Positions 1-64,000 of a stretch of 64,000 nt of DNA are shown here, one piece after another. The notes under the pieces were generated by a model. That model was not told the origin of the DNA, did no database searches, and saw only the letters and a list, made by a program, of their open reading frames with translations. The translations under genes and the position numbers were made by a program. Within the stretch, counting starts at the first letter, position 1. The number at the start of each line of letters is the position of its first letter. The stretch is from an uncultured Candidatus Rokubacteria bacterium (GTDB lineage: Bacteria; Methylomirabilota; Methylomirabilia; Rokubacteriales; CSP1-6): the NCBI GenBank assembly GCA_963776725.1, contig CAVZOE010000006.1:970830-1034829 (forward strand), written 5' to 3'.

Positions 1-3000
1 CGACCTGGCTATCGCCGTTGAGATAGAAGACGTCGGTGCCGTCGAGGATCTCGAGCGTGGCTCCGGGCCGGCGGCCGTCCACGAAGCGGAAGCTGGCTGT
101 CGCCTGACAGCCTCCGGCCAGGGCGAACGGATTGGAAAGGGTGAGAGCGAATCGGTAGGACTCGTAGTCCGACAGTCTGACCTCGGTGAGGTGGGCGGCC
201 GTCTCGCTGATCGAGCGACACGGTAGAGACGGCGATCCGCTGGGCAGGATCTGCCAGGCCTCGCCAGGCGTGCGATTGTGCTCGTAGAAGCCGCGCTTGA
301 CGTCGAGCGTCCAGCCGATGCCGAAGTCCTCCGGGGTCTTCACCCGGCTGTCGTAGGTGCGCCCGACCGTGATCGGGATGCCGGCGACCGGGATGGACAG
401 ATCGGTGAACGACAGGCGGAAATTCCCGACCTTGGCGAGGCCGTCCACACGGTACGTGCGCTCGACGACCGAGGCTTGGCCGTTGACGTCCTCGACAGTG
501 AGCCGCACGCGATAGAGGCCGTTTTCGAGCATCGTGGGATCAAGCCGGCCGAGGACGCCGCCGATCACCGACACGGCGCCGGAGCCGATGACGATGGGTG
601 CGCCGGCGACACCGCCGCGGATGACCTCGAGGGTGTACCGCAGGAAGTTGGCATCGGTCGCCGTCCCCACGATGTCCGTAGGCATCGTCACGACGGCCAG
701 ATCGGCCGGGCTGGCGATGCTTACCGCTGGCGGCGTCGTATCGCCGGCGATCGAATCCCGCCCGTTGCAGTTCTGGTCGATCCCGTCGCCGGCGATGTCC
801 ACCGCATTGGGATTGATCGCGGCGTTGGTGTCGTTGCAGTCACCCTGGTTGCCGGTGAAGCCGTCGCCGATCGAAGTCGATGTCTCCCGGCGGAAGTCCC
901 AAGTGAGACGACCAGGTTGACCGCCGGAGCCGGCCGTCGCGGTGGTCCCCGCCGCGGGATCCTGGCTGATGACGACACCCAGCGGCACGCTGGCGCTGTG
1001 GAGGCTGGCGACCGCACCGAGCACGAAGCCGGCCGCCGTGATGTCGGCCTGGGCGGAGCTCTGCGACTGGCCGACGACGTCGGGGACGATGCCGATCGGC
1101 GGGGGCCCGAGCGATACCACGAGACTCACCGACGTGCCGCGCGCCACCAGCGCGCCTGCGGCCTGGGGTCTCGCTGATGACCGCCCCGCGCGGCGACCGT
1201 GGCACTGGTGTGGTTGCCGATCGCTCCGACCGACAGCGCCGCACCCGTGAGGGAGGTCTGCGCCGTCGCCTGTGCCTGACCGACGACGTCCGGTACGGTC
1301 ACCGGGGCGGCGACCTGCACGGTGTAGCTCTGCAGCGCGAAGAGCCCGCGGGCGTCGCTGCACCTTTACGACGACCGACTGGCTGCCGAGCTGGCTCGCC
1401 GCCGGCGTCCACTGCACGAGCCCGGTGCTCGGCTCGATCGTCATGCCCGTCGGCGCCGTCGGCAGCGAGAACGTCAGCACGTCGCCGGCATCCGGGTCGG
1501 TCGCGCGGGCGCCATAGACGTAGCGCACGCCGGTGGCGGCCGTCGTCACCGGAGACGAGGCGAATCGCGGCGCGCTGTTGGGCGTGTTGACGGCAATGCG
1601 TACGGTGGCCACGTTCGAGTCGAGCACGCCGTCGGTGGCCGCGTAGGTGAAGCTATCGAAGGCGTCCGCCGTCTCGCCTGGGACGAAGGCGTTGGTCCGG
1701 AAGCTGTTGAGGCCAGGCACGAGCCAGTGGGGCTGCTCGACGCGCGGGATCGAGCCGTCCTCGTTGACGTTGGTCACGTGGTAGCTGTGCTGGTTCCAGA
1801 TCCGCCGCGTGCGCGTCCACTTGTTGGCGACGTCACTGAACACGAACACGCCCGTGTCGCCGGCGAGGCCGCTGGAGAGGTCGGACGTCACCACGATGTC
1901 GGCGTGGCCGTCGTTGTCCACGTCGACCACCACCGGCTGCTCGGCCCACGTCGCCGACTGCACGGGAACCTTGGCCAGCAGCACGCCATCGGCGCCACGG
2001 AAGATGCGGAGGAACTTCTCGTCGCGGTAGACGATCTCCACGGTGCCGTCGCCGTCGAAGTCGAAGGCCACCGATCCGGTGGAGTGCGAGCTGCGGTCGC
2101 TGATGGCGGCCTTCCACCGCAGGCTGCCGTCGCGGTTGTAGAGCAGGTAGTTGGCGGCCTTCGCGATGCCGATCTCGGGGATGCCGTCGCCGTCCACGTC
2201 GACGATGAGCGGAGCGCCCGACTGGCCGTTGGCCGGCCCGGCGGCGCCCTCCGGCGCGCCCGGCGTGGCGACGGGCCCGTGCGTCGGCGGGTTCCACACC
2301 TCGGCGTCGGAGCCGTCGTGGTTCAGCATGTAGATCTGGCCGTCGGCGACGATGACGATCTCGGGGAACGGATCGTCGTCGAAGTTGCCGACCGCCACGT
2401 AGCCGTCGGGCAGGTCCTTGCGCTGCCACACGATCTCGAGATGACCGTTGACGAGCCGGTAGGCGGTGGGGCCGGCGACGATCTCCGGGATACCGTCGAG
2501 GTCGAGATCGACGACGGCGGAGATGGCTGAGCGCAGGCCAGTGCCGCCCGTGGTGCCGCCGAGCGTGCGGCCGTCGCCGAGCAGCCGACCGTCGGCGTCG
2601 AACACCGAGGCGCCGACGATGATGTGCGGCCGCGGCCCGCCGTCGAGGTTGGCGATGGAGACGGCGCCGCCGATGAGCGCGCTGCTGCCGATGAGGAAGC
2701 GGGGCATGGGGTTGGGATCGCTGATCCACTTCACCTTCGGCGAGCCCGTCGCCACCGTGGCCGAGCCGAACACCTTGAGCTCGCCCAGGCCCACGGTGGT
2801 GCCCACGTCCAGGGTCGACGTGAAGCGGACCCGTCGAACGCCGGAGATGCCGGCGACGGTCAGGGTGAAGTCGCGAGTCGGCGGAGGCAGGTTCACGACA
2901 CCGCTGTCCAGCAGCACGGAGCCATCGGCCGCGAAGAGCTGGAAGGAGCCGGCGCGGATGTTGAGGTTGTCGCCGAAGCCCCGGTTGCCAAAGAGTTGGA

Positions 3001-6000
3001 CCTCGGTCACGGTCACGTCCTGCCGGAACTCGACCTCGAAGAAGGGATGACCGCCGAGGTTGGCGGCGTCGCCGTTGGCCGTCAGCCACGGCGTTTCCAG
3101 CCGACCGTCGACCCCGTCGGCCGGCAGGAACTGCGACGAGCTGCTGCTGACCTTGACGGTGACCGGCCGCAACACCTGGGTCAGATCGCCCTGCACGGTG
3201 CCGCCAGCCAGGTCGAACGCGATGAGGTGGTTGCCGTCGCTGTGGACGGCGATGATATCCGGCACCCCGTCGCCGTCGATGTCACCCACCGCGACCTCCG
3301 ACCAGGGCGATACCAGGCCCGGGCCCAGCGTGAACAGCTCGCGGCCGTCGTCGCCGCTCAGCACCTTGATCTCGCCGGTCAGCTGGTTGCCGGTGCTCTC
3401 CACCGCCACGACGATGTCGGGAATGTCGCGCGTGTCGATGACGCCGTCGCCGTTGTCGTCGGTGAGGTTGGCCACCACCGGCGTGGAGTGCACCTCGCGG
3501 CCGGCCAGCGCCTGGAACTTCTTGGTGAGCTGGAACGCCGGCGTCGTGACCGATGCGGTGCCGAGGACCCGGATCTCCGAGAAGCCAGCCGGGAACGCGC
3601 TGCCGGCGCACGATCCCACCGTGTAGCGCGCGCTCCGCACGCCCGGCGTGGTCGGGACCGGCAGCGTGAACAGCGAGGGACCGATGCCCCGGTCGTTGAA
3701 CGGCGTGTTGACGGTTCCGCTGTCGAACAGGACCGTCCGGCCCGCATCCAGCAGCTGGAAGGTGCCGTGACAGAGGATCGGCGACGAGCTTCCGAAACCG
3801 TCCGGAGTGGCGCCCGGGTTCAGCGTCTCGATCCCGGTGACGGTGACGTCCACGGGGAAGCTGATCTCGATGAAATCCCCTTGGCCGTTGGCCGCGTACC
3901 AGCTGGTGCCCGCGCTGTCGTCGATCACGCTCTCGGGGACGTTGACGCCGATGAAGCTGCCCGCCTGCACGGTGGCCGGCAGCAGCTGCGCCAGGTTCGG
4001 CTCGGCGATACGCTGGCGGCGGATCAGCGCCGAGCCGATCACCTTCATCTCGGCCAGGTTGATGCCGAACGGGCCCTGCTCGCCGGTGAGCGGGGTGAAT
4101 CGGACGCGGCGCACGCTGGCCACGCCGGGGACGACGAGGGTCGCGTCTCGTTCGGGCAGCGGGAACTCGACGGGCCCGCTGTCGTGCAGGACGGTACCGC
4201 CGGCGCCCAGGAGCTGGAAGGTGCCGGTCGTGACCCGATTGGCCACCGGGTTACGTCCGGACAGGACCCGCACCTGGGTGACGGTGGTGTCTTGTGGAAA
4301 GACGACCTCGAAGGTCGCCGGATTGATCCCGAAGGTGCTCGCCATCGTGCCGAGGTTGTCGTCGAACGCGCAGGCGGTGCGGTCGCAGGGCGGCCCCACC
4401 ACGCCCGGGTCGCCGTTCATGTTGAACGTGGTGCCCGGGATCGCCCGGATGAGATCGACGTCGTCGGCCAGCACGAGCTCGCCGGCCTGCAGCGTGTGCG
4501 GTGTGTAGGTGAACGAGCCGTCCGCGTTGAAGGCCAGGGCGCCGTTGGTCGGCGCGGTCAGCAGCACGGCCGTCAGCGGCGTGCCGTTGGCGTCAGTGTC
4601 GTTGGCCAGCACGCCCGGCGCGCCGATGCCCAGCGATTCCCCGAGGCGTGCCGTGTAGGCGTCGTCAGCGGCCACCGGCGCCCGATTGGCGGCCGATGAA
4701 ACTTGCACCTCGAAGGCCTGGGTCGCGAACAGCCCGCGCTGGTCTTGGACCCGCACGACGATCGGCTGGGGCCCGGCCTGAGCGTCCACCGGTGTCCACC
4801 GGATGATGCCGGTGTCCGCGCCGATCGTCATGCCACCGGGCGCGATGGGCAGCGAGAACGTGAGCGCATCGCCGGCGTCAGGATCGATGGCGTCGACGCT
4901 GTAGCGGTAGGCGAGGCCGACGGTGGCGACCGTCCCCGGCGTGGAGCGGATCACCGGCGGGTGGTTGTCAACGGAGACGAGGATCGTCGTGGTCACCGGG
5001 GCGCTGGCGGCGCCGCGAGTGTCGGTGACGACGAGCTGCGCGCGATAGGTGCCGCCCAGATCGGGGACGAACGTGGGCGTGGCCGTGTTGGCGCCGACGA
5101 GTACGGTGGCGCTGTTGACCGGCCGCAGCGCGAAGGTCCACTGGAAGCTCAGCGCATCGCCCTCGGCGTCGCTCGACGCGCGCCCGTCCAGCTGCACGGT
5201 CGTGTTCGTGCTCACGTTCTGGTCGGCACCCACGCCGGCGACCGGCGGGCGATTGATCGCGGTCACCACCGCGGTGTTGTTGGTGAGGTTGGGATCGGGC
5301 TGATCGCTGCCCGTGACGGTTGCCGTGATCGCCGTCGGTCCCGTTGCGTTGACCCTGAGGCTGAGGCCCATCCGCGCCAGGCCTCCGCTCGGCAGCGCGC
5401 CCACCACCCACCGCCCGGTGGCCGCGTCGTAGGTGCCGACCTGGATGTTCTGACCGGTGATCGTGTAGCCCGCCGGCACCGGGACGCTGACGGTGATGCT
5501 GGTCGTGCTCGCCGGTCCGAGGTTGTCCACCTCGAGCGCGAGGCCCGCCGAGGTCCCGGGCGCGAGCGTGCCTTGCGGAAAATCGAAGAAGAACAGCGAT
5601 GCTGAGGTCGGCGTTGCGATTGGGCGTGACGGCGACGGTGACGGTGTTGTTGGCGGGGTTGGGGTCGGGCGCGCTGCTGCCGGTGATCGACGCGGTGAGG
5701 TCGTAGGGGCCAGTCGCGGTCACCGTCGCGCCGAGGATCAGGCGGGCGAGCCCGCCCGCGGGCAGGCTGCCGATCGTCCAGTTGCCGGTGGCGGCGTCGT
5801 ACGTGCCCACCTGCGGCCCGCCGCTGGTGATGGTGTACCCCGCCGGCACCTTGAATAGCGCGGTGATGTTGCTCGCGCTCGCAGGGCCGTCGTTGTGGAC
5901 CTCGACGAAGAGCCCGGAGGGCACGACGCCCCCGCCCACCGGCGGGTTCGTCGGCGGGCTGAGGAACGCGATGCTGAGGTCGGCGTTGCGATTGGGCGTC

Positions 6001-8897
6001 ACGGCGACGGTGGCGGTGTTGTTTCCGAGATTGGGATCCGGCTGGCTGCTGCCGGTGATCGTCGCCGTGAGGTCGTACGGTCCGGTTGCGTTGACGAACG
6101 CGTCGAAGGAGAGGTTCCCAAAGGCGCCGCTGGGCAGGTCCCCGATCGTCCAGTTGCCGGTCGCGGGGTCGTAGGTGCCCCTCCCCACGCTCGTGCTCCT
6201 GATCGAGTAGCCGGCGGGCAGCTGGAAGCGTGCGGTGACGCCCGTCGCGCCGGCCGGTCCGTTGTTGAGCACCTGAACGGCGATCCCGGTGGGCGAGGCG
6301 ATGCCTCCCACTGGCGGGTTCGACGGCTGGCTGAAGAACGCGATGCTGAGGTCGGCCGGGTTTCCACCGAGCACCACGCTCGCACTGGCCGTGTTGTTGG
6401 CGGAGTTCGGATCGGGCTGAGCGCTGCCGGTGATCGTCGCGGTCAGGTCGTACGGGCCGGTGGCGTTCACCGTTGCCGTGACCGTCAACCGGGCCAGGCC
6501 GGCGGCAGCGAGCGCGCCGATCGCCCAGTTGCCAGTCGCAGTGTCGTACGTACCGCCGCTGCCAGAGCTCGCCGTGGTGCTGCTGCCCGTCACGGTGTAG
6601 CCCGCCGGCGGCTTGAAGCGCGCCGTCACGCCGGTGGTGCCGGCCGGGCCACTGTTGACGACCTCGACCGCGATGCTGACGCTGGCGCCGACCGCGGGTG
6701 TCGCCGGCACATTGGTGAAGGCGATGCCGAGGTCGGCGTTGGCGTTGGGGACCACGCTGGCCGTCGCCGTGTTGTTGGCGGCATTGGCATCGGCCGGCGT
6801 GCTCGCCGTGATCGCCGCCGCCAGGTCGTACGGTCCCGTCGGCTTCACCGTGGCGACCACGGTGAGTCGGACCGCCGCGCTGGTCGGCACAGCGCCGATC
6901 GTCCACACGCCGGTCGCGACGTCGAACGTGCCGGCGTTGGCGTCCGGAGCGCTCGAGGTCACGGTGTAGCCGGCCGGCACCTGGAAGCGGGCGGCCACGC
7001 CGCTGGCCGCGGACGGTCCCGTGTTGGCGACTTCGACCACGAGCGAAACGCTGGAGCCCACGGCCGGCGTGGCGGGCGGATTGACGAAGGCGATGCGGAG
7101 ATCGGCGGCGTCGCTCACCGTGACCGTGACCGCATCGGGCGCGCTGGACAACGCGCCATCGCTGACGATCAGCTCGGCTGTGTACGTCCCGGCCCGGTCG
7201 GCCACGAACGTTGGGTTCACGATGGTCGAGCTGGACAGCGCGGCGTTGCTGCCGTTCGGACGCGTCAGCGTCCAGCGGAACGAGGCGATGGGCGTGCCGT
7301 CGGGGTCGGACGAACCGCTGCCGTCCAGATGTACGGTCGCGCCGATCGACACCGTCTGATCGGGGCCCGCGTCGGCCACCGGCGGTCGATTGCCGGTGGT
7401 CGCCGTCACCACCATCGTATCGGCGAGTCCGTCCTCGAAGCCGTCGTTCACGATGAGCTGAGCGACGTAGTCGCCGGCGCGGTCGGCCACGAAGCTCGGC
7501 TGGGCGGTGGCCGGATCGTCGAGCGCGGCGACGCTGCCGTCGGGGCGCGTGGTGAACGACCAGCGGAACGTGAGGGGGTCGCCATCCGCATCGCCGGAGG
7601 CACTGCCGTCCAGACGGACGGTGTCGCCGACGGCGACCGTCTGATCCGGGCCGGCGTCGGCGACGGGCCGCGAGTTCACCGTGTCGATCTGCACGCTGTC
7701 GGGCGTGCTGTCGATGACGCCGTCGTTGACGATCAGCCGCACCTCGTAGCGCCCGGGCAGATCGGCGATGAACGCGGGTGTAGAGGAGGCCGCGTCGTTC
7801 AGCGTGGCCTGACTACCCTCGGGACGCGTGACGAAGCTCCAGAGGAACGTGAGCGGGTCGCTGTCCACGTCGGTGGATGCGCGCCCGTCGAGCAGGACGG
7901 TGGCGCCGTGGCTCACCGTCTGGTCGGCGCCGGCGACCGCGATCGGACGCGAGTTCACCGTCGAGACCTGCACCGTGTCGGCCACGCTCTCGAGGCGGCC
8001 GTCGCTGACGACCAGCTCGGCGACGTAGGTGCCGGCTCGATCGATGCGCAGCGTCGGCCGCAACGCGGCCGGATCGGAGAGCGTCGCGGCGCTCTGCGGC
8101 GGCGTCGAGACCAGTCGCCAGCGGAAGGTCAGCGCGTCCCCGTCGGCGTCGGTCGAGGCACTGCCGTCGAGTTGCACGAGCGTGCCGACGGCCACGGTCT
8201 GATCGATGCCGGCGTTGGCCAGCGGCCGTGTGTTGACCACGCCGCCCGTGGTGATCTGTACGCGGTCGGGCGCGCTGTTGCCGGCGCGGTCGCTGACCAC
8301 CAGCTCGAGCACGTAGATGCCGCTCCGATCGGCGACGAAGGTCGGACGCACGGCGTAGGAACTCGACAGCATCGCGTGGCTTCCCGCCGGCCTGCTGACG
8401 AAGTGCCAGGAGAACTTGAGGGTATCGCCGTCCGGATCGCGCGAGCCGCTGCCGTCGAGCGTGACGTGCGCGCCCACCGCCACGGTCTGATCAGGCCCGG
8501 CGTCGGCCACCGGCGTCCGGTTGCGCTTCTTGAAGTGGAGGGACCACTCGAGGTGGGAGGCGTCGAAGGGCCGCGACTTGGGCAGCCGGAGCGTGAAGGT
8601 GCTGAGGCTCGTCACCGTCGCTCCGGCCTCGGCGTCGGGGAAGGTGAGCGTGCCGTCGATGATCGTCGCCCCGACGGTGTGGCAGGTCAGCGTGGCGGAG
8701 ACGTCGGTGATCGCGTACGGCAACGGGTTCGACAGCTGCGCGCGGAAGGTCAGCACGCTGTACCCGGGGACGGCCTTGCTCTCGACGACCGTGTAGTGAC
8801 CGATCGAGGGTCCGGAGCCGAAATGCGTCTCGCCCTGGCGCTGACCGAGTCCCAGCAGGAGGATCGCGGCGATCAGGATGACGCGGCCACTCTTCAT
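1..8897 (-). CDS. Giant secreted multi-domain protein (signal peptide; 6 PKD-like repeats, 5 DUF11-like repeats, Ig/cadherin-like, 3 discoidin-like, FG-GAP propeller, 2 PASTA, MopE-like Cys motif, DUF6531-like pre-RHS domain); partial, continues past the left edge
   Basis: ATG at 8897 gives MKSGRVILIAAILLLGLG. Repeats PVADAGPDQ...LDGSxSxDxDGD and ADLxIAF...DPNxxNN follow. After an indel near 5590, manual translation of another frame gives GDIDGDGVPDII, WTRTRRIWNQHSYHVTNVNEDG, VPDVVGQ, DCNDTNAAINPNAVDIAGDGIDQNCNG and NFRLSFTDLSIPVAGIPITVGRTYDSR..DFGIGWTL. Further small indels lie at about 1360-870. Confidence 0.88.
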
Positions 8898-9088
8898 GGG
8901 CTCTCCGGGTCCGCGCCCGTGTTGCGGACCATCTCGAGCAGCGCCGTGCTCAGCTCGTGAACGTCGTCGAACCTGCGCTTCTCGCCGGTGCGCAGGTGGT
9001 GGACGTGTCCGCTCAGGGAGCCGGCGGCGCCCGCAACGATCCGGAGCACGAAGGTAACGGGACGCGCCTGCGCGAGACCGTGGTCCAC
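8894..9088 (-). CDS. Small hypothetical protein (~64 aa), translationally coupled to the giant protein
   Basis: GTG at 9088 gives (M)DHGLAQARPVTFVLRIVAGAAGSLSGHVHHLRTGEKRRFDDVHELSTALLEMVRN. Its TGA overlaps the ATG of the giant gene (ATGA at 8894-8897). Confidence 0.65.
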   Translation of the reverse strand: MDHGLAQARPVTFVLRIVAGAAGSLSGHVHHLRTGEKRRFDDVHELSTALLEMVRNTGADPESP

Positions 9089-9111
9089 CGAGGCGAGATG
9101 TACGCCACAGG

Positions 9112-9128
9112 CGTGACCGCGCCGTGAC
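9112..9128 (-). promoter_or_regulatory. GTCACG-N5-GTCACG direct repeat with 11-bp period; candidate SARP/OmpR-type operator
   Basis: CGTGAC occurs at 9112-9117 and 9123-9128, between the divergent SARP gene and the small ORF/giant gene operon. Confidence 0.45.
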
Positions 9129-9196
9129 AGCCCCACGGAGCCGCAGCGTGCAAATGCTGCGCGGCGGGGGGTCCGTTGTCGCACTCGACCGCGGGA

Positions 9197-9205
9197 TGCT
9201 AGAGT
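9197..9205 (+). promoter_or_regulatory. Extended -10 (TGcTAGAGT) for the SARP regulator gene
   Basis: TGnTAnnnT motif ends 14 nt before the ATG at 9220. Confidence 0.4.
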
Positions 9206-9219
9206 TGGCGACCATCTCC

Positions 9220-12200
9220 ATGGCGGCCCTCTGCGTCGAGCTGCTCGGTGGTTTTGCCCTCAGGAGCGACGGTGGTGCGCCCCGCTCGCTGCCGAGCCGC
9301 AAGGCACGCGCCCTCCTGGCCTACCTGGCGTTGCGGCCGGGTCACGCCCACTCCCGCGAGCAGCTCACGGCGCTGCTCTGGGGCGACACGCCCGATGCGC
9401 TCGCGCGGCAGGCGTTCCGCCAGACGCTGTCCCGGTTGCGGCGGGGCCTGGGCGACGCGGCCGGTCTCGCCTTCGTCCCCGGGCTCGACACCGTGGCGCT
9501 CGATCCCGCTCAGGTGTGGGTCGACGCGGTGGAGTTCGAGGCGATGGCCGGCAAGGATCAGCCCGCCGCGCTGGAGCGGGCCGTCGCGCTCTACCGGGGG
9601 GACCTGCTCGACGGGCTCGACGTGGGGGAGCCCGCCTTCGAGGAGTGGCGAACCCTCGAGCGGGAGCGCCTGCGCGAGCTGGCCCTGGAGGCGCTGACGA
9701 AGCTGCTGCGGCACCAGATGGACGCCGACCTGCTGGAAACCGCCGTGCAGACGGCGCTGCGGATCCTCGTCCTCGACCCGTTGCAGGAAGCCGTGCATCG
9801 CGCCCTCATCCGTCTCTACGCGCGGCAGGGCCGGCGCGCGGCCGCCCTGCGTCAGTACCAGGAATGCGTGCAGACACTGCAGCGGGAGCTCGCGGCCGAG
9901 CCCGAGGAGTCCACGCGCGAGATCTACCGTCAGCTCGTGCGAACCGCCGCCGACGGTGCGGGACCAGGCGCCCGGTCGGCCCGTTCTGGCCAGGCGGCCA
10001 CCACGACCGGGGGCAGTGCGGGCATCGCACTCGTGGGACGCGCCGCCGAGCTGTCCGCGCTCGAGAACAGCTTGCAACGCGTGCTCGACGGGCACGGACG
10101 CGTCGCGGTGATCAGTGGCGAAGCCGGTGTCGGCAAGACCCGGCTGCTCGAAGAGCTCGAGAGCGTGGCGGCCGTCGCGGGCGTGCGGGTGGTGGTCGGC
10201 CATTGCTTCGAGACCGAGCAGCCGCTGCCGTTTCGCCCATGGATCGATGCACTTCGCGACGAGCAGCCGGCCCTGGACACCGCGCGGCTGGCCGATCTCT
10301 CGGCCGCCGCCCGGGCCCAGCTCGCCCGGCTGTTCTCCGAGCTATCCCCGCGCGGCAGCGAGAGTGGCGTCCTGGCCGACGATCACAGCCCGCTGTTCGA
10401 GGCGATGCGTGAGCTGCTCTCCGTGCTGGCCGCGGGGAGCCCGTTGCTGCTCGCGCTGGAGGACCTGCACTGGGCCGATCCGATGAGCGTGCGGCTGCTC
10501 GCCTTCCTGGGGCGACGGCTGGGAGCGCTACCGGTGCTCCTGGTCGCGACGACCCGGCCGGAGGACGCGGTGGACGTGCCCGTGCTGGAGCGCGCGCTCG
10601 GTGAGCTGCGCGACGGCCGGGTGCTCGATCAGGTGATCCTGGGTCCGCTCGGTCCGGAAGACACGCTGGCGCTGGCCCGTGCCTTCTACGGCGGAGGCAA
10701 TCCGTCGGTCATCGAGCAGGCGGTCGAGACGGTATGGAAGCTCAGCGAAGGCAATCCGTTCGTCATCACGGAAAGCGTACGCGCGCTGCGTGACGGCACG
10801 ACGGAGATGGGCGAGCTGCCGCAGGGGGTACGCGAGACCGTGCATCGCCGACTCGACCAGCTCTCGGAAACGGCCCACGCCACCGCCATCACCGCCGCCG
10901 TGATCGGACGCGCGACGTCGTTTTCGCTGCTGCAGATGGCCAGTGGCCTGTCCGAGTCGGAGGCGGCCGCCGCCGTCGAGGAGCTGGTGCGACGCCGGGT
11001 GCTCGACGCCGCGGGCGAAGAGCTGGTCTTCTGCCACGATCGCATCCGGCAGGTCGCCTACGATGCGGTGCTCGCTCCGCGACGGGTGTTGCTCCATCGC
11101 GCGGTGGCCCGCGCACTCGAATCCTCGAGCTCGGATCGACTCGACGAGGTGGCCGGTGAGCTGGGCCACCACTTCCTCCGGGCCGGGGAGCTCGAGCCGG
11201 CGATCCTCTATCTCGGGCGCTTCGCCGAGATCGCCACCCGGCGGTACGCGACGGATGCGGCGCTGGCCGCGCTCACCCAGGCCGAGACCGCGGTGGACCG
11301 ACTGCCGCCGTCATCGCGCGACCATCGACATCTCGAGGTGTCGCTGCGCCGCGCCTTCGTGCTGGCCGCGGCCGGCCGGCACCACCAGTGCCTGGACGTG
11401 CTGAGATCGAATGCGCTGCGGCTGCGACGCGTCGCGGATCTCCCCCTGGCCGCCGAGTATCATTATCGGCTCGCAATGACCCGCTTCTATCTGGGCGACT
11501 ACGCCGAAGCACGACTCGCGGCCGTCGCGGCGCTGAGCGATGGCGAACGCACCGGAGATCGCGACCGGATCGGCCGGGCGCTCAACGCGCTGGCGCTGGT
11601 GAGCACGGCGGCCGGCGCCTCCGCCGAGGCGATGGACTACTGCGAGCGGGCGGTGGAGCTCCTCGCCGACCCGTCCACATGGCGACGGCTGGCCTCCGTG
11701 CACTGGCTGCTGGCCCTGAACCGGATCTACACCGCGCAGTTCGATGGCGCCCTCGAGCACCTGGAGCGCTGCGTGACGCTCGCCGATGCGGTGGGCGACG
11801 CCAAGCTTCAGTCGATGGCCGAGGGCCTGGAGAGCTGGGTTCACGCGGCTCGGGGCGACAGTCGCGCCGCCATGGACTGCGCGCAGCGCGCCCTGGCGTC
11901 TTCACGGGGCACGATCCCGACCAGCCTGGCCTTACGCTGGGTGGGGTACGCCCATCTGAATCAGGGGGACGCCAGAGCGGCGATCGACGTCCTCGAGCGG
12001 GCGTGCGAGCAGATCGAGCTGTTCCCGGTCCGCCACACGTACGTCGAGTCGCTGGCGTTCCTCGCCGAGGCGCACGTGCTCGCCCGCGACGCATCCCGAG
12101 GCCTGGAGCTGGCGCGGCGGGCCACGGAGCTGGCGCAGATCGAAGGCAGTCCCTTCAACGTGGGCCTCGCCGAGCGCGCGGCCGGGCGCGCGGCCGGCGC

Positions 12201-12483
12201 CGCCGGTGATGCGCAGGCCGGCGAGGCCCATCTGGGCCGAGCGCTGGAGGCCTTCCAGTCGGCGAGCGCGACGTTCGAGGCGGCGATGACACGTCTGGAG
12301 CTGACCCGCTCGCTGGCGGCCCACGGGCAAATGGCCGGAGCGCGAGCCCATCTCGCCGAGGCGATCGCCGCCCTCGAAGTCGCCCGCGTGCCCCGCCGGG
12401 TGGCCGAGGCTCACGCGCTCGCCAAGGCCCTTGGCCTCGGGCCCCAGGGCCCGACGTCCGGGACCCGGCCGCGCTCTCGCTAG
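9220..12483 (+). CDS. SARP/BTAD transcriptional activator with AAA (STAND) ATPase and TPR repeats
   Basis: wHTH LLGGF..RKARALLAYLAL..REQLTALLWGD; BTAD ALYRGDLLDGL..DPLQEAVHRALIRLY; Walker A GEAGVGKTRL; Walker B LEDLHWAD; GNPF; helical C-terminus. Confidence 0.93.
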   Translation: MAALCVELLGGFALRSDGGAPRSLPSRKARALLAYLALRPGHAHSREQLTALLWGDTPDALARQAFRQTLSRLRRGLGDAAGLAFVPGLDTVALDPAQVWVDAVEFEAMAGKDQPAALERAVALYRGDLLDGLDVGEPAFEEWRTLERERLRELALEALTKLLRHQMDADLLETAVQTALRILVLDPLQEAVHRALIRLYARQGRRAAALRQYQECVQTLQRELAAEPEESTREIYRQLVRTAADGAGPGARSARSGQAATTTGGSAGIALVGRAAELSALENSLQRVLDGHGRVAVISGEAGVGKTRLLEELESVAAVAGVRVVVGHCFETEQPLPFRPWIDALRDEQPALDTARLADLSAAARAQLARLFSELSPRGSESGVLADDHSPLFEAMRELLSVLAAGSPLLLALEDLHWADPMSVRLLAFLGRRLGALPVLLVATTRPEDAVDVPVLERALGELRDGRVLDQVILGPLGPEDTLALARAFYGGGNPSVIEQAVETVWKLSEGNPFVITESVRALRDGTTEMGELPQGVRETVHRRLDQLSETAHATAITAAVIGRATSFSLLQMASGLSESEAAAAVEELVRRRVLDAAGEELVFCHDRIRQVAYDAVLAPRRVLLHRAVARALESSSSDRLDEVAGELGHHFLRAGELEPAILYLGRFAEIATRRYATDAALAALTQAETAVDRLPPSSRDHRHLEVSLRRAFVLAAAGRHHQCLDVLRSNALRLRRVADLPLAAEYHYRLAMTRFYLGDYAEARLAAVAALSDGERTGDRDRIGRALNALALVSTAAGASAEAMDYCERAVELLADPSTWRRLASVHWLLALNRIYTAQFDGALEHLERCVTLADAVGDAKLQSMAEGLESWVHAARGDSRAAMDCAQRALASSRGTIPTSLALRWVGYAHLNQGDARAAIDVLERACEQIELFPVRHTYVESLAFLAEAHVLARDASRGLELARRATELAQIEGSPFNVGLAERAAGRAAGAAGDAQAGEAHLGRALEAFQSASATFEAAMTRLELTRSLAAHGQMAGARAHLAEAIAALEVARVPRRVAEAHALAKALGLGPQGPTSGTRPRSR

Positions 12484-14226
12484 CCGGCGACGCCCTTCCA
12501 TCTGGAGCGCGTAGAGCCGGCGATAGACGCCGTCGCGCGCGACCAGCTCGTCGTGCCGTCCGACCTCGGCGATGCGGCCCTCGTGGACGACCACGATGCG
12601 GTCGGCGTTGCGCACCGTCGACAGGCGATGCGCGATGACCAGCACGGTGCGCCCCTGCATGAGGTCGCTCAGCGCCTGCTGGACCATGAACTCGCTCTCG
12701 GCATCGAGGTCCGACGTCGCCTCGTCGAGGATCAGGATCGGCGGATCCTTGAGGAAGGCGCGGGCGATGGCCAGGCGCTGGCGCTGGCCGCCGCTGAGCC
12801 GCACGCCGCGCTCGCCCACCAGCGTGGCGTAGCCCTCCGGGCAGGCCAGGATGAACTCCTCGGCGTGGGCCTGGCGCGCCGCGCGGTTGACCGCCTCGGG
12901 CGTCGCCGCCGGGTTGCCGTAGGCGATGTTGTACTGGATCGAGTCGCTGAAGAGAAACGTCTCCTGCGTCACCACCGCGATCTGGGCGCGCAGCGAGGCC
13001 TGGGTGAGGTCGCGGACGTCGTGGCCGTCGAGCGTGATGCGGCCGCTGCTGACGTCGTGGAAGCGCGGCACCAGATCGATCAGGGTCGACTTGCCCGCTC
13101 CGCTCATGCCCACGAACGCCACCACCTCGCCGCGCCGGATGTGCAGCGTGATGTCGCGCAGGGTGAGCTCGGGCGAGCCGGGATAGCGGAACGAGACGTC
13201 CTCGAACCGCAACGCCTCGCGGAAGCCGAGCAGGGCGTGGGCGTCGGGCCGGTCGGCGATGGCCGGCGGCAGGTCGAGGATCTCGAACACGCGCTCGACC
13301 GACGAGGCCGATTGCTGGATGGTGTTCATGATGCGCGAGAGCTGCCGCACCGGCCCGTAGATCAGGGCCAGCGCCGCGATGAAGGAGAAGAAATCGCCGG
13401 GGGTCATGGCGCCGGCGATCACCTGGTGGCCGCCGTACAGCAGCGCGCCCATGAGGCCGAAGGCGGCCAGCACTTCCATGAGCGGCTCGGTGATCTCGTC
13501 GGTGCGGTGGTCCTTGAGCGCCAGGTCGAGCAGCCGGCGGTTCACCCGCTCGAAGCGCTCGGCCTCGTGACCCTCGCGGCCGAAGGCCTTGACGATCTTC
13601 ATGCCCGAGAACGCTTCGTGCAGCAGCACGTTCAGCTCGGCGACCTTCTCCTGCGAGCGCTTGTTGATACGGTACAGCCGGCGGCCGATCGACCGCACGG
13701 CCAGTCCGACGAAGGGAAAGACGACCAGCGCGATCACGGCCAGCCGCCACTCGCGCACTACCATGACCGACAGCAGCGCGACGACCATGGCGATCTGCCG
13801 GACGGCCATGATCAGCACCGTGGAGGACACGCGGGCCAGCCGGTTGACGTCGGTGACGATCCGCGACATCAGCTCGGCGGAGTGCAGGCCGGCGAAGAAC
13901 GACAGCGGCATCCGCTGGATGTGCGTGTAGAGCGTGTGGCGCAGGGTGGCGATCACGCGCTCGCCGACGGCGGCCATCAGATAGGACTGGCCGTAGCGCG
14001 CGAACCCCTTGATCAGGTAGGCCCCCAGCAGCAGCAGGGGAATGATCTTGAGCATGTGCTCGTCCCGGCGGATGAAGATGTCGTCGAGCGCGGGCTTGAC
14101 CAGCCAGGCGATCGCGCCCTCCATCCCGGCCACGACGAGCGCCAGCAGCGAGCCCAGCACCAGCACGGAGAAGTACGGCCGCATGAGCGGCAGCAGGCGA
14201 CGGTAGATGAGCAGGACGTGTCTCAT
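12480..14226 (-). CDS. msbA: MsbA-like lipid/LPS ABC exporter (permease + ATPase)
   Basis: MRHVLLIYRRLLPLMRPY start, 6-TM domain, GMSGAGKST, LSGGQRQR, ILDEATS, AHRLSTV. The likely true end is MEGVAG* at 12480 if one extra G is removed. Confidence 0.8.
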
Positions 14227-15348
14227 GCCCGCCCGGCCGCGGCCACGATCTGTCGGTAGAGCGCCTCGGTCGCGTCCAGCTTGGCCCGCTGCGAGAACAG
14301 CGCCTCCACGCGCTTGCGTCCGGCCCGCGCCATCGTCTGGGCGGCGGTGGGGTCGCAGACGAGCCGCACGATGGCCTCGGCCAGCTCGGCCGGGCTGCGC
14401 GGGGCGACCAGCAGCCCGGTCTCGCCGTCGAGCACCAGCTCGGGCATGCCCTCGAGATTGGTGGCCACCACGGGCCGCTCGCAGGCCAGCGCCTCGCGGA
14501 TCGAGCCGGTGATGCCGAGCCCGGCGTAGGAGGCATCGACCACCACGTCGGAGGCGGCCAGGATCGCGGGCACGTCGCTGCGATGGCCGATGGCCAGCAC
14601 CCGGCTCTCGAGGCCGCGCGCGCCGTGCCTGCTCGCCGATCTCCGCGATGCGCGGCGGCGGCGCGCCCACGAGCAGCAGCCGCGCGCGCGCCACCCGCTG
14701 GGCCACGGCGGGCATGGCGTCCAGCACGTCGCGCCAGCCGCGCCACGACCGCACGCCGATCTGCGTGATCACCACGTCGTCGGCGGCCAGGCCGAGCTCG
14801 CGACGTACGGGCGCCCCGTCCACGCCGGGGTGGAAGCGCTCGACGTCGGTGCCCGAGTAGATCACCGAGATCTTCTCGGCGGGTACGCCGGCTGAAACCA
14901 GTCCGCGCTTGATGGATTCGCAGACGGCGACGATGGCGTGAATGTGCCGGTTCGTGTAGCCGACGCGGCGGGTCGCGCCGTCGATCGGAAAGCTGACGCC
15001 ACGGTTGAGGACCAGCAGCGCCCGGGCGCCCATCAACCCGGCGAGCAGGGTCAGCGTGCGCGCGCGTCCCTTGTGCGCGTGGGCGATCTGGATCCGCTCC
15101 TGGCGGATGAGGCGGGCCAGCCGCCACGCCGCGCGCGGATCCCAGGCCCGGCGCATGACGATCGCCGCGTGAATGAGGCCCGCCTCCGCACAGCGCGCCG
15201 CCCAGGTCTCGCTCGGCGGCGTGGCGATGACGACGCGATGTCCGCGGCCGGCCAGGCCGCGCGCGAGCTCCCACAGCTGGATGGCCGCGCCGGTGAAGAA
15301 GTCGCCCTTCGGATAGATCTGCAGGATCCGAAGGGGGCCGCTCGTCAT
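14223..15348 (-). CDS. Glycosyltransferase family 4 (indel near 14620)
   Basis: MTSGPLRILQIY..AHAHKGR..VIYSGTDVERF, then in a second frame DVPAILAASDVVV..REALACERPVVATNLEGMPELVLDGETGLLV. Confidence 0.88.
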
Positions 15349-16431
15349 CAGGCTCCGAAGAACTCTCTGATCGCCGCCGCCACGGTGTCGATCTCGTCCT
15401 CGGTGTGTCCGGCCGAGATCGGCAGCGTCAGGATCTCGTCCACCAGGCGTTCGGTCTCGGGCAGGGGCGGTCCCGCGAAGCGCTCCACGGCCGGCTGCCG
15501 GTGGCTCGGCACGGGATAGTGGATGCCGGTCTGAACGCCCCGAGATTTCAGAAAGCTCGCCAGCTCGGCGCGCCGCGAGGTGCGCACCACGTAGAGATGA
15601 TAGACGTGGCGCGCCCCGGGCCGCTCGGCCGGCAGCTCGAGCGGCAACCCCGCCAGGGCGTGGTCGTAGCGCGCGGCCAGCGCCCGGCGCCGGTCGTTCA
15701 TGGCGTCGAGGCGGCCCAGCAGCACGCGGCCGACGGCGGCCTGGATCTCGTTGAAGCGCAGGTTGAAGCCGATCTCGGAGTGCAGGTCCTTGCTCAGCCG
15801 GCCGTGGTCGCGCAGCCGGCGACACCGCGCGGCGATCTCGTCGTCGCTGGTCACCACGACGCCGCCGTCGCCCATCACCGTGAGGTTCTTCGAGGGGTAG
15901 AACGAGAACACGCCCGCGCGTCCGAACCCGCCGACCCGCCGGCCGCGCCAGGCGGCGCCGTGCGCCTGCGCGCAGTCCTCCAGCAGCCAGACGCCCAGCC
16001 GGGCGGCCAGCTCGCGGACGGCGTCGAGATCGACCGGCTGGCCGTAGAGGTGGACGGGCATCAGTCCCGACCGTGCGCGGCGTGGCCTTGGCCGCGGCGT
16101 CGGCGGGATCGAGACCGTAGTAGCGGTCGACGTCCACGAAGACCGGCGTGGCCTCGGCGCTGCAGATCGCCTCGATGGTCGGAAACGCCGTGTGCGCGGG
16201 CACGAGGATCTCGTCGCCCGCCTTCACTCCGAGGGCGCGCAGCGTGAGCCAGAGGCCCGCGGTGGCCGAGCTGGTGAGGACGGCGTGGCGGACGTCGAGG
16301 TAGGCCGCCAGCTCCGCCTCGAAGCGCCGGCACTCGGGACCAAGGATGTACTGGCGGGAGTCGATGACGGCGAGGACGGCCTGCTTGATCTCATCGTCCA
16401 CCGGCGGGCGCGACAGCGGGATCACGCCCAC
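15348..16431 (-). CDS. DegT/DnrJ/EryC1/StrS sugar aminotransferase (indel near 16065)
   Basis: YILGPECRRFEAELA; PVHLYGQ; EDCAQAHGA; FSFYPSKNL (PLP lysine). Confidence 0.9.
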
Positions 16432-16437
16432 TCCCGA

Positions 16438-16926
16438 TCACGCTCCGGCAGGAGGTGTCGCCAGTCGCTGATACTTGCCCCGGAAGTAGAGCAGGGGATG
16501 CTCGCCGAACAGCGCGCGCGGTCTCGACCCGGCCCACGAAGATCGTGTGGTCGCCGGCCACGTGCGCGTTCACCGTGGTGCACTCGAGCTGGGCCAGGGC
16601 GCCCTCCACCAGCGGCAGTCCCAGCTCGCTGATGCGGTGCGGGATCTCGTCGAACTTGTCCAGCCGCGTGGTCGCGAACCGGCGCGACACGTGCTCCTGG
16701 TCGTGGCCCAGGACGTTGACCGCGAACCGGCCCGGTCCCGCAGCGCCGGGTAGCTCTGCGACTTGTGGTCGACGCAGACCAGGATCAGCGGCGGATCGAG
16801 CGAGACGGAGGAGAACGCGCTGGCGGTCAGCCCGGTCGGCCGGCCGTCGGCGTCGCACGTGCTGATGATGGTGACACCGGTGGCGAAGTGACCGAGAACG
16901 TGGCGAAAGTCGTTGGGGTCGATCAC
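16438..16926 (-). CDS. Flavin reductase-like protein (indels)
   Basis: FRHVLGHFATGVTII..GLTASAFSSVSLDPPLILVC; AGDHTIFVGRV; PLLYFRGKY. Confidence 0.88.
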
Positions 16927-17005
16927 CGTTTTTATGTAGCAGGAAGGGTCGGCGAATGCAACATTCGCCGACAATGCCGCGGCCCTGGCTGTATAGTCCG
17001 GTCAT

Positions 17006-18130
17006 ATGGCCACCGAGCAGCAGGTTCTCGATGCCCTGCGCGGCATCCGCGATCCGGATAGCCAGCGCGACATCGTCACGCTGGGGCTGGTGCGCGACCT
17101 CACGATCGACAGCGGCACGGTCTCGTTCACGCTGGCCTTCGCCGGCCAGGCCGCGGCGACGAAGGCGATGGTGCACAGCATGGCCACGCGCGTGGTGGGC
17201 CAGCTCCCGGGCGTGTCGGGGGTCCAGGCCAAGATGGGCGGCGCCGCGGCGCCCGCCCCCGCTCACTCGCACGCCCCCGGCCAGGGGCACGGTCACGCGC
17301 ATGGCCCCCAGGCGGGCGCCGCGCCGGGCCAGGCCGATCTCATCCCCGAGGTGCGGCGGACGCTCGCCGTGTCTTCCGGCAAGGGCGGGGTGGGCAAGTC
17401 CACGGTCGCCGTCAACCTGGCCCTGGCACTGCGTCAGGGTGGTGCGACCGTCGGCCTCATCGACAGCGACGTCTACGGACCCGACGTGCCGCTCATGCTG
17501 GGCACGAGGGGACGCCCGGGGATGTTCGACAACAAGATCATCCCGGTCGAGGCGCATGGCCTCAAGGTCATGTCCATCGGCCTGCTCGTCAACGAGAAGG
17601 AGCCGCTGGTCTGGCGCGGCCCGATGATCCACTCGTTCATCCAGCAGATGCTCAAGGACGTGAGCTGGGGTGCGCTCGACTACCTCGTGTTCGACATGCC
17701 CCCCGGCACCGGTGACGCCCAGCTCTCGCTGTCGCAGGTCGTGCCGCTGGGCGGTGTGGTGATGGTGACGACGCCGCAGGACGTGGCGCTGCTCGACGTG
17801 CGCAAGGCCATCGCGATGTTCCAGCGGCTCAACGTCCCGATCGTGGGCATCGTGGAGAACATGAGCACGTTCGTGTGTCCGCACTGCAACCAGGCCACCG
17901 CCATCTTCGGCGACGCCGGCGGCCAGCAGCTGGCCGAGGAGTACGGCGTGCCGCTGCTGGCGCGGCTGCCGCTCGATCCCGAGACGCGCGTGGGCGGCGA
18001 CGAGGGCACGCCGATCACCGTGCGCCGCCCGGACTCCGCACCGGCCCGTGCGTTCCGTGAGCTGGCCGCGGCCGTGAACCAGCGGCTCGACGCGCTGGGG
18101 CAGCTGGGCACCCTGCCGAAGATCAGCTGA
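17006..18130 (+). CDS. mrp: Mrp/NBP35 (ApbC) Fe-S cluster carrier ATPase
   Basis: N-terminal DUF59 domain, SGKGGVGKST, DSDVYGP, WRGPM, DMPPGTGD, ENMSTFVCPHC. Confidence 0.93.
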   Translation: MATEQQVLDALRGIRDPDSQRDIVTLGLVRDLTIDSGTVSFTLAFAGQAAATKAMVHSMATRVVGQLPGVSGVQAKMGGAAAPAPAHSHAPGQGHGHAHGPQAGAAPGQADLIPEVRRTLAVSSGKGGVGKSTVAVNLALALRQGGATVGLIDSDVYGPDVPLMLGTRGRPGMFDNKIIPVEAHGLKVMSIGLLVNEKEPLVWRGPMIHSFIQQMLKDVSWGALDYLVFDMPPGTGDAQLSLSQVVPLGGVVMVTTPQDVALLDVRKAIAMFQRLNVPIVGIVENMSTFVCPHCNQATAIFGDAGGQQLAEEYGVPLLARLPLDPETRVGGDEGTPITVRRPDSAPARAFRELAAAVNQRLDALGQLGTLPKIS

Positions 18131-18141
18131 CGCGCCGGCCC

Positions 18142-18779
18142 ATGGCAGCACCGGAGTTCGATCGTGCCGATTTTTCCGCTTCCGGACGTGACCTTCTTCC
18201 CCCACACGCTGCTGCCGCTGCACGTCTTCGAGGCGCGCTATCGCGCGATGGTCATCGACGCGCTCGAGCGCGATCGCCGAGCTCGTCGTGGTCCGGCTGC
18301 GGCCCGGCTACGAGGCGAGCTACGCGGGCAAGCCGCCGGTGTACCCGGTGGCCGGCCTGGGCGAGATCGTCTCGCAGCGAGCGCCTGGCGACCGGGCGCT
18401 ACAACATCCTGCTCCGGGGCGATTGCCGGGTGCGGCTTCGAGCAGGAGGTGCCGAGCGACACGCTCTACCGCCTGGTGCGCGCGCAACGGCTGACCGACG
18501 CCGAGCCCACCGCCGACACCGCGCCGGCGCTCGTCCGCGTCCGCGCGGGCTGCCGCGCGCTGCTCGAGGCCCTGGCCCGGCCCGCCGACATGCTCGACAC
18601 CGCGCTGGCCGAGGGCCAGACGGCCGGGCGCGATCGCCGATCGCGTGGCCGCCGCGGTCCTGCCCGACGCGGATCTGCGCCAGAGCCTGCTCGAGACGCT
18701 CGACGTCGGCGCGCGCGTCACTCGCGTCGCCGCGGCCGTCGAGGCGCTCGTGAACGAGCTCAAGGACGGTCGCCCGTGA
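18142..18779 (+). CDS. LON peptidase substrate-binding-domain protein (indels)
   Basis: PIFPLPDVTFFPHTLLPLHVFEARYRAMVIDAL; GRYNILLRG; RQSLLETLDV. Confidence 0.82.
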
Positions 18780-19488
18780 GTGTCATCGTCCGGGCCCTCG
18801 GCGCGCTGGCCCTCGTGGTCCTCACGGCTCACGCCGGCGGCGGACGCGCGAAGCTGGTCGTGGCTCGGCGTGCGCATCCGCGACCTGTGCGAGCAGGAGA
18901 TGGACGAGCTCGTCCAAGCGCCACGGCATCGGCGAGGGCTTCGGCGTGGTGATCGTGGACGTCATGGAGGACACGCCGGCGGCGCGGGCGGGCATGCGCA
19001 ACGGCGACATCGTGGTCGCCTTCGAGGGACGGCCCGTCACCGACACGCGCCTGCTGCAGCGGCTCATCGCGCGGGCCCCGGTGGATCAGGACATCAAGCT
19101 CACGGTTCTTCGCACCGAGGGCCGGCGGCCGCTGGCCGTGCGGCTGGTCTCCATGCCGCGCGAGGTCGCGGGCGAGCGGGTCGCCGCCGAGTTCGGCTTC
19201 CTCCTGCGAGATGCCGAAGGGGCGCGCGACACGGGGATTCGCCTGCAGTCCGCGACGACTCCGCCCTCCGTGACGGTAGTTCTCAAGGGCTCGTCGGCGC
19301 AGAAGGCCGGGCTCGAGCAGGGCGACGTGATCTTGCAGATCAACGAGCACTCCGTCGTCACGCGGGACGCGGTCCGGGAGGCGATGAGCGACGTCCCGCT
19401 CGACCGGGCGCTGCGGTTGACGGTGCTCCGCGAGGGCCGCCACGTCGGCCTGACACTGCCGGCCCCCGAAGCCGCGCCCACGCCATGA
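18776..19488 (+). CDS. Secreted tandem-PDZ-domain protein (indels)
   Basis: Signal-like N-terminus, WLGVRIRDL, DTPAARAGMRNGDIVVAF, GSSAQKAGLEQGDVILQIN. Confidence 0.8.
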
Positions 19489-20882
19489 CCCGGATCCTCA
19501 CCCAGGCCGTGCCGCTCCGCCGCAGGCGTGAGGGCGCGCTCGAGACCGACCTGAGCAGCCTCCACGAGCTCTCGGCGGCCGACGGCGCGCGGTTGATCCG
19601 TGACCGCGTCATCAGCGCCGAACAGCTCGTCGGCGCGTGTCTGCAGCGCGTGCGGGAGATCGACGAGCGCGTGCAGGCGTGGGCGTTCCTGGACCCCGCG
19701 CATGCGCTGGCGCAGGCCCGCGCGGCGGATGCGCTGCAGGCCTCCGGCCGGTCCATCGGGCCGCTGCACGGTGTGCCGGTCGGTCTCAAGGACATCATCG
19801 ACACCGCCGACATGCCGACGGAGAACGGCTCCGTGCTGCACGCCGGGCGCGCGCCGTCGCGGGACGCTCGGTCGCGACCATGCTGCGCGCCGCCGGCGCG
19901 GTGATCATGGGCAAGACGGTCACCACGGAGTTCGCCACGCGGCATCCGGGCAAGACACGCAATCCCCACGATCCGGGCCACACGCCCGGCGGGTCCTCGA
20001 GCGGCTCGGCGGCTGCGGTGGCGGCGGGGATGGTGCCGCTCTCGCTCGGCAGCCAGACGACCGGCTCGACGATCCGGCCCGCCTCGTACTGCGGCGTCTA
20101 CGGCTTCAAGCCCACCCACGGGCTGATTCCGCGCTCCGGGATGTTCCAGCTCTCCCGGTCGCTCGACCACGTCGGGCTCTTCGCCCGGTCGATCGACGAC
20201 ATCGCCCTGCTGATGGAGCAGATCGTGGGGCACGATGCGGGCGATCCGGATACTCGCCCGCGCGCGCACCTGGCGTTTCGCACGCTGGCGGCGGAGGCGC
20301 CGCCGCGGCCACCCGACGCTCGCGTTCGTCAGGACGACGCGCTGGAACGACGTGGACGCCGACGCGCGGGACGCCCTCGGGGCGCTGGTCGCGCGGCTCG
20401 GCGCGCAGGTGGAAGAGATCGAGCTCGTGCCGGCCGCCAGCGAGGCCGGGCGCTGGCAAGAGGTCATCTCCGGTCCCGAGATGGCGGCCAATCTCGCCCG
20501 CGAGTGGGCGACCGGACGGGACCAGCTCTCCGCCGCGCTCCGCGCGCGGATCGAGCGCGGCCGCGCGGTGACGGCCGTGGAATATCTGCAGGCGCAGGCC
20601 AGTCTCCCCGATCTTCACGCGAGCTTCACCGCGCTGCTCGACCAGCGCTACGACGCGATCCTCACGCCGACCGCCTCCGGCACGGCGCCCGCGGGTCTCG
20701 CCTCGACCGGCGAGCCGACCTTCTGCGCGCTGTGGACGCTCTGCGGGATGCCGGCGCTCAGCCTGCCGCTCCTGCACGGCGCCAACGGCTTGCCGCTCGG
20801 CGTCCAGCTCGTCGGCCCCCGCCACGGCGACGCGCGCCTGCTGCGCACCGCCCGCTGGCTCGTCGAGCTCGCCGGCGGCTGA
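19485..20882 (+). CDS. Amidase signature family protein (indels)
   Basis: GPLHGVPVGLKDII; TPGGSSSGSAAAVAAG; GSQTTGSTIRPASYCG; GLPLGVQLVG. Confidence 0.9.
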
Positions 20883-20997
20883 AACAGGCCCATCTGCTTC
20901 GTTGGCGCCCGCGGCCGCACGCTCAACGTACAGGCAGTACGCCTCGCGTGCGGTCCGCGGGCGCCGCCTCGCATCTGGACCTGTTTGAGCCGCCGGC
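20871..20997. repeat. Palindromic dispersed repeat (REP/MITE-like), copy 1
   Basis: Arms GCCGGCGGCTGAAACAGGCCCATCTGC and GCATCTGGACCTGTTTGAGCCGCCGGC are near-perfect reverse complements. The core is essentially identical to the copy at 42935-43060. Confidence 0.9.
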
Positions 20998-22105
20998 GGG
21001 TGGTTCGGAGTCCCCGAACAAATAGCTCCGGAGGCCCGGGGTTCGAGCCGTCGAATTTCCAGATCCAGGCGTCCAGCACGTAGTGCGTGGCCTGGGGCAG
21101 GATCAGCAGCGGGACGACGACGGCGAGGAGCTCTTTCGGCAGCGCCGGCAATTGCCAGTCGCCGAACAGGCTCGCGTGCTCATGCCAGACCAGGAGATCC
21201 CAGGCGCCCTCTTCGAGGTAGGCGAGCAGGATCGCTGCCCCGACGAACGCCCAGAGGAGCGCGGGCCGATACAGCCGCGTCCGCCACGACTCTGGCGCGG
21301 TCCATTTGCGTCGTCCGTAGAGCCACACCAGGGCCAGGTAGGGCAGGCCGTGGGCGACCACGTTGGTCACGGTGAAGGCGAAGTCCGAGTTGAACGCGAC
21401 GATGCCGACGTACCAGGTCGCGGCGGTCGATGCCACGATGCCGAGCTTGCCCCACGACAGAGGCTCGCCGCGGAGAGCCCGCTGGGCCTGACGCAGGGCG
21501 AAGGCGAGCAGTGCCGTGGCGTAGAGCACGCCGGCCGCCCCGGCCGTCCACGCCGGCAGGGCCGCGAAGTCGCCGGCGACGAACCACGCGAAGACCCGGT
21601 CGTCTCTCGCGTGCCAGTAGGCGAGGGGATACAACATGACGGCGTAGATGGCGACCTTGTCGAGGAGCGCATCGATTGAGCCGCGCTCGCCGGCCCGGTG
21701 CCGGTAGAGCATCACGAATCCGTACTGCTGACGCACGAAGTGGAGCACGGCCAGGTAGGCGAGCACCCGCCAGAACGCGAGGCTGCCGAGACTGTAGAGG
21801 ACGACGCCGGCGCCGAAGCAGATGAGCGGGGTCACCACGTAGTGGGTGCGCCGGCGCCGGAGCTCGTCGGGATCGAGATAGGTGCGGTAGAGCGACGACC
21901 ACACGTGCGCCACGTCGATGCCGACCACGAAGACCAGCCAGCCCCACGGCGGCAGGTGTTCCGTCCGGAGCGCGGGAACGAGGAGCACGAGCAGGACCGA
22001 CACCACCGCCGGGCCCACGATCAGCACGCCGTCGAAGACGGGCGAGTGGATCCAGCGGCTCACCAGGAGCCACGCTATGCCATGCGCGCCGGGCCGGTCA
22101 AGCAT
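20923..22105 (-). CDS. Polytopic membrane protein with His motifs (desaturase/hydroxylase-like, function unknown); 3' end uncertain, reads into the repeat
   Basis: DVAHVWSSLYRTY, LHFVRQQYGF, AHGLPYLAL, ATHYVLDAWIW; several hydrophobic segments. Confidence 0.7.
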
Positions 22106-22214
22106 CGTGCTCGACCGTGTCGGCGCGCTTGACGGGCCTCCGCACCTGACCGTAGTGTCGCGAGCCAGACCTTGCAGTGCGGGCGGCGGTCGCGGGGCTC
22201 CAGGGGAGGAGCGC

Positions 22215-23720
22215 ATGAGGTTCGTCAGACGCTGGATGGCGCTCGCGCTGGTGGCGGTGGGCTGCGCCACGGGCTCCACCGACCGGGCGGGGCTCGACAA
22301 GCTCGAGCACATCATCGTCGTCTACGCCGAGAACCGGAGCTTCGATCACCTCTACGGGCTGTTCCCCGGCGCCAACGGCCTGGCCAACGCCACGCTGGAG
22401 CAGACGACGCAGGTGGATCGCGACGGCCGGCTCATGGACTCGCTGCCCCCCGTGTGGAAGCTCGGCACCTCCGAGCCCGACCCCCGCTTTCCGAGCGTGT
22501 TGCCGAACCGGCCCTTCCGGATCGACGCACCGCCGATCAACCTGCCGCCCTCGGTGCAGGTGCGCAACCTCGTCCATCGCTACTACCAGAACATCGAGCA
22601 GATCGCCGACGGCCGGAACAACCGCTTCGCCTCGATCTCGGACGCCGGTGGCCTCGTGATGGGCTACTACGACGGCAGCGGCTTGCCGATGTGGCAGTGG
22701 GCCCGCGAGTTCACGCTGGCCGACAACTTCTTCATGGGCGCCTTCGGCGGCTCGTTTCTGAACCACTTCTGGCTCGTGTGCGCGTGCACGCCGCTGGAGT
22801 CCGCCGCGCCGGCGAGCGAGCGCGCCACCCTCGACGTCACCGGGCGGCTCGTCCGCCGGCCTGAGTCGCCGGCCTCGGCGATGCAGGGGCCGCCGCAGTT
22901 CCGCGACGGCGAGTTCTCGCCCGACGGCTATGCGATCAACACCGCCCAGCCTCCGTATCAGCCTTCCGGCGTGCGGCCGGCCGCCACGGGCGATCTCCGC
23001 TTCGCCGATCCAGCTCGCCACCCCCTGCATCCGCAAAGCCTGAGGACCGTGGGCGACACGCTGTCGGCGCGCGGCGTGTCGTGGGCGTGGTACGCCGGCG
23101 CGTGGCAACGCGCGCTGGCCGATGGCATGCAGCCGCCGTCGGCCAACCGCAGCGTGATCTACACGCGCGTGCAGGGCACACTCAACTTCCAGCCGCACCA
23201 CCATCCGTTCAACTACTTCCTGCGCTTCGCGCCCGGCACGGCCGATCGCGAGCGCCATCTCAAGGACGGGGACGACCTGGTGGCCGCGATCGACGCCGGC
23301 ACCCTGCCGCAGGTGGCGTTCTACAAGCCGGAAGGCGACCTGAACGAGCATCCCGGCTACACCGACATCGTATCGGGTGACCGGCACATCGCGGAGCTGC
23401 TGGCCCGGATCCGCAAGAGTCCGCTCTGGCCGAAGGTCGCGGTGATCGTCACCTACGACGAGAACGGAGGCTGGTGGGATCACGTGCCGCCGCCCCGCGG
23501 CGCGGGATGGAGCGATCGCTGGGGCCCGGGGACGCGCGTGCCCACGATCGTGGTCTCGCCCTACGCCCGGCGCGGGTACGTCGACTCCACGTCCTATGAC
23601 ACGACGTCGATCATCAAGCTGCTCACCCGCCGCTTCGATCTCGAGCCGCTTCCCGGCGTGCGGGCGCGAGCCGGCGACCTCACGGCCGCGTTCGACTTCG
23701 CGCGCGCGCCCACCCCATGA
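22215..23720 (+). CDS. AcpA-type acid phosphatase (phosphoesterase family), probable lipoprotein
   Basis: GGAGG SD; LALVAVGC lipobox-like; HIIVVYAENRSFDHLYG; TYDENGGWWDHV; GPGTRVP. Confidence 0.9.
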   Translation: MRFVRRWMALALVAVGCATGSTDRAGLDKLEHIIVVYAENRSFDHLYGLFPGANGLANATLEQTTQVDRDGRLMDSLPPVWKLGTSEPDPRFPSVLPNRPFRIDAPPINLPPSVQVRNLVHRYYQNIEQIADGRNNRFASISDAGGLVMGYYDGSGLPMWQWAREFTLADNFFMGAFGGSFLNHFWLVCACTPLESAAPASERATLDVTGRLVRRPESPASAMQGPPQFRDGEFSPDGYAINTAQPPYQPSGVRPAATGDLRFADPARHPLHPQSLRTVGDTLSARGVSWAWYAGAWQRALADGMQPPSANRSVIYTRVQGTLNFQPHHHPFNYFLRFAPGTADRERHLKDGDDLVAAIDAGTLPQVAFYKPEGDLNEHPGYTDIVSGDRHIAELLARIRKSPLWPKVAVIVTYDENGGWWDHVPPPRGAGWSDRWGPGTRVPTIVVSPYARRGYVDSTSYDTTSIIKLLTRRFDLEPLPGVRARAGDLTAAFDFARAPTP

Positions 23721-24523
23721 CGCTCCGGGCCCGACTGAGCGCGCTCTATCCCGAGACCTCGGGCCGCCGCCTCAAGCAGTGGCTGGAGGGGGGCCGGGTG
23801 CGGGTCAACGGCGAGGTCGTCAAGCGCGGCGACGTCAGCGTCACCGCGACCGACCGCGTCGAGCTGGGCGGCCCGCCGCCCCCGCCGTTTCCACCGATCC
23901 TGAAGCTCGTCCACGAGGACGACGACCTGCTGGTGATCGACAAGCCGCCGGGGCTGCTGACGATCAGTACGGAGAGCGAGCGGGAGCGGACGGCCTACCG
24001 CCTGCTGCGCGACTGGCTGGACGCGCGGGGAGCCGGGCGCATCTTCGTGGTGCACCGTCTCGACCGCGAGACCTCCGGCCTCGTCGTGTTCGCACGGACC
24101 GGGGCGGCCAAGGAGGCACTGCAGGCGCAGTTCAAGGCGCGCCAGCCCGAGCGTGTGTACGTGGCACGCGTGGAGGGGCGGGTCCGCGACGACGAGGGCA
24201 CGCTGGTCTCGCGCCTGCACGAGGACCGCGGGCTCCGCGTGCGTCCCGCGCGCGGCGAAGAGCCGGGGCGGGAGTCGATCACGCGCTACCGGGTTCTCTC
24301 ACGGCTGCCCGACGCGACGCTGCTCGAGCTCACGCTGACGACCGGACGCCGCGGCCAGATTCGCTCGCAGCTCGCGGAGCTGGGCCACCCGATCGTCGGC
24401 GACCGAGCGTACGGCAGCCGACGCGACCCGCTCCACCGCGTCTGTCTGCACGCCACGCGTCTCGGCTTCACCCACCGCAGCCGACGGTGGGTCGTCTTCG
24501 ACAGCCCAGTCCCGGCTGGTTTT
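23717..24523 (+). CDS. RluA/RluD-family pseudouridine synthase with S4 domain; homologous part ends near 24523, ORF stays open through a repeat to 24790
   Basis: DKPPGLL, VHRLDRETSGL (catalytic Asp), TGRRGQIR, GHPIVGDRAYG, LHATRLGF. Confidence 0.9.
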
Positions 24524-24666
24524 TATGGGGGGCCCCGAAATGGCCCCCCATACCCCCACGCTCCGCGCCCCGGCAGAGCCGTGACGCTTCGCGGGCGTCG
24601 CAGTCAAATACCGGGCCCCCAAGCCCCCGGCGCTCGGCGCGTCCCGGGGGACCCGGGGCGCGCCTC
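24524..24666. repeat. GC-rich hairpin repeat with two degenerate units, between convergent genes
   Basis: Perfect 11-bp stem TATGGGGGGCC-CCGAAAT-GGCCCCCCATA (24524-24552), then parallel units CCCCCCATACCCCCACGCTCCGCGCCCCGG and CCCCCAAGCCCCCGGCGCTCGGCGCGTCCCGG, each followed by a hairpin. Confidence 0.65.
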
Positions 24667-24711
24667 GGTTCTACGCGCCGGCGGCCCCGGCCTCGTTAGC
24701 CGGCCTGGTGC

Positions 24712-25425
24712 TCAGTTGGTGGTCTTGAGGTGGCGGTCGAGGTACGCGAGCATCTTTTCCCACGCGTCGGCGGCTTGCTTGGGGCGATAGCGCTCGGCGT
24801 TGCCGAAGTTCAGGAATGCGTGGCCCGCGCCCTCGTACATGTGGAACTCGTGGGGCTTGCCGAGCCGGGTCATCTCCGCGTCGATCTTCTTCACGTCGTC
24901 CGGGGAGGGATTGGTGTCCTCGGCGCCGAAGAAGCCGACGACAGGGCAGGTGATGTTGGCGGTGAGATCGAAGGGCGTCGGGCTGTCGCCCCACGGCTTC
25001 ATGATGCTGCCGCCGTAGAAGACGCCGGCAGCGCGCCACGCCGCGGGCCGCGATCCGGCCAGCATGAAGGTGACCCGGCCCCCCATGCAGAAGCCCAGCA
25101 CCGCGAGGTTTCCGACCCGCGACTCGCGTAGCTGGCGCATGTGAGCGATCGTGGCGTCCACGTCGCCGACGATCTCCCGATCACGCAGCCGCCCGATGCG
25201 CGCCATCATGTCCGCACCGTCCGCGGGCTGGCGGTGATAGAGATCGGGCGCGGCCGCGGCGTACCCGTGGCGGGCGAGATCTTCCACCCGGTCCTCGATG
25301 AAGCGATCGAGTCCAGGGCCGTGCTGGATGACCACCACGCCCGGCGCCGTACCGCCGCCCGCCGGCGTGTCGAGGTAGACGCGCATCGGTGTTCCGTCGA
25401 CCTGCAGCGTGTCCCAGCGAGCCAT
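24712..25425 (-). CDS. Dienelactone hydrolase family protein
   Basis: AGGAGG SD; APDLYHR; GFCMGG nucleophile motif; YEGAGHAF. Confidence 0.92.
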   Translation of the reverse strand: MARWDTLQVDGTPMRVYLDTPAGGGTAPGVVVIQHGPGLDRFIEDRVEDLARHGYAAAAPDLYHRQPADGADMMARIGRLRDREIVGDVDATIAHMRQLRESRVGNLAVLGFCMGGRVTFMLAGSRPAAWRAAGVFYGGSIMKPWGDSPTPFDLTANITCPVVGFFGAEDTNPSPDDVKKIDAEMTRLGKPHEFHMYEGAGHAFLNFGNAERYRPKQAADAWEKMLAYLDRHLKTTN

Positions 25426-25509
25426 GGCGACCTCCTGTGATCGGCGCGTGGTTGCGTCGCGGTACGCCAGAGCATACCCTACGCGGACGAATCGAGGAGG
25501 TGTCCGACC

Positions 25510-25950
25510 ATGAGCCTCACGCTGCCGCAAGCCGCCATGATCGTGGAAGTCGCGCTGCGCAAGGGTCGCGAGACCAGCTGCGCGCCCCTGGCGGTCGCCG
25601 TGCTCGACGCCGGCGGCCACCTGAAGTGTTTCGCGCGCGAGGACGGCGCGGGCATCGTCCGCCCGCAGATCGCCATCGGCAAGGCGTGGGGCGCCCTCGG
25701 GATGGGACTCGGCTCGCGGACGCTGGCCCGACGAGTGACCGAACAGCCGCAGCAGGTGGCCTTCTTCGGCGCGCTCAACGCCATGTCGGAAGGCCGCGTG
25801 GTGCCGGCCCCCGGCGGCGTGCTCATCCGGGATGCCGCCGGCGCGGTGCTCGGCGCAGTCGGCATCTCGGGCGACGTCTCGGACAAGGACGAGGCGTGCG
25901 CGCTGGCCGGCATCGAGGCCGCCAAGCTCGTGGCCGATCCCGGCGCCTGA
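25510..25950 (+). CDS. GlcG/HbpS heme-binding protein
   Basis: AVAVLDAGGHL..REDGA..IAIGKAWGA..GGVLIRD..GAVGISG. Confidence 0.9.
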   Translation: MSLTLPQAAMIVEVALRKGRETSCAPLAVAVLDAGGHLKCFAREDGAGIVRPQIAIGKAWGALGMGLGSRTLARRVTEQPQQVAFFGALNAMSEGRVVPAPGGVLIRDAAGAVLGAVGISGDVSDKDEACALAGIEAAKLVADPGA

Positions 25951-26216
25951 CCTCCCGCATCCGCCGCGACAAGCACACGGCAATCCGCCGCGTTGATCGC
26001 CAAGAAGGCCGCCGCGAAACAGGCTGGGCTCTCCGCGTCGGCGCCGGCGGCCTCTGGGGCGGCTTCGGCTTCCTCTGGACCGCCCGCCGCGGAATCGTCC
26101 GCATGTACGTCTCCCGCCTCGACGCCTTCATCTGGATCGAACGCGGCCGCGAGCAGGCCTGGCTGATCACCCCCGAACAGCCCGACGTCTTTCTTCACGC
26201 GCTGTCCCACCAGTGA
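25951..26216 (+). pseudogene. Startless C-terminal gene remnant resembling bacterial PH-domain proteins
   Basis: Frame reads GWALRVGAGGLWGGFGFLWTARRGIVRMYVSRLDAFIWIERGREQAWLITPEQPDVFLHALSHQ* with no start codon or RBS after the GlcG stop. Confidence 0.4.
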
Positions 26217-26646
26217 CGCCGTGGCGTCCGGTGGTGGTGCCGGCGGGGACGCGTGGTCCTGGGCGCGCCATCATGGCGAGCCGTCGTCGCCGTTAGGAGC
26301 GCAGGGCCCGGCGAGCGAGCCGCCAACGCCGGACTACGCGCCGACCGAGCCCCTGTGGGGATGGGGGCCGAGCGAGCCGGGCCCGGAGCGAGTTACGGCG
26401 ACAGGCGAGCCATGCTGGCGCGCCCAGGACCACGCGTCCCTGCCGGCGCCGCCACCGGATGCCACGCAAATCGCCAACGGTCGTCACACGGCGGTTCAAG
26501 TTCAAGGGCGTCGTGCGCGCGCGCCGCAACAAGACGATCACTCCCGAGGATCGGCTCCAGTACGTCACGATGCATAAGTTCGAGAGCGAGGAGTGCAGTC
26601 TGGCCCTGACGGTCCGCGGGCGGTCATCTGTTAAGATCGAGCCGCG

Positions 26647-28404
26647 ATGATCGTGCTCGGCATCTCGGAAACGCACTGCGCGACCGCGGCGATCCTGCGC
26701 GACGGCGCCGTCGTGGGGTGCGCCTCCGAGGAGCGCTTCACGCGGCTGAAGAACGACGCCGGCTACCCGCGGCTGGCGGTGGACGCGCTCTTGCGCGAGT
26801 GCGGACTGCGGGCCGAGCAGATCGATCTGGTGGTGCTGGCCGGACGGCAGGCCTACGCCCGTGAGTGGATGAACCGCGTGCTCCACGACGCCGCCTACGC
26901 CCGCGAGTACTACGGCGTGCGTCTGGACGAGCCGCGGGGCGGGGTCGGCAAGCGCGCGCGCAAGCTCGGCGCCCGGCTCGGTCTCGTCGAGCGGGCGCGC
27001 GGCAAGTTCACGCTCAGCGACGACGAGCGGCTCGGCCTCGTCACGAGCCATCTGGGCCTGGGCCAGGACCGGATCGTCACCCGCGACCACCACACCTGCC
27101 ACGCCGCCGCCGCCTACTTCGGCTCGTCGTTCGCCGGGGCGCCGGCCCTGGTGCTGACCAACGACAATTCGGGCGACGGGCTCTGCGCCACCGCATCCAG
27201 CGCGGGCGGCACCACGCTCGAGCGGCGCGAGGCCACGCCGAGCGCGGCCGGCTCGCTCGGATCGTTCTACTCGTTCGTCACGCTGCTGCTCGGCATGAAG
27301 TTCGGCGAGCACGAGTACAAGGTGATGGGGATGGCGCCCTACGCCTCGGCCGGCGCCACCGAGCGGGCCGCCGCCGCGCTGGACGAGGTCTTCGGCCTCA
27401 CCGAGGACACGCCGGCGACCTTTGCGTGGCGGCGGCGCGGCTCGCGCTACCGCGTGCTCCTCGAAGCCACGCTCGGACTGCGCTTCGACGCCATCGCCGG
27501 CGGCGCGCAGCGCGTGGTCGAGGAGTCGCTGCTGCGCTGGGCCCGGCTGATGCACGAGCGCCACGGCGCCGAGCGGCTCGCGCTCGGGGGCGGCGTGTTC
27601 ATGAACGTGAAGGCCAACATGCGACTGGCGGAGGAGGAGTGGGTCCGCGATCTCTTCGTGTTCCCCTCCTGCGGCGACGAGTCGAATGCGGTCGGCGCGG
27701 CCTACCTGGGCTATCTCGACCTGTGCGCGCGTCTGGGCCGGCCGCCCGCGCCGCAGCCCTTCGGCCCGGCCTATCTCGGCCCCACGCTGGACGACGCGGA
27801 GGCCGAGGCGCTGATCCGCACGCGTGACGTGGCCGCGCGGCACCGCGTGAGCGAGCCCGCGCAGATCGAGGACCGCATCGCCGAGCTGCTGGTGAGCGAC
27901 GGCGTGGTGGCGCGCTGCGCCGGGCGCGCTGAGTTCGGCGCCCGGGCGCTGGGCAACCGATCGATCCTGGCCAACCCCTCCGACTTCCGCGTGGTGAGCG
28001 TCATCAATCGGATGATCAAGAATCGCGACTTCTGGATGCCGTTCGCGCCGAGCGTGCTGCGCGAGCGTGAGAGCGACTACATCGTCAATCCCAAGGGGCT
28101 GGCCTCGCCCTACATGATGCTGGCCTTCGCCACCAACCCCAAGCGCCGGGACGAGATCACGGCCGCCGTGCATCCGCACGACGGGACGGCTCGTGCCCAC
28201 CTCGTGGACGAGGCCTGGAACCCCGGCTACCATCGCGTCATCCGGGAGTTCGAGCGGCGGACCGGCATCGGGGCGGTGCTCAACACGTCCTTCAACCTTC
28301 ACGGCGAGCCGCTGGTCGGCTCGCCCGCCGACGCTCTCGACACGTTCGAACGTTCGGGCCTGCCGCACCTGGCGCTGGGTCGGTTCCTGATCTCCAAGAA
28401 GTAG
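26647..28404 (+). CDS. NodU/CmcH-family O-carbamoyltransferase
   Basis: MIVLGISETHCATAA..SEERFTRLK; HHTCHAA; EYKVMGMAPY; GGVFMNVKAN; EFGARALGNRSILA; LNTSFNLHGEP. Confidence 0.93.
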   Translation: MIVLGISETHCATAAILRDGAVVGCASEERFTRLKNDAGYPRLAVDALLRECGLRAEQIDLVVLAGRQAYAREWMNRVLHDAAYAREYYGVRLDEPRGGVGKRARKLGARLGLVERARGKFTLSDDERLGLVTSHLGLGQDRIVTRDHHTCHAAAAYFGSSFAGAPALVLTNDNSGDGLCATASSAGGTTLERREATPSAAGSLGSFYSFVTLLLGMKFGEHEYKVMGMAPYASAGATERAAAALDEVFGLTEDTPATFAWRRRGSRYRVLLEATLGLRFDAIAGGAQRVVEESLLRWARLMHERHGAERLALGGGVFMNVKANMRLAEEEWVRDLFVFPSCGDESNAVGAAYLGYLDLCARLGRPPAPQPFGPAYLGPTLDDAEAEALIRTRDVAARHRVSEPAQIEDRIAELLVSDGVVARCAGRAEFGARALGNRSILANPSDFRVVSVINRMIKNRDFWMPFAPSVLRERESDYIVNPKGLASPYMMLAFATNPKRRDEITAAVHPHDGTARAHLVDEAWNPGYHRVIREFERRTGIGAVLNTSFNLHGEPLVGSPADALDTFERSGLPHLALGRFLISKK

Positions 28405-28438
28405 CCCGCCGCCGGGGCGACGCCACAGGAGGCGAGCC

Positions 28439-28882
28439 ATGTTCAGCGAGTTCAAGACCTTCATCATGCGCGGCAACGTGATGGACCTCGCCGTCGGTAT
28501 CGTCATCGGCGCGGCCTTCACCACCGTCATCAACTCCTTCGTCAACGACATCCTGATGCCGCCCATCGGCCTGCTGCTGGGCAAGGTCGATTTCGCCAAC
28601 CTGTTCGTCAGCCTCAACCGCCAGCCGTTCCCCTCGGTGGCCGCGGCCAAGGCGGCCGGCGCCCCGACGCTGAACTACGGCATGTTCATCAACAACGTCA
28701 TCAACTTCCTGATCGTGGGCTTCGTCGTCTTCCTCATCGTCAAGCAGGTGAACCGGATGCAGGCGCCGGCGCCGGCGGCCGCTGCGCCGACGAGCAGGCC
28801 GTGCCCGCAGTGCGCGATGGACATCCCGCGCGCGGCGCGCCGCTGCCCGCACTGCACCTCCGACCTGAGCGCCGCTCGCTGA
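28439..28882 (+). CDS. mscL: Large-conductance mechanosensitive channel with C-terminal CxxC...CxxC tail
   Basis: EFKTFIMRGNVMDLAVGIVIGAAF; YGMFINNVINFLI; tail CPQC..CPHC. Confidence 0.95.
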   Translation: MFSEFKTFIMRGNVMDLAVGIVIGAAFTTVINSFVNDILMPPIGLLLGKVDFANLFVSLNRQPFPSVAAAKAAGAPTLNYGMFINNVINFLIVGFVVFLIVKQVNRMQAPAPAAAAPTSRPCPQCAMDIPRAARRCPHCTSDLSAAR

Positions 28883-28921
28883 GCACGTCCGACTCCGGCC
28901 ACCGATCCGGTCCTCGACGCC

Positions 28922-29659
28922 ATGGTCGCGGCGGCGCAGGCCGGTGGCGCCGTCGCGCTCGCGCACTTTCGCCGCGGCGTCGAGGTGCAGATCAAGGCCG
29001 ATCGCTCGCCGGTCAGCGTCGCCGACCGCGAGGGCGAGCAGGCGATCGCCGAGATCCTGACGCGCGCGTGCCCCGATCACGGCTACCTCGGCGAAGAGCT
29101 GGGCGAGCGCGGGCCGGTGACGCGCCGGTTCATCGTGGACCCGATCGACGGCACGCGGAACTTCGTGCGGGGGATCGGGTACTGGGCGGTGCTGGTGGCG
29201 CTGGAGGAAGACGGCGTGATCACCGCCGGCGTCATCCATCAACCGGTGTCCGGTGAGGTGTACCGGGCGCGGCGGGGGCGCGGCGCGTGGCTCGGGGATC
29301 AGCCCATCCGCGTGTCGGCGATCGACGACCTCGCCGGTGCGACGCTGACGTTCGGCACGCTCAAGATCCTGCGCCGCCGCGGGCGCTGGGACGCCTTCGT
29401 GCGCCTGATCGACGCGACCCGCAGCCAGCGTGGCTTCGGCGATTTCCTCGGCTACGCCTGGCTGGCGGCCGGTCGCGTGGAGATCGCGCTCGGCCTGAAC
29501 CTCAAGATCTGGGACCTGGCGGCGCCCAAGATCGTCATCGAGGAGGCCGGCGGCCGGCTCACCGATCTCGACGGCAACGACTCGCTGACCTCGGGCCACG
29601 CCCTGGCCACCAACGGCCACCTCCACGCCGCCGCGCTCGAGGCCCTCGCCGGCGGCTGA
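28922..29659 (+). CDS. Inositol monophosphatase / histidinol-phosphatase family (start may be slightly upstream)
   Basis: SPVSVADRE, GEE, VDPIDGTRNF, WDLAA. Confidence 0.88.
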   Translation: MVAAAQAGGAVALAHFRRGVEVQIKADRSPVSVADREGEQAIAEILTRACPDHGYLGEELGERGPVTRRFIVDPIDGTRNFVRGIGYWAVLVALEEDGVITAGVIHQPVSGEVYRARRGRGAWLGDQPIRVSAIDDLAGATLTFGTLKILRRRGRWDAFVRLIDATRSQRGFGDFLGYAWLAAGRVEIALGLNLKIWDLAAPKIVIEEAGGRLTDLDGNDSLTSGHALATNGHLHAAALEALAGG

Positions 29660-29675
29660 GCGTGGTCGCCTGAGG

Positions 29676-30629
29676 TCAGTACCCGCGGCGGCGGTCCACC
29701 ATGTGGCGCAGGGGCCGCCCGGCCAGCCAGCGCGCGAGGTTGTCGTTGAAGATCGGCGCGAGCTCGTCGGGCGTGCTCGGCCCGGAGATGTGCGGGGTGA
29801 TCACGGCGTTGTCCAGACGCCACAGCGGGTGCTCGGCCGGCAGCGGCTCCCTGGGAAAGACGTCGAGCACGGCGCCGGCGATGTGCCGCGCGCGCAGCGC
29901 CTCGACGAGAGCCGCCTCGTCCACGAGGGCGCCGCGGCCGATGTTCAGCAGCCAGGCGGACGAGCGCATGGCGGCCAGCGCGCTCGCATCGATCAGCCCG
30001 CGCGTCTGAGGCGTGAGCGGGACCACGAGCACCACGAAGTCCGCGACGGCCAGCGCGCGGTGCAGGTGCGCCACACGGTAGACGCGCTCGACGCCCGGCA
30101 CCCGCCGGCCCGAGCGATTCACGCCAATCACGCGCATGCCGACCGACGCGGCCGCCCGCGCGATCACCCGGCCGATGTCGCCGACGCCGACCAGCGCCAG
30201 CGTCGCGCCACGCAGGCGAGCGGGCAGCAGCTCGCCCAGCCAGCGCTGCTCGCGCTGGGCCGCGCGGTACGTTTCCATGCGCTGCGTGACCCACAGACAC
30301 CAGCCCAGCACGTACTCGCTCATCCACGCGCCGAAGACGCCGGGGGCGCGCGTGATGACGACGCTCGGCGGTAGCTCGGGGACGAACGCCCAGTCGACGC
30401 CGGCGCCCATCACCTGATGCCACGTCAGTCGCGGGGCCTTGGCGTAGAGAGACGCCGGGAACTTCCAGCCGTAGACGATGTCGATCTCGCCGATGACCGC
30501 GGCCGCCTCCGCTTCGGTGGCCGCCGGATGGACGGTGACGGACCGCCCGCGGGGGGCGTGGATCGTCCTGGCGTAGGCGGGGGCCTCGTCGGGGTTGTAG
30601 ACGAGGATCGCCGGGCGTCTCGCCTTCAT
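29676..30629 (-). CDS. D-2-hydroxyacid dehydrogenase
   Basis: VGVGDIG; PLTPQT; NIGRG; LDVFPREPLP; ITPHISG. Confidence 0.92.
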   Translation of the reverse strand: MKARRPAILVYNPDEAPAYARTIHAPRGRSVTVHPAATEAEAAAVIGEIDIVYGWKFPASLYAKAPRLTWHQVMGAGVDWAFVPELPPSVVITRAPGVFGAWMSEYVLGWCLWVTQRMETYRAAQREQRWLGELLPARLRGATLALVGVGDIGRVIARAAASVGMRVIGVNRSGRRVPGVERVYRVAHLHRALAVADFVVLVVPLTPQTRGLIDASALAAMRSSAWLLNIGRGALVDEAALVEALRARHIAGAVLDVFPREPLPAEHPLWRLDNAVITPHISGPSTPDELAPIFNDNLARWLAGRPLRHMVDRRRGY

Positions 30630-31588
30630 CAGGCGCCGAGCGTGCGGAGCAGCGCGTCCTCCCCCGCGAAGTCGATGGGGCGGCGATCCAGGCCTTCGCG
30701 CAGATACCACTCGAACGTCTGGGCCAGGCCGGCGGCCAGCGAGTAGCGCGGGCGGATGCCCAGCTCGGCGCGCACGCGCGTCGTGGTGTAGACGGCGTGG
30801 CAGTCGTAGACGAGGTTCTGCCCGAACGGCGCCGGCTTGCCGCCCGCCGGCGTGGGCGCGGGGACGAGCGTCAGCGGGCGCTTGATCACGTCCGCGATCA
30901 GCTCGGCGAAGCCCGCCTGGGTGATCGCCTCCTCCCCGCTGACGTTGTAGCTGCGACCGAAGGCGGCCGGCACGCCCAGCATGGCGGCCATGGCGTCGGC
31001 CAGGTCCTCGACGTGGCCGAACTGGCGCAGCCACCCGCCGGCGTCCGGGAGCAGGACCGGGCGTCCGCGCACCAGCCGGTCGAAGAAGAAGGTCTCGTTG
31101 TTGCGCGTGTTGAGCGGGCCGTAGACGTGGGTCGGGCGCACGATCGTCACCGGCAGGCCCGCCTCGCGGTGGCGCCGCAGCAGGGCGTCCTCGCCGGCGA
31201 TCTTGTTCTTCGCGTACTCGCCCCAGTAGAGGTTGCGCGGCGTGTCCTCGTCGAACGGGATGGGCTGCGCGTGATCGTAGACGCGGCCGGTGGAGACGAA
31301 CAGCGCGTGGCCCACGCGCCCGGCCAGCGCCTCGAGCATCGCGTCGACGTCGGCCCCGGTGGTCGGCGCGTAGGTCACGTCCACCAGCGCATCGACGCGC
31401 TCGCCGGCCAGGGCCTTGCCCAGTGCGGCGTGATCGAGGCGGTCGGCCACGATCGTGCGCACGCCGGCGGGCAGGCGGCCCGGGTTCCGTCCCCGATTGA
31501 GCACGACGACCTCGTGGCCGTCGCGCCGCAGCGACTGCAGCAGGTGCAGGCTGATGAACTCGGTGCCGCCGGCGATGAGGACGCGCAC
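30629..31588 (-). CDS. NAD-dependent epimerase/dehydratase family protein
   Basis: MRVLIAGGTEFIS; YAKNK; VRPTHVYGP; HVEDLA. Confidence 0.88.
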   Translation of the reverse strand: MRVLIAGGTEFISLHLLQSLRRDGHEVVVLNRGRNPGRLPAGVRTIVADRLDHAALGKALAGERVDALVDVTYAPTTGADVDAMLEALAGRVGHALFVSTGRVYDHAQPIPFDEDTPRNLYWGEYAKNKIAGEDALLRRHREAGLPVTIVRPTHVYGPLNTRNNETFFFDRLVRGRPVLLPDAGGWLRQFGHVEDLADAMAAMLGVPAAFGRSYNVSGEEAITQAGFAELIADVIKRPLTLVPAPTPAGGKPAPFGQNLVYDCHAVYTTTRVRAELGIRPRYSLAAGLAQTFEWYLREGLDRRPIDFAGEDALLRTLGA

Positions 31589-31590
31589 CC

Positions 31591-31863
31591 TCAGCCGATC
31601 GCGATGGCGACGCAGGTCGTGGTGCGGGTGACGCCGTCGATCACGCCGATCTGGTCGGTGACGAGCTGACCGATGCCGTCCAGCGTGGCGCCTTCCACCT
31701 GCGCGATGAAGTCGTACGGGCCGGTGACGGCGTCGAGGTGGGCCAGGGCCGAGCCGCGCGCGGCGATGCGGCCGAGCTCCTTCTTGACCGTCTTGGTCTT
31801 GCCGGGGGCGGTCTCGATCAACACGTACGCCTTCATGCCGCGCCGGGCGGGCTTGGTCGCCAT
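31591..31863 (-). CDS. Lrp/AsnC ligand-binding-domain protein
   Basis: KAYVLIETAPGK..VTGPYDFIA..IDGVTRTTTC; AGGAGG SD. Confidence 0.88.
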   Translation of the reverse strand: MATKPARRGMKAYVLIETAPGKTKTVKKELGRIAARGSALAHLDAVTGPYDFIAQVEGATLDGIGQLVTDQIGVIDGVTRTTTCVAIAIG

Positions 31864-31879
31864 GGGAGCCTCCTTCGGG

Positions 31880-32296
31880 TCAGCGTTGGGCCGAGCCCAG
31901 GAACTGCGTCAGCGTCGAGCGAAACCACGCCGGTCGCTCGATGAACCGGCCCGCCTCCACGTCCACCCGGGTGCCGCGCTCGTCGGTGTGGTTGGCGGGA
32001 TCGAACCGGGCGGTGAGCTGCAGGCGCGCCGTGCCGTACCGGAGCGTGAGCGATTCACCGGCGGACTCGTCGCCGAGCCGTGTGATGAACAGGAACATCC
32101 CGGCCTCGTCGGTCCGGGCCAGGTACGAGAAGCCCGTCTTGTCGCGGATGACCTCGAGCCCCACGTCGCGCAGCGGCGCGCCGCTCGGGTCCCGCACGTA
32201 GCCGATCACCGTGTAGCGATAGTAGACCTCGTGCTCGGCGTGGGCCGAGGCTGCCGTGAGCACGAGGGCCGCGAGAGCGAGCAGCGCGCGAGTCAT
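31880..32296 (-). CDS. Secreted hypothetical protein (carboxypeptidase-regulatory-like beta-sandwich)
   Basis: Signal MTRALLALAALVLTAASAHA; GYVRDPSGAPL..TDEAG. Confidence 0.7.
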   Translation of the reverse strand: MTRALLALAALVLTAASAHAEHEVYYRYTVIGYVRDPSGAPLRDVGLEVIRDKTGFSYLARTDEAGMFLFITRLGDESAGESLTLRYGTARLQLTARFDPANHTDERGTRVDVEAGRFIERPAWFRSTLTQFLGSAQR

Positions 32297-32703
32297 CCGC
32301 GGGCGGAGTCTAGCAGATGCGCGCGCAGCAGCGTGCGATGGCATCGCGCCGGGTCGGCGCACCCGCAGAGCAGCGTGATGGGCCCCTTGGCCGCGAGGGC
32401 CCGCACCTCGGCCAGCGCCGCCTGGGCCTCGGGCCGTCGCAGCCCCGCCCGGTAGCGCGGACGGAACTGAGCCCAGGTGATCGCGCCGTCGAGGTAGGCC
32501 CGCAGCAGGGGTACCACGGGCGCCAGCTCGCGCAGCCACACGTCGACCTTCTCCTTCCGGATGCCGCGGGGCCAGTACCGCATGGTCAGCACGCGCGTGC
32601 CGTCCGCGGCCACCGGCGGCTCGTACACGCGCTTGGCGGCGATGCGGCCGGCCAGGCGAGTGGACGCTCGCGTGCGGGGTGACGGTCGGCGGGTGGGCGC
32701 CAT
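32293..32703 (-). CDS. DUF488 family protein
   Basis: KRVYEPP..DGTRVL.MRYWPRGIRKE..WLRELAP..ITLLCGC..CHR. Confidence 0.85.
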   Translation of the reverse strand: MAPTRRPSPRTRASTRLAGRIAAKRVYEPPVAADGTRVLTMRYWPRGIRKEKVDVWLRELAPVVPLLRAYLDGAITWAQFRPRYRAGLRRPEAQAALAEVRALAAKGPITLLCGCADPARCHRTLLRAHLLDSARG

Positions 32704-33527
32704 CACGCCGGCGGTGCGGCGGGCGGACGCGCGGCGTCCTGCTCGCCGGGTCCCGCCGAGGTGGTGGCGGTGAGTCCCGCGTCGATCACCAGCACGTGGC
32801 CGGTCACCCAGCGCGATTCGTCGCTCGCCAGGTAGACCGCGCCCCAGCCCACGTCCCAGCCGGTGCCTTCGGTCCCGAGCGGGGCCGCCCGCCGCCGGCG
32901 CTCGCGGGCCTCGGCGCCGAGATCCTCGACCATGGGCGTCCATACGGTCCCCGGCGCGATCGCGTTGACCCGGATTCCCTTCGGTCCGAGCTGCACCGCG
33001 ATGCTCTTGACGAAGCCGATGACGCCGGCCTTGGCGGCGGCGTAGGCGGTGCGGCCGTAGCCGCGCAGGCCGGCGACCGAGGACACGCAGATGATCGACC
33101 CGCCGCCCCGCGTCTGCATGGCGGGGACCGCCGCCTGGGAGGTCAGCAGCATCGACTTCAGATCGACGGTCATCACGCGATCCCATTCCTCTTCGGTCGT
33201 CGTCATGAGCGGATGGCGGGACTCGATACCGACGTTGTTGTGCAGGACATCGAGACCGCCCCAGCGGCCCACCGCAGCCTCGACCATCGCCCGGCATTGG
33301 GCGGCCACGGTCACGTCGGCCGCGAAGGCCTCGGCCTCGCCGCCCTCGGCACGGATGAGGCCGACCGTCTCGTCGGCGCGGTCCTTGGCCATGTCCACGC
33401 AGAGCACGCGGGCGCCTTCCCGGGCGAACAGGATCGCCGTCGCCTTGCCATTGCCGAGGCCGGGCCCGCGCGAGCCCGCCCCGGTGACGATGGCCACCTT
33501 GTTCCCCAGCCGCTTCATCGGCCGCAT
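32703..33527 (-). CDS. Short-chain dehydrogenase/reductase
   Basis: VTGAGS..GNG; NNVGI; YAAAK; RVNAIAPG. Confidence 0.92.
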   Translation of the reverse strand: MRPMKRLGNKVAIVTGAGSRGPGLGNGKATAILFAREGARVLCVDMAKDRADETVGLIRAEGGEAEAFAADVTVAAQCRAMVEAAVGRWGGLDVLHNNVGIESRHPLMTTTEEEWDRVMTVDLKSMLLTSQAAVPAMQTRGGGSIICVSSVAGLRGYGRTAYAAAKAGVIGFVKSIAVQLGPKGIRVNAIAPGTVWTPMVEDLGAEARERRRRAAPLGTEGTGWDVGWGAVYLASDESRWVTGHVLVIDAGLTATTSAGPGEQDAARPPAAPPA

Positions 33528-33658
33528 TCCGGCTCGGTCATGCAGCGCATTTCACTACAGACCGGCGCTCGAAGTCATGCGCGGGCTCTCCCGAGGATCC
33601 GTCGGCCGCTATTTCTCGACGGCACGGCATGTGCCTTACACGAATGCGGAGGGCTCTC

Positions 33659-34219
33659 ATGGACGAACGGGATCGCGCCCAATTCTGGAAAATCACCGCA
33701 ATCGGTATCCTCGTCGTGGTCGCGACGGCAGTCATCACGGGGCTGGTCGTGGCCAATCGCACCGCGCCCGACACGAGCGTCGCAACCCAGGCGCCGTCCG
33801 CCTCTCCGGGCGCGACGACTCAAGCACCGACCCTACCGGCCGCGACAAGTCAGACACCGGCCGTACCACCCGCGGCAACTGAAACCCCGAGGCGCTCCGG
33901 TGTGCCGCCCCAGGAGATCGTGAGCGCGTGCAATCGCCAGGCGGCGGCCCAGGCCGGATCCGCACCCCGTGCGGGCACGGACAAGGTCCTGGACGTCGGC
34001 AAGGACGCCGGCGTCGGCGCGCTCGGCGGCGCGGCGGTCGGCGCGGCCGGTGGTGCGATCGCCGGTGGCGGCAAGGGCGCCGGCAAGGGTGCTCTGATCG
34101 GCGGCCTGGTCGGCGCCGGCGGCGGGACCCTCTACGGCATGTGGGACAACAAGAAGAACGACGAGCGGTTCAGCGCGGCGTACGCCTCGTGCATGCACGC
34201 GCGCGGGTATACGGGATAG
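33659..34219 (+). CDS. Glycine-zipper membrane-anchored protein
   Basis: N-terminal TM segment, Pro/Thr linker, GALGGAAVGAAGGAIAGG..GKGALIGG, YASCMHARGY. Confidence 0.8.
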   Translation: MDERDRAQFWKITAIGILVVVATAVITGLVVANRTAPDTSVATQAPSASPGATTQAPTLPAATSQTPAVPPAATETPRRSGVPPQEIVSACNRQAAAQAGSAPRAGTDKVLDVGKDAGVGALGGAAVGAAGGAIAGGGKGAGKGALIGGLVGAGGGTLYGMWDNKKNDERFSAAYASCMHARGYTG

Positions 34220-34222
34220 AGC

Positions 34223-34558
34223 ATGCGAGTCTCCACGACACTCAGGCTGCTGGTCGGGCTGCTGCTGCTCGGGTCGTTCACCGCGGGTTGCCAGACGCTG
34301 ACCGGTCGCAGCACGGGCCGCTACGTCGACGATCAGACCATCACCGGCAAGGTGAAGACCAGCCTCACGGAGGACAAGACGTCGAACCTCACGCGGATCG
34401 GCGTGAAGACGGTCGACGGCGTCGTCTACCTGGAGGGCGTCGTCGATTCCGAGCAGGACCGGGCCGTCGCCGAGGATCGGACGCGCAGAGTCCCGGACGT
34501 GATCAACGTGGTGAACCAGCTGCAGGTCAGCGGATCGGGCGCGGCGTCAACTCGATAG
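34223..34558 (+). CDS. BON-domain lipoprotein
   Basis: Lipobox TAGC; DDQTITGKVK..GVVYLEGVV..VVNQLQV. Confidence 0.9.
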   Translation: MRVSTTLRLLVGLLLLGSFTAGCQTLTGRSTGRYVDDQTITGKVKTSLTEDKTSNLTRIGVKTVDGVVYLEGVVDSEQDRAVAEDRTRRVPDVINVVNQLQVSGSGAASTR

Positions 34559-37500
34559 ACGCGGACCGGGATAGCCGTCCCAGCTGAGCCGCGAGCCGTC
34601 GGGGGTGAAGCCGGCGTCGATGAACGCCACCCCGGCGGCCGTGTCGCGGACGGGACGGCCGTCCCACGTCTCGACTTCCAGCCGCCGCACCGCACGGAGC
34701 GTGAGCGGCCGCTCCATCATCGCTTGCAGTGCGCGCACCACGCCGGGGACGTCCACGGGCTCGAAGCCGGCCAGCGGCGTGAGCTCGCGACCGTAGCCCT
34801 CGGCCAGCAGCAGGGGCCGGCCCGCGCGGAACAGGAGCCAGGCGTGGGGCAGACGGGCCACGCTCAGGCGCGTGCCGTCCGGCTTGCGCCAGCGGCCACA
34901 CGCGGCCCCAGAGATTCGCCGGGTCGGCGAGATTCACCAGCACGTGAGGCTCGGCCCGGCGCGTGGGCGGCGCGGCCAGATCGGTGAGCGCGTCCTGCAG
35001 GGCGTACTGCTCGCCGGAGAGACCCTCGACGAAGTAGCCGCGCACGACGTCGCCGCCGTACTCCATGCGGAGCAGCGTGTGGCGCAAGCGTCGCCCAGTC
35101 GCCACGGGCCAGCTCGCGCGCGACGACGCCGTAGCGGGCCAGCAGGAGATTCGCGCGCGCCTCGTCGCGCTCCTCGGGTGACAGCGGCTCGTCCTCGGCG
35201 ATCGCGCTCCAGCGTCCGACCGGCGGCAGATGCGCCAGGACGCCGCGCGCCTGGCCGCGGCGCGGGCGGCGCCGCGCGGCCGCGCGATCGTTGGCGCGCC
35301 CGTGGCGCCGCGCCGGCAGCCACGATGGCGCTGAACGTGTCGGGGGTCGCCAGACCGGCCCAGAACAGCTCCCATAGCGCGGCCAGCGCCTGGGCCGGAT
35401 CGAGACCGGCCGGCCGGGCCAGATCACGCGCGAACGAGGCGCCGCGCAGCTGCAGATGCAGGAGCACGTTCTTGGTCCGCGCGTCCAGCGCGGGGCGCTC
35501 GGCGCTCTCGCGCAGCCAGCCGACGTTGTCGCGCAGCGCCACCCCGACGCGCCCGCCCCGAGCCCGCTCGCCGGCCGGCGGCTCGAACACCGTCCACACG
35601 ATCTCGCCGCCGAGACCGAGGCGATCGAGCCACTCGCGTCGATAGTCCTCGACGCGCGCGGACAGCAGGTCGTGCTCCCAGACCCGCAGCGGCACGTCGT
35701 CGCCCTGCAGCAGCTCGAGCGCGGCCAGCACGCCGGGCGGGCCGACGAGGCGATGCTCGGGGTGCAGGTGGTGACGCCGCAGCAGGAACGCCGAGAACTG
35801 CTCGGCCGTGGCCACGGCTCGCGGGCAGGCGTCGGGCGTGCACCTGCCGGCGCTGGATCTCGTCGAGCACGGCGACGTGCACGTACTGCTCGGCGCCCGG
35901 AGCGTCGTCCAGATACGGACCCGTGGCGGACGACGCCGCGCGCCACCAGCCGATCGAGTGCGGCGGTCATGTCTGGCGCCGGGACGTCCGTACCGCGCGC
36001 CCAGCCACTCGGCCGTCACCGGGCCCCGCGTGCGAAGGACGCGCAGCGCCAGACGCTCGACTCCGGCGTCGGTGGCCAGCCCGGCGTAGAGCGAGGCGTC
36101 GGTGGCTGGAATCCAGGCCCGCCGGCCGCCGACGAACTCCACCGGCGGCGATCCGGCGCTCGGCGAGCAGCGAGGCGACCAGCGTCTCGGGGTCGGCGAC
36201 CACCCGCTCGGCGATCTCGCGCGTCGGTCAGGTCACCGAGGTCGTCGAGCAGCGCGGCCAGCTCGTTGGCATCGCGGGCCCGCCGCTCGGGCGTCGTCTT
36301 CTGCAGCTCGGCCTCGACGGCGGCGACGATCTCCGACCGCAGCGGTCCCGGGGCCACGCTCCACGCCTTGCGCATGACCACGGCGTCGCGCGCGCCGCTC
36401 CTCGGCGTGGCCGGCGTCCAGATACGCCCAGTCCCAGGCCAGCAGCAGCGGATAGACGAAGGGCGAGGGCAGCGGCGTGTCCACGTGTCGCACCCACATC
36501 TCACGGTCTTGCAGTCGCTCGAGCAGCCGCTTGAGCTTCGGGACGTCGTAGGCGTCGTGGAAGCACTCGCGCAGCGTCTCCGCGACCACCGGGAAATCGG
36601 GCTGGCCGCGCACGGATTCGAGCAGCGCGTCGGCCTTCAGGCGCTGCAGATAGGGTGGCGTGCGCTGACCGCGCGTCATCCGCGGGATGTAAGAGCGCGC
36701 GGATGGCGCAGTGGCGGAAGCGTGTGCCGAACAGCGGCGTGCCGATGAGCGCCTCGCCCAGCAGCGGATCGAGGTCCTCCGGTCCCACCAGCGTCACCAG
36801 CCGCTCCGGACGCCGGCGGCACCTGACCGGGCGCGAACGACAATAAGATTCCGTCGTCCACGTGGCTGGCCTCGGCCAGCAGACCGAAGCGCCGCCGCAC
36901 CTGCTCGCGCAGGGCCATGCCCCAGGCGCCGTTGATCCGCATGCCGAAGACCGAGTGGATCATCGCGTGCCGGCCACCCATCTCGTCGGAGAAGGACTCG
37001 ACGACGATCCCCTGGTCGTCGGGGACGCCCTGCAGCACCTCGCCCGCCTTCACCAGCCAGGCGTGCATCGCCGCCGCGGCCCGCGCGTCGCAGCCACACT
37101 CCCGCGCGGCCCACTCCGCGAAGTCCGGCGCGTCCAGGCGGTCGGCGGCATCGCGCCGCAGCCGGCCGACCGCCACGCCGAGATCCCACGAGCGCGAGGG
37201 ATGCTCGCCCTTCCAGAACGGGATCGTCGGCGACATGCCGTGGGCGTCCTCGACCAGGACGCGATCGGCCTTGACCTTGGCGATCTTCCAGGCGTGCGAG
37301 CCGAGCAGGAAGACGTCGCCCGGCAGGCTCTCGGTGACGAACTCCTCGTCCAGCGTGCCGACCTTCAGATCGGTGTCGGCGACGTAGACGTCGTAGAGCC
37401 CGGCGTCGGGGATGGTGCCGCCCGAGGTGAGGGCCAGGAAGCGGCTGCCCCGGCGCGTGTGCAGGCGGTCGTTCACGCGGTCCCACAGGATCCGCGGCGC

Positions 37501-38898
37501 GGCGCCGCGGACTTCCAGCGGCAGCGGCTCGGCCACCGAGCGGACCACGTGCAGGAACATCTCGCGCGTCAGGCCGCGATAGGGCGCCGCGTTGGCGAAG
37601 CGCGCGTGCAGCGTGTCGACGTCCAGCGATTCGGCCGCGACCGCCGCGATGATCTGCTGGGCCAGGACGTCGAGCGGCGCCTCCGGCATCGTGACGCGAT
37701 CGAGCTGGCCGGCCCGGATGGAGCGCACCACCGCCGCCGCCTCCATGAGCTCCTCGCCCTTGGTGACCACGATGCGGCCCTTGGAGGTGCGCGAGAGCAG
37801 GTGGCCGGCCCGGCCGACGCGCTGCAGCGCGGCCGCCACGTTGCGCGGCGACTGGACCTGGACGACGAGATCGATGGCGCCCACGTCGATGCCGAGCTCC
37901 AGCGAAGACGTGGCCACCAGCGCGCGCAGCTCGCCGGCCTTGAGGCGGTCCTCGGCCTCCAGGCGCGCGCGGCGCGAGAGCGAGCCGTGGTGCGCGGCCA
38001 CGCGGCCGTCGGGGATGCGGTCGTTCAGATCGCGGGCCAGGCGCTCGGCCGCGCGCCGGCTCTGGGCGAAGACCAGCGTCGTGCGATGCGCCTGGACCAG
38101 CTCGGCGATCTGCTGCAGGGTCGCGTCCCACACGGTGTCGCTCGTGGCGGTGAGGAAGTCGTCCACCGGCGCCACCACCTGGACGTCGAGGTCGCGCGAG
38201 AAGCCGGCGTCGATCACGATCGGCTCGCGCGCGGTCGCCCCGGTGAGGAACGCCAGCGCGTCCTCGACCGGCCGCACCGTGGCCGAGCAGCCGATGCGCT
38301 GCGGCCGCGCGCCCGGGGTATGGGCCTCGACCAGCGCCTGCAGGCGCTCCAGCGACAGGGCCAGGTGCGCGCCGCGCTTGCCGGCCAGCATCGCGTGGAC
38401 CTCGTCGACGATGACGAAGCGGGTCTGGGCCAGGGCCGGCCGGAAGCCCTGGCTCGTGAGCAGGATGTAGAGCGACTCGGGCGTGGTGATCAGGACGTGC
38501 GGCGGCCGGCGCGTCATCGCCTGGCGGGCGGCGGCCAGCGTGTCGCCCGTGCGCACCGCCACGCGGACCTCGGGAAGCGCCAGGCCGTCGGCGGCCGCCG
38601 CGGCGCGGATGCCGGCCAGCGGCTCGCGCAGGTTCTTCTCGATGTCGTTGTTGAGCGCGCGCAGCGGCGACACGTAGACGACGTAGACGCGGTCCTCCAG
38701 CCGTCCCTCGGCACCGAGCCGGTGCAGGTGGTCGAGCGCCCACAGGAAGGCGGCCAGCGTCTTGCCCGAGCCGGTCGGGGCCACGATGAGCGTGTCCCGC
38801 CCGGACGCGATGGCCTCCCAGCCTTCCCGCTGGGGACGGGTCGCCTCGGCGAACGCGTCGGTGAACCAGCGACGGACGAACGGCAGGAACTCGGGCAT
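34547..38898 (-). CDS. lhr: Lhr-family DEAD/DEAH helicase (several indels in the 3' half)
   Basis: APTGSGKT; SPLRALNNDI; DEVH; HHGSLSR; ATSSLELGIDVG; QRVGRAGH; SGGTIPD; C-terminal LLARYGVVARE and GYFVEGLSGEQYA. Confidence 0.9.
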
Positions 38899-38941
38899 AC
38901 GGCGTCATTGTACCCGCTCGATGCTGGAGTAATCTGTCGCC

Positions 38942-40174
38942 GTGACCCTTTCCCGGCGCGACGCCGACGTGCTCGTGGTGGGCGGCGGCCCGGCCGGCTC
39001 GCTGGCGGCCCTCGCGCTCGCCCGGCGCGGCGTCAGCGCGCTGGTGCTCGACAAGAAGCGCTTCCCGCGCGACAAGCCCTGTGGTGGCGGCATCCGCTAC
39101 GGCGTGTATCGTCGCTTCCCCGAGCTCGGCGAGTATCTGCGCAGCAAGATCGACATCCACGAGATCCGGCGCGTGCGCATGGAGTCGCCGGCGGGCCACA
39201 CGGTCGTCGCCACCGGGGAGCAGCCGTTCTACCTGACGCTGCGACGGACCGAGCTCGACGCCGCGCTGCTGGACCGGGCGCGAGCCGAGGGCGCGGCGGT
39301 GACCGAGGCCACGCGGGTGACCGAGATCGAGCGCACGACGGACGGGGTCGTGGTCCGCTGCGTGGACGGCCGCGCGTTCTCCGGGCGGCTCGTCATCGGC
39401 GCCGACGGGGTCAACAGCGTGGTCGCGCGGGCCAGCGGCCTGAGCACGGGATTCGCGGACGACGTGCTGGCCATCGACACCATGGAAGAGACGCCGCTGG
39501 ACGAGCTGTCGATGGCCGAGCCGGACACGATGTACGTGGCGTACGGCTACAAGGGCCGGCCCGGGTACGGCTACGTGTTCCCCAAGCGGCACCACGTGGA
39601 CGCCGGCGTGGGGTTCATGCTGCCGTTCTTCAAGCGCACGCTGGGCGGCTCACCGCTTCAGCACCACACGCGTTTTCTCGAGGAGGCTGCTGCGCTCGGG
39701 ATCGTCCGGGGCCGCTCGAATCCCGAGAACTTCAAGGCCTACCGCCTTCCGCTCGGCGGTCCGCTGGCCCGCACGGTCGCCGATCGCGTCCTGCTCTGCG
39801 GCGATGCGGCCGGCTTCGTCAACGCGTACACCGGCGAGGGGATCTACCACGCAATGGTCACCGGCGAGCATGCGGGCACGACTGCCGGCGAGGCGCTGGC
39901 CGCGGGCGACACCTCGGCCGAGCGGCTGGCCGCTTACGAGCGTCGCTGGCGGGCGGAGGTGGGCGACGAGCTGGCCGACGCGGTGCGCATCCAGCGGCGG
40001 CTCTTCGCCGATCCCTCCCTGGCCGACACGATCATCCGTGCCGCCGCGCTGGACGCGCGGCTCTGCCGGCTCTTCGCGCTGGTGGCGCTGGGGGAGGCGA
40101 GTCTGCGCCGCCACCGATTCGAGCTGACCTGGCGGTTCGTGGTCGCCAGGCTGAAGATGCTGGTGCGGCGCTGA
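38942..40174 (+). CDS. Geranylgeranyl-reductase-family FAD oxidoreductase
   Basis: VGGGPAGS; FPRDKPCGGG; GADGVNS; GYGYVFP; GDAAGFVNAYTGEGIY. Confidence 0.9.
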   Translation: MTLSRRDADVLVVGGGPAGSLAALALARRGVSALVLDKKRFPRDKPCGGGIRYGVYRRFPELGEYLRSKIDIHEIRRVRMESPAGHTVVATGEQPFYLTLRRTELDAALLDRARAEGAAVTEATRVTEIERTTDGVVVRCVDGRAFSGRLVIGADGVNSVVARASGLSTGFADDVLAIDTMEETPLDELSMAEPDTMYVAYGYKGRPGYGYVFPKRHHVDAGVGFMLPFFKRTLGGSPLQHHTRFLEEAAALGIVRGRSNPENFKAYRLPLGGPLARTVADRVLLCGDAAGFVNAYTGEGIYHAMVTGEHAGTTAGEALAAGDTSAERLAAYERRWRAEVGDELADAVRIQRRLFADPSLADTIIRAAALDARLCRLFALVALGEASLRRHRFELTWRFVVARLKMLVRR

Positions 40175-40184
40175 AGCGGTTCCG

Positions 40185-40574
40185 TCAGCGGTACCGGGTG
40201 CCCATCTCGCCCCGGAAGCGCTGCAGCTCTCTCGCGAACGGATCGTACATGCCGCGCGACGCGTCGTCGCTGCGCCAGTCGATCGGGTCGCGCTGCTGGT
40301 CGCGGTAGAGGCTCTGACCCCGGTCGTCGTTCAGGGTGCCGACCGTGCCCTGCGTGCCAGTGACGGTGCCGGTGCTCCCCGGGTTGACGTGGTAGTCGAC
40401 GAAGTAGTTGGCGCGGTAGTTGTCGTTCGGCGGGACGGTCCCCTGGGTGCTCGGGTCCCGTCGTACCCGCGTGCGTTCCGTCGGCGGCGGTGGCGCCAGT
40501 CGGCAGGGTCACCATGAGGCCGAGGGTGAGAACGACGGCCGAGACCAGGGCGGCAGGCAGAGTCGGGTCTTCGT
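40185..40574 (-). CDS. Small secreted hypothetical protein (indels; start codon reads ACG)
   Basis: GGAGG then ACG AAG ACC CGA; hydrophobic signal LVSAVVLTLGLMVTLPTGATA; C-terminus DRGQSLYRDQQRDPIDWRSDDASRGMYDPFARELQRFRGEMGTRYR*. Confidence 0.5.
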
Positions 40575-40655
40575 AGGGTCCTCCGCCCTCCGGCGTAGCA
40601 GTAACCAGGCCGTCGACTGTGCGACCTCGGTACAGCCTTCGGTACAATCACAGGC

Positions 40656-42935
40656 GTGAAGATCGTCGCGATCGGCGGCGGGCCGGCCGGCCTGTACTTC
40701 GCGATCCTGATGAAGAAGGCCGACCCCGCGCACGAGGTCACCGTCGTCGAGCGCAACCGGCCCGACGACACCTTCGGCTTCGGCGTCGTCTTCTCCGACG
40801 CCACCCTGGACACTTCGTGCGACGCCGATCCCGAGACCCACGCCGCGATCACCGCAGGCGTTCGCCCACTGGGACGACATCGACATCCACTACCGCGGCG
40901 AGGTCCTGACCTCGACGCGGCCACGGCTTCTCCGGCCTGTCGCCGGCAGACGCTGCTCGACATCCTGCAGCGCGCGCGGCGCGCAGCTCGGCGTGAGCTC
41001 GCGTTCCAGACGCGAGGTCGACCGACCCGCGCCGTGTTCGCGCGGCGCCGACCTCGTCCTCGCCGCCGACGGCGTGAACTCGCTGGGTCCGCGCGCGCTA
41101 CGCCGCGCACTTCGCGCCGCAGATCGACTGGCGGCCCGAACCGCTTCGTCTGGCTCGGCACCACGTTCCCGTTCGCCGCCTTCACGTTCTTCTTCAAGGC
41201 AGGACGGGCACGGGCTGTTCCGCGTGCACGCCTATCGCTACGACGCGAGCACTCGACCTTCATCGTCGAGTGCACCGAGGAGACCTGGCGCGCGCCGGGC
41301 TCGACGAGGCCAACGAGGACGAGACGGTCGCCTACTGCGAGCGGCTCTTCGCCGCGCGAGCTCGACGGCCACCCGCTGCTCAAGAACCGCTCGCTCTGGC
41401 GCAGCTTCCCGACGGTCCGGAACGCGCGCTGGCACCACGGCAACGTCGTGCTGCTCGGCGACGCCGCGCACACCGCGCACTTCTCGATCGGCTCGGGCAC
41501 CAAGCTGGCGATGGAGGACGCGATCGCGCTCGGCGCGCGGCGCTCGGCGAGCACGCGGACCGTCGGCGCGGCGCTCGCCGCCTACGAGGCCGCGCGCCGG
41601 CCCCAGGTCGAGGCGCTGCAGCGCGCCGCGCAGGTCAGCCTCGAGTGGTTCGAGGAGACCGAGCGCTACCACGGCCGGCTCGAGCCGCTCGCAGTTCGCC
41701 TTCAGCCTGCTGACGCGCAGCCTGCGCATCACGCACGAGAACCTCAAGGTGCGCGATCGCCGGTTCGTCGCGCACGGTCGACGCTGGTTCGCCGCGCAAG
41801 GCCGCCCAGCAGAGCGGCGTCCACGGTGCCGGCCGACGCCGCCGCCGCCGCCGATGTTCACGCCGTTCCGGCTGCGCGAGCTGCGTGCTGCGCCAACCGC
41901 GTCGTCGTCTCGCCGATGTGCCAGTACTCGGCCGAGGACGGCATGCCCGACGACTGGCACCTCGTGCACCTCGGCAGCCGCGCGCGTCGGCGGCGCCGGG
42001 CTGGTCATGACCGAGATGACCGACGTGAGCCGCGAGGCGCCGCATCAGCCCGGCTGCACCGGCATGTACAAGCCCGAGCACGTGGCGGCCTGGAAGCGCA
42101 TCGTCGACTTCGTGCACGGCCAGCAGCCCGGCGCAGATCGGCATGCAGCTCGCGCACGCCGGCCGCAAGGGCTCGACCCGCAAGCTGTGGGAGGGCATCG
42201 ACGAGCCGCTGCCGGAGGGCAACTGGCCGCTCGTCTCGGCCTCGCCGCTCCCGTACTTCCCGCACAGCCAGGTGCCGCGCGAGATGGACCGCGCCGACAT
42301 GGACGCGTGCGCGACGAGTTCGTGCGCGCCGCCCGCATGGCCGAGTGGAGGCCGGCTTCGACCTGCTCGAGCTCCACGTCGCGCACGGCTACCTGCTCGC
42401 CAGCTTCCTCTCGCCGCTCACCAACCGCCGCACGCGACGCCTACGGCGGCTCGCTCGAGCAACCGGCTGCGCTTCCCGCTCGAGGTCTTCGACGCCGTGC
42501 GCGCGGCCTGGCCGGCGGCCAAGCCGATCTCGGTGCGCATCTCGGCCACCGACTGGGGCCGGCGGGCTCGACGCCCGCCGACGCCGTCGCGATCGCGCGC
42601 GCGCTGCACGGCGCACGGCTGCGACATCATCGACGTCTCGGCCGGCCAGACCGTCCCCGACGAGCGGCCGGTGCTACGGCCGGCTCTACCAGACGCCGTT
42701 CACCGAGCGGATCCGCCACGAGGCCGGCATCCCGACGATGACCGTCGGCAACATCTCCTCCTGCGCCGACGTCAACACGATCCTCGCCGCCGGCCGCGCC
42801 GACCTCTGCGTGCTGGCGCGCGCCCACCTCTACGATCCGTACTGGACGCGCCACGCCGCCTACGAGCAGGGCTTCGACCTGCCGTGGCCCGATCAGTACA
42901 CGCCAGTGCGGACTTTCACCCCGCGCCGCGACTAG
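40656..42935 (+). CDS. Bifunctional salicylyl-CoA 5-hydroxylase / anthraniloyl-CoA monooxygenase-reductase (many indels)
   Basis: [32 protein letters not shown]; [21 protein letters not shown]; OYE half [45 protein letters not shown]. Confidence 0.9.
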
Positions 42936-43060
42936 CAGGCTGATGAAAAAGGTCCATCTGCTTCGTTGGCGCCCGCGGCCGCACGCTCAACGTACAGGCA
43001 GTACGCCTCGCGTGCGCCCGCGGGCGCCGCCTCGCATCTGGACCTTTTTGAGCAGCCTGC
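42935..43060. repeat. Palindromic dispersed repeat (REP/MITE-like), copy 2
   Basis: Arms GCAGGCTGATGAAAAAGGTCCATCTGC and GCATCTGGACCTTTTTGAGCAGCCTGC; core matches 20871-20997. Confidence 0.9.
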
Positions 43061-43076
43061 GGCTTTCAGGAAGCCG

Positions 43077-44396
43077 CTAGCAGAGAGGTGGACGAGGGCG
43101 GAGGAGCCAGGCTTCCAGGCGGGCGAGCAGGTGGCTGGGCTTGAAGGGTTTGGTGAGGTAGTCGGTGACGCCGGCGGCGAAGCCGGCGGCGGTGTCGGCG
43201 GCGTCGGCGCGACCCGGTGATGAGGATGACCGGCACATCGGCGAGTCGGGGGTCGGGATCGCGCGCGAAGCGCGCGGCACACCGAGAGCCCGTCGCGCTT
43301 GGGCATGATCCAGTCGAGGACCACCATGTCGGGGCGCTCCTGGCGCGCGATGACCAGCGCCGCCTCGCCGTCGTTGGCCGACAGCAGCTGGTAGCCCTCG
43401 TCGGCCAGCGTCTCCCTCAGCAGGTCGATGACGTCGGGATCGTCGTCCACCAGCAGGATGGTCGTCTCGTGCGGCGCCCGGCGGTGTGACGACCGCGCTT
43501 CGGGCGCCAGCGCCCGGCCGGCGGCCCCGCGCGGTTCGATGGCCAGCTCACGCCCCTCGATGGCGGCGAACACCTCCATGCCCGCGGGCGGACGGACGCG
43601 CCCGGCAGCGGGCCAGCAGCGCGTCGAGGGCGTCGTCGGTGCGCGAGGGGTCGTGATGAAACAGCGCCAGCCGCGTTGCGCGGGCGGCGCCCGCGAAATC
43701 CACGGCCAGCTCGGCCGGGGTGTGGCCCCACGTCAGCCGGGCCGGATACTCCTCGAGCGTGTACTGCGCGTCGTGGATGACGAGATCCGCCCCCGCCAGG
43801 AACTCGATGTGCCGCTCGTCCTCGCGGTGCACACGCTCGGGCTCGCCCGCCGCTTCCGGATGGTGCGGAGAGTGTGGCTCGTGGTCGGTCGCGTACACCA
43901 CGGTGACGCCGCCGGCTTGCAGGCGATACCCGATGGCCGGAGCGGGGTGGTTGAGATAGCGCGTGGTGACGCGTACGCCCGCGAGGTCCAGCGTCTCCTC
44001 GGCCAGCTCGTGGTAGCGGATCGTGGCGGCCAGCGTCTCGAGCGGCACCGGGAAGTACGGATAGTGCATCTGACCGGCGAGCACCTCCTCGATCTGCCGC
44101 CCCACCTGTCGGGGGCCGTACACGTCCCACTCGTTACCCGCGACGAAGAGGGGGGCGAAGAACGGAAAGCCCTGGATGTGATCCCAGTGCGTGTGCGTGA
44201 TCAGCAGGTGCCCGCGCACCGGCCCGGTCGCCACGAGATGGCGGCCGAGATCGTGTGCGCCGGTGCCGCAGTCGAGCACGATGAGCCCGCCGCCGGGCGC
44301 GCGGACCTCCACGCACGAGGTGTTGCCACCGTACCGTACGGTGGAGGGCCCGGGCTTGGGGAGCGAGCCCCGCGTGCCCCAGAAGCGAATCCACAT
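43077..44396 (-). CDS. MBL-fold metallo-hydrolase fused to a C-terminal response-regulator receiver (indels)
   Basis: MWIRFWGTRGS..YGGNTSC; THTHWDHIQG; HDAQY; FHHDP; then ILLVDDD..PDMVVLDWIMP..DYLTKPF. Confidence 0.85.
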
Positions 44397-44502
44397 GTCG
44401 CCCTCCGCCACACTGCGGCGTGACGTCGACGCCGACGCCAATGGTAGCGCGCGGGGGCTCCGGCAGCCGCCAAGAGATTACGGAACGATGACGACGCGGC
44501 GG

Positions 44503-45296
44503 CTAGAGCGCGAGCAGCTCGTGCCGGAGGGCCTCGTCCTCGCGCAAGCGCGCGGAGGGGCCGCTGAAGCGGATCGACCCCTTCTCGAGCACGTAGACGC
44601 GGTCGGCGAGGGCCAGCGAGAAGTCGACGTTCTGCTCGGCCAGTAGAATCGTGAGCCCACTGCGCTTGAGCAGGGCGATCTGCTCCTGCAGGTGGTCGAC
44701 CACGAGCGGCGCCAGCCCCTCCGACGGCTCGTCGAGCAGGAGCAGCTCCGGGTTGCCCATCAGGGTGCGGGCGATGGTCAGCATCTGCTGCTCGCCGCCG
44801 GAGAGATATCCGCCCTGGCGCGAGGATAGCTCCCGCAGCTTGGGGAAGAGATCGAACACCCGCTCGGGGGTCCATTGGAGCGAAGCGTGGTTGCTCGGCT
44901 CGGGTCGTGGGTGGCCTGTTTTAGAAAGATCGCGGCTCCGTCGGCTCCGTCTAGAAGGATGGCGGCCTCGTTTGGTGGCGACGTCGAGGTTCTCCCACAC
45001 CGTGAGCTCGGCGAAGATCCGGCGGTCCTCGGGGACGAAGCCGATGCCCGGCGCGGGCGACGCGGTAGGGCGCCCAGCCGGTGATGTCGGTGCCCTTCCA
45101 GGTCACCCGGCCGTCCTGCGGCGGCGTCAGGCCGATGATCGAGCGCATGGTGGTGGACTTGCCCACGCCGTTGCGGCCGAGCAGGCAGACGCACTCGCCC
45201 GCGTTGACCTCGATCGACACGCCGAAGAGCACGCGGGACAGCCCGTAGGCGGTGTGGATCTCGTGCGACGTCGAGCAGCGGCGCGGCCGGGCTCAT
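44503..45296 (-). CDS. livF: Branched-chain amino acid ABC transporter ATPase (LivF-like) with an in-frame insertion
   Basis: GRNGVGKST; VPEDRRIF; LSGGEQQML; LDEPSEGLAP. Confidence 0.85.
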
Positions 45297-46044
45297 CGGC
45301 GCTCTCCCAGGTAGACGCGCCGCACCTCGGGGTTGGCGCGGACCTCGGCCGGGCGTGCCGTCGGCGATGACCTGCCCCTGGTGGAGCACGGTGATCCGCT
45401 GGGCGATCGAGAACACGACCTCCATGTCGTGCTCGGTGAAGAGCAGCGTCAGCCCGCGCTCGCGCGGCGATCCGCTCGACGCAGCCGGATCGTCTCGCGC
45501 GTCTCGCTCGCCGACATGCCGGCGGTCGGCTCGTCCAGCAGCAGCAGCGAGGGCTCGCTGGCCAGCGCGATCCCCAGCTCGAGCTGCTTCTGGGCGCCGT
45601 GGGACAGAAAGCCGCTCGTCTCGGCGGCGCGCTCGAGCAGGCCGAGCGAGGCCAGCAGCGCCTCCGTCTCCTCGCGATAGAGGCGCTCGACCCGGGTCCA
45701 CAGATTGCCGCCCGCGGCCGCGATGGGACAGGAAGGCCGCCTGCACGTTCTCGTGCACCGTGAGCTTCGGGAAGATGTTGGTGCGCTGGAACGAGCGTCC
45801 CATCCCGAGCCGACAGATGTCGTGGGGCGCCAGGCCGGTGACGTCGCGGCCGTCGAGGAGCACGGTGCCGGAGTCGGGCTTGCAGGTGTCCGGTGACCAG
45901 GTTGAAGAAGGTCGTCTTGCCGGCGCCGTTGGGCCCGATGATGGCGGCGATCCGGCCCCGGTCGACCTTCACGCTGACCCCGCCCACGGCCAGGAAGCCG
46001 TCGAAGCTCTTGCGGACGTCGCGGACCTCAAGCACGCCGGGCAC
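45293..46044 (-). CDS. livG: Branched-chain ABC transporter ATPase (LivG-like; indels)
   Basis: GPNGAGKTT; RSFQ; LLDEPTAGMS; EHDMEVVF; VYLG. Confidence 0.85.
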
Positions 46045-47001
46045 TCCCCAGCCGGCGCACGGCCGCCTGCGCCGCTCCCGCCAGCCCGCCGGGGAACACG
46101 AACAGCAGCACGACCAGGATCACGCCGAGCACGAACGGCCAGTACTCGGTGTAGGACGTGATCTGCTGGTTCAGGAGGATCAGCACCAGCGCGCCCAGCG
46201 CCGGGCCGTAGAACGTCCCCATGCCGCCCAGCAGCGTCATGATCAGCACCTCGGACGACTTGGTCCAGTAGGCGAAATCGGGGAAGACGCCGCGGTTGAA
46301 GATGCCGAAGAGGCCGCCGGCCAGCCCGGCGAAGGCACCGGCCAGCACGAAGGCGGCCAGCTCGTAGCGCCGCACGTTGACGCCGATGAACTCCGCGCGC
46401 TCGGCGTTCTCGCGGACGGTGGTCAGCATGCGGCCGAACGGCGAGCCGACGATCCGACGCAGGAGCCACAGGCAGAGCGCCACCATGATCACCGTGAGGA
46501 AGTAGAAGTACTCCGACGTGCGCCAGCCGCCCACCAGCGGGCAGCGCGGCGATCCGGTCGAAGTCCGGGTAGGGGATCTCCGGCATGCCCTGCTCGCCGC
46601 CGGTGACCTCGTTCCACTTGAAGCAGATGGCCCACACGATCTGGGCGAAGGCCAGCGTGAGCATGGCGAAGTAGATCCGCGTCAGCCGCACGCAGAAGAA
46701 GCCGAACACGAGCGCGAAGCCGCCGGCCACCACGCGCGGCGGCGGGGAAGGCCAGCAGGAACGGCACCGCCAGCTTCTTCATCAGCAGGCCGGTGGTGTA
46801 GGCGCCGATGCCGAAATAGGCGGCGTGGCCGAAGGACACCAGGCCGGTGACGCCCACCAGGAGATTCAGGCTGGTGGCGAACAGCGCCCAGATCACGATG
46901 TCGTTGGCCAGGAACACGTAGAAGCGCGAGCCGACCACCGGGACGAAGAACGCCGCCACGAGGATGATCGGCCCCCACGGCACGCGCGCCAGGGCCGCCA
47001 T
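46028..47001 (-). CDS. livM: Branched-chain ABC permease (LivM-like; indels)
   Basis: SLNLLVGVTGLVSFGHAAYFGIGAY; YFAMLTLAFAQ; SPFGR..RENAERA; LGGMGTFYGP. Confidence 0.85.
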
Positions 47002-47885
47002 CACTTGAGCGGCCGCCCGAGCAGGCCCCAGGGCCGGATGATCAGCACGCCGGCCATGAGGGCGAAGACGGCGAAGATCGAGAAGCGCGGAAAGAACAGG
47101 ATACCGAACGACAGCACCTGGCCGTAGATGAGCGCGCCGAGGAACGTGCCCCAGAAGGAGCCGAGGCCGCCGATGACCACCACCACGAAGGCCTCGACGA
47201 TGATCTCGGTGTCCATGCCCGGCGTGGTGGCGCGCATGGGACTGATCAGCGCGCCGCCCAGACCACCCAGGAACGAGGCGATCACGAAGACCCAGGTGTA
47301 GAGCGCGTTGACGTTGACGCCGAGCGCGCCGAGCGTCTCGCGGTCCAGCGCGGCGGCCCGGATGAAGCGTCCCACCCGCGTGCGCTGCAGCACGAACCAC
47401 ACCGCCAGCGCGATGGCCGGGCCCAGCAGGAGGATGAACAGGTTGTAGTGGGGGATGGTGGCGCCGAACAGCGTGGAGGCGCCGGTCAGCCCGGGCGGCC
47501 GGCTCACCGACTTCTGCTGCGTGCCCCAGATCATCTTGGCCCCGTCGCTCAGGATCAGCACCAGGGCGTAGGTGAACAGGAGCTGGTAGAGCTCCTCCTT
47601 GCCGTAGAGATGGCGGAAGAGCAGCAGCTCGACGAGACCGCCGAGTGCGGCGACCGCCAGCGCCGCGCCGAGCGCGGCCAGCCAGAACTTGCCGCCGCCC
47701 ACGCCCAGCCACTGCACGAACTGGTACGCGGCGTAGGCGCCCAGCATGTAGAACGTGCCGTGCGCGAAGTTCAGCACGCGGAGCACGCCGAAGATCAGCG
47801 ACAGGCCGGAGGCGATGAGGAACAGAAACATCGCGGCCGTGAGGCCGCTCAGGGACTGGGCGAAGACGAACGAGAGGTCGGGCAT
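47001..47885 (-). CDS. livH: Branched-chain ABC permease (LivH-like)
   Basis: ASGLSLIFGVLRVLNFAHG; AFVVVVIGGLGS; RPWGLLG. Confidence 0.9.
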   Translation of the reverse strand: MPDLSFVFAQSLSGLTAAMFLFLIASGLSLIFGVLRVLNFAHGTFYMLGAYAAYQFVQWLGVGGGKFWLAALGAALAVAALGGLVELLLFRHLYGKEELYQLLFTYALVLILSDGAKMIWGTQQKSVSRPPGLTGASTLFGATIPHYNLFILLLGPAIALAVWFVLQRTRVGRFIRAAALDRETLGALGVNVNALYTWVFVIASFLGGLGGALISPMRATTPGMDTEIIVEAFVVVVIGGLGSFWGTFLGALIYGQVLSFGILFFPRFSIFAVFALMAGVLIIRPWGLLGRPLK

Positions 47886-47941
47886 CGGAGCCCGCTAAAC
47901 GTAGCCGGTTGCCGGGCTGTGGTCAACGTGCGGCCCCGCCG

Positions 47942-48730
47942 TCATGTCGAGCGCGATCCGACGACGCAGCTCTGCAACGACACGCCAATCGCACCCCGAG
48001 CGTCCCAGAGCCGCGCCCGGGTCAGGCCCACGCCGTGGGCCTCGGCGACCGTGGCGGCGTCGAGCCCCAGCCAGTCGCCCGCGGGCAGACGGTGGACGGC
48101 GACCGTGAGGTCGGCGTTGACGAACGTGTGCCGCGCGGGGTCGAGCACGACGGCCAGCCCGCTGGCCGAATCGGCCACGACCAGCAGCCGCTGCAGGGGC
48201 GACGCCCGCTCGCCTTCCACCAACGCGACGCGGGGGCGCATCCACGCCATCACGGGGCCCTGGCCCCACGTGCCGCGGGCGATGCGCGTCTCCACCGAGA
48301 GGTGGTAGGCGACGGGATCGCGGAAGAACGGGAACTGAAACGGCACGGCTGAGGCCACCGGCGCGGGCGCGGGAGCGCCGTCGTCGATCGACTCGGGCAG
48401 GACGTCCGCCGTGCGCAGGGCGAGGGCCGAGGCCTGCACGACCACCGTGCCGTCGGCGGTCGCGAGCGTCGCCTGGAGGCGGCGGACCTTCGCACCCGCG
48501 CGCGTCACCTCGGCGTGAACCGTCAGGGGGGCGATCGGCACCGGGCGCAGGAAATCGAACGTCATCCGCGCCAGGAGCGCGTCGTCGCCGGCCAGCCGCT
48601 CCAGGGCCCGGACGAGGAGCGCGGCGGGGGGACCGCCGTGCTGGTGCGCCGGGCTCCACGGGCCGCGCGTCGATTCGGTGGCGACGAAGCGCTCGCCGTC
48701 GGGCACGAAGTAGGCGGAGAGGGCACTCAC
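47942..48730 (-). CDS. Acyl-CoA thioesterase (double hot-dog) family protein
   Basis: TRGPWSPAHQHGGPPAALL; FDFLRPVP; VADSASG; FVNADLTV. Confidence 0.85.
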   Translation of the reverse strand: MSALSAYFVPDGERFVATESTRGPWSPAHQHGGPPAALLVRALERLAGDDALLARMTFDFLRPVPIAPLTVHAEVTRAGAKVRRLQATLATADGTVVVQASALALRTADVLPESIDDGAPAPAPVASAVPFQFPFFRDPVAYHLSVETRIARGTWGQGPVMAWMRPRVALVEGERASPLQRLLVVADSASGLAVVLDPARHTFVNADLTVAVHRLPAGDWLGLDAATVAEAHGVGLTRARLWDARGAIGVSLQSCVVGSRST

Positions 48731-48778
48731 CGCCGCAGCGTACCAGACAACGTCCGACACTCAGCCGTGCCCGGTGAC

Positions 48779-49997
48779 CTACGGCATGATCTCGCCGCCG
48801 TTGGGATGGAGCGTCTGGCCGCAGAAGTAGCGGCTCTCGTCGGAGGCGAGGAAGACGAACGCGCCGACGAGATCGTCCGGGGCGCCGAGCCGCTTGAGCG
48901 GTAGTGAGGCCGCGTGAGCGCGCTTGGCCTCGTCGGGCAGCGGATCGAAGCCCGTGTCGATGAGCCCGGGCGCGATGCCGTTGACCAGGATGCCGTGCGG
49001 CGCCAGCTCCTGGGCGAGGGCGCGGGTGAAGGTGAGCAGGCCGCCCTTGGCCGCCGAGTACGCGGTGTAGCGGGGCCGGCCGAGATACGCGAGCTGGGAG
49101 CTCACGATGATGATGCGCCCGCTCCGCCGCGGGATCATCACGCGGGCGGCCTCGCGGGAGGTGAGGAAGGCGCCGCGGAGGTGGACGGCCATCATGCGCT
49201 CCCAGTCGGCGAGCGTCGTGTCCGTGATCGCCTGCGCCTGCTGGATGCCGGCGTTGTTCACCAGCACGTCGAGCCGGCCGAAGCGCTCGACGACGCCGCG
49301 CACGAGGGCCTGCACGTCGGTCTCGACGGTGACGTCGCAGCGGATCGCCAGCGCCGTGCGGCCGAGGGCTTCGACCTCGGCCACCAGCGAGCGGGCGTCG
49401 GGCTCGCGCGCGATCCAGCCGATCGCCACGTCGGCGCCCTCCTCCGCGTAGGCGAGGGCGACCGCCCGCCCGATGCCGGTGTTGCCGCCGGTCACGAGCG
49501 CGATCTGTCCGGCCAGGCGGCCGCGCGACGGGCGGCCGGCCTCGTCGAGCGCGCGGTGAAGCTCGCGGACGGCGGCGTCCACCGCGCTCACGTCGTCGTC
49601 GGTCCACGGGCGGCGGCCTCCCGCGTGGTGCACCGAGACCCACCCCTGCATCGCGCCGTCGCGAACGACCGGCGCCAGCACCTGGGCGGTGACGCCGAAG
49701 ACGGCCATGAGCTGCGGGGGCGGCGCCGGATCGACGCGCCCTGTCAGGTCGCTCCTGGACGAGCACCCGGCGGTTCGCCTCGAGCCAGCTGATGCTGCCG
49801 GCGGCGCGCTGATCGATCGCCGTCTGGCCTCGCAGCGACGCCGCGCCGGGCGCGAGCGCCTCGCCGGCGACGTCGTTGACGTGCAGCCCGCGCTCGGGGA
49901 GATCGATCCGGAGTGTCGTGCGCGTCGCGCGGGTGGCGACCCGCAGCGTGGCGAGGATGGCGTCGAAGCGCTCGACCAGGCGGGGCGTCGACGTCAT
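48779..49997 (-). CDS. GAF-domain / short-chain dehydrogenase fusion (indel near 49745)
   Basis: N-terminal RTTLRID..GVTAQVLAP..GWVSVHH..RPWT (GAF-like) runs in frame into VTGGNTGIG, NNAGI, YSAAK, LHPNGG. ATG overlaps the stop of the rSAM gene. Confidence 0.8.
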
Positions 49998-51873
49998 GTC
50001 GCCGACACGCCGGCGGCCGCGGGCGCCGCCGGCAATGCCAGCGCGAGGTAGTGAGCGCCATCGCGATGGACGAGCCGCGCGGCGACGCACTCATCGAGGA
50101 AGTCCTCCAGCTCGCCGGCAGGCAGATCGAAGCCGGCCGCGCGGAGCGCGACGTCCATCCGGGCCAGCGTCGTGCCGTCCTCGCACGCCAGGTACGCCGC
50201 CGCCTCGGCGGAGCCGAAGCGGTACTCGGTGGCCGCCAGCCCCGGCCGGCGGTCGGTCACGGTGAGCCCGCGCCGGTGCCGACGGTAGCGCAGCGAGCCG
50301 AACGCCGTCTCGCTGCTCGCGCGCCAGGCCTCGACCACCTCGCGGACGGGGCGCACGTAGGCGGCGGGCTCGCGCCCGTCGGCGTGGCGGTACTCGAACG
50401 TGTAGGCGAGCGCCTGCAGGGTGGCCGCATCGAGCGCGGGGTGGATGAAGCCGTAGTCCCGCCGCGGCCCTAGCGGGATCAGCCCGAACGCCTCGGGCTG
50501 CTCGTGATACGGGCTGAAGCGATCGAGCGCCAGCGGCACCAGCCGCGGCGGCTCCAGGTGGACGAGCGAGCGCATGAGGTCGGCCATGCGCGCGTACTCC
50601 TCCGGGGGCTCGCCGGGCAGGCCATAGAGGATGTTCCAGAACAGCTTCACGCCCAGCTCGGCGCACCACTTGAGCAGGCGCAGGTTCTGGAACGCCGTGA
50701 CACCCTTGCGCATCGACTTCAAGATCGGATCGCTGAGGCTCTCGACGCCGGCCTGGATCGACACGAAGCCCGCCTCGCGCAAGAGCCGCACGTCGGCCTT
50801 GGTGAGGTTGGCCTTGGTCTCGCAGAACATCCGGAGGCCGGCGCGCGCGTCGCGCAGGTGGGGCAGCACCTCGCGGAAGTAGCGCCGGTCGAGGATGTAA
50901 TCCACCACCAGGACCTGCGGCGTGTCGTAGCGCCGGGTGAGCTCGAGCAGCTCCTGCACGACGTGCTCGGGCCGCTTGCTCCGGAAGGCCAGCGCCTGAT
51001 CGCTGATGCCGCAGAACGTGCAGTGCGAGCGCGCGCCCCACCAGCACCCGCGCGCGCTCTCGTAGAGCAGCGTCACGCGGGGACGGAGCTCGGCGGCGGC
51101 GGGCGACGTTTCGAGACGGGCGAAGTAGGCTTCGTAGCGTGGCGTCGGGGTGTCGTCGAGCGCGACCGGGTCCCCGCCTTCGGGGACGACCACCGAGCGC
51201 TCGCCGTCGCGGTAGCACAGCCCAGCCTGCGGCCGGCAGGGACCGCCGGCGAGGAAGTCCTTCACGAGCCCGGGCAGCACGCGCTCGCCCTCACCGCGGA
51301 CGACGGCGTCCACCCAGGGAAACGCGCGGTGCAGCGCCGCGCCCATCTCGCCCTGGCAGTTGGCGCCGCCGAGGATCACGCGGACGTCGGGCAGGCGAGC
51401 CTTGAGCTGCCGGGCCAGCGCCAGCGAGGCGACGGTCTGATGGCGCCGGTGGTGAAGCCGACGACGGCCGGCGCCGCGGCCGCCAGCGCGTCGGTGCATC
51501 GATCGAGGAACGAGGGCACGAGGCGCGCGAAAGCGTCGCGCGATCGTCGATGTCGCGCTCGGCGACCGGATGCTCGCGCAGCCAGCCGGACGTAGCCGGC
51601 GTCGCTGTCGGCGGCGGGCTCGGTGAAGATCCAGTCGCCGAGGCCGACGTCGCGCGAGAGCTCCACCACGAGGTCGTAGTCGGCGACGCCGAGCCGCTCT
51701 GCCGGCGGCCCCTCGGCGGTGAGGGCCATGCAGTGATCGAGGAAGTCCAGCCCGAGGCAGTGCACCTCGGCGCCGATGCCGTCGCGCTCCAGCACGGCTT
51801 GCAAGATCGCCAGCTGGATCGGCGGATGCTCGAGCTGATCCCAGGGCATCGAGATCAGCCACACGCGGCTCAT
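49994..51873 (-). CDS. RiPP-maturation B12-binding radical SAM C-methyltransferase (rSAM_ocin/Btm/Poy-like; indels at about 51550-51440)
   Basis: MSRVWLISMPW..PPIQLAILQA; B12 domain LGGANCQGEMG..VVRGEGE; ESARGCWWGARSHCTFCG (CX7CX2C); ETKANL; IQAGVESL; WNILYGLPGE; LDRFSPY; C-terminal RRE-like winged helix ending YLALAL. Confidence 0.9.
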
Positions 51874-51895
51874 TCGCCGGCCGTCCGGAGCGGGG

Positions 51896-52132
51896 TCAGG
51901 ACGGGCGGGGAGTCTGCAAGGCCGGCCCCACGGGGACGTACGGCGGCGCGAACGTCGGCAGGGGTGTCGGTCGCGTGCTCTTCAGCGCGGCCTGCTGGCT
52001 CGGCGAGAGGGACGCGTCCCCGCCCTTGACCTTCTTCTTGGCCGGCAGGTCGCGCAGCGGCTTCTTGCGGAGCTTGAGCGACTTCCTGGCCGAGCCCTTG
52101 GTGGCCTTCTTCTTCGCCTTCTTCTTCGCCAT
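51896..52132 (-). CDS. Candidate RiPP precursor peptide: 38-aa Lys-rich leader ending VKGG, 40-aa Pro-rich core
   Basis: GGAGG SD; MAKKKAKKKATKGSARKSLKLRKKPLRDLPAKKKVKGG|DASLSPSQQAALKSTRPTPLPTFAPPYVPVGPALQTPRPS; ends 22 nt before the rSAM start. Confidence 0.8.
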   Translation of the reverse strand: MAKKKAKKKATKGSARKSLKLRKKPLRDLPAKKKVKGGDASLSPSQQAALKSTRPTPLPTFAPPYVPVGPALQTPRPS

Positions 52133-52160
52133 GCCCGCCCTCCCGGAGCTGGATCGCGCG

Positions 52161-52190
52161 ATCCTAGCAGGCAGCCGGCGGTATTGTCAT
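52161..52190 (-). promoter_or_regulatory. Sigma70-like promoter for the precursor/rSAM unit
   Basis: ATGACA-N18-TAGGAT with extended TG, ending 28 nt upstream of the ATG at 52132. Confidence 0.5.
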
Positions 52191-52340
52191 GGCGCCCCAC
52201 GAAGCCGCGAGCCGCGAGGTGCGAGAGCCGGGATAGGCAGACCTCGGATATCCACCGAACACTGCGCGGCTCGCTGGCTATCTGGGCGGCGAGCCGCGAG
52301 AACCGGGCGGCGGCCTGTACGAGCGTCGCCGCCGGAGCGA

Positions 52341-53528
52341 TCAGTCCATGAACTTCGTCGGATCGACGTAGGTGACGGGCTTCATGATCGGGAACGGGTA
52401 CTTCGGATCCATCACGGTCTTGCCGTACAGCTGGCCGCGGTTGGCCTGATGGTCCTTTTCGCGGATCGTCTGCGGGCCGATCGGCGTCTCGATCGTCAGG
52501 CCGAGCAGCGCCTTGGCGACCTTGTCGGAATCCGTGCTGTTGGCCTTCTTGATGGCCTCGACCAGGAACTGCATGCCGGTGTAGCCCTGGATGGCCCACG
52601 ACGACGGGTACTCGTCCTTCAGGTACTTCGACAGCCGGGCGGTGTAGTCCTTGTGGGCCTGCGTCTCGCCCCAGTAGAAGGCGTCGTAGGAGTTGCCCCA
52701 GATGCCGACCGGGTAGTCGGCGCCCATCGACTTGGTCGTTTCCGGCGTGGCCGCCTCGCCGAGGCCCAGGAAGTTGTAGTGGATCGCGTCGAACACGCCG
52801 AGGGCCTTGGCCTGCTTGGAGTAGGTGACGAAGAAGCCGCCCCAGATGGACGACACGATGGCCTCGGGCTTCTTGGCCATCTGGGCGTTGATGAACGGGT
52901 TGTAGTCCTGCTCGCCGAGCTTGGGCCACTGCTGGTCGACGATCTGCACGCTCGGCTTGAGCTTCTTGATGTGCTCCACGAACGCCTTGGTCACGTCCTG
53001 GCCGTAGGCGTAGTCGAAGGCGATGGTCGCGATCTTGGTGACCGGCCACTTGGCCACGATCTCGGCCGCGCTGCGGCCCTCCATCGTGGTGTTGGCCGCG
53101 ATGCGGAAGACGTAGGGGTGCAGCTTGTCGGCGGCGGTGAGCTGGTCGGTCTTGGGGATCGGCGCGATGAAGACGATCTTGTTTTCCTTGGCCACGACCG
53201 AGACCGCCGGGCCCTCGGCCGAGGTGAGCGTGCCGACCAGGAAGTCGACGTTGTCCTTCAGGATCAGCTCGCGCGCCTGCCGCACCGCTTCGTTGGCGTC
53301 CGCCTTGGAGTCGCGCACGAGCAGCTCGATCTTGCGCCCGAGCACGCCACCCTTGGCGTTGATCTCCTCGACGTACATCATGGCGCCCTTGGAGGCGGGG
53401 TCGCCGAACAGCGCGGGCGGGCCGGACAGCGGGATCGGCATGCCGACCTTGATGGGCTTCTGGGCGTGGGCGGTGAGGGGCACGGCCAGGACCGCGATCA
53501 GCAGCAGGATCAGCCAGGAACGACGCAT
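52341..53528 (-). CDS. Branched-chain-type ABC substrate-binding protein
   Basis: Signal MRRSWLILLLIAVLAVPLTAHA; KVGMPIPLSG; INAKGGVLGRKIEL; DYAYGQD. Confidence 0.92.
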   Translation of the reverse strand: MRRSWLILLLIAVLAVPLTAHAQKPIKVGMPIPLSGPPALFGDPASKGAMMYVEEINAKGGVLGRKIELLVRDSKADANEAVRQARELILKDNVDFLVGTLTSAEGPAVSVVAKENKIVFIAPIPKTDQLTAADKLHPYVFRIAANTTMEGRSAAEIVAKWPVTKIATIAFDYAYGQDVTKAFVEHIKKLKPSVQIVDQQWPKLGEQDYNPFINAQMAKKPEAIVSSIWGGFFVTYSKQAKALGVFDAIHYNFLGLGEAATPETTKSMGADYPVGIWGNSYDAFYWGETQAHKDYTARLSKYLKDEYPSSWAIQGYTGMQFLVEAIKKANSTDSDKVAKALLGLTIETPIGPQTIREKDHQANRGQLYGKTVMDPKYPFPIMKPVTYVDPTKFMD

Positions 53529-53545
53529 GGTGGTCTCCTTGATGG

Positions 53546-54388
53546 TCACAACGCGGGAAGTCCGGGAATGGTTCGGCGGACCCGGTACAGCGACGTCGAC
53601 GCGGTGATGTAGAGCGCGCGGAAATCGTCGTCGCCCCACGCGAAGTTGGCGGTGCGCTCCGGCACCTCCAGCACCTCGAGCAGCTGGGCGTCGCGGTCGA
53701 ACACGTGGATGCCGCCCGGCCCGCAGCAGTAGACGTTGCCGGCCGAGTCGAGCTTCATGCCATCGGGCGCGCCGGGCTTGTCGCCCTTGGTCTCGGCCCA
53801 GAGCCGGCCGTTGCGCAGGCCGCCGTCGGGGGTGACGTCGAATACCCGGATGTGCTGGCGGGCCGTGTCGTTGATGAACAGGCGCGATTCGTCGAGGGAA
53901 AAGCACAGGCCGTTGGGGCGATCGAAATCGTCCACCAGCAGCGTCGGCGATTGCGGATCGGCGCCGGCGCGGTAGACGCCCTGGAAGGAGAGCTCCTGCG
54001 CGCGCTCCACGCCGTAGAACTTGGCGCGGCCGTACGGCGGGTCGCTGAAGTAGATGCCGCCGTCGCGCTTGCACACGATGTCGTTGGGGCTGTTGAGCTG
54101 CTTGCCCTTGTAGTGAGTCGCCAGCGGTACGATGCGCCCGTCGGGCTCCGTGCGGCTCACCTGGCTGGAGGCGTGCTCGCACGCCAGCAGCCGGCCCTGC
54201 CGGTCCCAGGTGAGCCCGTTGGACATGTTGCAGGGCTTGCGGAAGGTGGTGACGCCGTCCTTCGCCGACCAGCGCCGCAGGTGATCGCCCGGCATGTCGC
54301 TGAAGAGCAGGAACTTGTCGGTCGGGTGCCAGAGCGGGCCCTCGGTGAAGAGGAAGCCGGTGCCCAGCTTCTCGAAGGTGGCGCTCAC
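53546..54388 (-). CDS. SMP-30/gluconolactonase family protein
   Basis: FTEGPLW; SNGLTWD; LNSPND; PNGLCFS; PDGMKLD. Confidence 0.92.
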   Translation of the reverse strand: MSATFEKLGTGFLFTEGPLWHPTDKFLLFSDMPGDHLRRWSAKDGVTTFRKPCNMSNGLTWDRQGRLLACEHASSQVSRTEPDGRIVPLATHYKGKQLNSPNDIVCKRDGGIYFSDPPYGRAKFYGVERAQELSFQGVYRAGADPQSPTLLVDDFDRPNGLCFSLDESRLFINDTARQHIRVFDVTPDGGLRNGRLWAETKGDKPGAPDGMKLDSAGNVYCCGPGGIHVFDRDAQLLEVLEVPERTANFAWGDDDFRALYITASTSLYRVRRTIPGLPAL

Positions 54389-54567
54389 TTCTTGCCGGGG
54401 CTGCCCGCCACGTACCAGTCGGGCGGCGTCACCTCGTTGAAGACCACCCACACCGCCTCGCGCGGCAGCTTGCAGACCTCGGTGATGGTGTCCGTCACGC
54501 GCCGCGCGATCTCGTCCTTGCGGTCCTTGCCGTGACCTTCGTAGATCGTGATGTTGACGAATGGCAT
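54385..54567 (-). CDS. 4-oxalocrotonate tautomerase family protein
   Basis: 60 aa, starts (M)PFVNI with catalytic Pro1; GGAGG SD; TGcTAGAAT upstream at about 54596-54604. Confidence 0.9.
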   Translation of the reverse strand: MPFVNITIYEGHGKDRKDEIARRVTDTITEVCKLPREAVWVVFNEVTPPDWYVAGSPGKK

Positions 54568-54618
54568 CGTTGTCCTCCGTCGATGATCGCAGGGGATTCT
54601 AGCAGAAGGCCTCGCGCG

Positions 54619-55486
54619 TCAGGCCAGGCCCATCTGCGCCTGGATGGCGCGGGCCAGGGGACTGAACGGCGACTCCAGCTCCGCCACGATCGAGAAGTGA
54701 TTGTGCCCGGTCATGTCCGGCGTCTGCACCGGCACGCCCTGGGCCCGCCAGGCCGCGGCCAGCTCGGCGGTCTGCCGGTGGTACTCGGGCCCCTCGTCGC
54801 CGCCGTCGGTGAGAATGAGCGGCGTCGGCCACGTCGGCACCAGGGCCAGCGGGCTGTTGCGACGGGCGCTCTCCGGCGTGAGCGCCAGGACGTCGTTGAG
54901 GTAGCAGAGACGGATCGGCTCGAGGTCGTACAGGCCGCTCAGGCCGCAGCCGCCCTTGAGCTACGTCGGCGGGCGCGCCGAAGGTGCTCCAGTCGGTTGC
55001 GAGCAGCATCCCCACGAGGTGGCCGCCGGCCGAGTGGCCGGTGACGAAGATCCGGTCGGGGTCGCCGCCCAGGTCGCGCGCGTGGCCGTGCACCCAGGCC
55101 ACGGCGGAGCGGACCTGTCGCACGAGCGCGTCCATGTCGACGGCGGGAATCAGCGCGTAGTTGACGACGACGGTCAGCGCGCCGGCCGGACGGAACGCGC
55201 GGACCACGAAGCTGAAGTCGGCCTTGTCGAGGCGGTGCCAGTAGCCGCCGTGGATGAAGATCTGGATCGGCGCCGGCCCGGGCCGGGCGGCGGCAAAGAC
55301 GTCCAGGCGCTCGTCGTGGTGCGGGCCGTAGGCCACGTCGAAGCGCATCGGCAGCTCGGCCCGCGCCCGCGCGCTCTCGGCGCCGTAGCGGGCGATCCAG
55401 TCGAGCGCGTCCTTCACCTTGATCCGGTTGTTGTACTCGGCGTCGAGCGCCGGGCGGTCGTAGCCGCGGAAGATCGCCGTCGTCAT
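54619..55486 (-). CDS. Alpha/beta hydrolase (arylformamidase/kynurenine-formamidase-like; indel near 54960)
   Basis: LDAEYNNR; DVAYGP..LDVF; FIHGGYW; GHSAGGHL; HNHFSI. Confidence 0.85.
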
Positions 55487-56190
55487 CCGGTCTGCCTCCT
55501 GAGAAAATCCGCCTTGTCCATCCGCCGCCGCACGGTGTCCACGTAGCGCCGGTACGCCGGGCTGCTGGCGCCTGGATGCCAGGTCGACGGGCTCGGCAGC
55601 GAGGCCGCCAGCCGGGCCGCCTCGTCCTCGTCGAGGTCGGCGGCCGGTCGCCCGAAGTAGTGGCGGGCGGCGGCCTCGGCGCCCCACACGCCCGGACCGA
55701 ATTCTACGACGTTCAGGTACAGCTCGAGGATGCGGCGCTTGCCGAGCTTGCGCTCGAGCTGCCAGGTGAGGATCGCCTCCTTGACCTTGCGCAGCGGATT
55801 GCGCGAGGGCGACAGCCACAGGTTCTTGGCCAGCTGCTGCGTGATGGTCGAGGCGCCCCGCGGCGCCACGCCCTCGTCGATCGCCGTGCCGATCGCCTGG
55901 CGGATCTCGCCCAGGTCGAAGCCGGTGTGCGAGAAGAAGTTGACGTCCTCGGCGACCAGCACCGCCCGCTTGAGGTTCGGCGAGATCCGCGCGTACGGCA
56001 CCCACGCCCGCTCGACCCGATCGCTGCGTCCGGCGGCGCGCTGGGTCGCGCGCCAGCGCTCGATGAAGGCGGTCGTGGCCGGCGGACGGCTGGCCAGCGC
56101 GGCCACGTCGGGCCACGTCCACGCCTGCCAGGCGAACCACGCGGCGCCCGCAAGCAGGACGACGACGAGCAGCCGGCGCACCGCGCGCAT
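55483..56190 (-). CDS. mtgA: Monofunctional peptidoglycan transglycosylase
   Basis: VAEDVNFFSHTGFD; RGASTITQQLAKNL; RKVKEA; KRRILELYLN. Confidence 0.9.
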   Translation of the reverse strand: MRAVRRLLVVVLLAGAAWFAWQAWTWPDVAALASRPPATTAFIERWRATQRAAGRSDRVERAWVPYARISPNLKRAVLVAEDVNFFSHTGFDLGEIRQAIGTAIDEGVAPRGASTITQQLAKNLWLSPSRNPLRKVKEAILTWQLERKLGKRRILELYLNVVEFGPGVWGAEAAARHYFGRPAADLDEDEAARLAASLPSPSTWHPGASSPAYRRYVDTVRRRMDKADFLRRQTG

Positions 56191-56228
56191 CGCGCGCTGG
56201 CCGAGGGACGATCGTCGAGATCGGGGCA

Positions 56229-57720
<1,492 letters not shown>

Positions 57721-57724
<4 letters not shown>

Positions 57725-58135
57725 GCCAACGCGGCGACTCCCTCGATCTCGATGACGCACCCGTCGGCGGCGTCGAAGAGGTCGCGGGCCCCGACGAGCG
57801 TCATCGCGGGGAAGTGCTTGCCGAAGTACTCGCGGTAGACCGAGCCGATGTCGCGCAGGTGGGCCTTGTAGTCGGCGACGTCGAGCACGTAGATCGTCAG
57901 CTTGACCAGATCGGTCATGTCGCCGCCGGCGGCGCTGAGAACCGTCTGGATGTTGCGGCATACCTGACGGAACTGCGCCACGATGTCGCCGGCGCCCACG
58001 ACGGCGTTCTTCTCGTCGCGGGCAACCTGGCCGCTCGACGAAGACGATCCGGCCCTGCTTGACCTCGTAGGCGTAGGAAAAGCCGGCGGGCTTGGGGAGC
58101 GTGCGCGGCACCACTGCCGAGATGTGATCCTTCAT
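57721..58135 (-). CDS. RidA/YjgF family protein (indel near 58040)
   Basis: PKPAGFSYA; QFRQVCRNI; KLTIYV; FGKHFPAMTLV; IEIEGVA. Confidence 0.88.
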
Positions 58136-58905
58136 GACGGCCTCCTCAGGGGCGAGGTGCCGTCGAGCACGACGGCCTCGCCGTTGCGCGTGTCGTCGCG
58201 GATCACGCGGACCACCGCGTCGGCCACCTCGGCGGGCTCGATGAGGCGGCCGCCGGGATTCAGCCGGGCCATCGCCGCCACCGCCTCGTCGAACGAGCGG
58301 CCGCTGCGCGCCGCGACGTTGCGCGCGCCACTCCACACGATGTCCGTCGCCGCGAAGCCGGGACAGATCGCGTTCACGGTGACGCCCTTGCCGGCGACCT
58401 CCGCGGCCAGCGCCCGCGTGAGCCCGACCAGCGCGTGCTTGGACGCGGTGTAGGCGGAGACGTAGGGCGCGCCGTGAAGTCCGGCCAGGGAGGCGACGTT
58501 GACGACGCGCCCCCAGCCGCGCTCGAGCATGCCGGCCAGCACGGCGTGCGTGACGAGATAGGGGCCGGTGGCGTTCACGTGCAGGTGGCGCTCCCACAGG
58601 GCGAGCGTGGTCCGCGCGAACGGCGCCGATTCGGCGATGCCCGCGTTGTTCACCAGCACGTCGATCGGGCCGAGGTCGGCGGTCACCGCGGCCACCGCCG
58701 CGGCGACCGAACCAGGGTCGGTCACGTCGAGCGCCACGGCGAGCACGCGCCCGCCGGCGGCGCGAAGCTCGGTGGCGGCGGCGTCGATCTGATCCTGACT
58801 GCGGGCCGCGACCGCCACGGCCAGCCCCTCGGCGCCGAGCGCTCGCGCGATCGCCCGGCCGAGACCCCGGCCGCCGCCGGTCACGAGCGCTACTCGCGTC
58901 GCCAC
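58132..58905 (-). CDS. Short-chain dehydrogenase/reductase (3-hydroxyacyl-type)
   Basis: VTGGGRGLG; NNAGIAESAPF; YTASK; NAICPG. Confidence 0.92.
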   Translation of the reverse strand: MATRVALVTGGGRGLGRAIARALGAEGLAVAVAARSQDQIDAAATELRAAGGRVLAVALDVTDPGSVAAAVAAVTADLGPIDVLVNNAGIAESAPFARTTLALWERHLHVNATGPYLVTHAVLAGMLERGWGRVVNVASLAGLHGAPYVSAYTASKHALVGLTRALAAEVAGKGVTVNAICPGFAATDIVWSGARNVAARSGRSFDEAVAAMARLNPGGRLIEPAEVADAVVRVIRDDTRNGEAVVLDGTSPLRRPS

Positions 58906-58987
58906 GCCATCACGGTAACACGCGGATATCGCTGGCCGTGCGGTCCCCGCGCGGGCGATGGGAGCGGGCGGCTCGGCGCTGTGGCCG

Positions 58988-59173
58988 TCAGGGAGTCTCG
59001 GCGCAGAACAGAAAGAGCATCGGCCGGGTGTCGCCCTCGTTGGGATTGTTCAGGCACCGCACGCGCGGCGCCTGCTGCCGGGACGAGGACGATGTGGACT
59101 GCGCGGGCATGGAACAGCCGGCGAGGGCCGCGAGCACCACGAGGACGAGGAGTGGCCGGAGTCGGATCACCAC
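58988..59173 (-). CDS. Small putative lipoprotein
   Basis: Lipobox LAALAGC; 61 aa with two further Cys. Confidence 0.6.
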   Translation of the reverse strand: MVIRLRPLLVLVVLAALAGCSMPAQSTSSSSRQQAPRVRCLNNPNEGDTRPMLFLFCAETP

Positions 59174-59222
59174 GACATTTTACGTCCGATCCAACCGGTC
59201 GAAAGGTGTATATAGCGACGCG

Positions 59223-60498
59223 ATGCCGCGCGCGGGCCTCGTGACCTCGCTCAGTGATGCTGTCGGGCGATTGCGCCCGGGCATGAAGGTCCTGCTCCCG
59301 CCGGGATGCGGCGAGCCGCGCGCGCTGGTCGCCGAGGTGTGTCGTCAGTCCGAGCGGCTGGCCGACCTCACGCTGATGGGCGGCATCCACCTCGGGGACT
59401 ATCCGTGGGCGCGCCCCGAGCACGCGGCTCTGCGCTGCGCCACCTGGCACATGTCGCCGCGCCTGGAAGATGCGCGGCGGCGCGGGCGCGTCGAGTACCT
59501 GCCGCTACGGTACTTCGACGCCGTCGGCGCGTTCTCTCGTGGTGGCCCCTGGGCGCCGGACTGCGTGCTGATCCAGACGCGCGCCGCCCGACGCGCGCGG
59601 CTATCTGAGCCTCGGCGTCTCGGTCAGCATCGCGCTGCCCGCCGCGCGGGACGCGCCGCTCGTCATCGCCCAGGTGAATCCCCGCATGCCGCGCACCCGC
59701 GGCAACGCGTGGCTGCACCGGAGCCAGGTCGATCTGTGCGTGGAGGTCGACGAGCCGTTGATCGAGTATCCGCCGCCGGCCGTCGGCCCGGTGGAGCGCG
59801 CGATCGGCCGTCACGTGGCCGGGCTGGTGCCCGACGGCGCCACCGTGCAGGTCGGCGTCGGCGCGATCCCGCAGGCCGTGCTGGACGCGCTCGGCGACCA
59901 CCGCGACCTCGCGCTGCACTCGCTCCTGGTCGACGGCGGGATCGCGCTGATCGAGCGCGGCGTCGTCACCGGGGCGCGCAAGCGGATCCGCCGCGGGCGC
60001 ATGGACATCGCGGAAGCCATGGGGACGCGGCGGCTGTTCGACTTCATCCACGACAACCCCGCGGTCAACATGGAGACCTCCGCCTTCACGCACGATCCCG
60101 AGCTGATCGCCGGGCTCGATCGCTTCGTCTCGATCAACTCCGCGCTGGAGATCGACCTCGGCGGGCAGGTGACGGCGGAGAGTCTGGGCGCCCGCCAGGT
60201 GGCCGGCATCGGCGGGCAGTTCGATTTCGTGCTGGGCGCTTCACGCTCGGCCGGGGGCGTGTCGATCATCGCGCTACCGTCCACGGGCCGGGATGGCGCC
60301 GTGTCGCGGATCGTGCCCCAGCTGGCGGCGGGGGCGGCGGTGACCACACCGCGGTATCTCACGGACTATGTGGTGACCGAGCAGGGCGCGGCGCGACTCA
60401 GGGGCTTGTCGGATCGGGCTCGGGCCACGGCGCTGGTCGCCGTGGCCCACCCGCAATATCAGGGGGAGCTGGAGCGTGCGCTCAGGACTTCTTCTTAG
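59223..60498 (+). CDS. Acetyl-CoA hydrolase / 4-hydroxybutyrate CoA-transferase family (indel near 59580)
   Basis: GCGEP; AQVNPRMPRT; QVGVGAIP; SINSALEIDLGGQV; GGQFDF; YVVTEQG. Confidence 0.9.
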
Positions 60499-60715
60499 CC
60501 TTGTCGATCTGTTCGAAGATCTCTTCGTCGGTCGGGAAGCGGTACGTCTCCTTGTTGCTGTAGACGGTGGCGTCGCCGATGTAGACCTCGAAGATGCCAC
60601 CCACTCCCTCTTTCAGACGAGAGTCGATGCCGTACTTGCTCTTGATGGCGGCCTGCAAACTGGAGGCCTGGGGGAGATAGTTTCACTCCCCGCAATAGAG
60701 AATTTCGATGTCCAT
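60482..60715 (-). CDS. Rdx (SelT/SelW/SelH) family selenoprotein, CxxU, 77 aa
   Basis: AGGAGG SD; MDIEILYCGE-TGA(60685-60683)-NYLPQASSLQAAIKSKYGIDSRLKEGVGGIFEVYIGDATVYSNKETYRFPTDEEIFEQIDKAKKKS*. GGIFEV and RFP are Rdx motifs, and a hairpin follows the UGA. Confidence 0.88.
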
Positions 60716-60786
60716 GGCTCCTCCTTCCCCCCGGAATCGAGCGTAACCGTATTGTATACGACGCGTCATGGGCTCATGGGGATTCG

Positions 60787-61711
60787 ATGCTCGGCCTGAT
60801 CGACACCGACCCCGGCATCGACGACGCGCTGGCGCTGCTCTTCGCCTGGGGCTCGCCCGACCTGCGCCTGGCCGGGATCACCACGGTGGCGGGCAACGTC
60901 GGGGTTGCCGAGGCCACCGTGAACCTCTTTCGCTTGCTGGCGCTTCGGCGGCCGACGCCGGCGCCCGCCGTCGCCCAGGGCGCGGCCCAGCCGCTCCGGC
61001 GCCCGCTGGTGACCGCCCAGGGCTACCATGGCGCCGACGGCATGGGCGAGCTTGCCGACTGGCCGCCAGTGCAGCCGATGCAGTCGGCGCTGTCGCCGCT
61101 GTCGCAGCTCGACGCGGCCGACTTCATCCTGGACGCCGTGCGCACCGCGAGCGAGCCGCTGACGCTGATCGCGCTGGGGCCGCTCACCAACGTGGCGCTG
61201 GCGCTCGGGCGTGCGCCACGCGTGCTGGCCGGCCTCGAGCGCCTGGTCGTGATGGGAGGCGCGGTGGACGTGCCGGGTAACGTCACGCCGACGGCGGAGT
61301 TCAACATCCACGTCGATCCGGAGGCCGCCGCCGCGGTGCTGGCCGCGGGTCTGCGGCTGGATCTCGTCCCGCTCGACGCCACCCACCAGGCGGTGCTGCT
61401 GCGCACCGATCTCGAAGCGGCGCTGCGGCGTCGACCGGGCCCGGTGGCGCAGCGCGTCGCGGCGTTCACCGACTATGCCCTGCGCGTGGACCAGAAGCGT
61501 GGCGGCGCCGGCATGCCGCTGCACGATCCGCTGGCCGTGGCCGCGGCACTCGACCCGACCCTCGTCGCCTGGGAAGCCGTCCGCCTGACCGTCGAGTCCG
61601 GACGGTCAAACGCGGCGCGTGGCCGGAGCGCCGAACTGCCGCTTCGCCCGCGGCGTCGACGTCCCGCGCTTTCTGCGCGTGTTCCTGGAGCGCCTGTGCC
61701 CCGCGTCCTAG
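60787..61711 (+). CDS. Nucleoside hydrolase (IUNH; indel near 61610)
   Basis: IDTDPGIDDA; LGPLTNVA; VMGGA; AEFNIHVDPEAA; LHDPLA; the corrected frame ends RFLRVFLERLCPAS*. Confidence 0.9.
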
Positions 61712-62610
61712 TCGTCGGCTCGGCCAACGTGGACTTCACGGTGGCGCTGTCGCGCCTGCCCCGGCCGGGCGAGACGGTGAGCGAGGGGACGTTGCTGGTG
61801 GCGCGCGGCGGCAAGGGCGCCAATCAGGCGGTCGCGGCGCGGCGGCTCGGCGCCGAGGTGCGTCTCGTCGGCTGCATCGGCGCCGATCAGTCGGGCCGGC
61901 AGGTGCGCGAGGCGCTGGCGGGCGAGGGCATCGGGGTCGACGCGCTCGCGACGGTCGAGGGGCCGGCGACGGGCACGGCGCTGATCATGGTCGACCGCGA
62001 GGGCCGCAACCAGATCGCGGTGGCGCCCGGCGCCAATCGCTCGCTCACGGCGGCCGACGTCGAGCGTCGCGCGGCCGACTTCGCGTGGGCCGAGGTGGTC
62101 GTCTGCTCGCTCGAGGTGCCGCTCGACGCGGTTCGCCGCGCGCTCGGGATCGCGCGGGCGCAGAACGTGAAAACGATCGTGAACCCGGCGCCCTTTCCCG
62201 ACGCCGGCATCGACTTTCTGACGCTGGCCGACTACGTGACGCCGAACGAGGGCGAGGCCGGACGCCTGGCCGGGTTCGAGATCACCGATCTCGACGCCGC
62301 CCGCACGGCCGCCGGTATCGTGCGGGCGCGCGGCGCCGGGACGGCCGTGCTCACGCTCGGCGCTGGCGGTGCGCTGGCGGACGGCCCGGGCGGTGCCGTC
62401 CACGCGCCACCCTTTGCCGTCACGGCGGTGGACACGACGGGCGCCGGTGATGCGTTCAACGGCGCGCTGGCGGTGGCGCTGAGTGAGGCGCGCCCGCTCG
62501 GCGAGGCGCTGCGCTTCGCCAACGCGGCCGCCGCGCTGGCCTGCACGCGGCGGGGGGCGCAGCCCTCGATGCCGGCCCGCGCCGAGGTGGAGCGACTGCT
62601 CCGCGGCTGA
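61696..62610 (+). CDS. rbsK: Ribokinase
   Basis: VVGSANVD; GGKGANQAVAA; PNEGE; DTTGAGDAFNG. Confidence 0.9.
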   Translation: MPRVLVVGSANVDFTVALSRLPRPGETVSEGTLLVARGGKGANQAVAARRLGAEVRLVGCIGADQSGRQVREALAGEGIGVDALATVEGPATGTALIMVDREGRNQIAVAPGANRSLTAADVERRAADFAWAEVVVCSLEVPLDAVRRALGIARAQNVKTIVNPAPFPDAGIDFLTLADYVTPNEGEAGRLAGFEITDLDAARTAAGIVRARGAGTAVLTLGAGGALADGPGGAVHAPPFAVTAVDTTGAGDAFNGALAVALSEARPLGEALRFANAAAALACTRRGAQPSMPARAEVERLLRG

Positions 62611-62620
62611 GCGGGCGGCG

Positions 62621-63769
62621 CTAGGGGGCCAGGCGCTGGCGGACGCGCAGCGCGTCCACGCGGGCCAGCGCCGCCTCGATCTGCGTGAGCGAGAGCCGTC
62701 CCTGCTCGAGCGCATGGGCCAGCGCCTCCACCGCCACCGTGGCGGCCGAGCGGCCGTCGGGCAGGCGATCGTCCGCGATGAGCAGCACGTCCACCCCGGC
62801 CTCCAGCGCCAGCACGATCGCGTCGCCGAATCCGTAGTGCTGCTCGATGGCGCCCATCCGGAGGTCGTCGCTGACGACGGGCCCTTGCCAGCCCAGCTCG
62901 TCGCGCAGCACGCCGGTGATGGTGGCGCGTGACAGCGTCGCGGGATAGCGCGGATCGCGCGCGCGGTTGAAGACGTGCGCCGTCATGACGGCGTCCACCC
63001 GTCGCTCGGCCAGCAGCGTGCGGTAGGGCGCCAGCTCGACGTCGGGCCGGGCGGTGTCGGTCACGTCCACGAAGCCCAGGTGCGAGTCGGCCACGCTCGA
63101 GCCGTGGCCGGGGAAGTGCTTGAGCGCGGTGAGGACGCCCTCGGCGTGCATGCCGTCGATGTACGCGCGCGCGTGCGCCGTGACGCGCGCGGCGTCGGCG
63201 CCGAAGCTGCGCCCGTTGCCGACGATCACCGTGTTCTCGGGGTTGAGGGCGACGTCCACCACCGGGGCCAGGTCCCACCCGATGCCGGCCGCCTGGAGCA
63301 TGGCCGCGATCCGCCGGGCCTCGAGCTCGGTGAGCGTGACGTCGTTGGCCTCGCCCAGCTCCTGGTGTGACGGCGTCGGCGGGTAGCCCGCGGTGGGCGA
63401 GAGCCGCATGACCTTGCCGCCCTCGGCGTCGACGGCCACCAGCACCGGCCGTCCGGCGCAGGCCTGCGCCCGCGCGGTCATCCACCGCGTGAGCTCCGCC
63501 ACCTGGCCGGGATCGACGACGTTGCGCCCGAACAGCAGCACGCCGCCGACGCGCGTCTGGCACAGCAGCCGTTCGAGGTCCGCGTTGCCATCGCCGGTCG
63601 TGCCCGAGAATCCGACGAGCAGCAGATCGCCCAGGCGCGGCGCGACGGCCGCCACGCGCGCGGGATCCGGCGGCTCGAGCGTGCGGCACCCCACGAGGCT
63701 CAGGGCGATGGCGGCGACGAGCAGCGCCGCCTGCGCGGCTCGCCGGCTACCCGCTCGCCGCGGAACCAG
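62621..63769 (-). CDS. Glycoside hydrolase family 3 N-terminal-domain protein (NagZ-like), probable lipoprotein; start uncertain
   Basis: LVGC lipobox; AVDAEGG; APVVD; KHFPGHG..DSH; VMTAH; SDDLRM. Confidence 0.88.
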   Translation of the reverse strand: MVPRRAGSRRAAQAALLVAAIALSLVGCRTLEPPDPARVAAVAPRLGDLLLVGFSGTTGDGNADLERLLCQTRVGGVLLFGRNVVDPGQVAELTRWMTARAQACAGRPVLVAVDAEGGKVMRLSPTAGYPPTPSHQELGEANDVTLTELEARRIAAMLQAAGIGWDLAPVVDVALNPENTVIVGNGRSFGADAARVTAHARAYIDGMHAEGVLTALKHFPGHGSSVADSHLGFVDVTDTARPDVELAPYRTLLAERRVDAVMTAHVFNRARDPRYPATLSRATITGVLRDELGWQGPVVSDDLRMGAIEQHYGFGDAIVLALEAGVDVLLIADDRLPDGRSAATVAVEALAHALEQGRLSLTQIEAALARVDALRVRQRLAP

Positions 63770-63821
63770 GCACTCCGTCCACGTCGCGGGGTGCGACCGA
63801 CGAGATCGGCGCGGGGGGCAC

Positions 63822-64000
63822 TCAGGCGCCCCGGGTGGCAGCGACGAGGCGACGGACGCGGGCGGGATCGATGGGAGCGTCGACGTCACCGTCGTGCTTG
63901 AGCGAGGTGCCGACGATGGCGCCGTCGGCGATGGAGAGCAGCTCGGCGATGGTCTCCGGCGTGGCGCCGCTGCCGACGAGCAGCCGGACGCGCGGGGTGG
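63822..64000 (-). CDS. BtpA/SgcQ family protein, C-terminal part
   Basis: LLVGSGATPETIAELLSIADGAIVGTSLKHDG..IDPARVRRLV*; not in the ORF track. Confidence 0.8.
   Translation of the reverse strand, partial: TPRVRLLVGSGATPETIAELLSIADGAIVGTSLKHDGDVDAPIDPARVRRLVAATRGA

Follow-up and report, generated by a model that had tools for sequence, protein, structure and literature searches.

Organization of the locus

The window, the whole stretch of 64,000 nt analysed here, comes from a soil bacterium of the Methylomirabilota, represented by a metagenome-assembled genome of 7.17 Mb in 37 contigs with a completeness of 72%. It contains a cassette on the minus strand in which a small ORF precedes the gene of a cobalamin-dependent radical SAM enzyme (Table 1). 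The initial annotation had described a peptide ORF 22 nt upstream of a B12 radical SAM gene, and both the arrangement and the distance between the peptide stop codon and the enzyme ATG were confirmed. The promoter-like motif reported ahead of the peptide was also recovered. It is the sole sigma-70-like site between positions 47800 and 52500, where shuffled sequences hold a mean of 0.1 such sites, and as a consensus match it is regarded as putative.

Table 1. Features of the cassette and its neighbours, in window positions.
Feature	Position	Strand	Basis
Putative sigma-70-like promoter site (ATGACA, 18 nt, TAGGAT, TG before -10)	52161..52190	-	consensus match only
Precursor peptide ORF, 78 aa plus stop	51896..52132	-	coding signature, homologues, in-frame length differences
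Leader (residues 1-38), with a Lys-rich N-terminal stretch, the LKLRKKPLRDLP block and VKGG at its end	52019..52132	-	family alignment
Core motif FAPPYVPVGP, residues 61-70	51923..51952	-	conservation in 56 sequences
TIGR03975 (PoyB/PoyC-type) cobalamin-dependent radical SAM gene	49994..51873	-	HMM, two frames in assembly
CX7CX2C iron-sulfur cluster motif (CWWGARSHCTFC)	51011..51046	-	sequence motif
Four single-base indels breaking the enzyme frame (three extra, one missing)	51442..51590		comparison with relatives
RRE-like winged-helix C-terminal domain (three strands, three helices, hairpin)	49997..50296	-	orthologue domain model
GAF-SDR gene, variable neighbour, frame broken near 49753	48779..49997	-	Pfam/NCBIfam match for SDR part
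Acyl-CoA thioesterase-like gene, neighbour only	47942..48760	-	Pfam 4HBT_3 and 4HBT_3C

The cassette is flanked by a Peripla_BP_6 solute-binding protein on one side and by the GAF-SDR gene on the other, the ATG of which overlaps the stop codon of the radical SAM gene (ATGA). In locus L122, the GAF-SDR gene is intact and forms a single frame of 405 aa with a GAF domain (29.6 bits) plus the SDR part. The gene follows the enzyme in L122-L124 and L135. A tblastn search found no SDR in the 0.9-2.1 kb downstream of the enzyme in L125, L126, L131 and L136, and in the 88-89% orthologue (L013/L030) the ~100 nt past the enzyme stop encode no GAF-SDR start. On this basis, the minimal, two-gene reading of the initial annotation holds. 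The thioesterase-like gene, which is kept in L122 and L124, is a mere neighbour, and nothing ties it to the system. Neither a peptidase nor a C39 exporter lies inside the window, as had been noted before.

The DNA of this region has 72% G+C and is rich in ORFs (94 of 40 aa or longer in 14 kb), so that a 78-aa open frame by itself says little. The peptide ORF is shown to be a conserved coding gene by its codon signature (GC3 of 0.96, with AAG for all 16 Lys codons) and the Lys content of its leader, its 63 homologues in a set of 5.8 billion proteins, and its length differences from the orthologue, which are of 12, 9 and 3 nt, every one a multiple of three. The homologues are unnamed or annotated as 'hypothetical', save one labelled TonB, and neither Pfam nor NCBIfam gave a family match for the window peptide at E <= 0.01. 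Logan contigs from RNA libraries span the ORF, and one of 629 nt joins a variant peptide to the 5' end of the enzyme gene; such contigs are not proof of transcription and give a hint that the cassette is expressed.

Peptide family and its association with the enzyme

The peptide is bipartite, as first described: residues 1-38 contain 15 Lys and end in VKGG, and residues 39-78 contain 10 Pro and no Cys. Lys makes up 39% of the leader, against 1.5% of the other likely coding frames of the window. The alignment of 56 family members shows hardly any variation in the leader: V35, K36, G37 and G38 are each conserved in at least 90% of the sequences, and 10 peptides bearing different cores all have VKGG. 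Within the core, the same 56 sequences share an invariant P67, and F61, A62, P63, P64, Y65, V66, V68 and P70 each reach at least 90% conservation. The expectation that variable cores would stand behind a constant leader was therefore borne out for the leader but not for the core, since FAPPYVPV.P is nearly invariant within this subfamily. The ~22 residues between the GG and the core motif, which include SLSPSQQAAL, are conserved too. The hosts of the family belong to the Methylomirabilota, Acidobacteriota and Myxococcota. In some family members, the core falls on a weak match to a type VI secretion protein (Hcp, PAAR-like).

FAPPYVPVGP is likely a modification site or a pharmacophore, any bioactivity of the product being conjectural. 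Other leader types also precede the motif, and further protein families contain it as well. Larger proteins carry FAPPYVPVGPV at 33 loci, and a B12 radical SAM gene of any kind occurs in the 4-kb flanks of only five of them, so the motif alone does not imply this modification.

The peptide and the enzyme are strictly adjacent across relatives, as predicted for short Lys-rich ORFs of the VKGG type. In the genus, a leader-family peptide (Lys-rich ...KDL...VKGG) lies within ~60 nt at nine of ten TIGR03975 loci, the exception being a fragmentary match from a genome of 62% completeness. Nine TIGR03975 enzymes other than that of the window adjoin peptides of the same leader architecture. The window's peptide type was found at 20 metagenome loci, and at all 13 of those with at least 700 nt downstream a full TIGR03975-like enzyme begins 20-45 nt past the peptide stop. 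The genome of the window has a second cassette, on C5, with a different core of 7 aa.

The enzyme clade and the core motif go together. In a tree of 32 sequences, a single clade (UFBoot 100, SH-aLRT 99) unites all eight enzymes that adjoin an (F)APPYVPV core; the enzyme groups were defined by the counted feature itself, and the relatives are not independent. One enzyme of this clade accompanies a peptide with an acidic leader.

The radical SAM enzyme and the proposed maturation

The enzyme has the fold expected of it and belongs to TIGR03975, which NCBIfam names 'RiPP maturation radical SAM C-methyltransferase'. Its two frame pieces match the model with 65.7 bits (HMM 1-136) and 484.7 bits (HMM 139-606), the second being above the cut-off of 281.85 bits by itself. 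For L013, the intact 88-89% orthologue, the score is 582.6 bits, and the match spans HMM 1-606. The CX7CX2C motif of the initial annotation is present, and its CWWG...HC.FC form is retained in 23 of 23 full-length homologues extracted. The enzyme model has a pLDDT of 92.1, with TsrM, TokK, OxsB and CysS as best folds (540-590 aligned columns, E 1e-16 to 1e-13), and points to a class B radical SAM architecture with an N-terminal cobalamin-binding domain. On the window fragment, the Pfam B12-binding model gave 21.8 bits, below its cut-off of 32.1.

Modelling supports an RRE-like winged helix at the C-terminus. The orthologue domain (pLDDT 91.4) is predicted to have strands at 10-15, 18-23 and 31-36, helices at 37-45, 52-61 and 68-80, and a hairpin at 84-93; the same elements appear at 527-610 of the full-length enzyme model. 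VIA-align related it to 5v1u_A, the lasso-peptide RRE TbiB1 with leader (Z 8.8, rmsd 2.3, 77 of 84 aligned), and to 6jx3_B (Z 7.9), with generic winged helices tied with the RREs (top Z 9.4), and Foldseek on the domain gave generic matches only (E >= 5e-3). Pfam PqqD (PF05402) matches 8 of 23 homologous C-terminal domains, with a best E of 4.2e-6. The RRE-like end described initially thus stands for the fold and at the family level, but the orthologue's own domain has no Pfam PqqD match at E <= 1.

We regard the locus as a real RiPP cassette whose peptide family has so far been undescribed. With a probability of roughly 0.7, we propose that it is a two-gene system in which the TIGR03975 enzyme C-methylates the core of a peptide with a Lys-rich double-glycine leader and a PCAT exports the product. 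The 78-aa precursor would carry this leader in residues 1-38, and the class B enzyme would bind it, probably via the RRE-like winged helix. The most likely reaction is C-methylation, dependent on cobalamin and SAM, of at least one unactivated carbon in FAPPYVPVGP, and the product may be poly-C-methylated, as was suggested initially. The sole C39 peptidase-ABC exporter of the genome with its HlyD partner, both on another contig, would most likely remove the leader behind VKGG and export the product. Such a peptide family could account for many apparently orphan enzymes of the TIGR03975 type.

It is unlikely, though it deserves weight, that the pairing is real and the chemistry on the peptide is another one, such as a cross-link, a rearrangement or some other radical reaction. 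The nearest solved structures are distant (profile E 8e-17 or weaker). The reactions described for B12 radical SAM enzymes extend to ring contraction and thioether formation, among others, OxsB, BchE and ThnL are named as class B members that do not methylate, and over half of the radical SAM classes are said to lack a validated function, many being uncharacterised (PMC12931638). Against this reading, the enzyme lies far above the cut-off of a family named for C-methyltransferases, and a thioether is not possible in a core without Cys. The core holds Val, Pro and Phe, residue types that are methylated in bottromycin or polytheonamide. The CX7CX2C motif is shared with the valine C-methylase PoyC, and a review describes it as unique to that enzyme (PMC11285071).

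C-methylation by the window enzyme would resemble that of the PoyB/PoyC systems of polytheonamide (proteusin type). The likeness comprises TIGR03975, the membership of PoyB and PoyC being taken from the family name plus the shared motif, together with CX7CX2C, a class B fold that includes a cobalamin domain at the N-terminus, and a ribosomal peptide substrate. In polytheonamide, Ile, Val and Met are given as methylated residues (PMC11285071). Unlike in those systems, the leader here is not of the NHLP or Nif11 type, no epimerase, dehydratase or N-methyltransferase is adjacent (the flanking genes being the solute-binding protein and GAF-SDR), and a short, conserved core rich in Pro takes the place of a long Val/Gly-rich one.

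Bottromycin offers a second parallel, with methylated Val and Phe, and its maturation involves a follower peptide and YcaO chemistry. The likeness lies in a B12 radical SAM enzyme acting on a ribosomal peptide, and FAPPYVPVGP holds Pro, Val and Phe; the difference is that the window enzyme, as a TIGR03975 member, falls in another family by model than BotRMT1-3. Methylation of Pro in bottromycin is reported in PMC11285071, and BotRMT1-3 are listed among the B12 radical SAM enzymes in PMC12931638.

Leader, proposed export and the broken reading frame

The genome has a single C39 domain (PF03412, 113.1 bits, C4:221117), located in a frame-broken PCAT; after it come an HlyD-like gene and three or four small ORFs whose leaders are related. 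PCAT-HlyD genes directly followed by arrays of related-leader peptides were also found in G005 and G006, which makes three genomes altogether, and the cassette of L036 is directly adjoined by a PCAT that carries two cNMP-binding domains. TIGR03796 (NHLP family bacteriocin exporter) is among the top two NCBIfam models for these PCATs, with 540-560 bits, below its equivalog cut-off of 853 bits. Two features of a double-glycine system are present, a conserved GG end of the leader and a C39 peptidase-ABC exporter in the genome.

Cleavage after VKGG would remove the Lys-rich part. It is quite unlikely that this part instead stays in the product, as a polycationic arm for uptake or membrane binding, or that the cut falls elsewhere and the core is wrongly drawn. 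A Lys content of 39% is unusual for a leader, the hydrophobic spacing before the GG departs from the textbook double-glycine pattern in our reading of the family alignment, the conserved SLSPSQQAAL region could be a second region of recognition or cleavage, and the cassette itself encodes no peptidase. The conservation of V35-G38 and the constancy of VKGG before different cores argue against such a retained arm, as do the exporter-linked arrays and the short family members L197, L163, L179 and L192, in which the motif comes 0-4 residues past the GG.

The leader is a platform that is not restricted to the B12 enzyme. Besides the exporter-linked arrays, it is paired on C11 with a SPASM-type radical SAM, among whose weak matches is TIGR04148, so the dedicated pairing put forward at first does not stand. 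NHLP and Nif11 leaders were reportedly described as 'platforms' served by PCAT exporters with cNMP domains by Haft and co-workers in 2010. The present family is similar in that one leader family is joined to many unrelated cores, with different maturases and a PCAT in trans, and differs in that the leader is of ~35-45 residues, Lys-rich and matched by neither model. No NHLP or Nif11 leader was detected in ten family peptides at E <= 10, the models listed being lanthipeptide-leader ones plus two unrelated. In L172, FAPPYVPVGP stands behind a weak NHLP-like leader match (E 3.6e-5, 23.5 bits, cut-off 50.9).

The leader also resembles Bacteroidota-type leaders of class I lanthipeptides and radical SAM systems (NF038153, NF038158, TIGR04148-type) in its basic N-terminus, hydrophobic/charged block and (V/I)KGG end. 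The lanthipeptide class I models matched weakly, L1b (NF038158) in three of ten peptides (best E 0.0013) and L1a (NF038153) in two of ten (best E 0.00074), with no match to either in the window peptide itself. The E-values reach ~1e-3 only, and the present system differs from those systems in having no lanthipeptide enzymes nearby, a B12 radical SAM partner and hosts in the phyla given above.

As assembled, the enzyme gene is broken by extra bases near 51585-51590, 51544-51547 and 51523-51524 and by a missing base near 51442-51443, called against L013, L030, L122, L123 and L124; the initial annotation had no more than hinted at these breaks. It is very unlikely that these frameshifts mark a pseudogene and a dead cassette. 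The four indels are clustered within ~150 nt, and in L132 an intact peptide is followed by no more than enzyme remnants (HMM 4-91 and 589-624). However, three short-read contigs 97-98% identical to the window differ from it by exactly these single bases and leave the enzyme intact (865 bits in L123 and L124), and Logan contigs carry the corrections in DNA runs X1 and X3 and RNA-library runs X15 and X16, X3 with one 370-nt contig showing four gaps across the cluster. The gene has no stop elsewhere. Other genes of the assembly, with its limited completeness and 37 contigs, are broken as well: a second TIGR03975 gene is spread over three frames, the PCAT over several, and GAF-SDR has one extra base at ~49753. 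Since such contigs lack them, the four indels are probably assembly errors and not decay.

That the small ORF is a basic, histone-like or ribosome-associated protein beside the enzyme and not its substrate is extremely improbable: its composition resembles basic nucleic-acid-binding tails and leader-family ORFs occur away from TIGR03975, as in G006 (three leader-family matches, no such enzyme), but the adjacency is strict, enzyme clades track core types, short cores differ between paralogues that keep the GG-ended leader, and members without the enzyme follow PCAT-HlyD exporters or precede another peptide-modifying radical SAM.

Insect proline-rich antimicrobial peptides are rich in Pro and have a PPY-hydrophobic-P stretch like that of the core; this likeness, drawn in the initial annotation, is a lead only. 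The window peptide differs from them in origin, length and charge, and is probably modified.

The cassette and its radical SAM enzyme

The cassette lies on the minus strand and consists of a 78-aa Lys-rich peptide ORF followed by a gene for a B12-dependent radical SAM enzyme. The promoter-like motif before the peptide ORF and the 22-nt spacing between the two genes, both reported in the initial annotation, were found, and its residue counts were exact: residues 1–38 (the leader) hold 15 Lys and end in VKGG, while residues 39–78 (the core) hold 10 Pro and no Cys. An open frame by itself is little evidence in DNA of 71.7% G+C; this ORF has a GC3 of 0.96 and uses AAG for all 16 Lys codons, and Lys makes up 39% of its leader against 1.5% in other likely coding frames of the window. 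An Rfam scan of positions 47800–52600 returned no cobalamin riboswitch or other family, apart from one chance miRNA match. Judged from sequence, the RiPP-type cassette is genuine; its enzyme is a member of a known family, and we infer its chemistry. The coordinates of this and related features are collected in the table.

Features of the cassette and of related loci in the source genome (G000) and in metagenomes (L numbers); C numbers are contigs
Feature	Location	Strand	Remark
Promoter-like site	52190..52161	-	Before peptide ORF
Precursor peptide ORF, 78 aa	52132..51896	-	22-nt gap, then radical SAM gene
Radical SAM gene	51873..49994	-	TIGR03975 match
Second TIGR03975 cassette	G000:C5:296883-298883 (L004:1350-3350)		Enzyme in three frames in assembly, 7-aa core
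PCAT-HlyD and small-ORF array	G000:C4:219000-226000 (L113:8001-14693)		PCAT N-terminus cNMP-binding
C11 leader peptide	G000:C11:81496-81663 (L115, ~5006-5170)	-	Radical SAM at L115:3581-5002, minus strand
Leader ORFs whose cores weakly match Hcp, source genome	G000:C4:572001-572189 (L204:1390-1578), G000:C18:524035-524214, G000:C37:668669-669049		
TFAPPYVPVGPV-tailed proteins	Metagenome loci L139-L201, e.g. L142:3245-4120, L151:3137-4087, L147:3410-4111		

The gene matches TIGR03975 ('RiPP maturation radical SAM C-methyltransferase') in two frame pieces of 65.7 and 484.7 bits, the larger of which lies above the cut-off of 281.85 and bears out the proposed family. An intact ortholog, L013 (88–89% identity), scored 582.6 bits across the whole model. 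The CX7CX2C motif was confirmed as CWWGARSHCTFC at 51046..51011, and this form is kept in 23 of 23 full-length homologs extracted. In the available text of PMC11285071, it is described as unique to the valine C-methylase PoyC, a likeness that the window enzyme shares. The AlphaFold model of the ortholog, built with 23 aligned sequences, reached a pLDDT of 92.1, and its best PDB folds were the cobalamin radical SAM enzymes TsrM, TokK, OxsB, CysS and MgmA; in the sequence-profile comparison TokK came closest among solved chains, at an E of 8e-17 only.

At the C-terminus of the ortholog, residues ~527–612 are modeled as three strands, three helices and a hairpin. The RRE (RiPP recognition element) likeness proposed for this end of the enzyme stands in part. 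In its favor are the winged-helix fold and the Pfam PqqD model, which matches 8 of the 23 homologous C-terminal domains (best E 4.2e-6); against it, the ortholog's own domain has no PqqD match, and the leader-bound lasso-peptide RREs among the top rows of VIA-align, 5v1u_A (Z 8.8) and 6jx3_B (Z 7.9), rank level with ordinary winged helices, whose top Z is 9.4. Foldseek against the PDB returned generic winged helices only for this domain (best E 5e-3). The domain is best called RRE-like, a putative RRE.

The window, G000:C6:970830-1034829, comes from an assembly of 7.17 Mb in 37 contigs (72% complete), with Candidatus Methylomirabilia / Methylomirabilota MAGs as the closest relatives that bear a name. 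This assembly breaks the enzyme into frames. Compared with L013 and a second ortholog, L030 (86% nucleotide identity), the window carries four single-base indels, three insertions and one deletion, all within ~150 nt; the rest of the gene body is free of them. Three JGI short-read contigs, L122–L124, are 97.3–98.0% identical to the window over 3,495 nt, and their frame-breaking differences from it are six single bases only: four in the enzyme, one at ~52176 in the non-coding leader region and one at ~49753 in the gene after the enzyme. The enzyme is intact in L123 and L124, with 865 bits to a family profile built for this analysis. Two DNA runs and two RNA libraries yield Logan contigs with the same corrections, and a 370-nt contig from run X3 shows four gaps over the indel cluster; these runs offer contigs only (no depth, strand or transcript ends), with DNA carry-over possible in the RNA libraries. 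Across public runs the best share of the stretch's sampled words was 0.47, so that none reached half, and RNA runs gave 0.07–0.10. Other genes of the assembly are also split, including the second TIGR03975 gene (three frames) and the C39 peptidase-ABC exporter, PCAT (several frames). Since the near-identical contigs and the Logan contigs carry the corrected frame, and since other genes are split likewise, the four enzyme indels are most likely consensus errors.

Pairing of peptide and enzyme, and the core motif

The second TIGR03975 gene of the source genome, on contig C5, has before it a Lys-rich ...KDL...VKGG peptide, which has a core of 7 aa and ends 14 nt upstream. Close enzyme homologs occur in 9 genomes of the 41 relatives examined. 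The expectation that K-rich VKGG ORFs would accompany homologous enzymes was borne out at 9 of 10 in-genus TIGR03975 loci, where by coordinates the peptide lies within ~60 nt; the tenth locus is a partial enzyme match (HMM 97–307) in a 62%-complete genome. In the screen of relatives a leader-like ORF adjoins every in-genus match except a fragment in G012. In the alignment of ten leader-family peptides, M1, A2, D28 and VKGG are invariant.

A scan of 251 genomes of the phylum found the leader model in 16 genomes and TIGR03975 in 12. Seven enzyme-bearing genomes lie outside the genus; five of them lack any leader-model match, and these do not include the two that have one. The peptide screens found no leader-like ORF beside the distant TIGR03975 genes of genus g17 (genomes G034 and G038) or beside the G012 fragment, and across G188, G202 and G240 the leader model gave nothing at E <= 1e-3; in G202 a 223-aa protein with a Lys-rich C-terminus stands upstream instead. 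The substrates of these enzymes, if any, would be of another kind. In G034, of the same order, the TIGR03975 genes number four and stand in tandem (G034:C4:336293-343936, L121), and the screens found no Lys-rich GG-leader peptide there.

Beyond the phylum, the leader profile searched over 80 genome-contig loci also matches Acidobacteriota (L034; L041, with up to six copies; and, weakly, L037, L038 and L033) and a Kofleriaceae MAG, and a looser screen gave more GG-ended small ORFs in L032, L039, L044 and L047. Flanking genes vary by locus (AMP-binding, ComA, M48, UbiD, HpaB and others), and the pair of peptide and enzyme alone is conserved.

At E <= 0.01 the window's peptide has 63 homologs, all unnamed or 'hypothetical' except one labelled TonB. 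Alignment A2 comprises the window peptide and 55 of the 63, with P0037, P0040, P0041, P0047, P0051, P0053, P0054 and P0058 left out for length or low coverage. In it, conservation is 90% or more in each of three elements, the LKLRKKPLRDLP block, VKGG and F61-A-P-P-Y-V-P-V-x-P70; the stretch from GG to the core motif is variable in length. The variable cores anticipated in the initial annotation were thus seen among the ten leader-family peptides, whose cores are unrelated, but not within the window's subfamily, where F61–P70 is kept.

A metagenome scan returned 80 loci, 20 of them of the window's peptide type. Wherever at least 700 nt follow the peptide (13/13 metagenome loci), a full TIGR03975-like gene starts 20–45 nt past its stop. 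In natural short forms the motif stands 0–4 residues after GG (L197, L163, L179, L192), and the core may be as short as 11 residues. In L032 the leader is acidic and differently charged, and the APPYVPVGP core is kept. One metagenome locus, L132 (1293-1963), combines an intact peptide, its leader block duplicated, with nothing but remnants of the enzyme (HMM 4–91 and 589–624), possibly a natural decay of the cassette.

In the IQ-TREE phylogeny of 32 enzymes, the eight found beside (F)APPYVPV cores, among them that of L032, group in a single clade (UFBoot 100, SH-aLRT 99), with groups defined by the feature counted, labels shared among relatives and the L197 enzyme not included. Enzymes beside '...VK/IK...' type cores fall in other clades of this tree. 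Since an enzyme clade is thereby matched to the core motif, the motif is likely the site of enzyme action.

A mechanism can be proposed in three steps. The peptide would undergo cobalamin-dependent C-methylation, as the family name and the PoyC-type motif suggest; the modification would fall within FAPPYVPVGP (residues 61–70), to which conservation and the tree point; and cleavage after VKGG with export in trans would follow, consistent with the GG motif and with PCAT-linked arrays. Methylation is not certain, because class B radical SAM enzymes also catalyze other chemistry, as stated in the available text of PMC12931638.

The precursor family has no Pfam or NCBIfam match, weak lanthipeptide-leader matches aside, and a full-text search of main articles found no paper on it. 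Within the libraries and papers searched, the precursor family, the conserved core motif and the minimal architecture are undescribed.

The leader in other contexts, export and neighboring genes

A whole-genome six-frame scan for further precursors yielded 12 leader-family ORFs at E <= 0.1, and the search for a C39 peptidase-ABC exporter found one, on contig C4. The genome's single C39 domain sits in this frame-split PCAT, which is followed by a gene for an HlyD-like partner and three or four small related-leader ORFs. The same layout with intact genes is present in two related genomes (G005:C4, L119; G006:C4, L116), whose PCATs have TIGR03796 among their top two models at 540–560 bits, below cut-off. 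Some core themes of these arrays, ...LPYIEQ... and ...ITDGTSNT... among them, are shared between phyla. The cassette of L036 directly adjoins a PCAT that has two cNMP-binding domains.

On contig C11, another leader-family ORF directly precedes a 474-aa radical SAM protein with a Fer4_12 domain, for which the best NCBIfam matches are SPASM-type peptide maturases, all below cut-offs. The dedicated peptide-enzyme system first proposed does not hold for the leader, which also occurs in exporter-linked arrays and beside this SPASM-type enzyme. Its presence in both settings indicates that the leader behaves as a platform. NHLP and Nif11 leaders behave in this way, and the Lys-rich GG leader is likewise reused with different partners; it may represent a third 'platform leader' beside them.

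Of the neighboring genes, a GAF-SDR gene overlaps the enzyme stop (ATGA) and is intact in L122 as a single 405-aa protein, with a thioesterase-like gene next. This pair follows the enzyme in L122–L124 and, at 91% identity, in L135. The tblastn searches found no SDR downstream of the enzyme in L125, L126, L131 and L136, and in L013 and L030 the ~100 nt past the enzyme stop do not encode the GAF-SDR start; the pair was therefore rejected as a conserved feature of the system. In the window, the GAF-SDR gene has one extra base at ~49753 relative to near-identical contigs. The upstream neighbor encodes a Peripla_BP_6 solute-binding protein. In the ORF list, several genes at 44500–47900 for ATPases and permeases of branched-chain amino-acid ABC transporters likewise look split between frames; both observations fit an assembly rich in single-base indels.

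The motif in other proteins and significance of the family

The source genome has no other ORF with the window's core motif. In metagenomes, an unnamed protein family of ~230–320 aa carries TFAPPYVPVGPV as its C-terminal motif, in many cases with x-G-D-N after it. The family's Atlas clusters are 'hypothetical' and mostly from Myxococcota, and it matches no Pfam or NCBIfam model at E < 0.005. In form 2b (tail ...FAGPRFGK...), all 8 loci with enough downstream sequence have a gene of a different, unrelated B12 radical SAM family next, as do two similar loci (L195 and L200). This enzyme fits no NCBIfam model (best ApyD, 135 bits vs a cut-off of 750), and nearby lies either a methyltransferase or a second B12 enzyme together with a PhyH oxygenase. 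Of the 33 loci of form 2a, 26 have enough downstream sequence, and a B12 radical SAM gene is present there in only 3. In L172 the motif follows a weak NHLP-like leader match that, at 23.5 bits, stays below cut-off, and in L196, L199 and L169 it follows other GG leaders.

DUF2169 genes adjoin the TFAPPYVPVGPV-tailed proteins in four loci (three of the 33 of type 2a, and L146), and a VgrG-like Phage_base_V neighbor occurs in one of seven loci scanned. With DUF2169-like genes in so few loci and Phage_base_V in one, a type VI link of the FAPPYVPVGPV-tailed proteins is weakened.

The Hcp model has five matches in the source genome, all sub-threshold; three fall on leader-family ORFs and cover HMM 1–34 (E 1e-3), 37–69 (E 8e-3) and 62–86 (E 0.056). 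A leader-family ORF of a related genome (G006:C1:343573-343737) matches HMM 39–72 at E 5e-4. Searched against plasmids by tblastn, the first of the three source-genome peptides gave weak matches (E 0.4–7); among the 15 listed, six lie under features annotated as Hcp tube protein and nine have no listed feature. In G224 (C746:3912-4127, L117), the core of a family peptide is the genome's best Tox-PAAR-like match (positions 13–37, E 0.045). Each of these matches is weak, and their coincidence with a few short leader-family ORFs is notable.

The Lys-rich GG leader could be a platform for the export of short peptides that copy conserved stretches of type VI secretion (contractile-injection) proteins, a number of them hardened by radical SAM enzymes. 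These peptides would serve as decoys or assembly poisons against the injection machines of competitors or attackers and not as classical membrane-active bacteriocins; we consider this unlikely. Its support, weak throughout, comes from the Hcp and PAAR-like matches and from the recurrence of the window's core motif in proteins whose genes stand beside DUF2169 genes, a VgrG-like gene or the unrelated B12 radical SAM family. If the type VI link were real, such cores would suggest an interbacterial peptide of a new kind. A literature search found no paper on the motif in other proteins or on type-VI-like cores.

The main reading, a RiPP precursor with its enzyme, has consequences of its own. The family would provide the substrate for at least part of the TIGR03975 enzymes in Methylomirabilota, Acidobacteriota and Myxococcota, soil phyla rich in uncultured members. 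With two genes, a short and nearly invariant core and natural versions of as few as 11 residues, the cassette is a tractable test system, convenient for learning PoyC-type recognition and which carbons are methylated. Genome-mining rules flag TIGR03975 enzymes, yet the clusters are often dismissed. One sponge-microbiome study discarded every cluster called by the antiSMASH TIGR03975 rule, taking them for likely false positives, with manual inspection as the only reason in its available text (PMC9426513). Our guess is that unannotated precursors contribute to such dismissal. In glacier ice, a TIGR03975-rule cluster was among the most expressed, according to the available text of PMC12350317.
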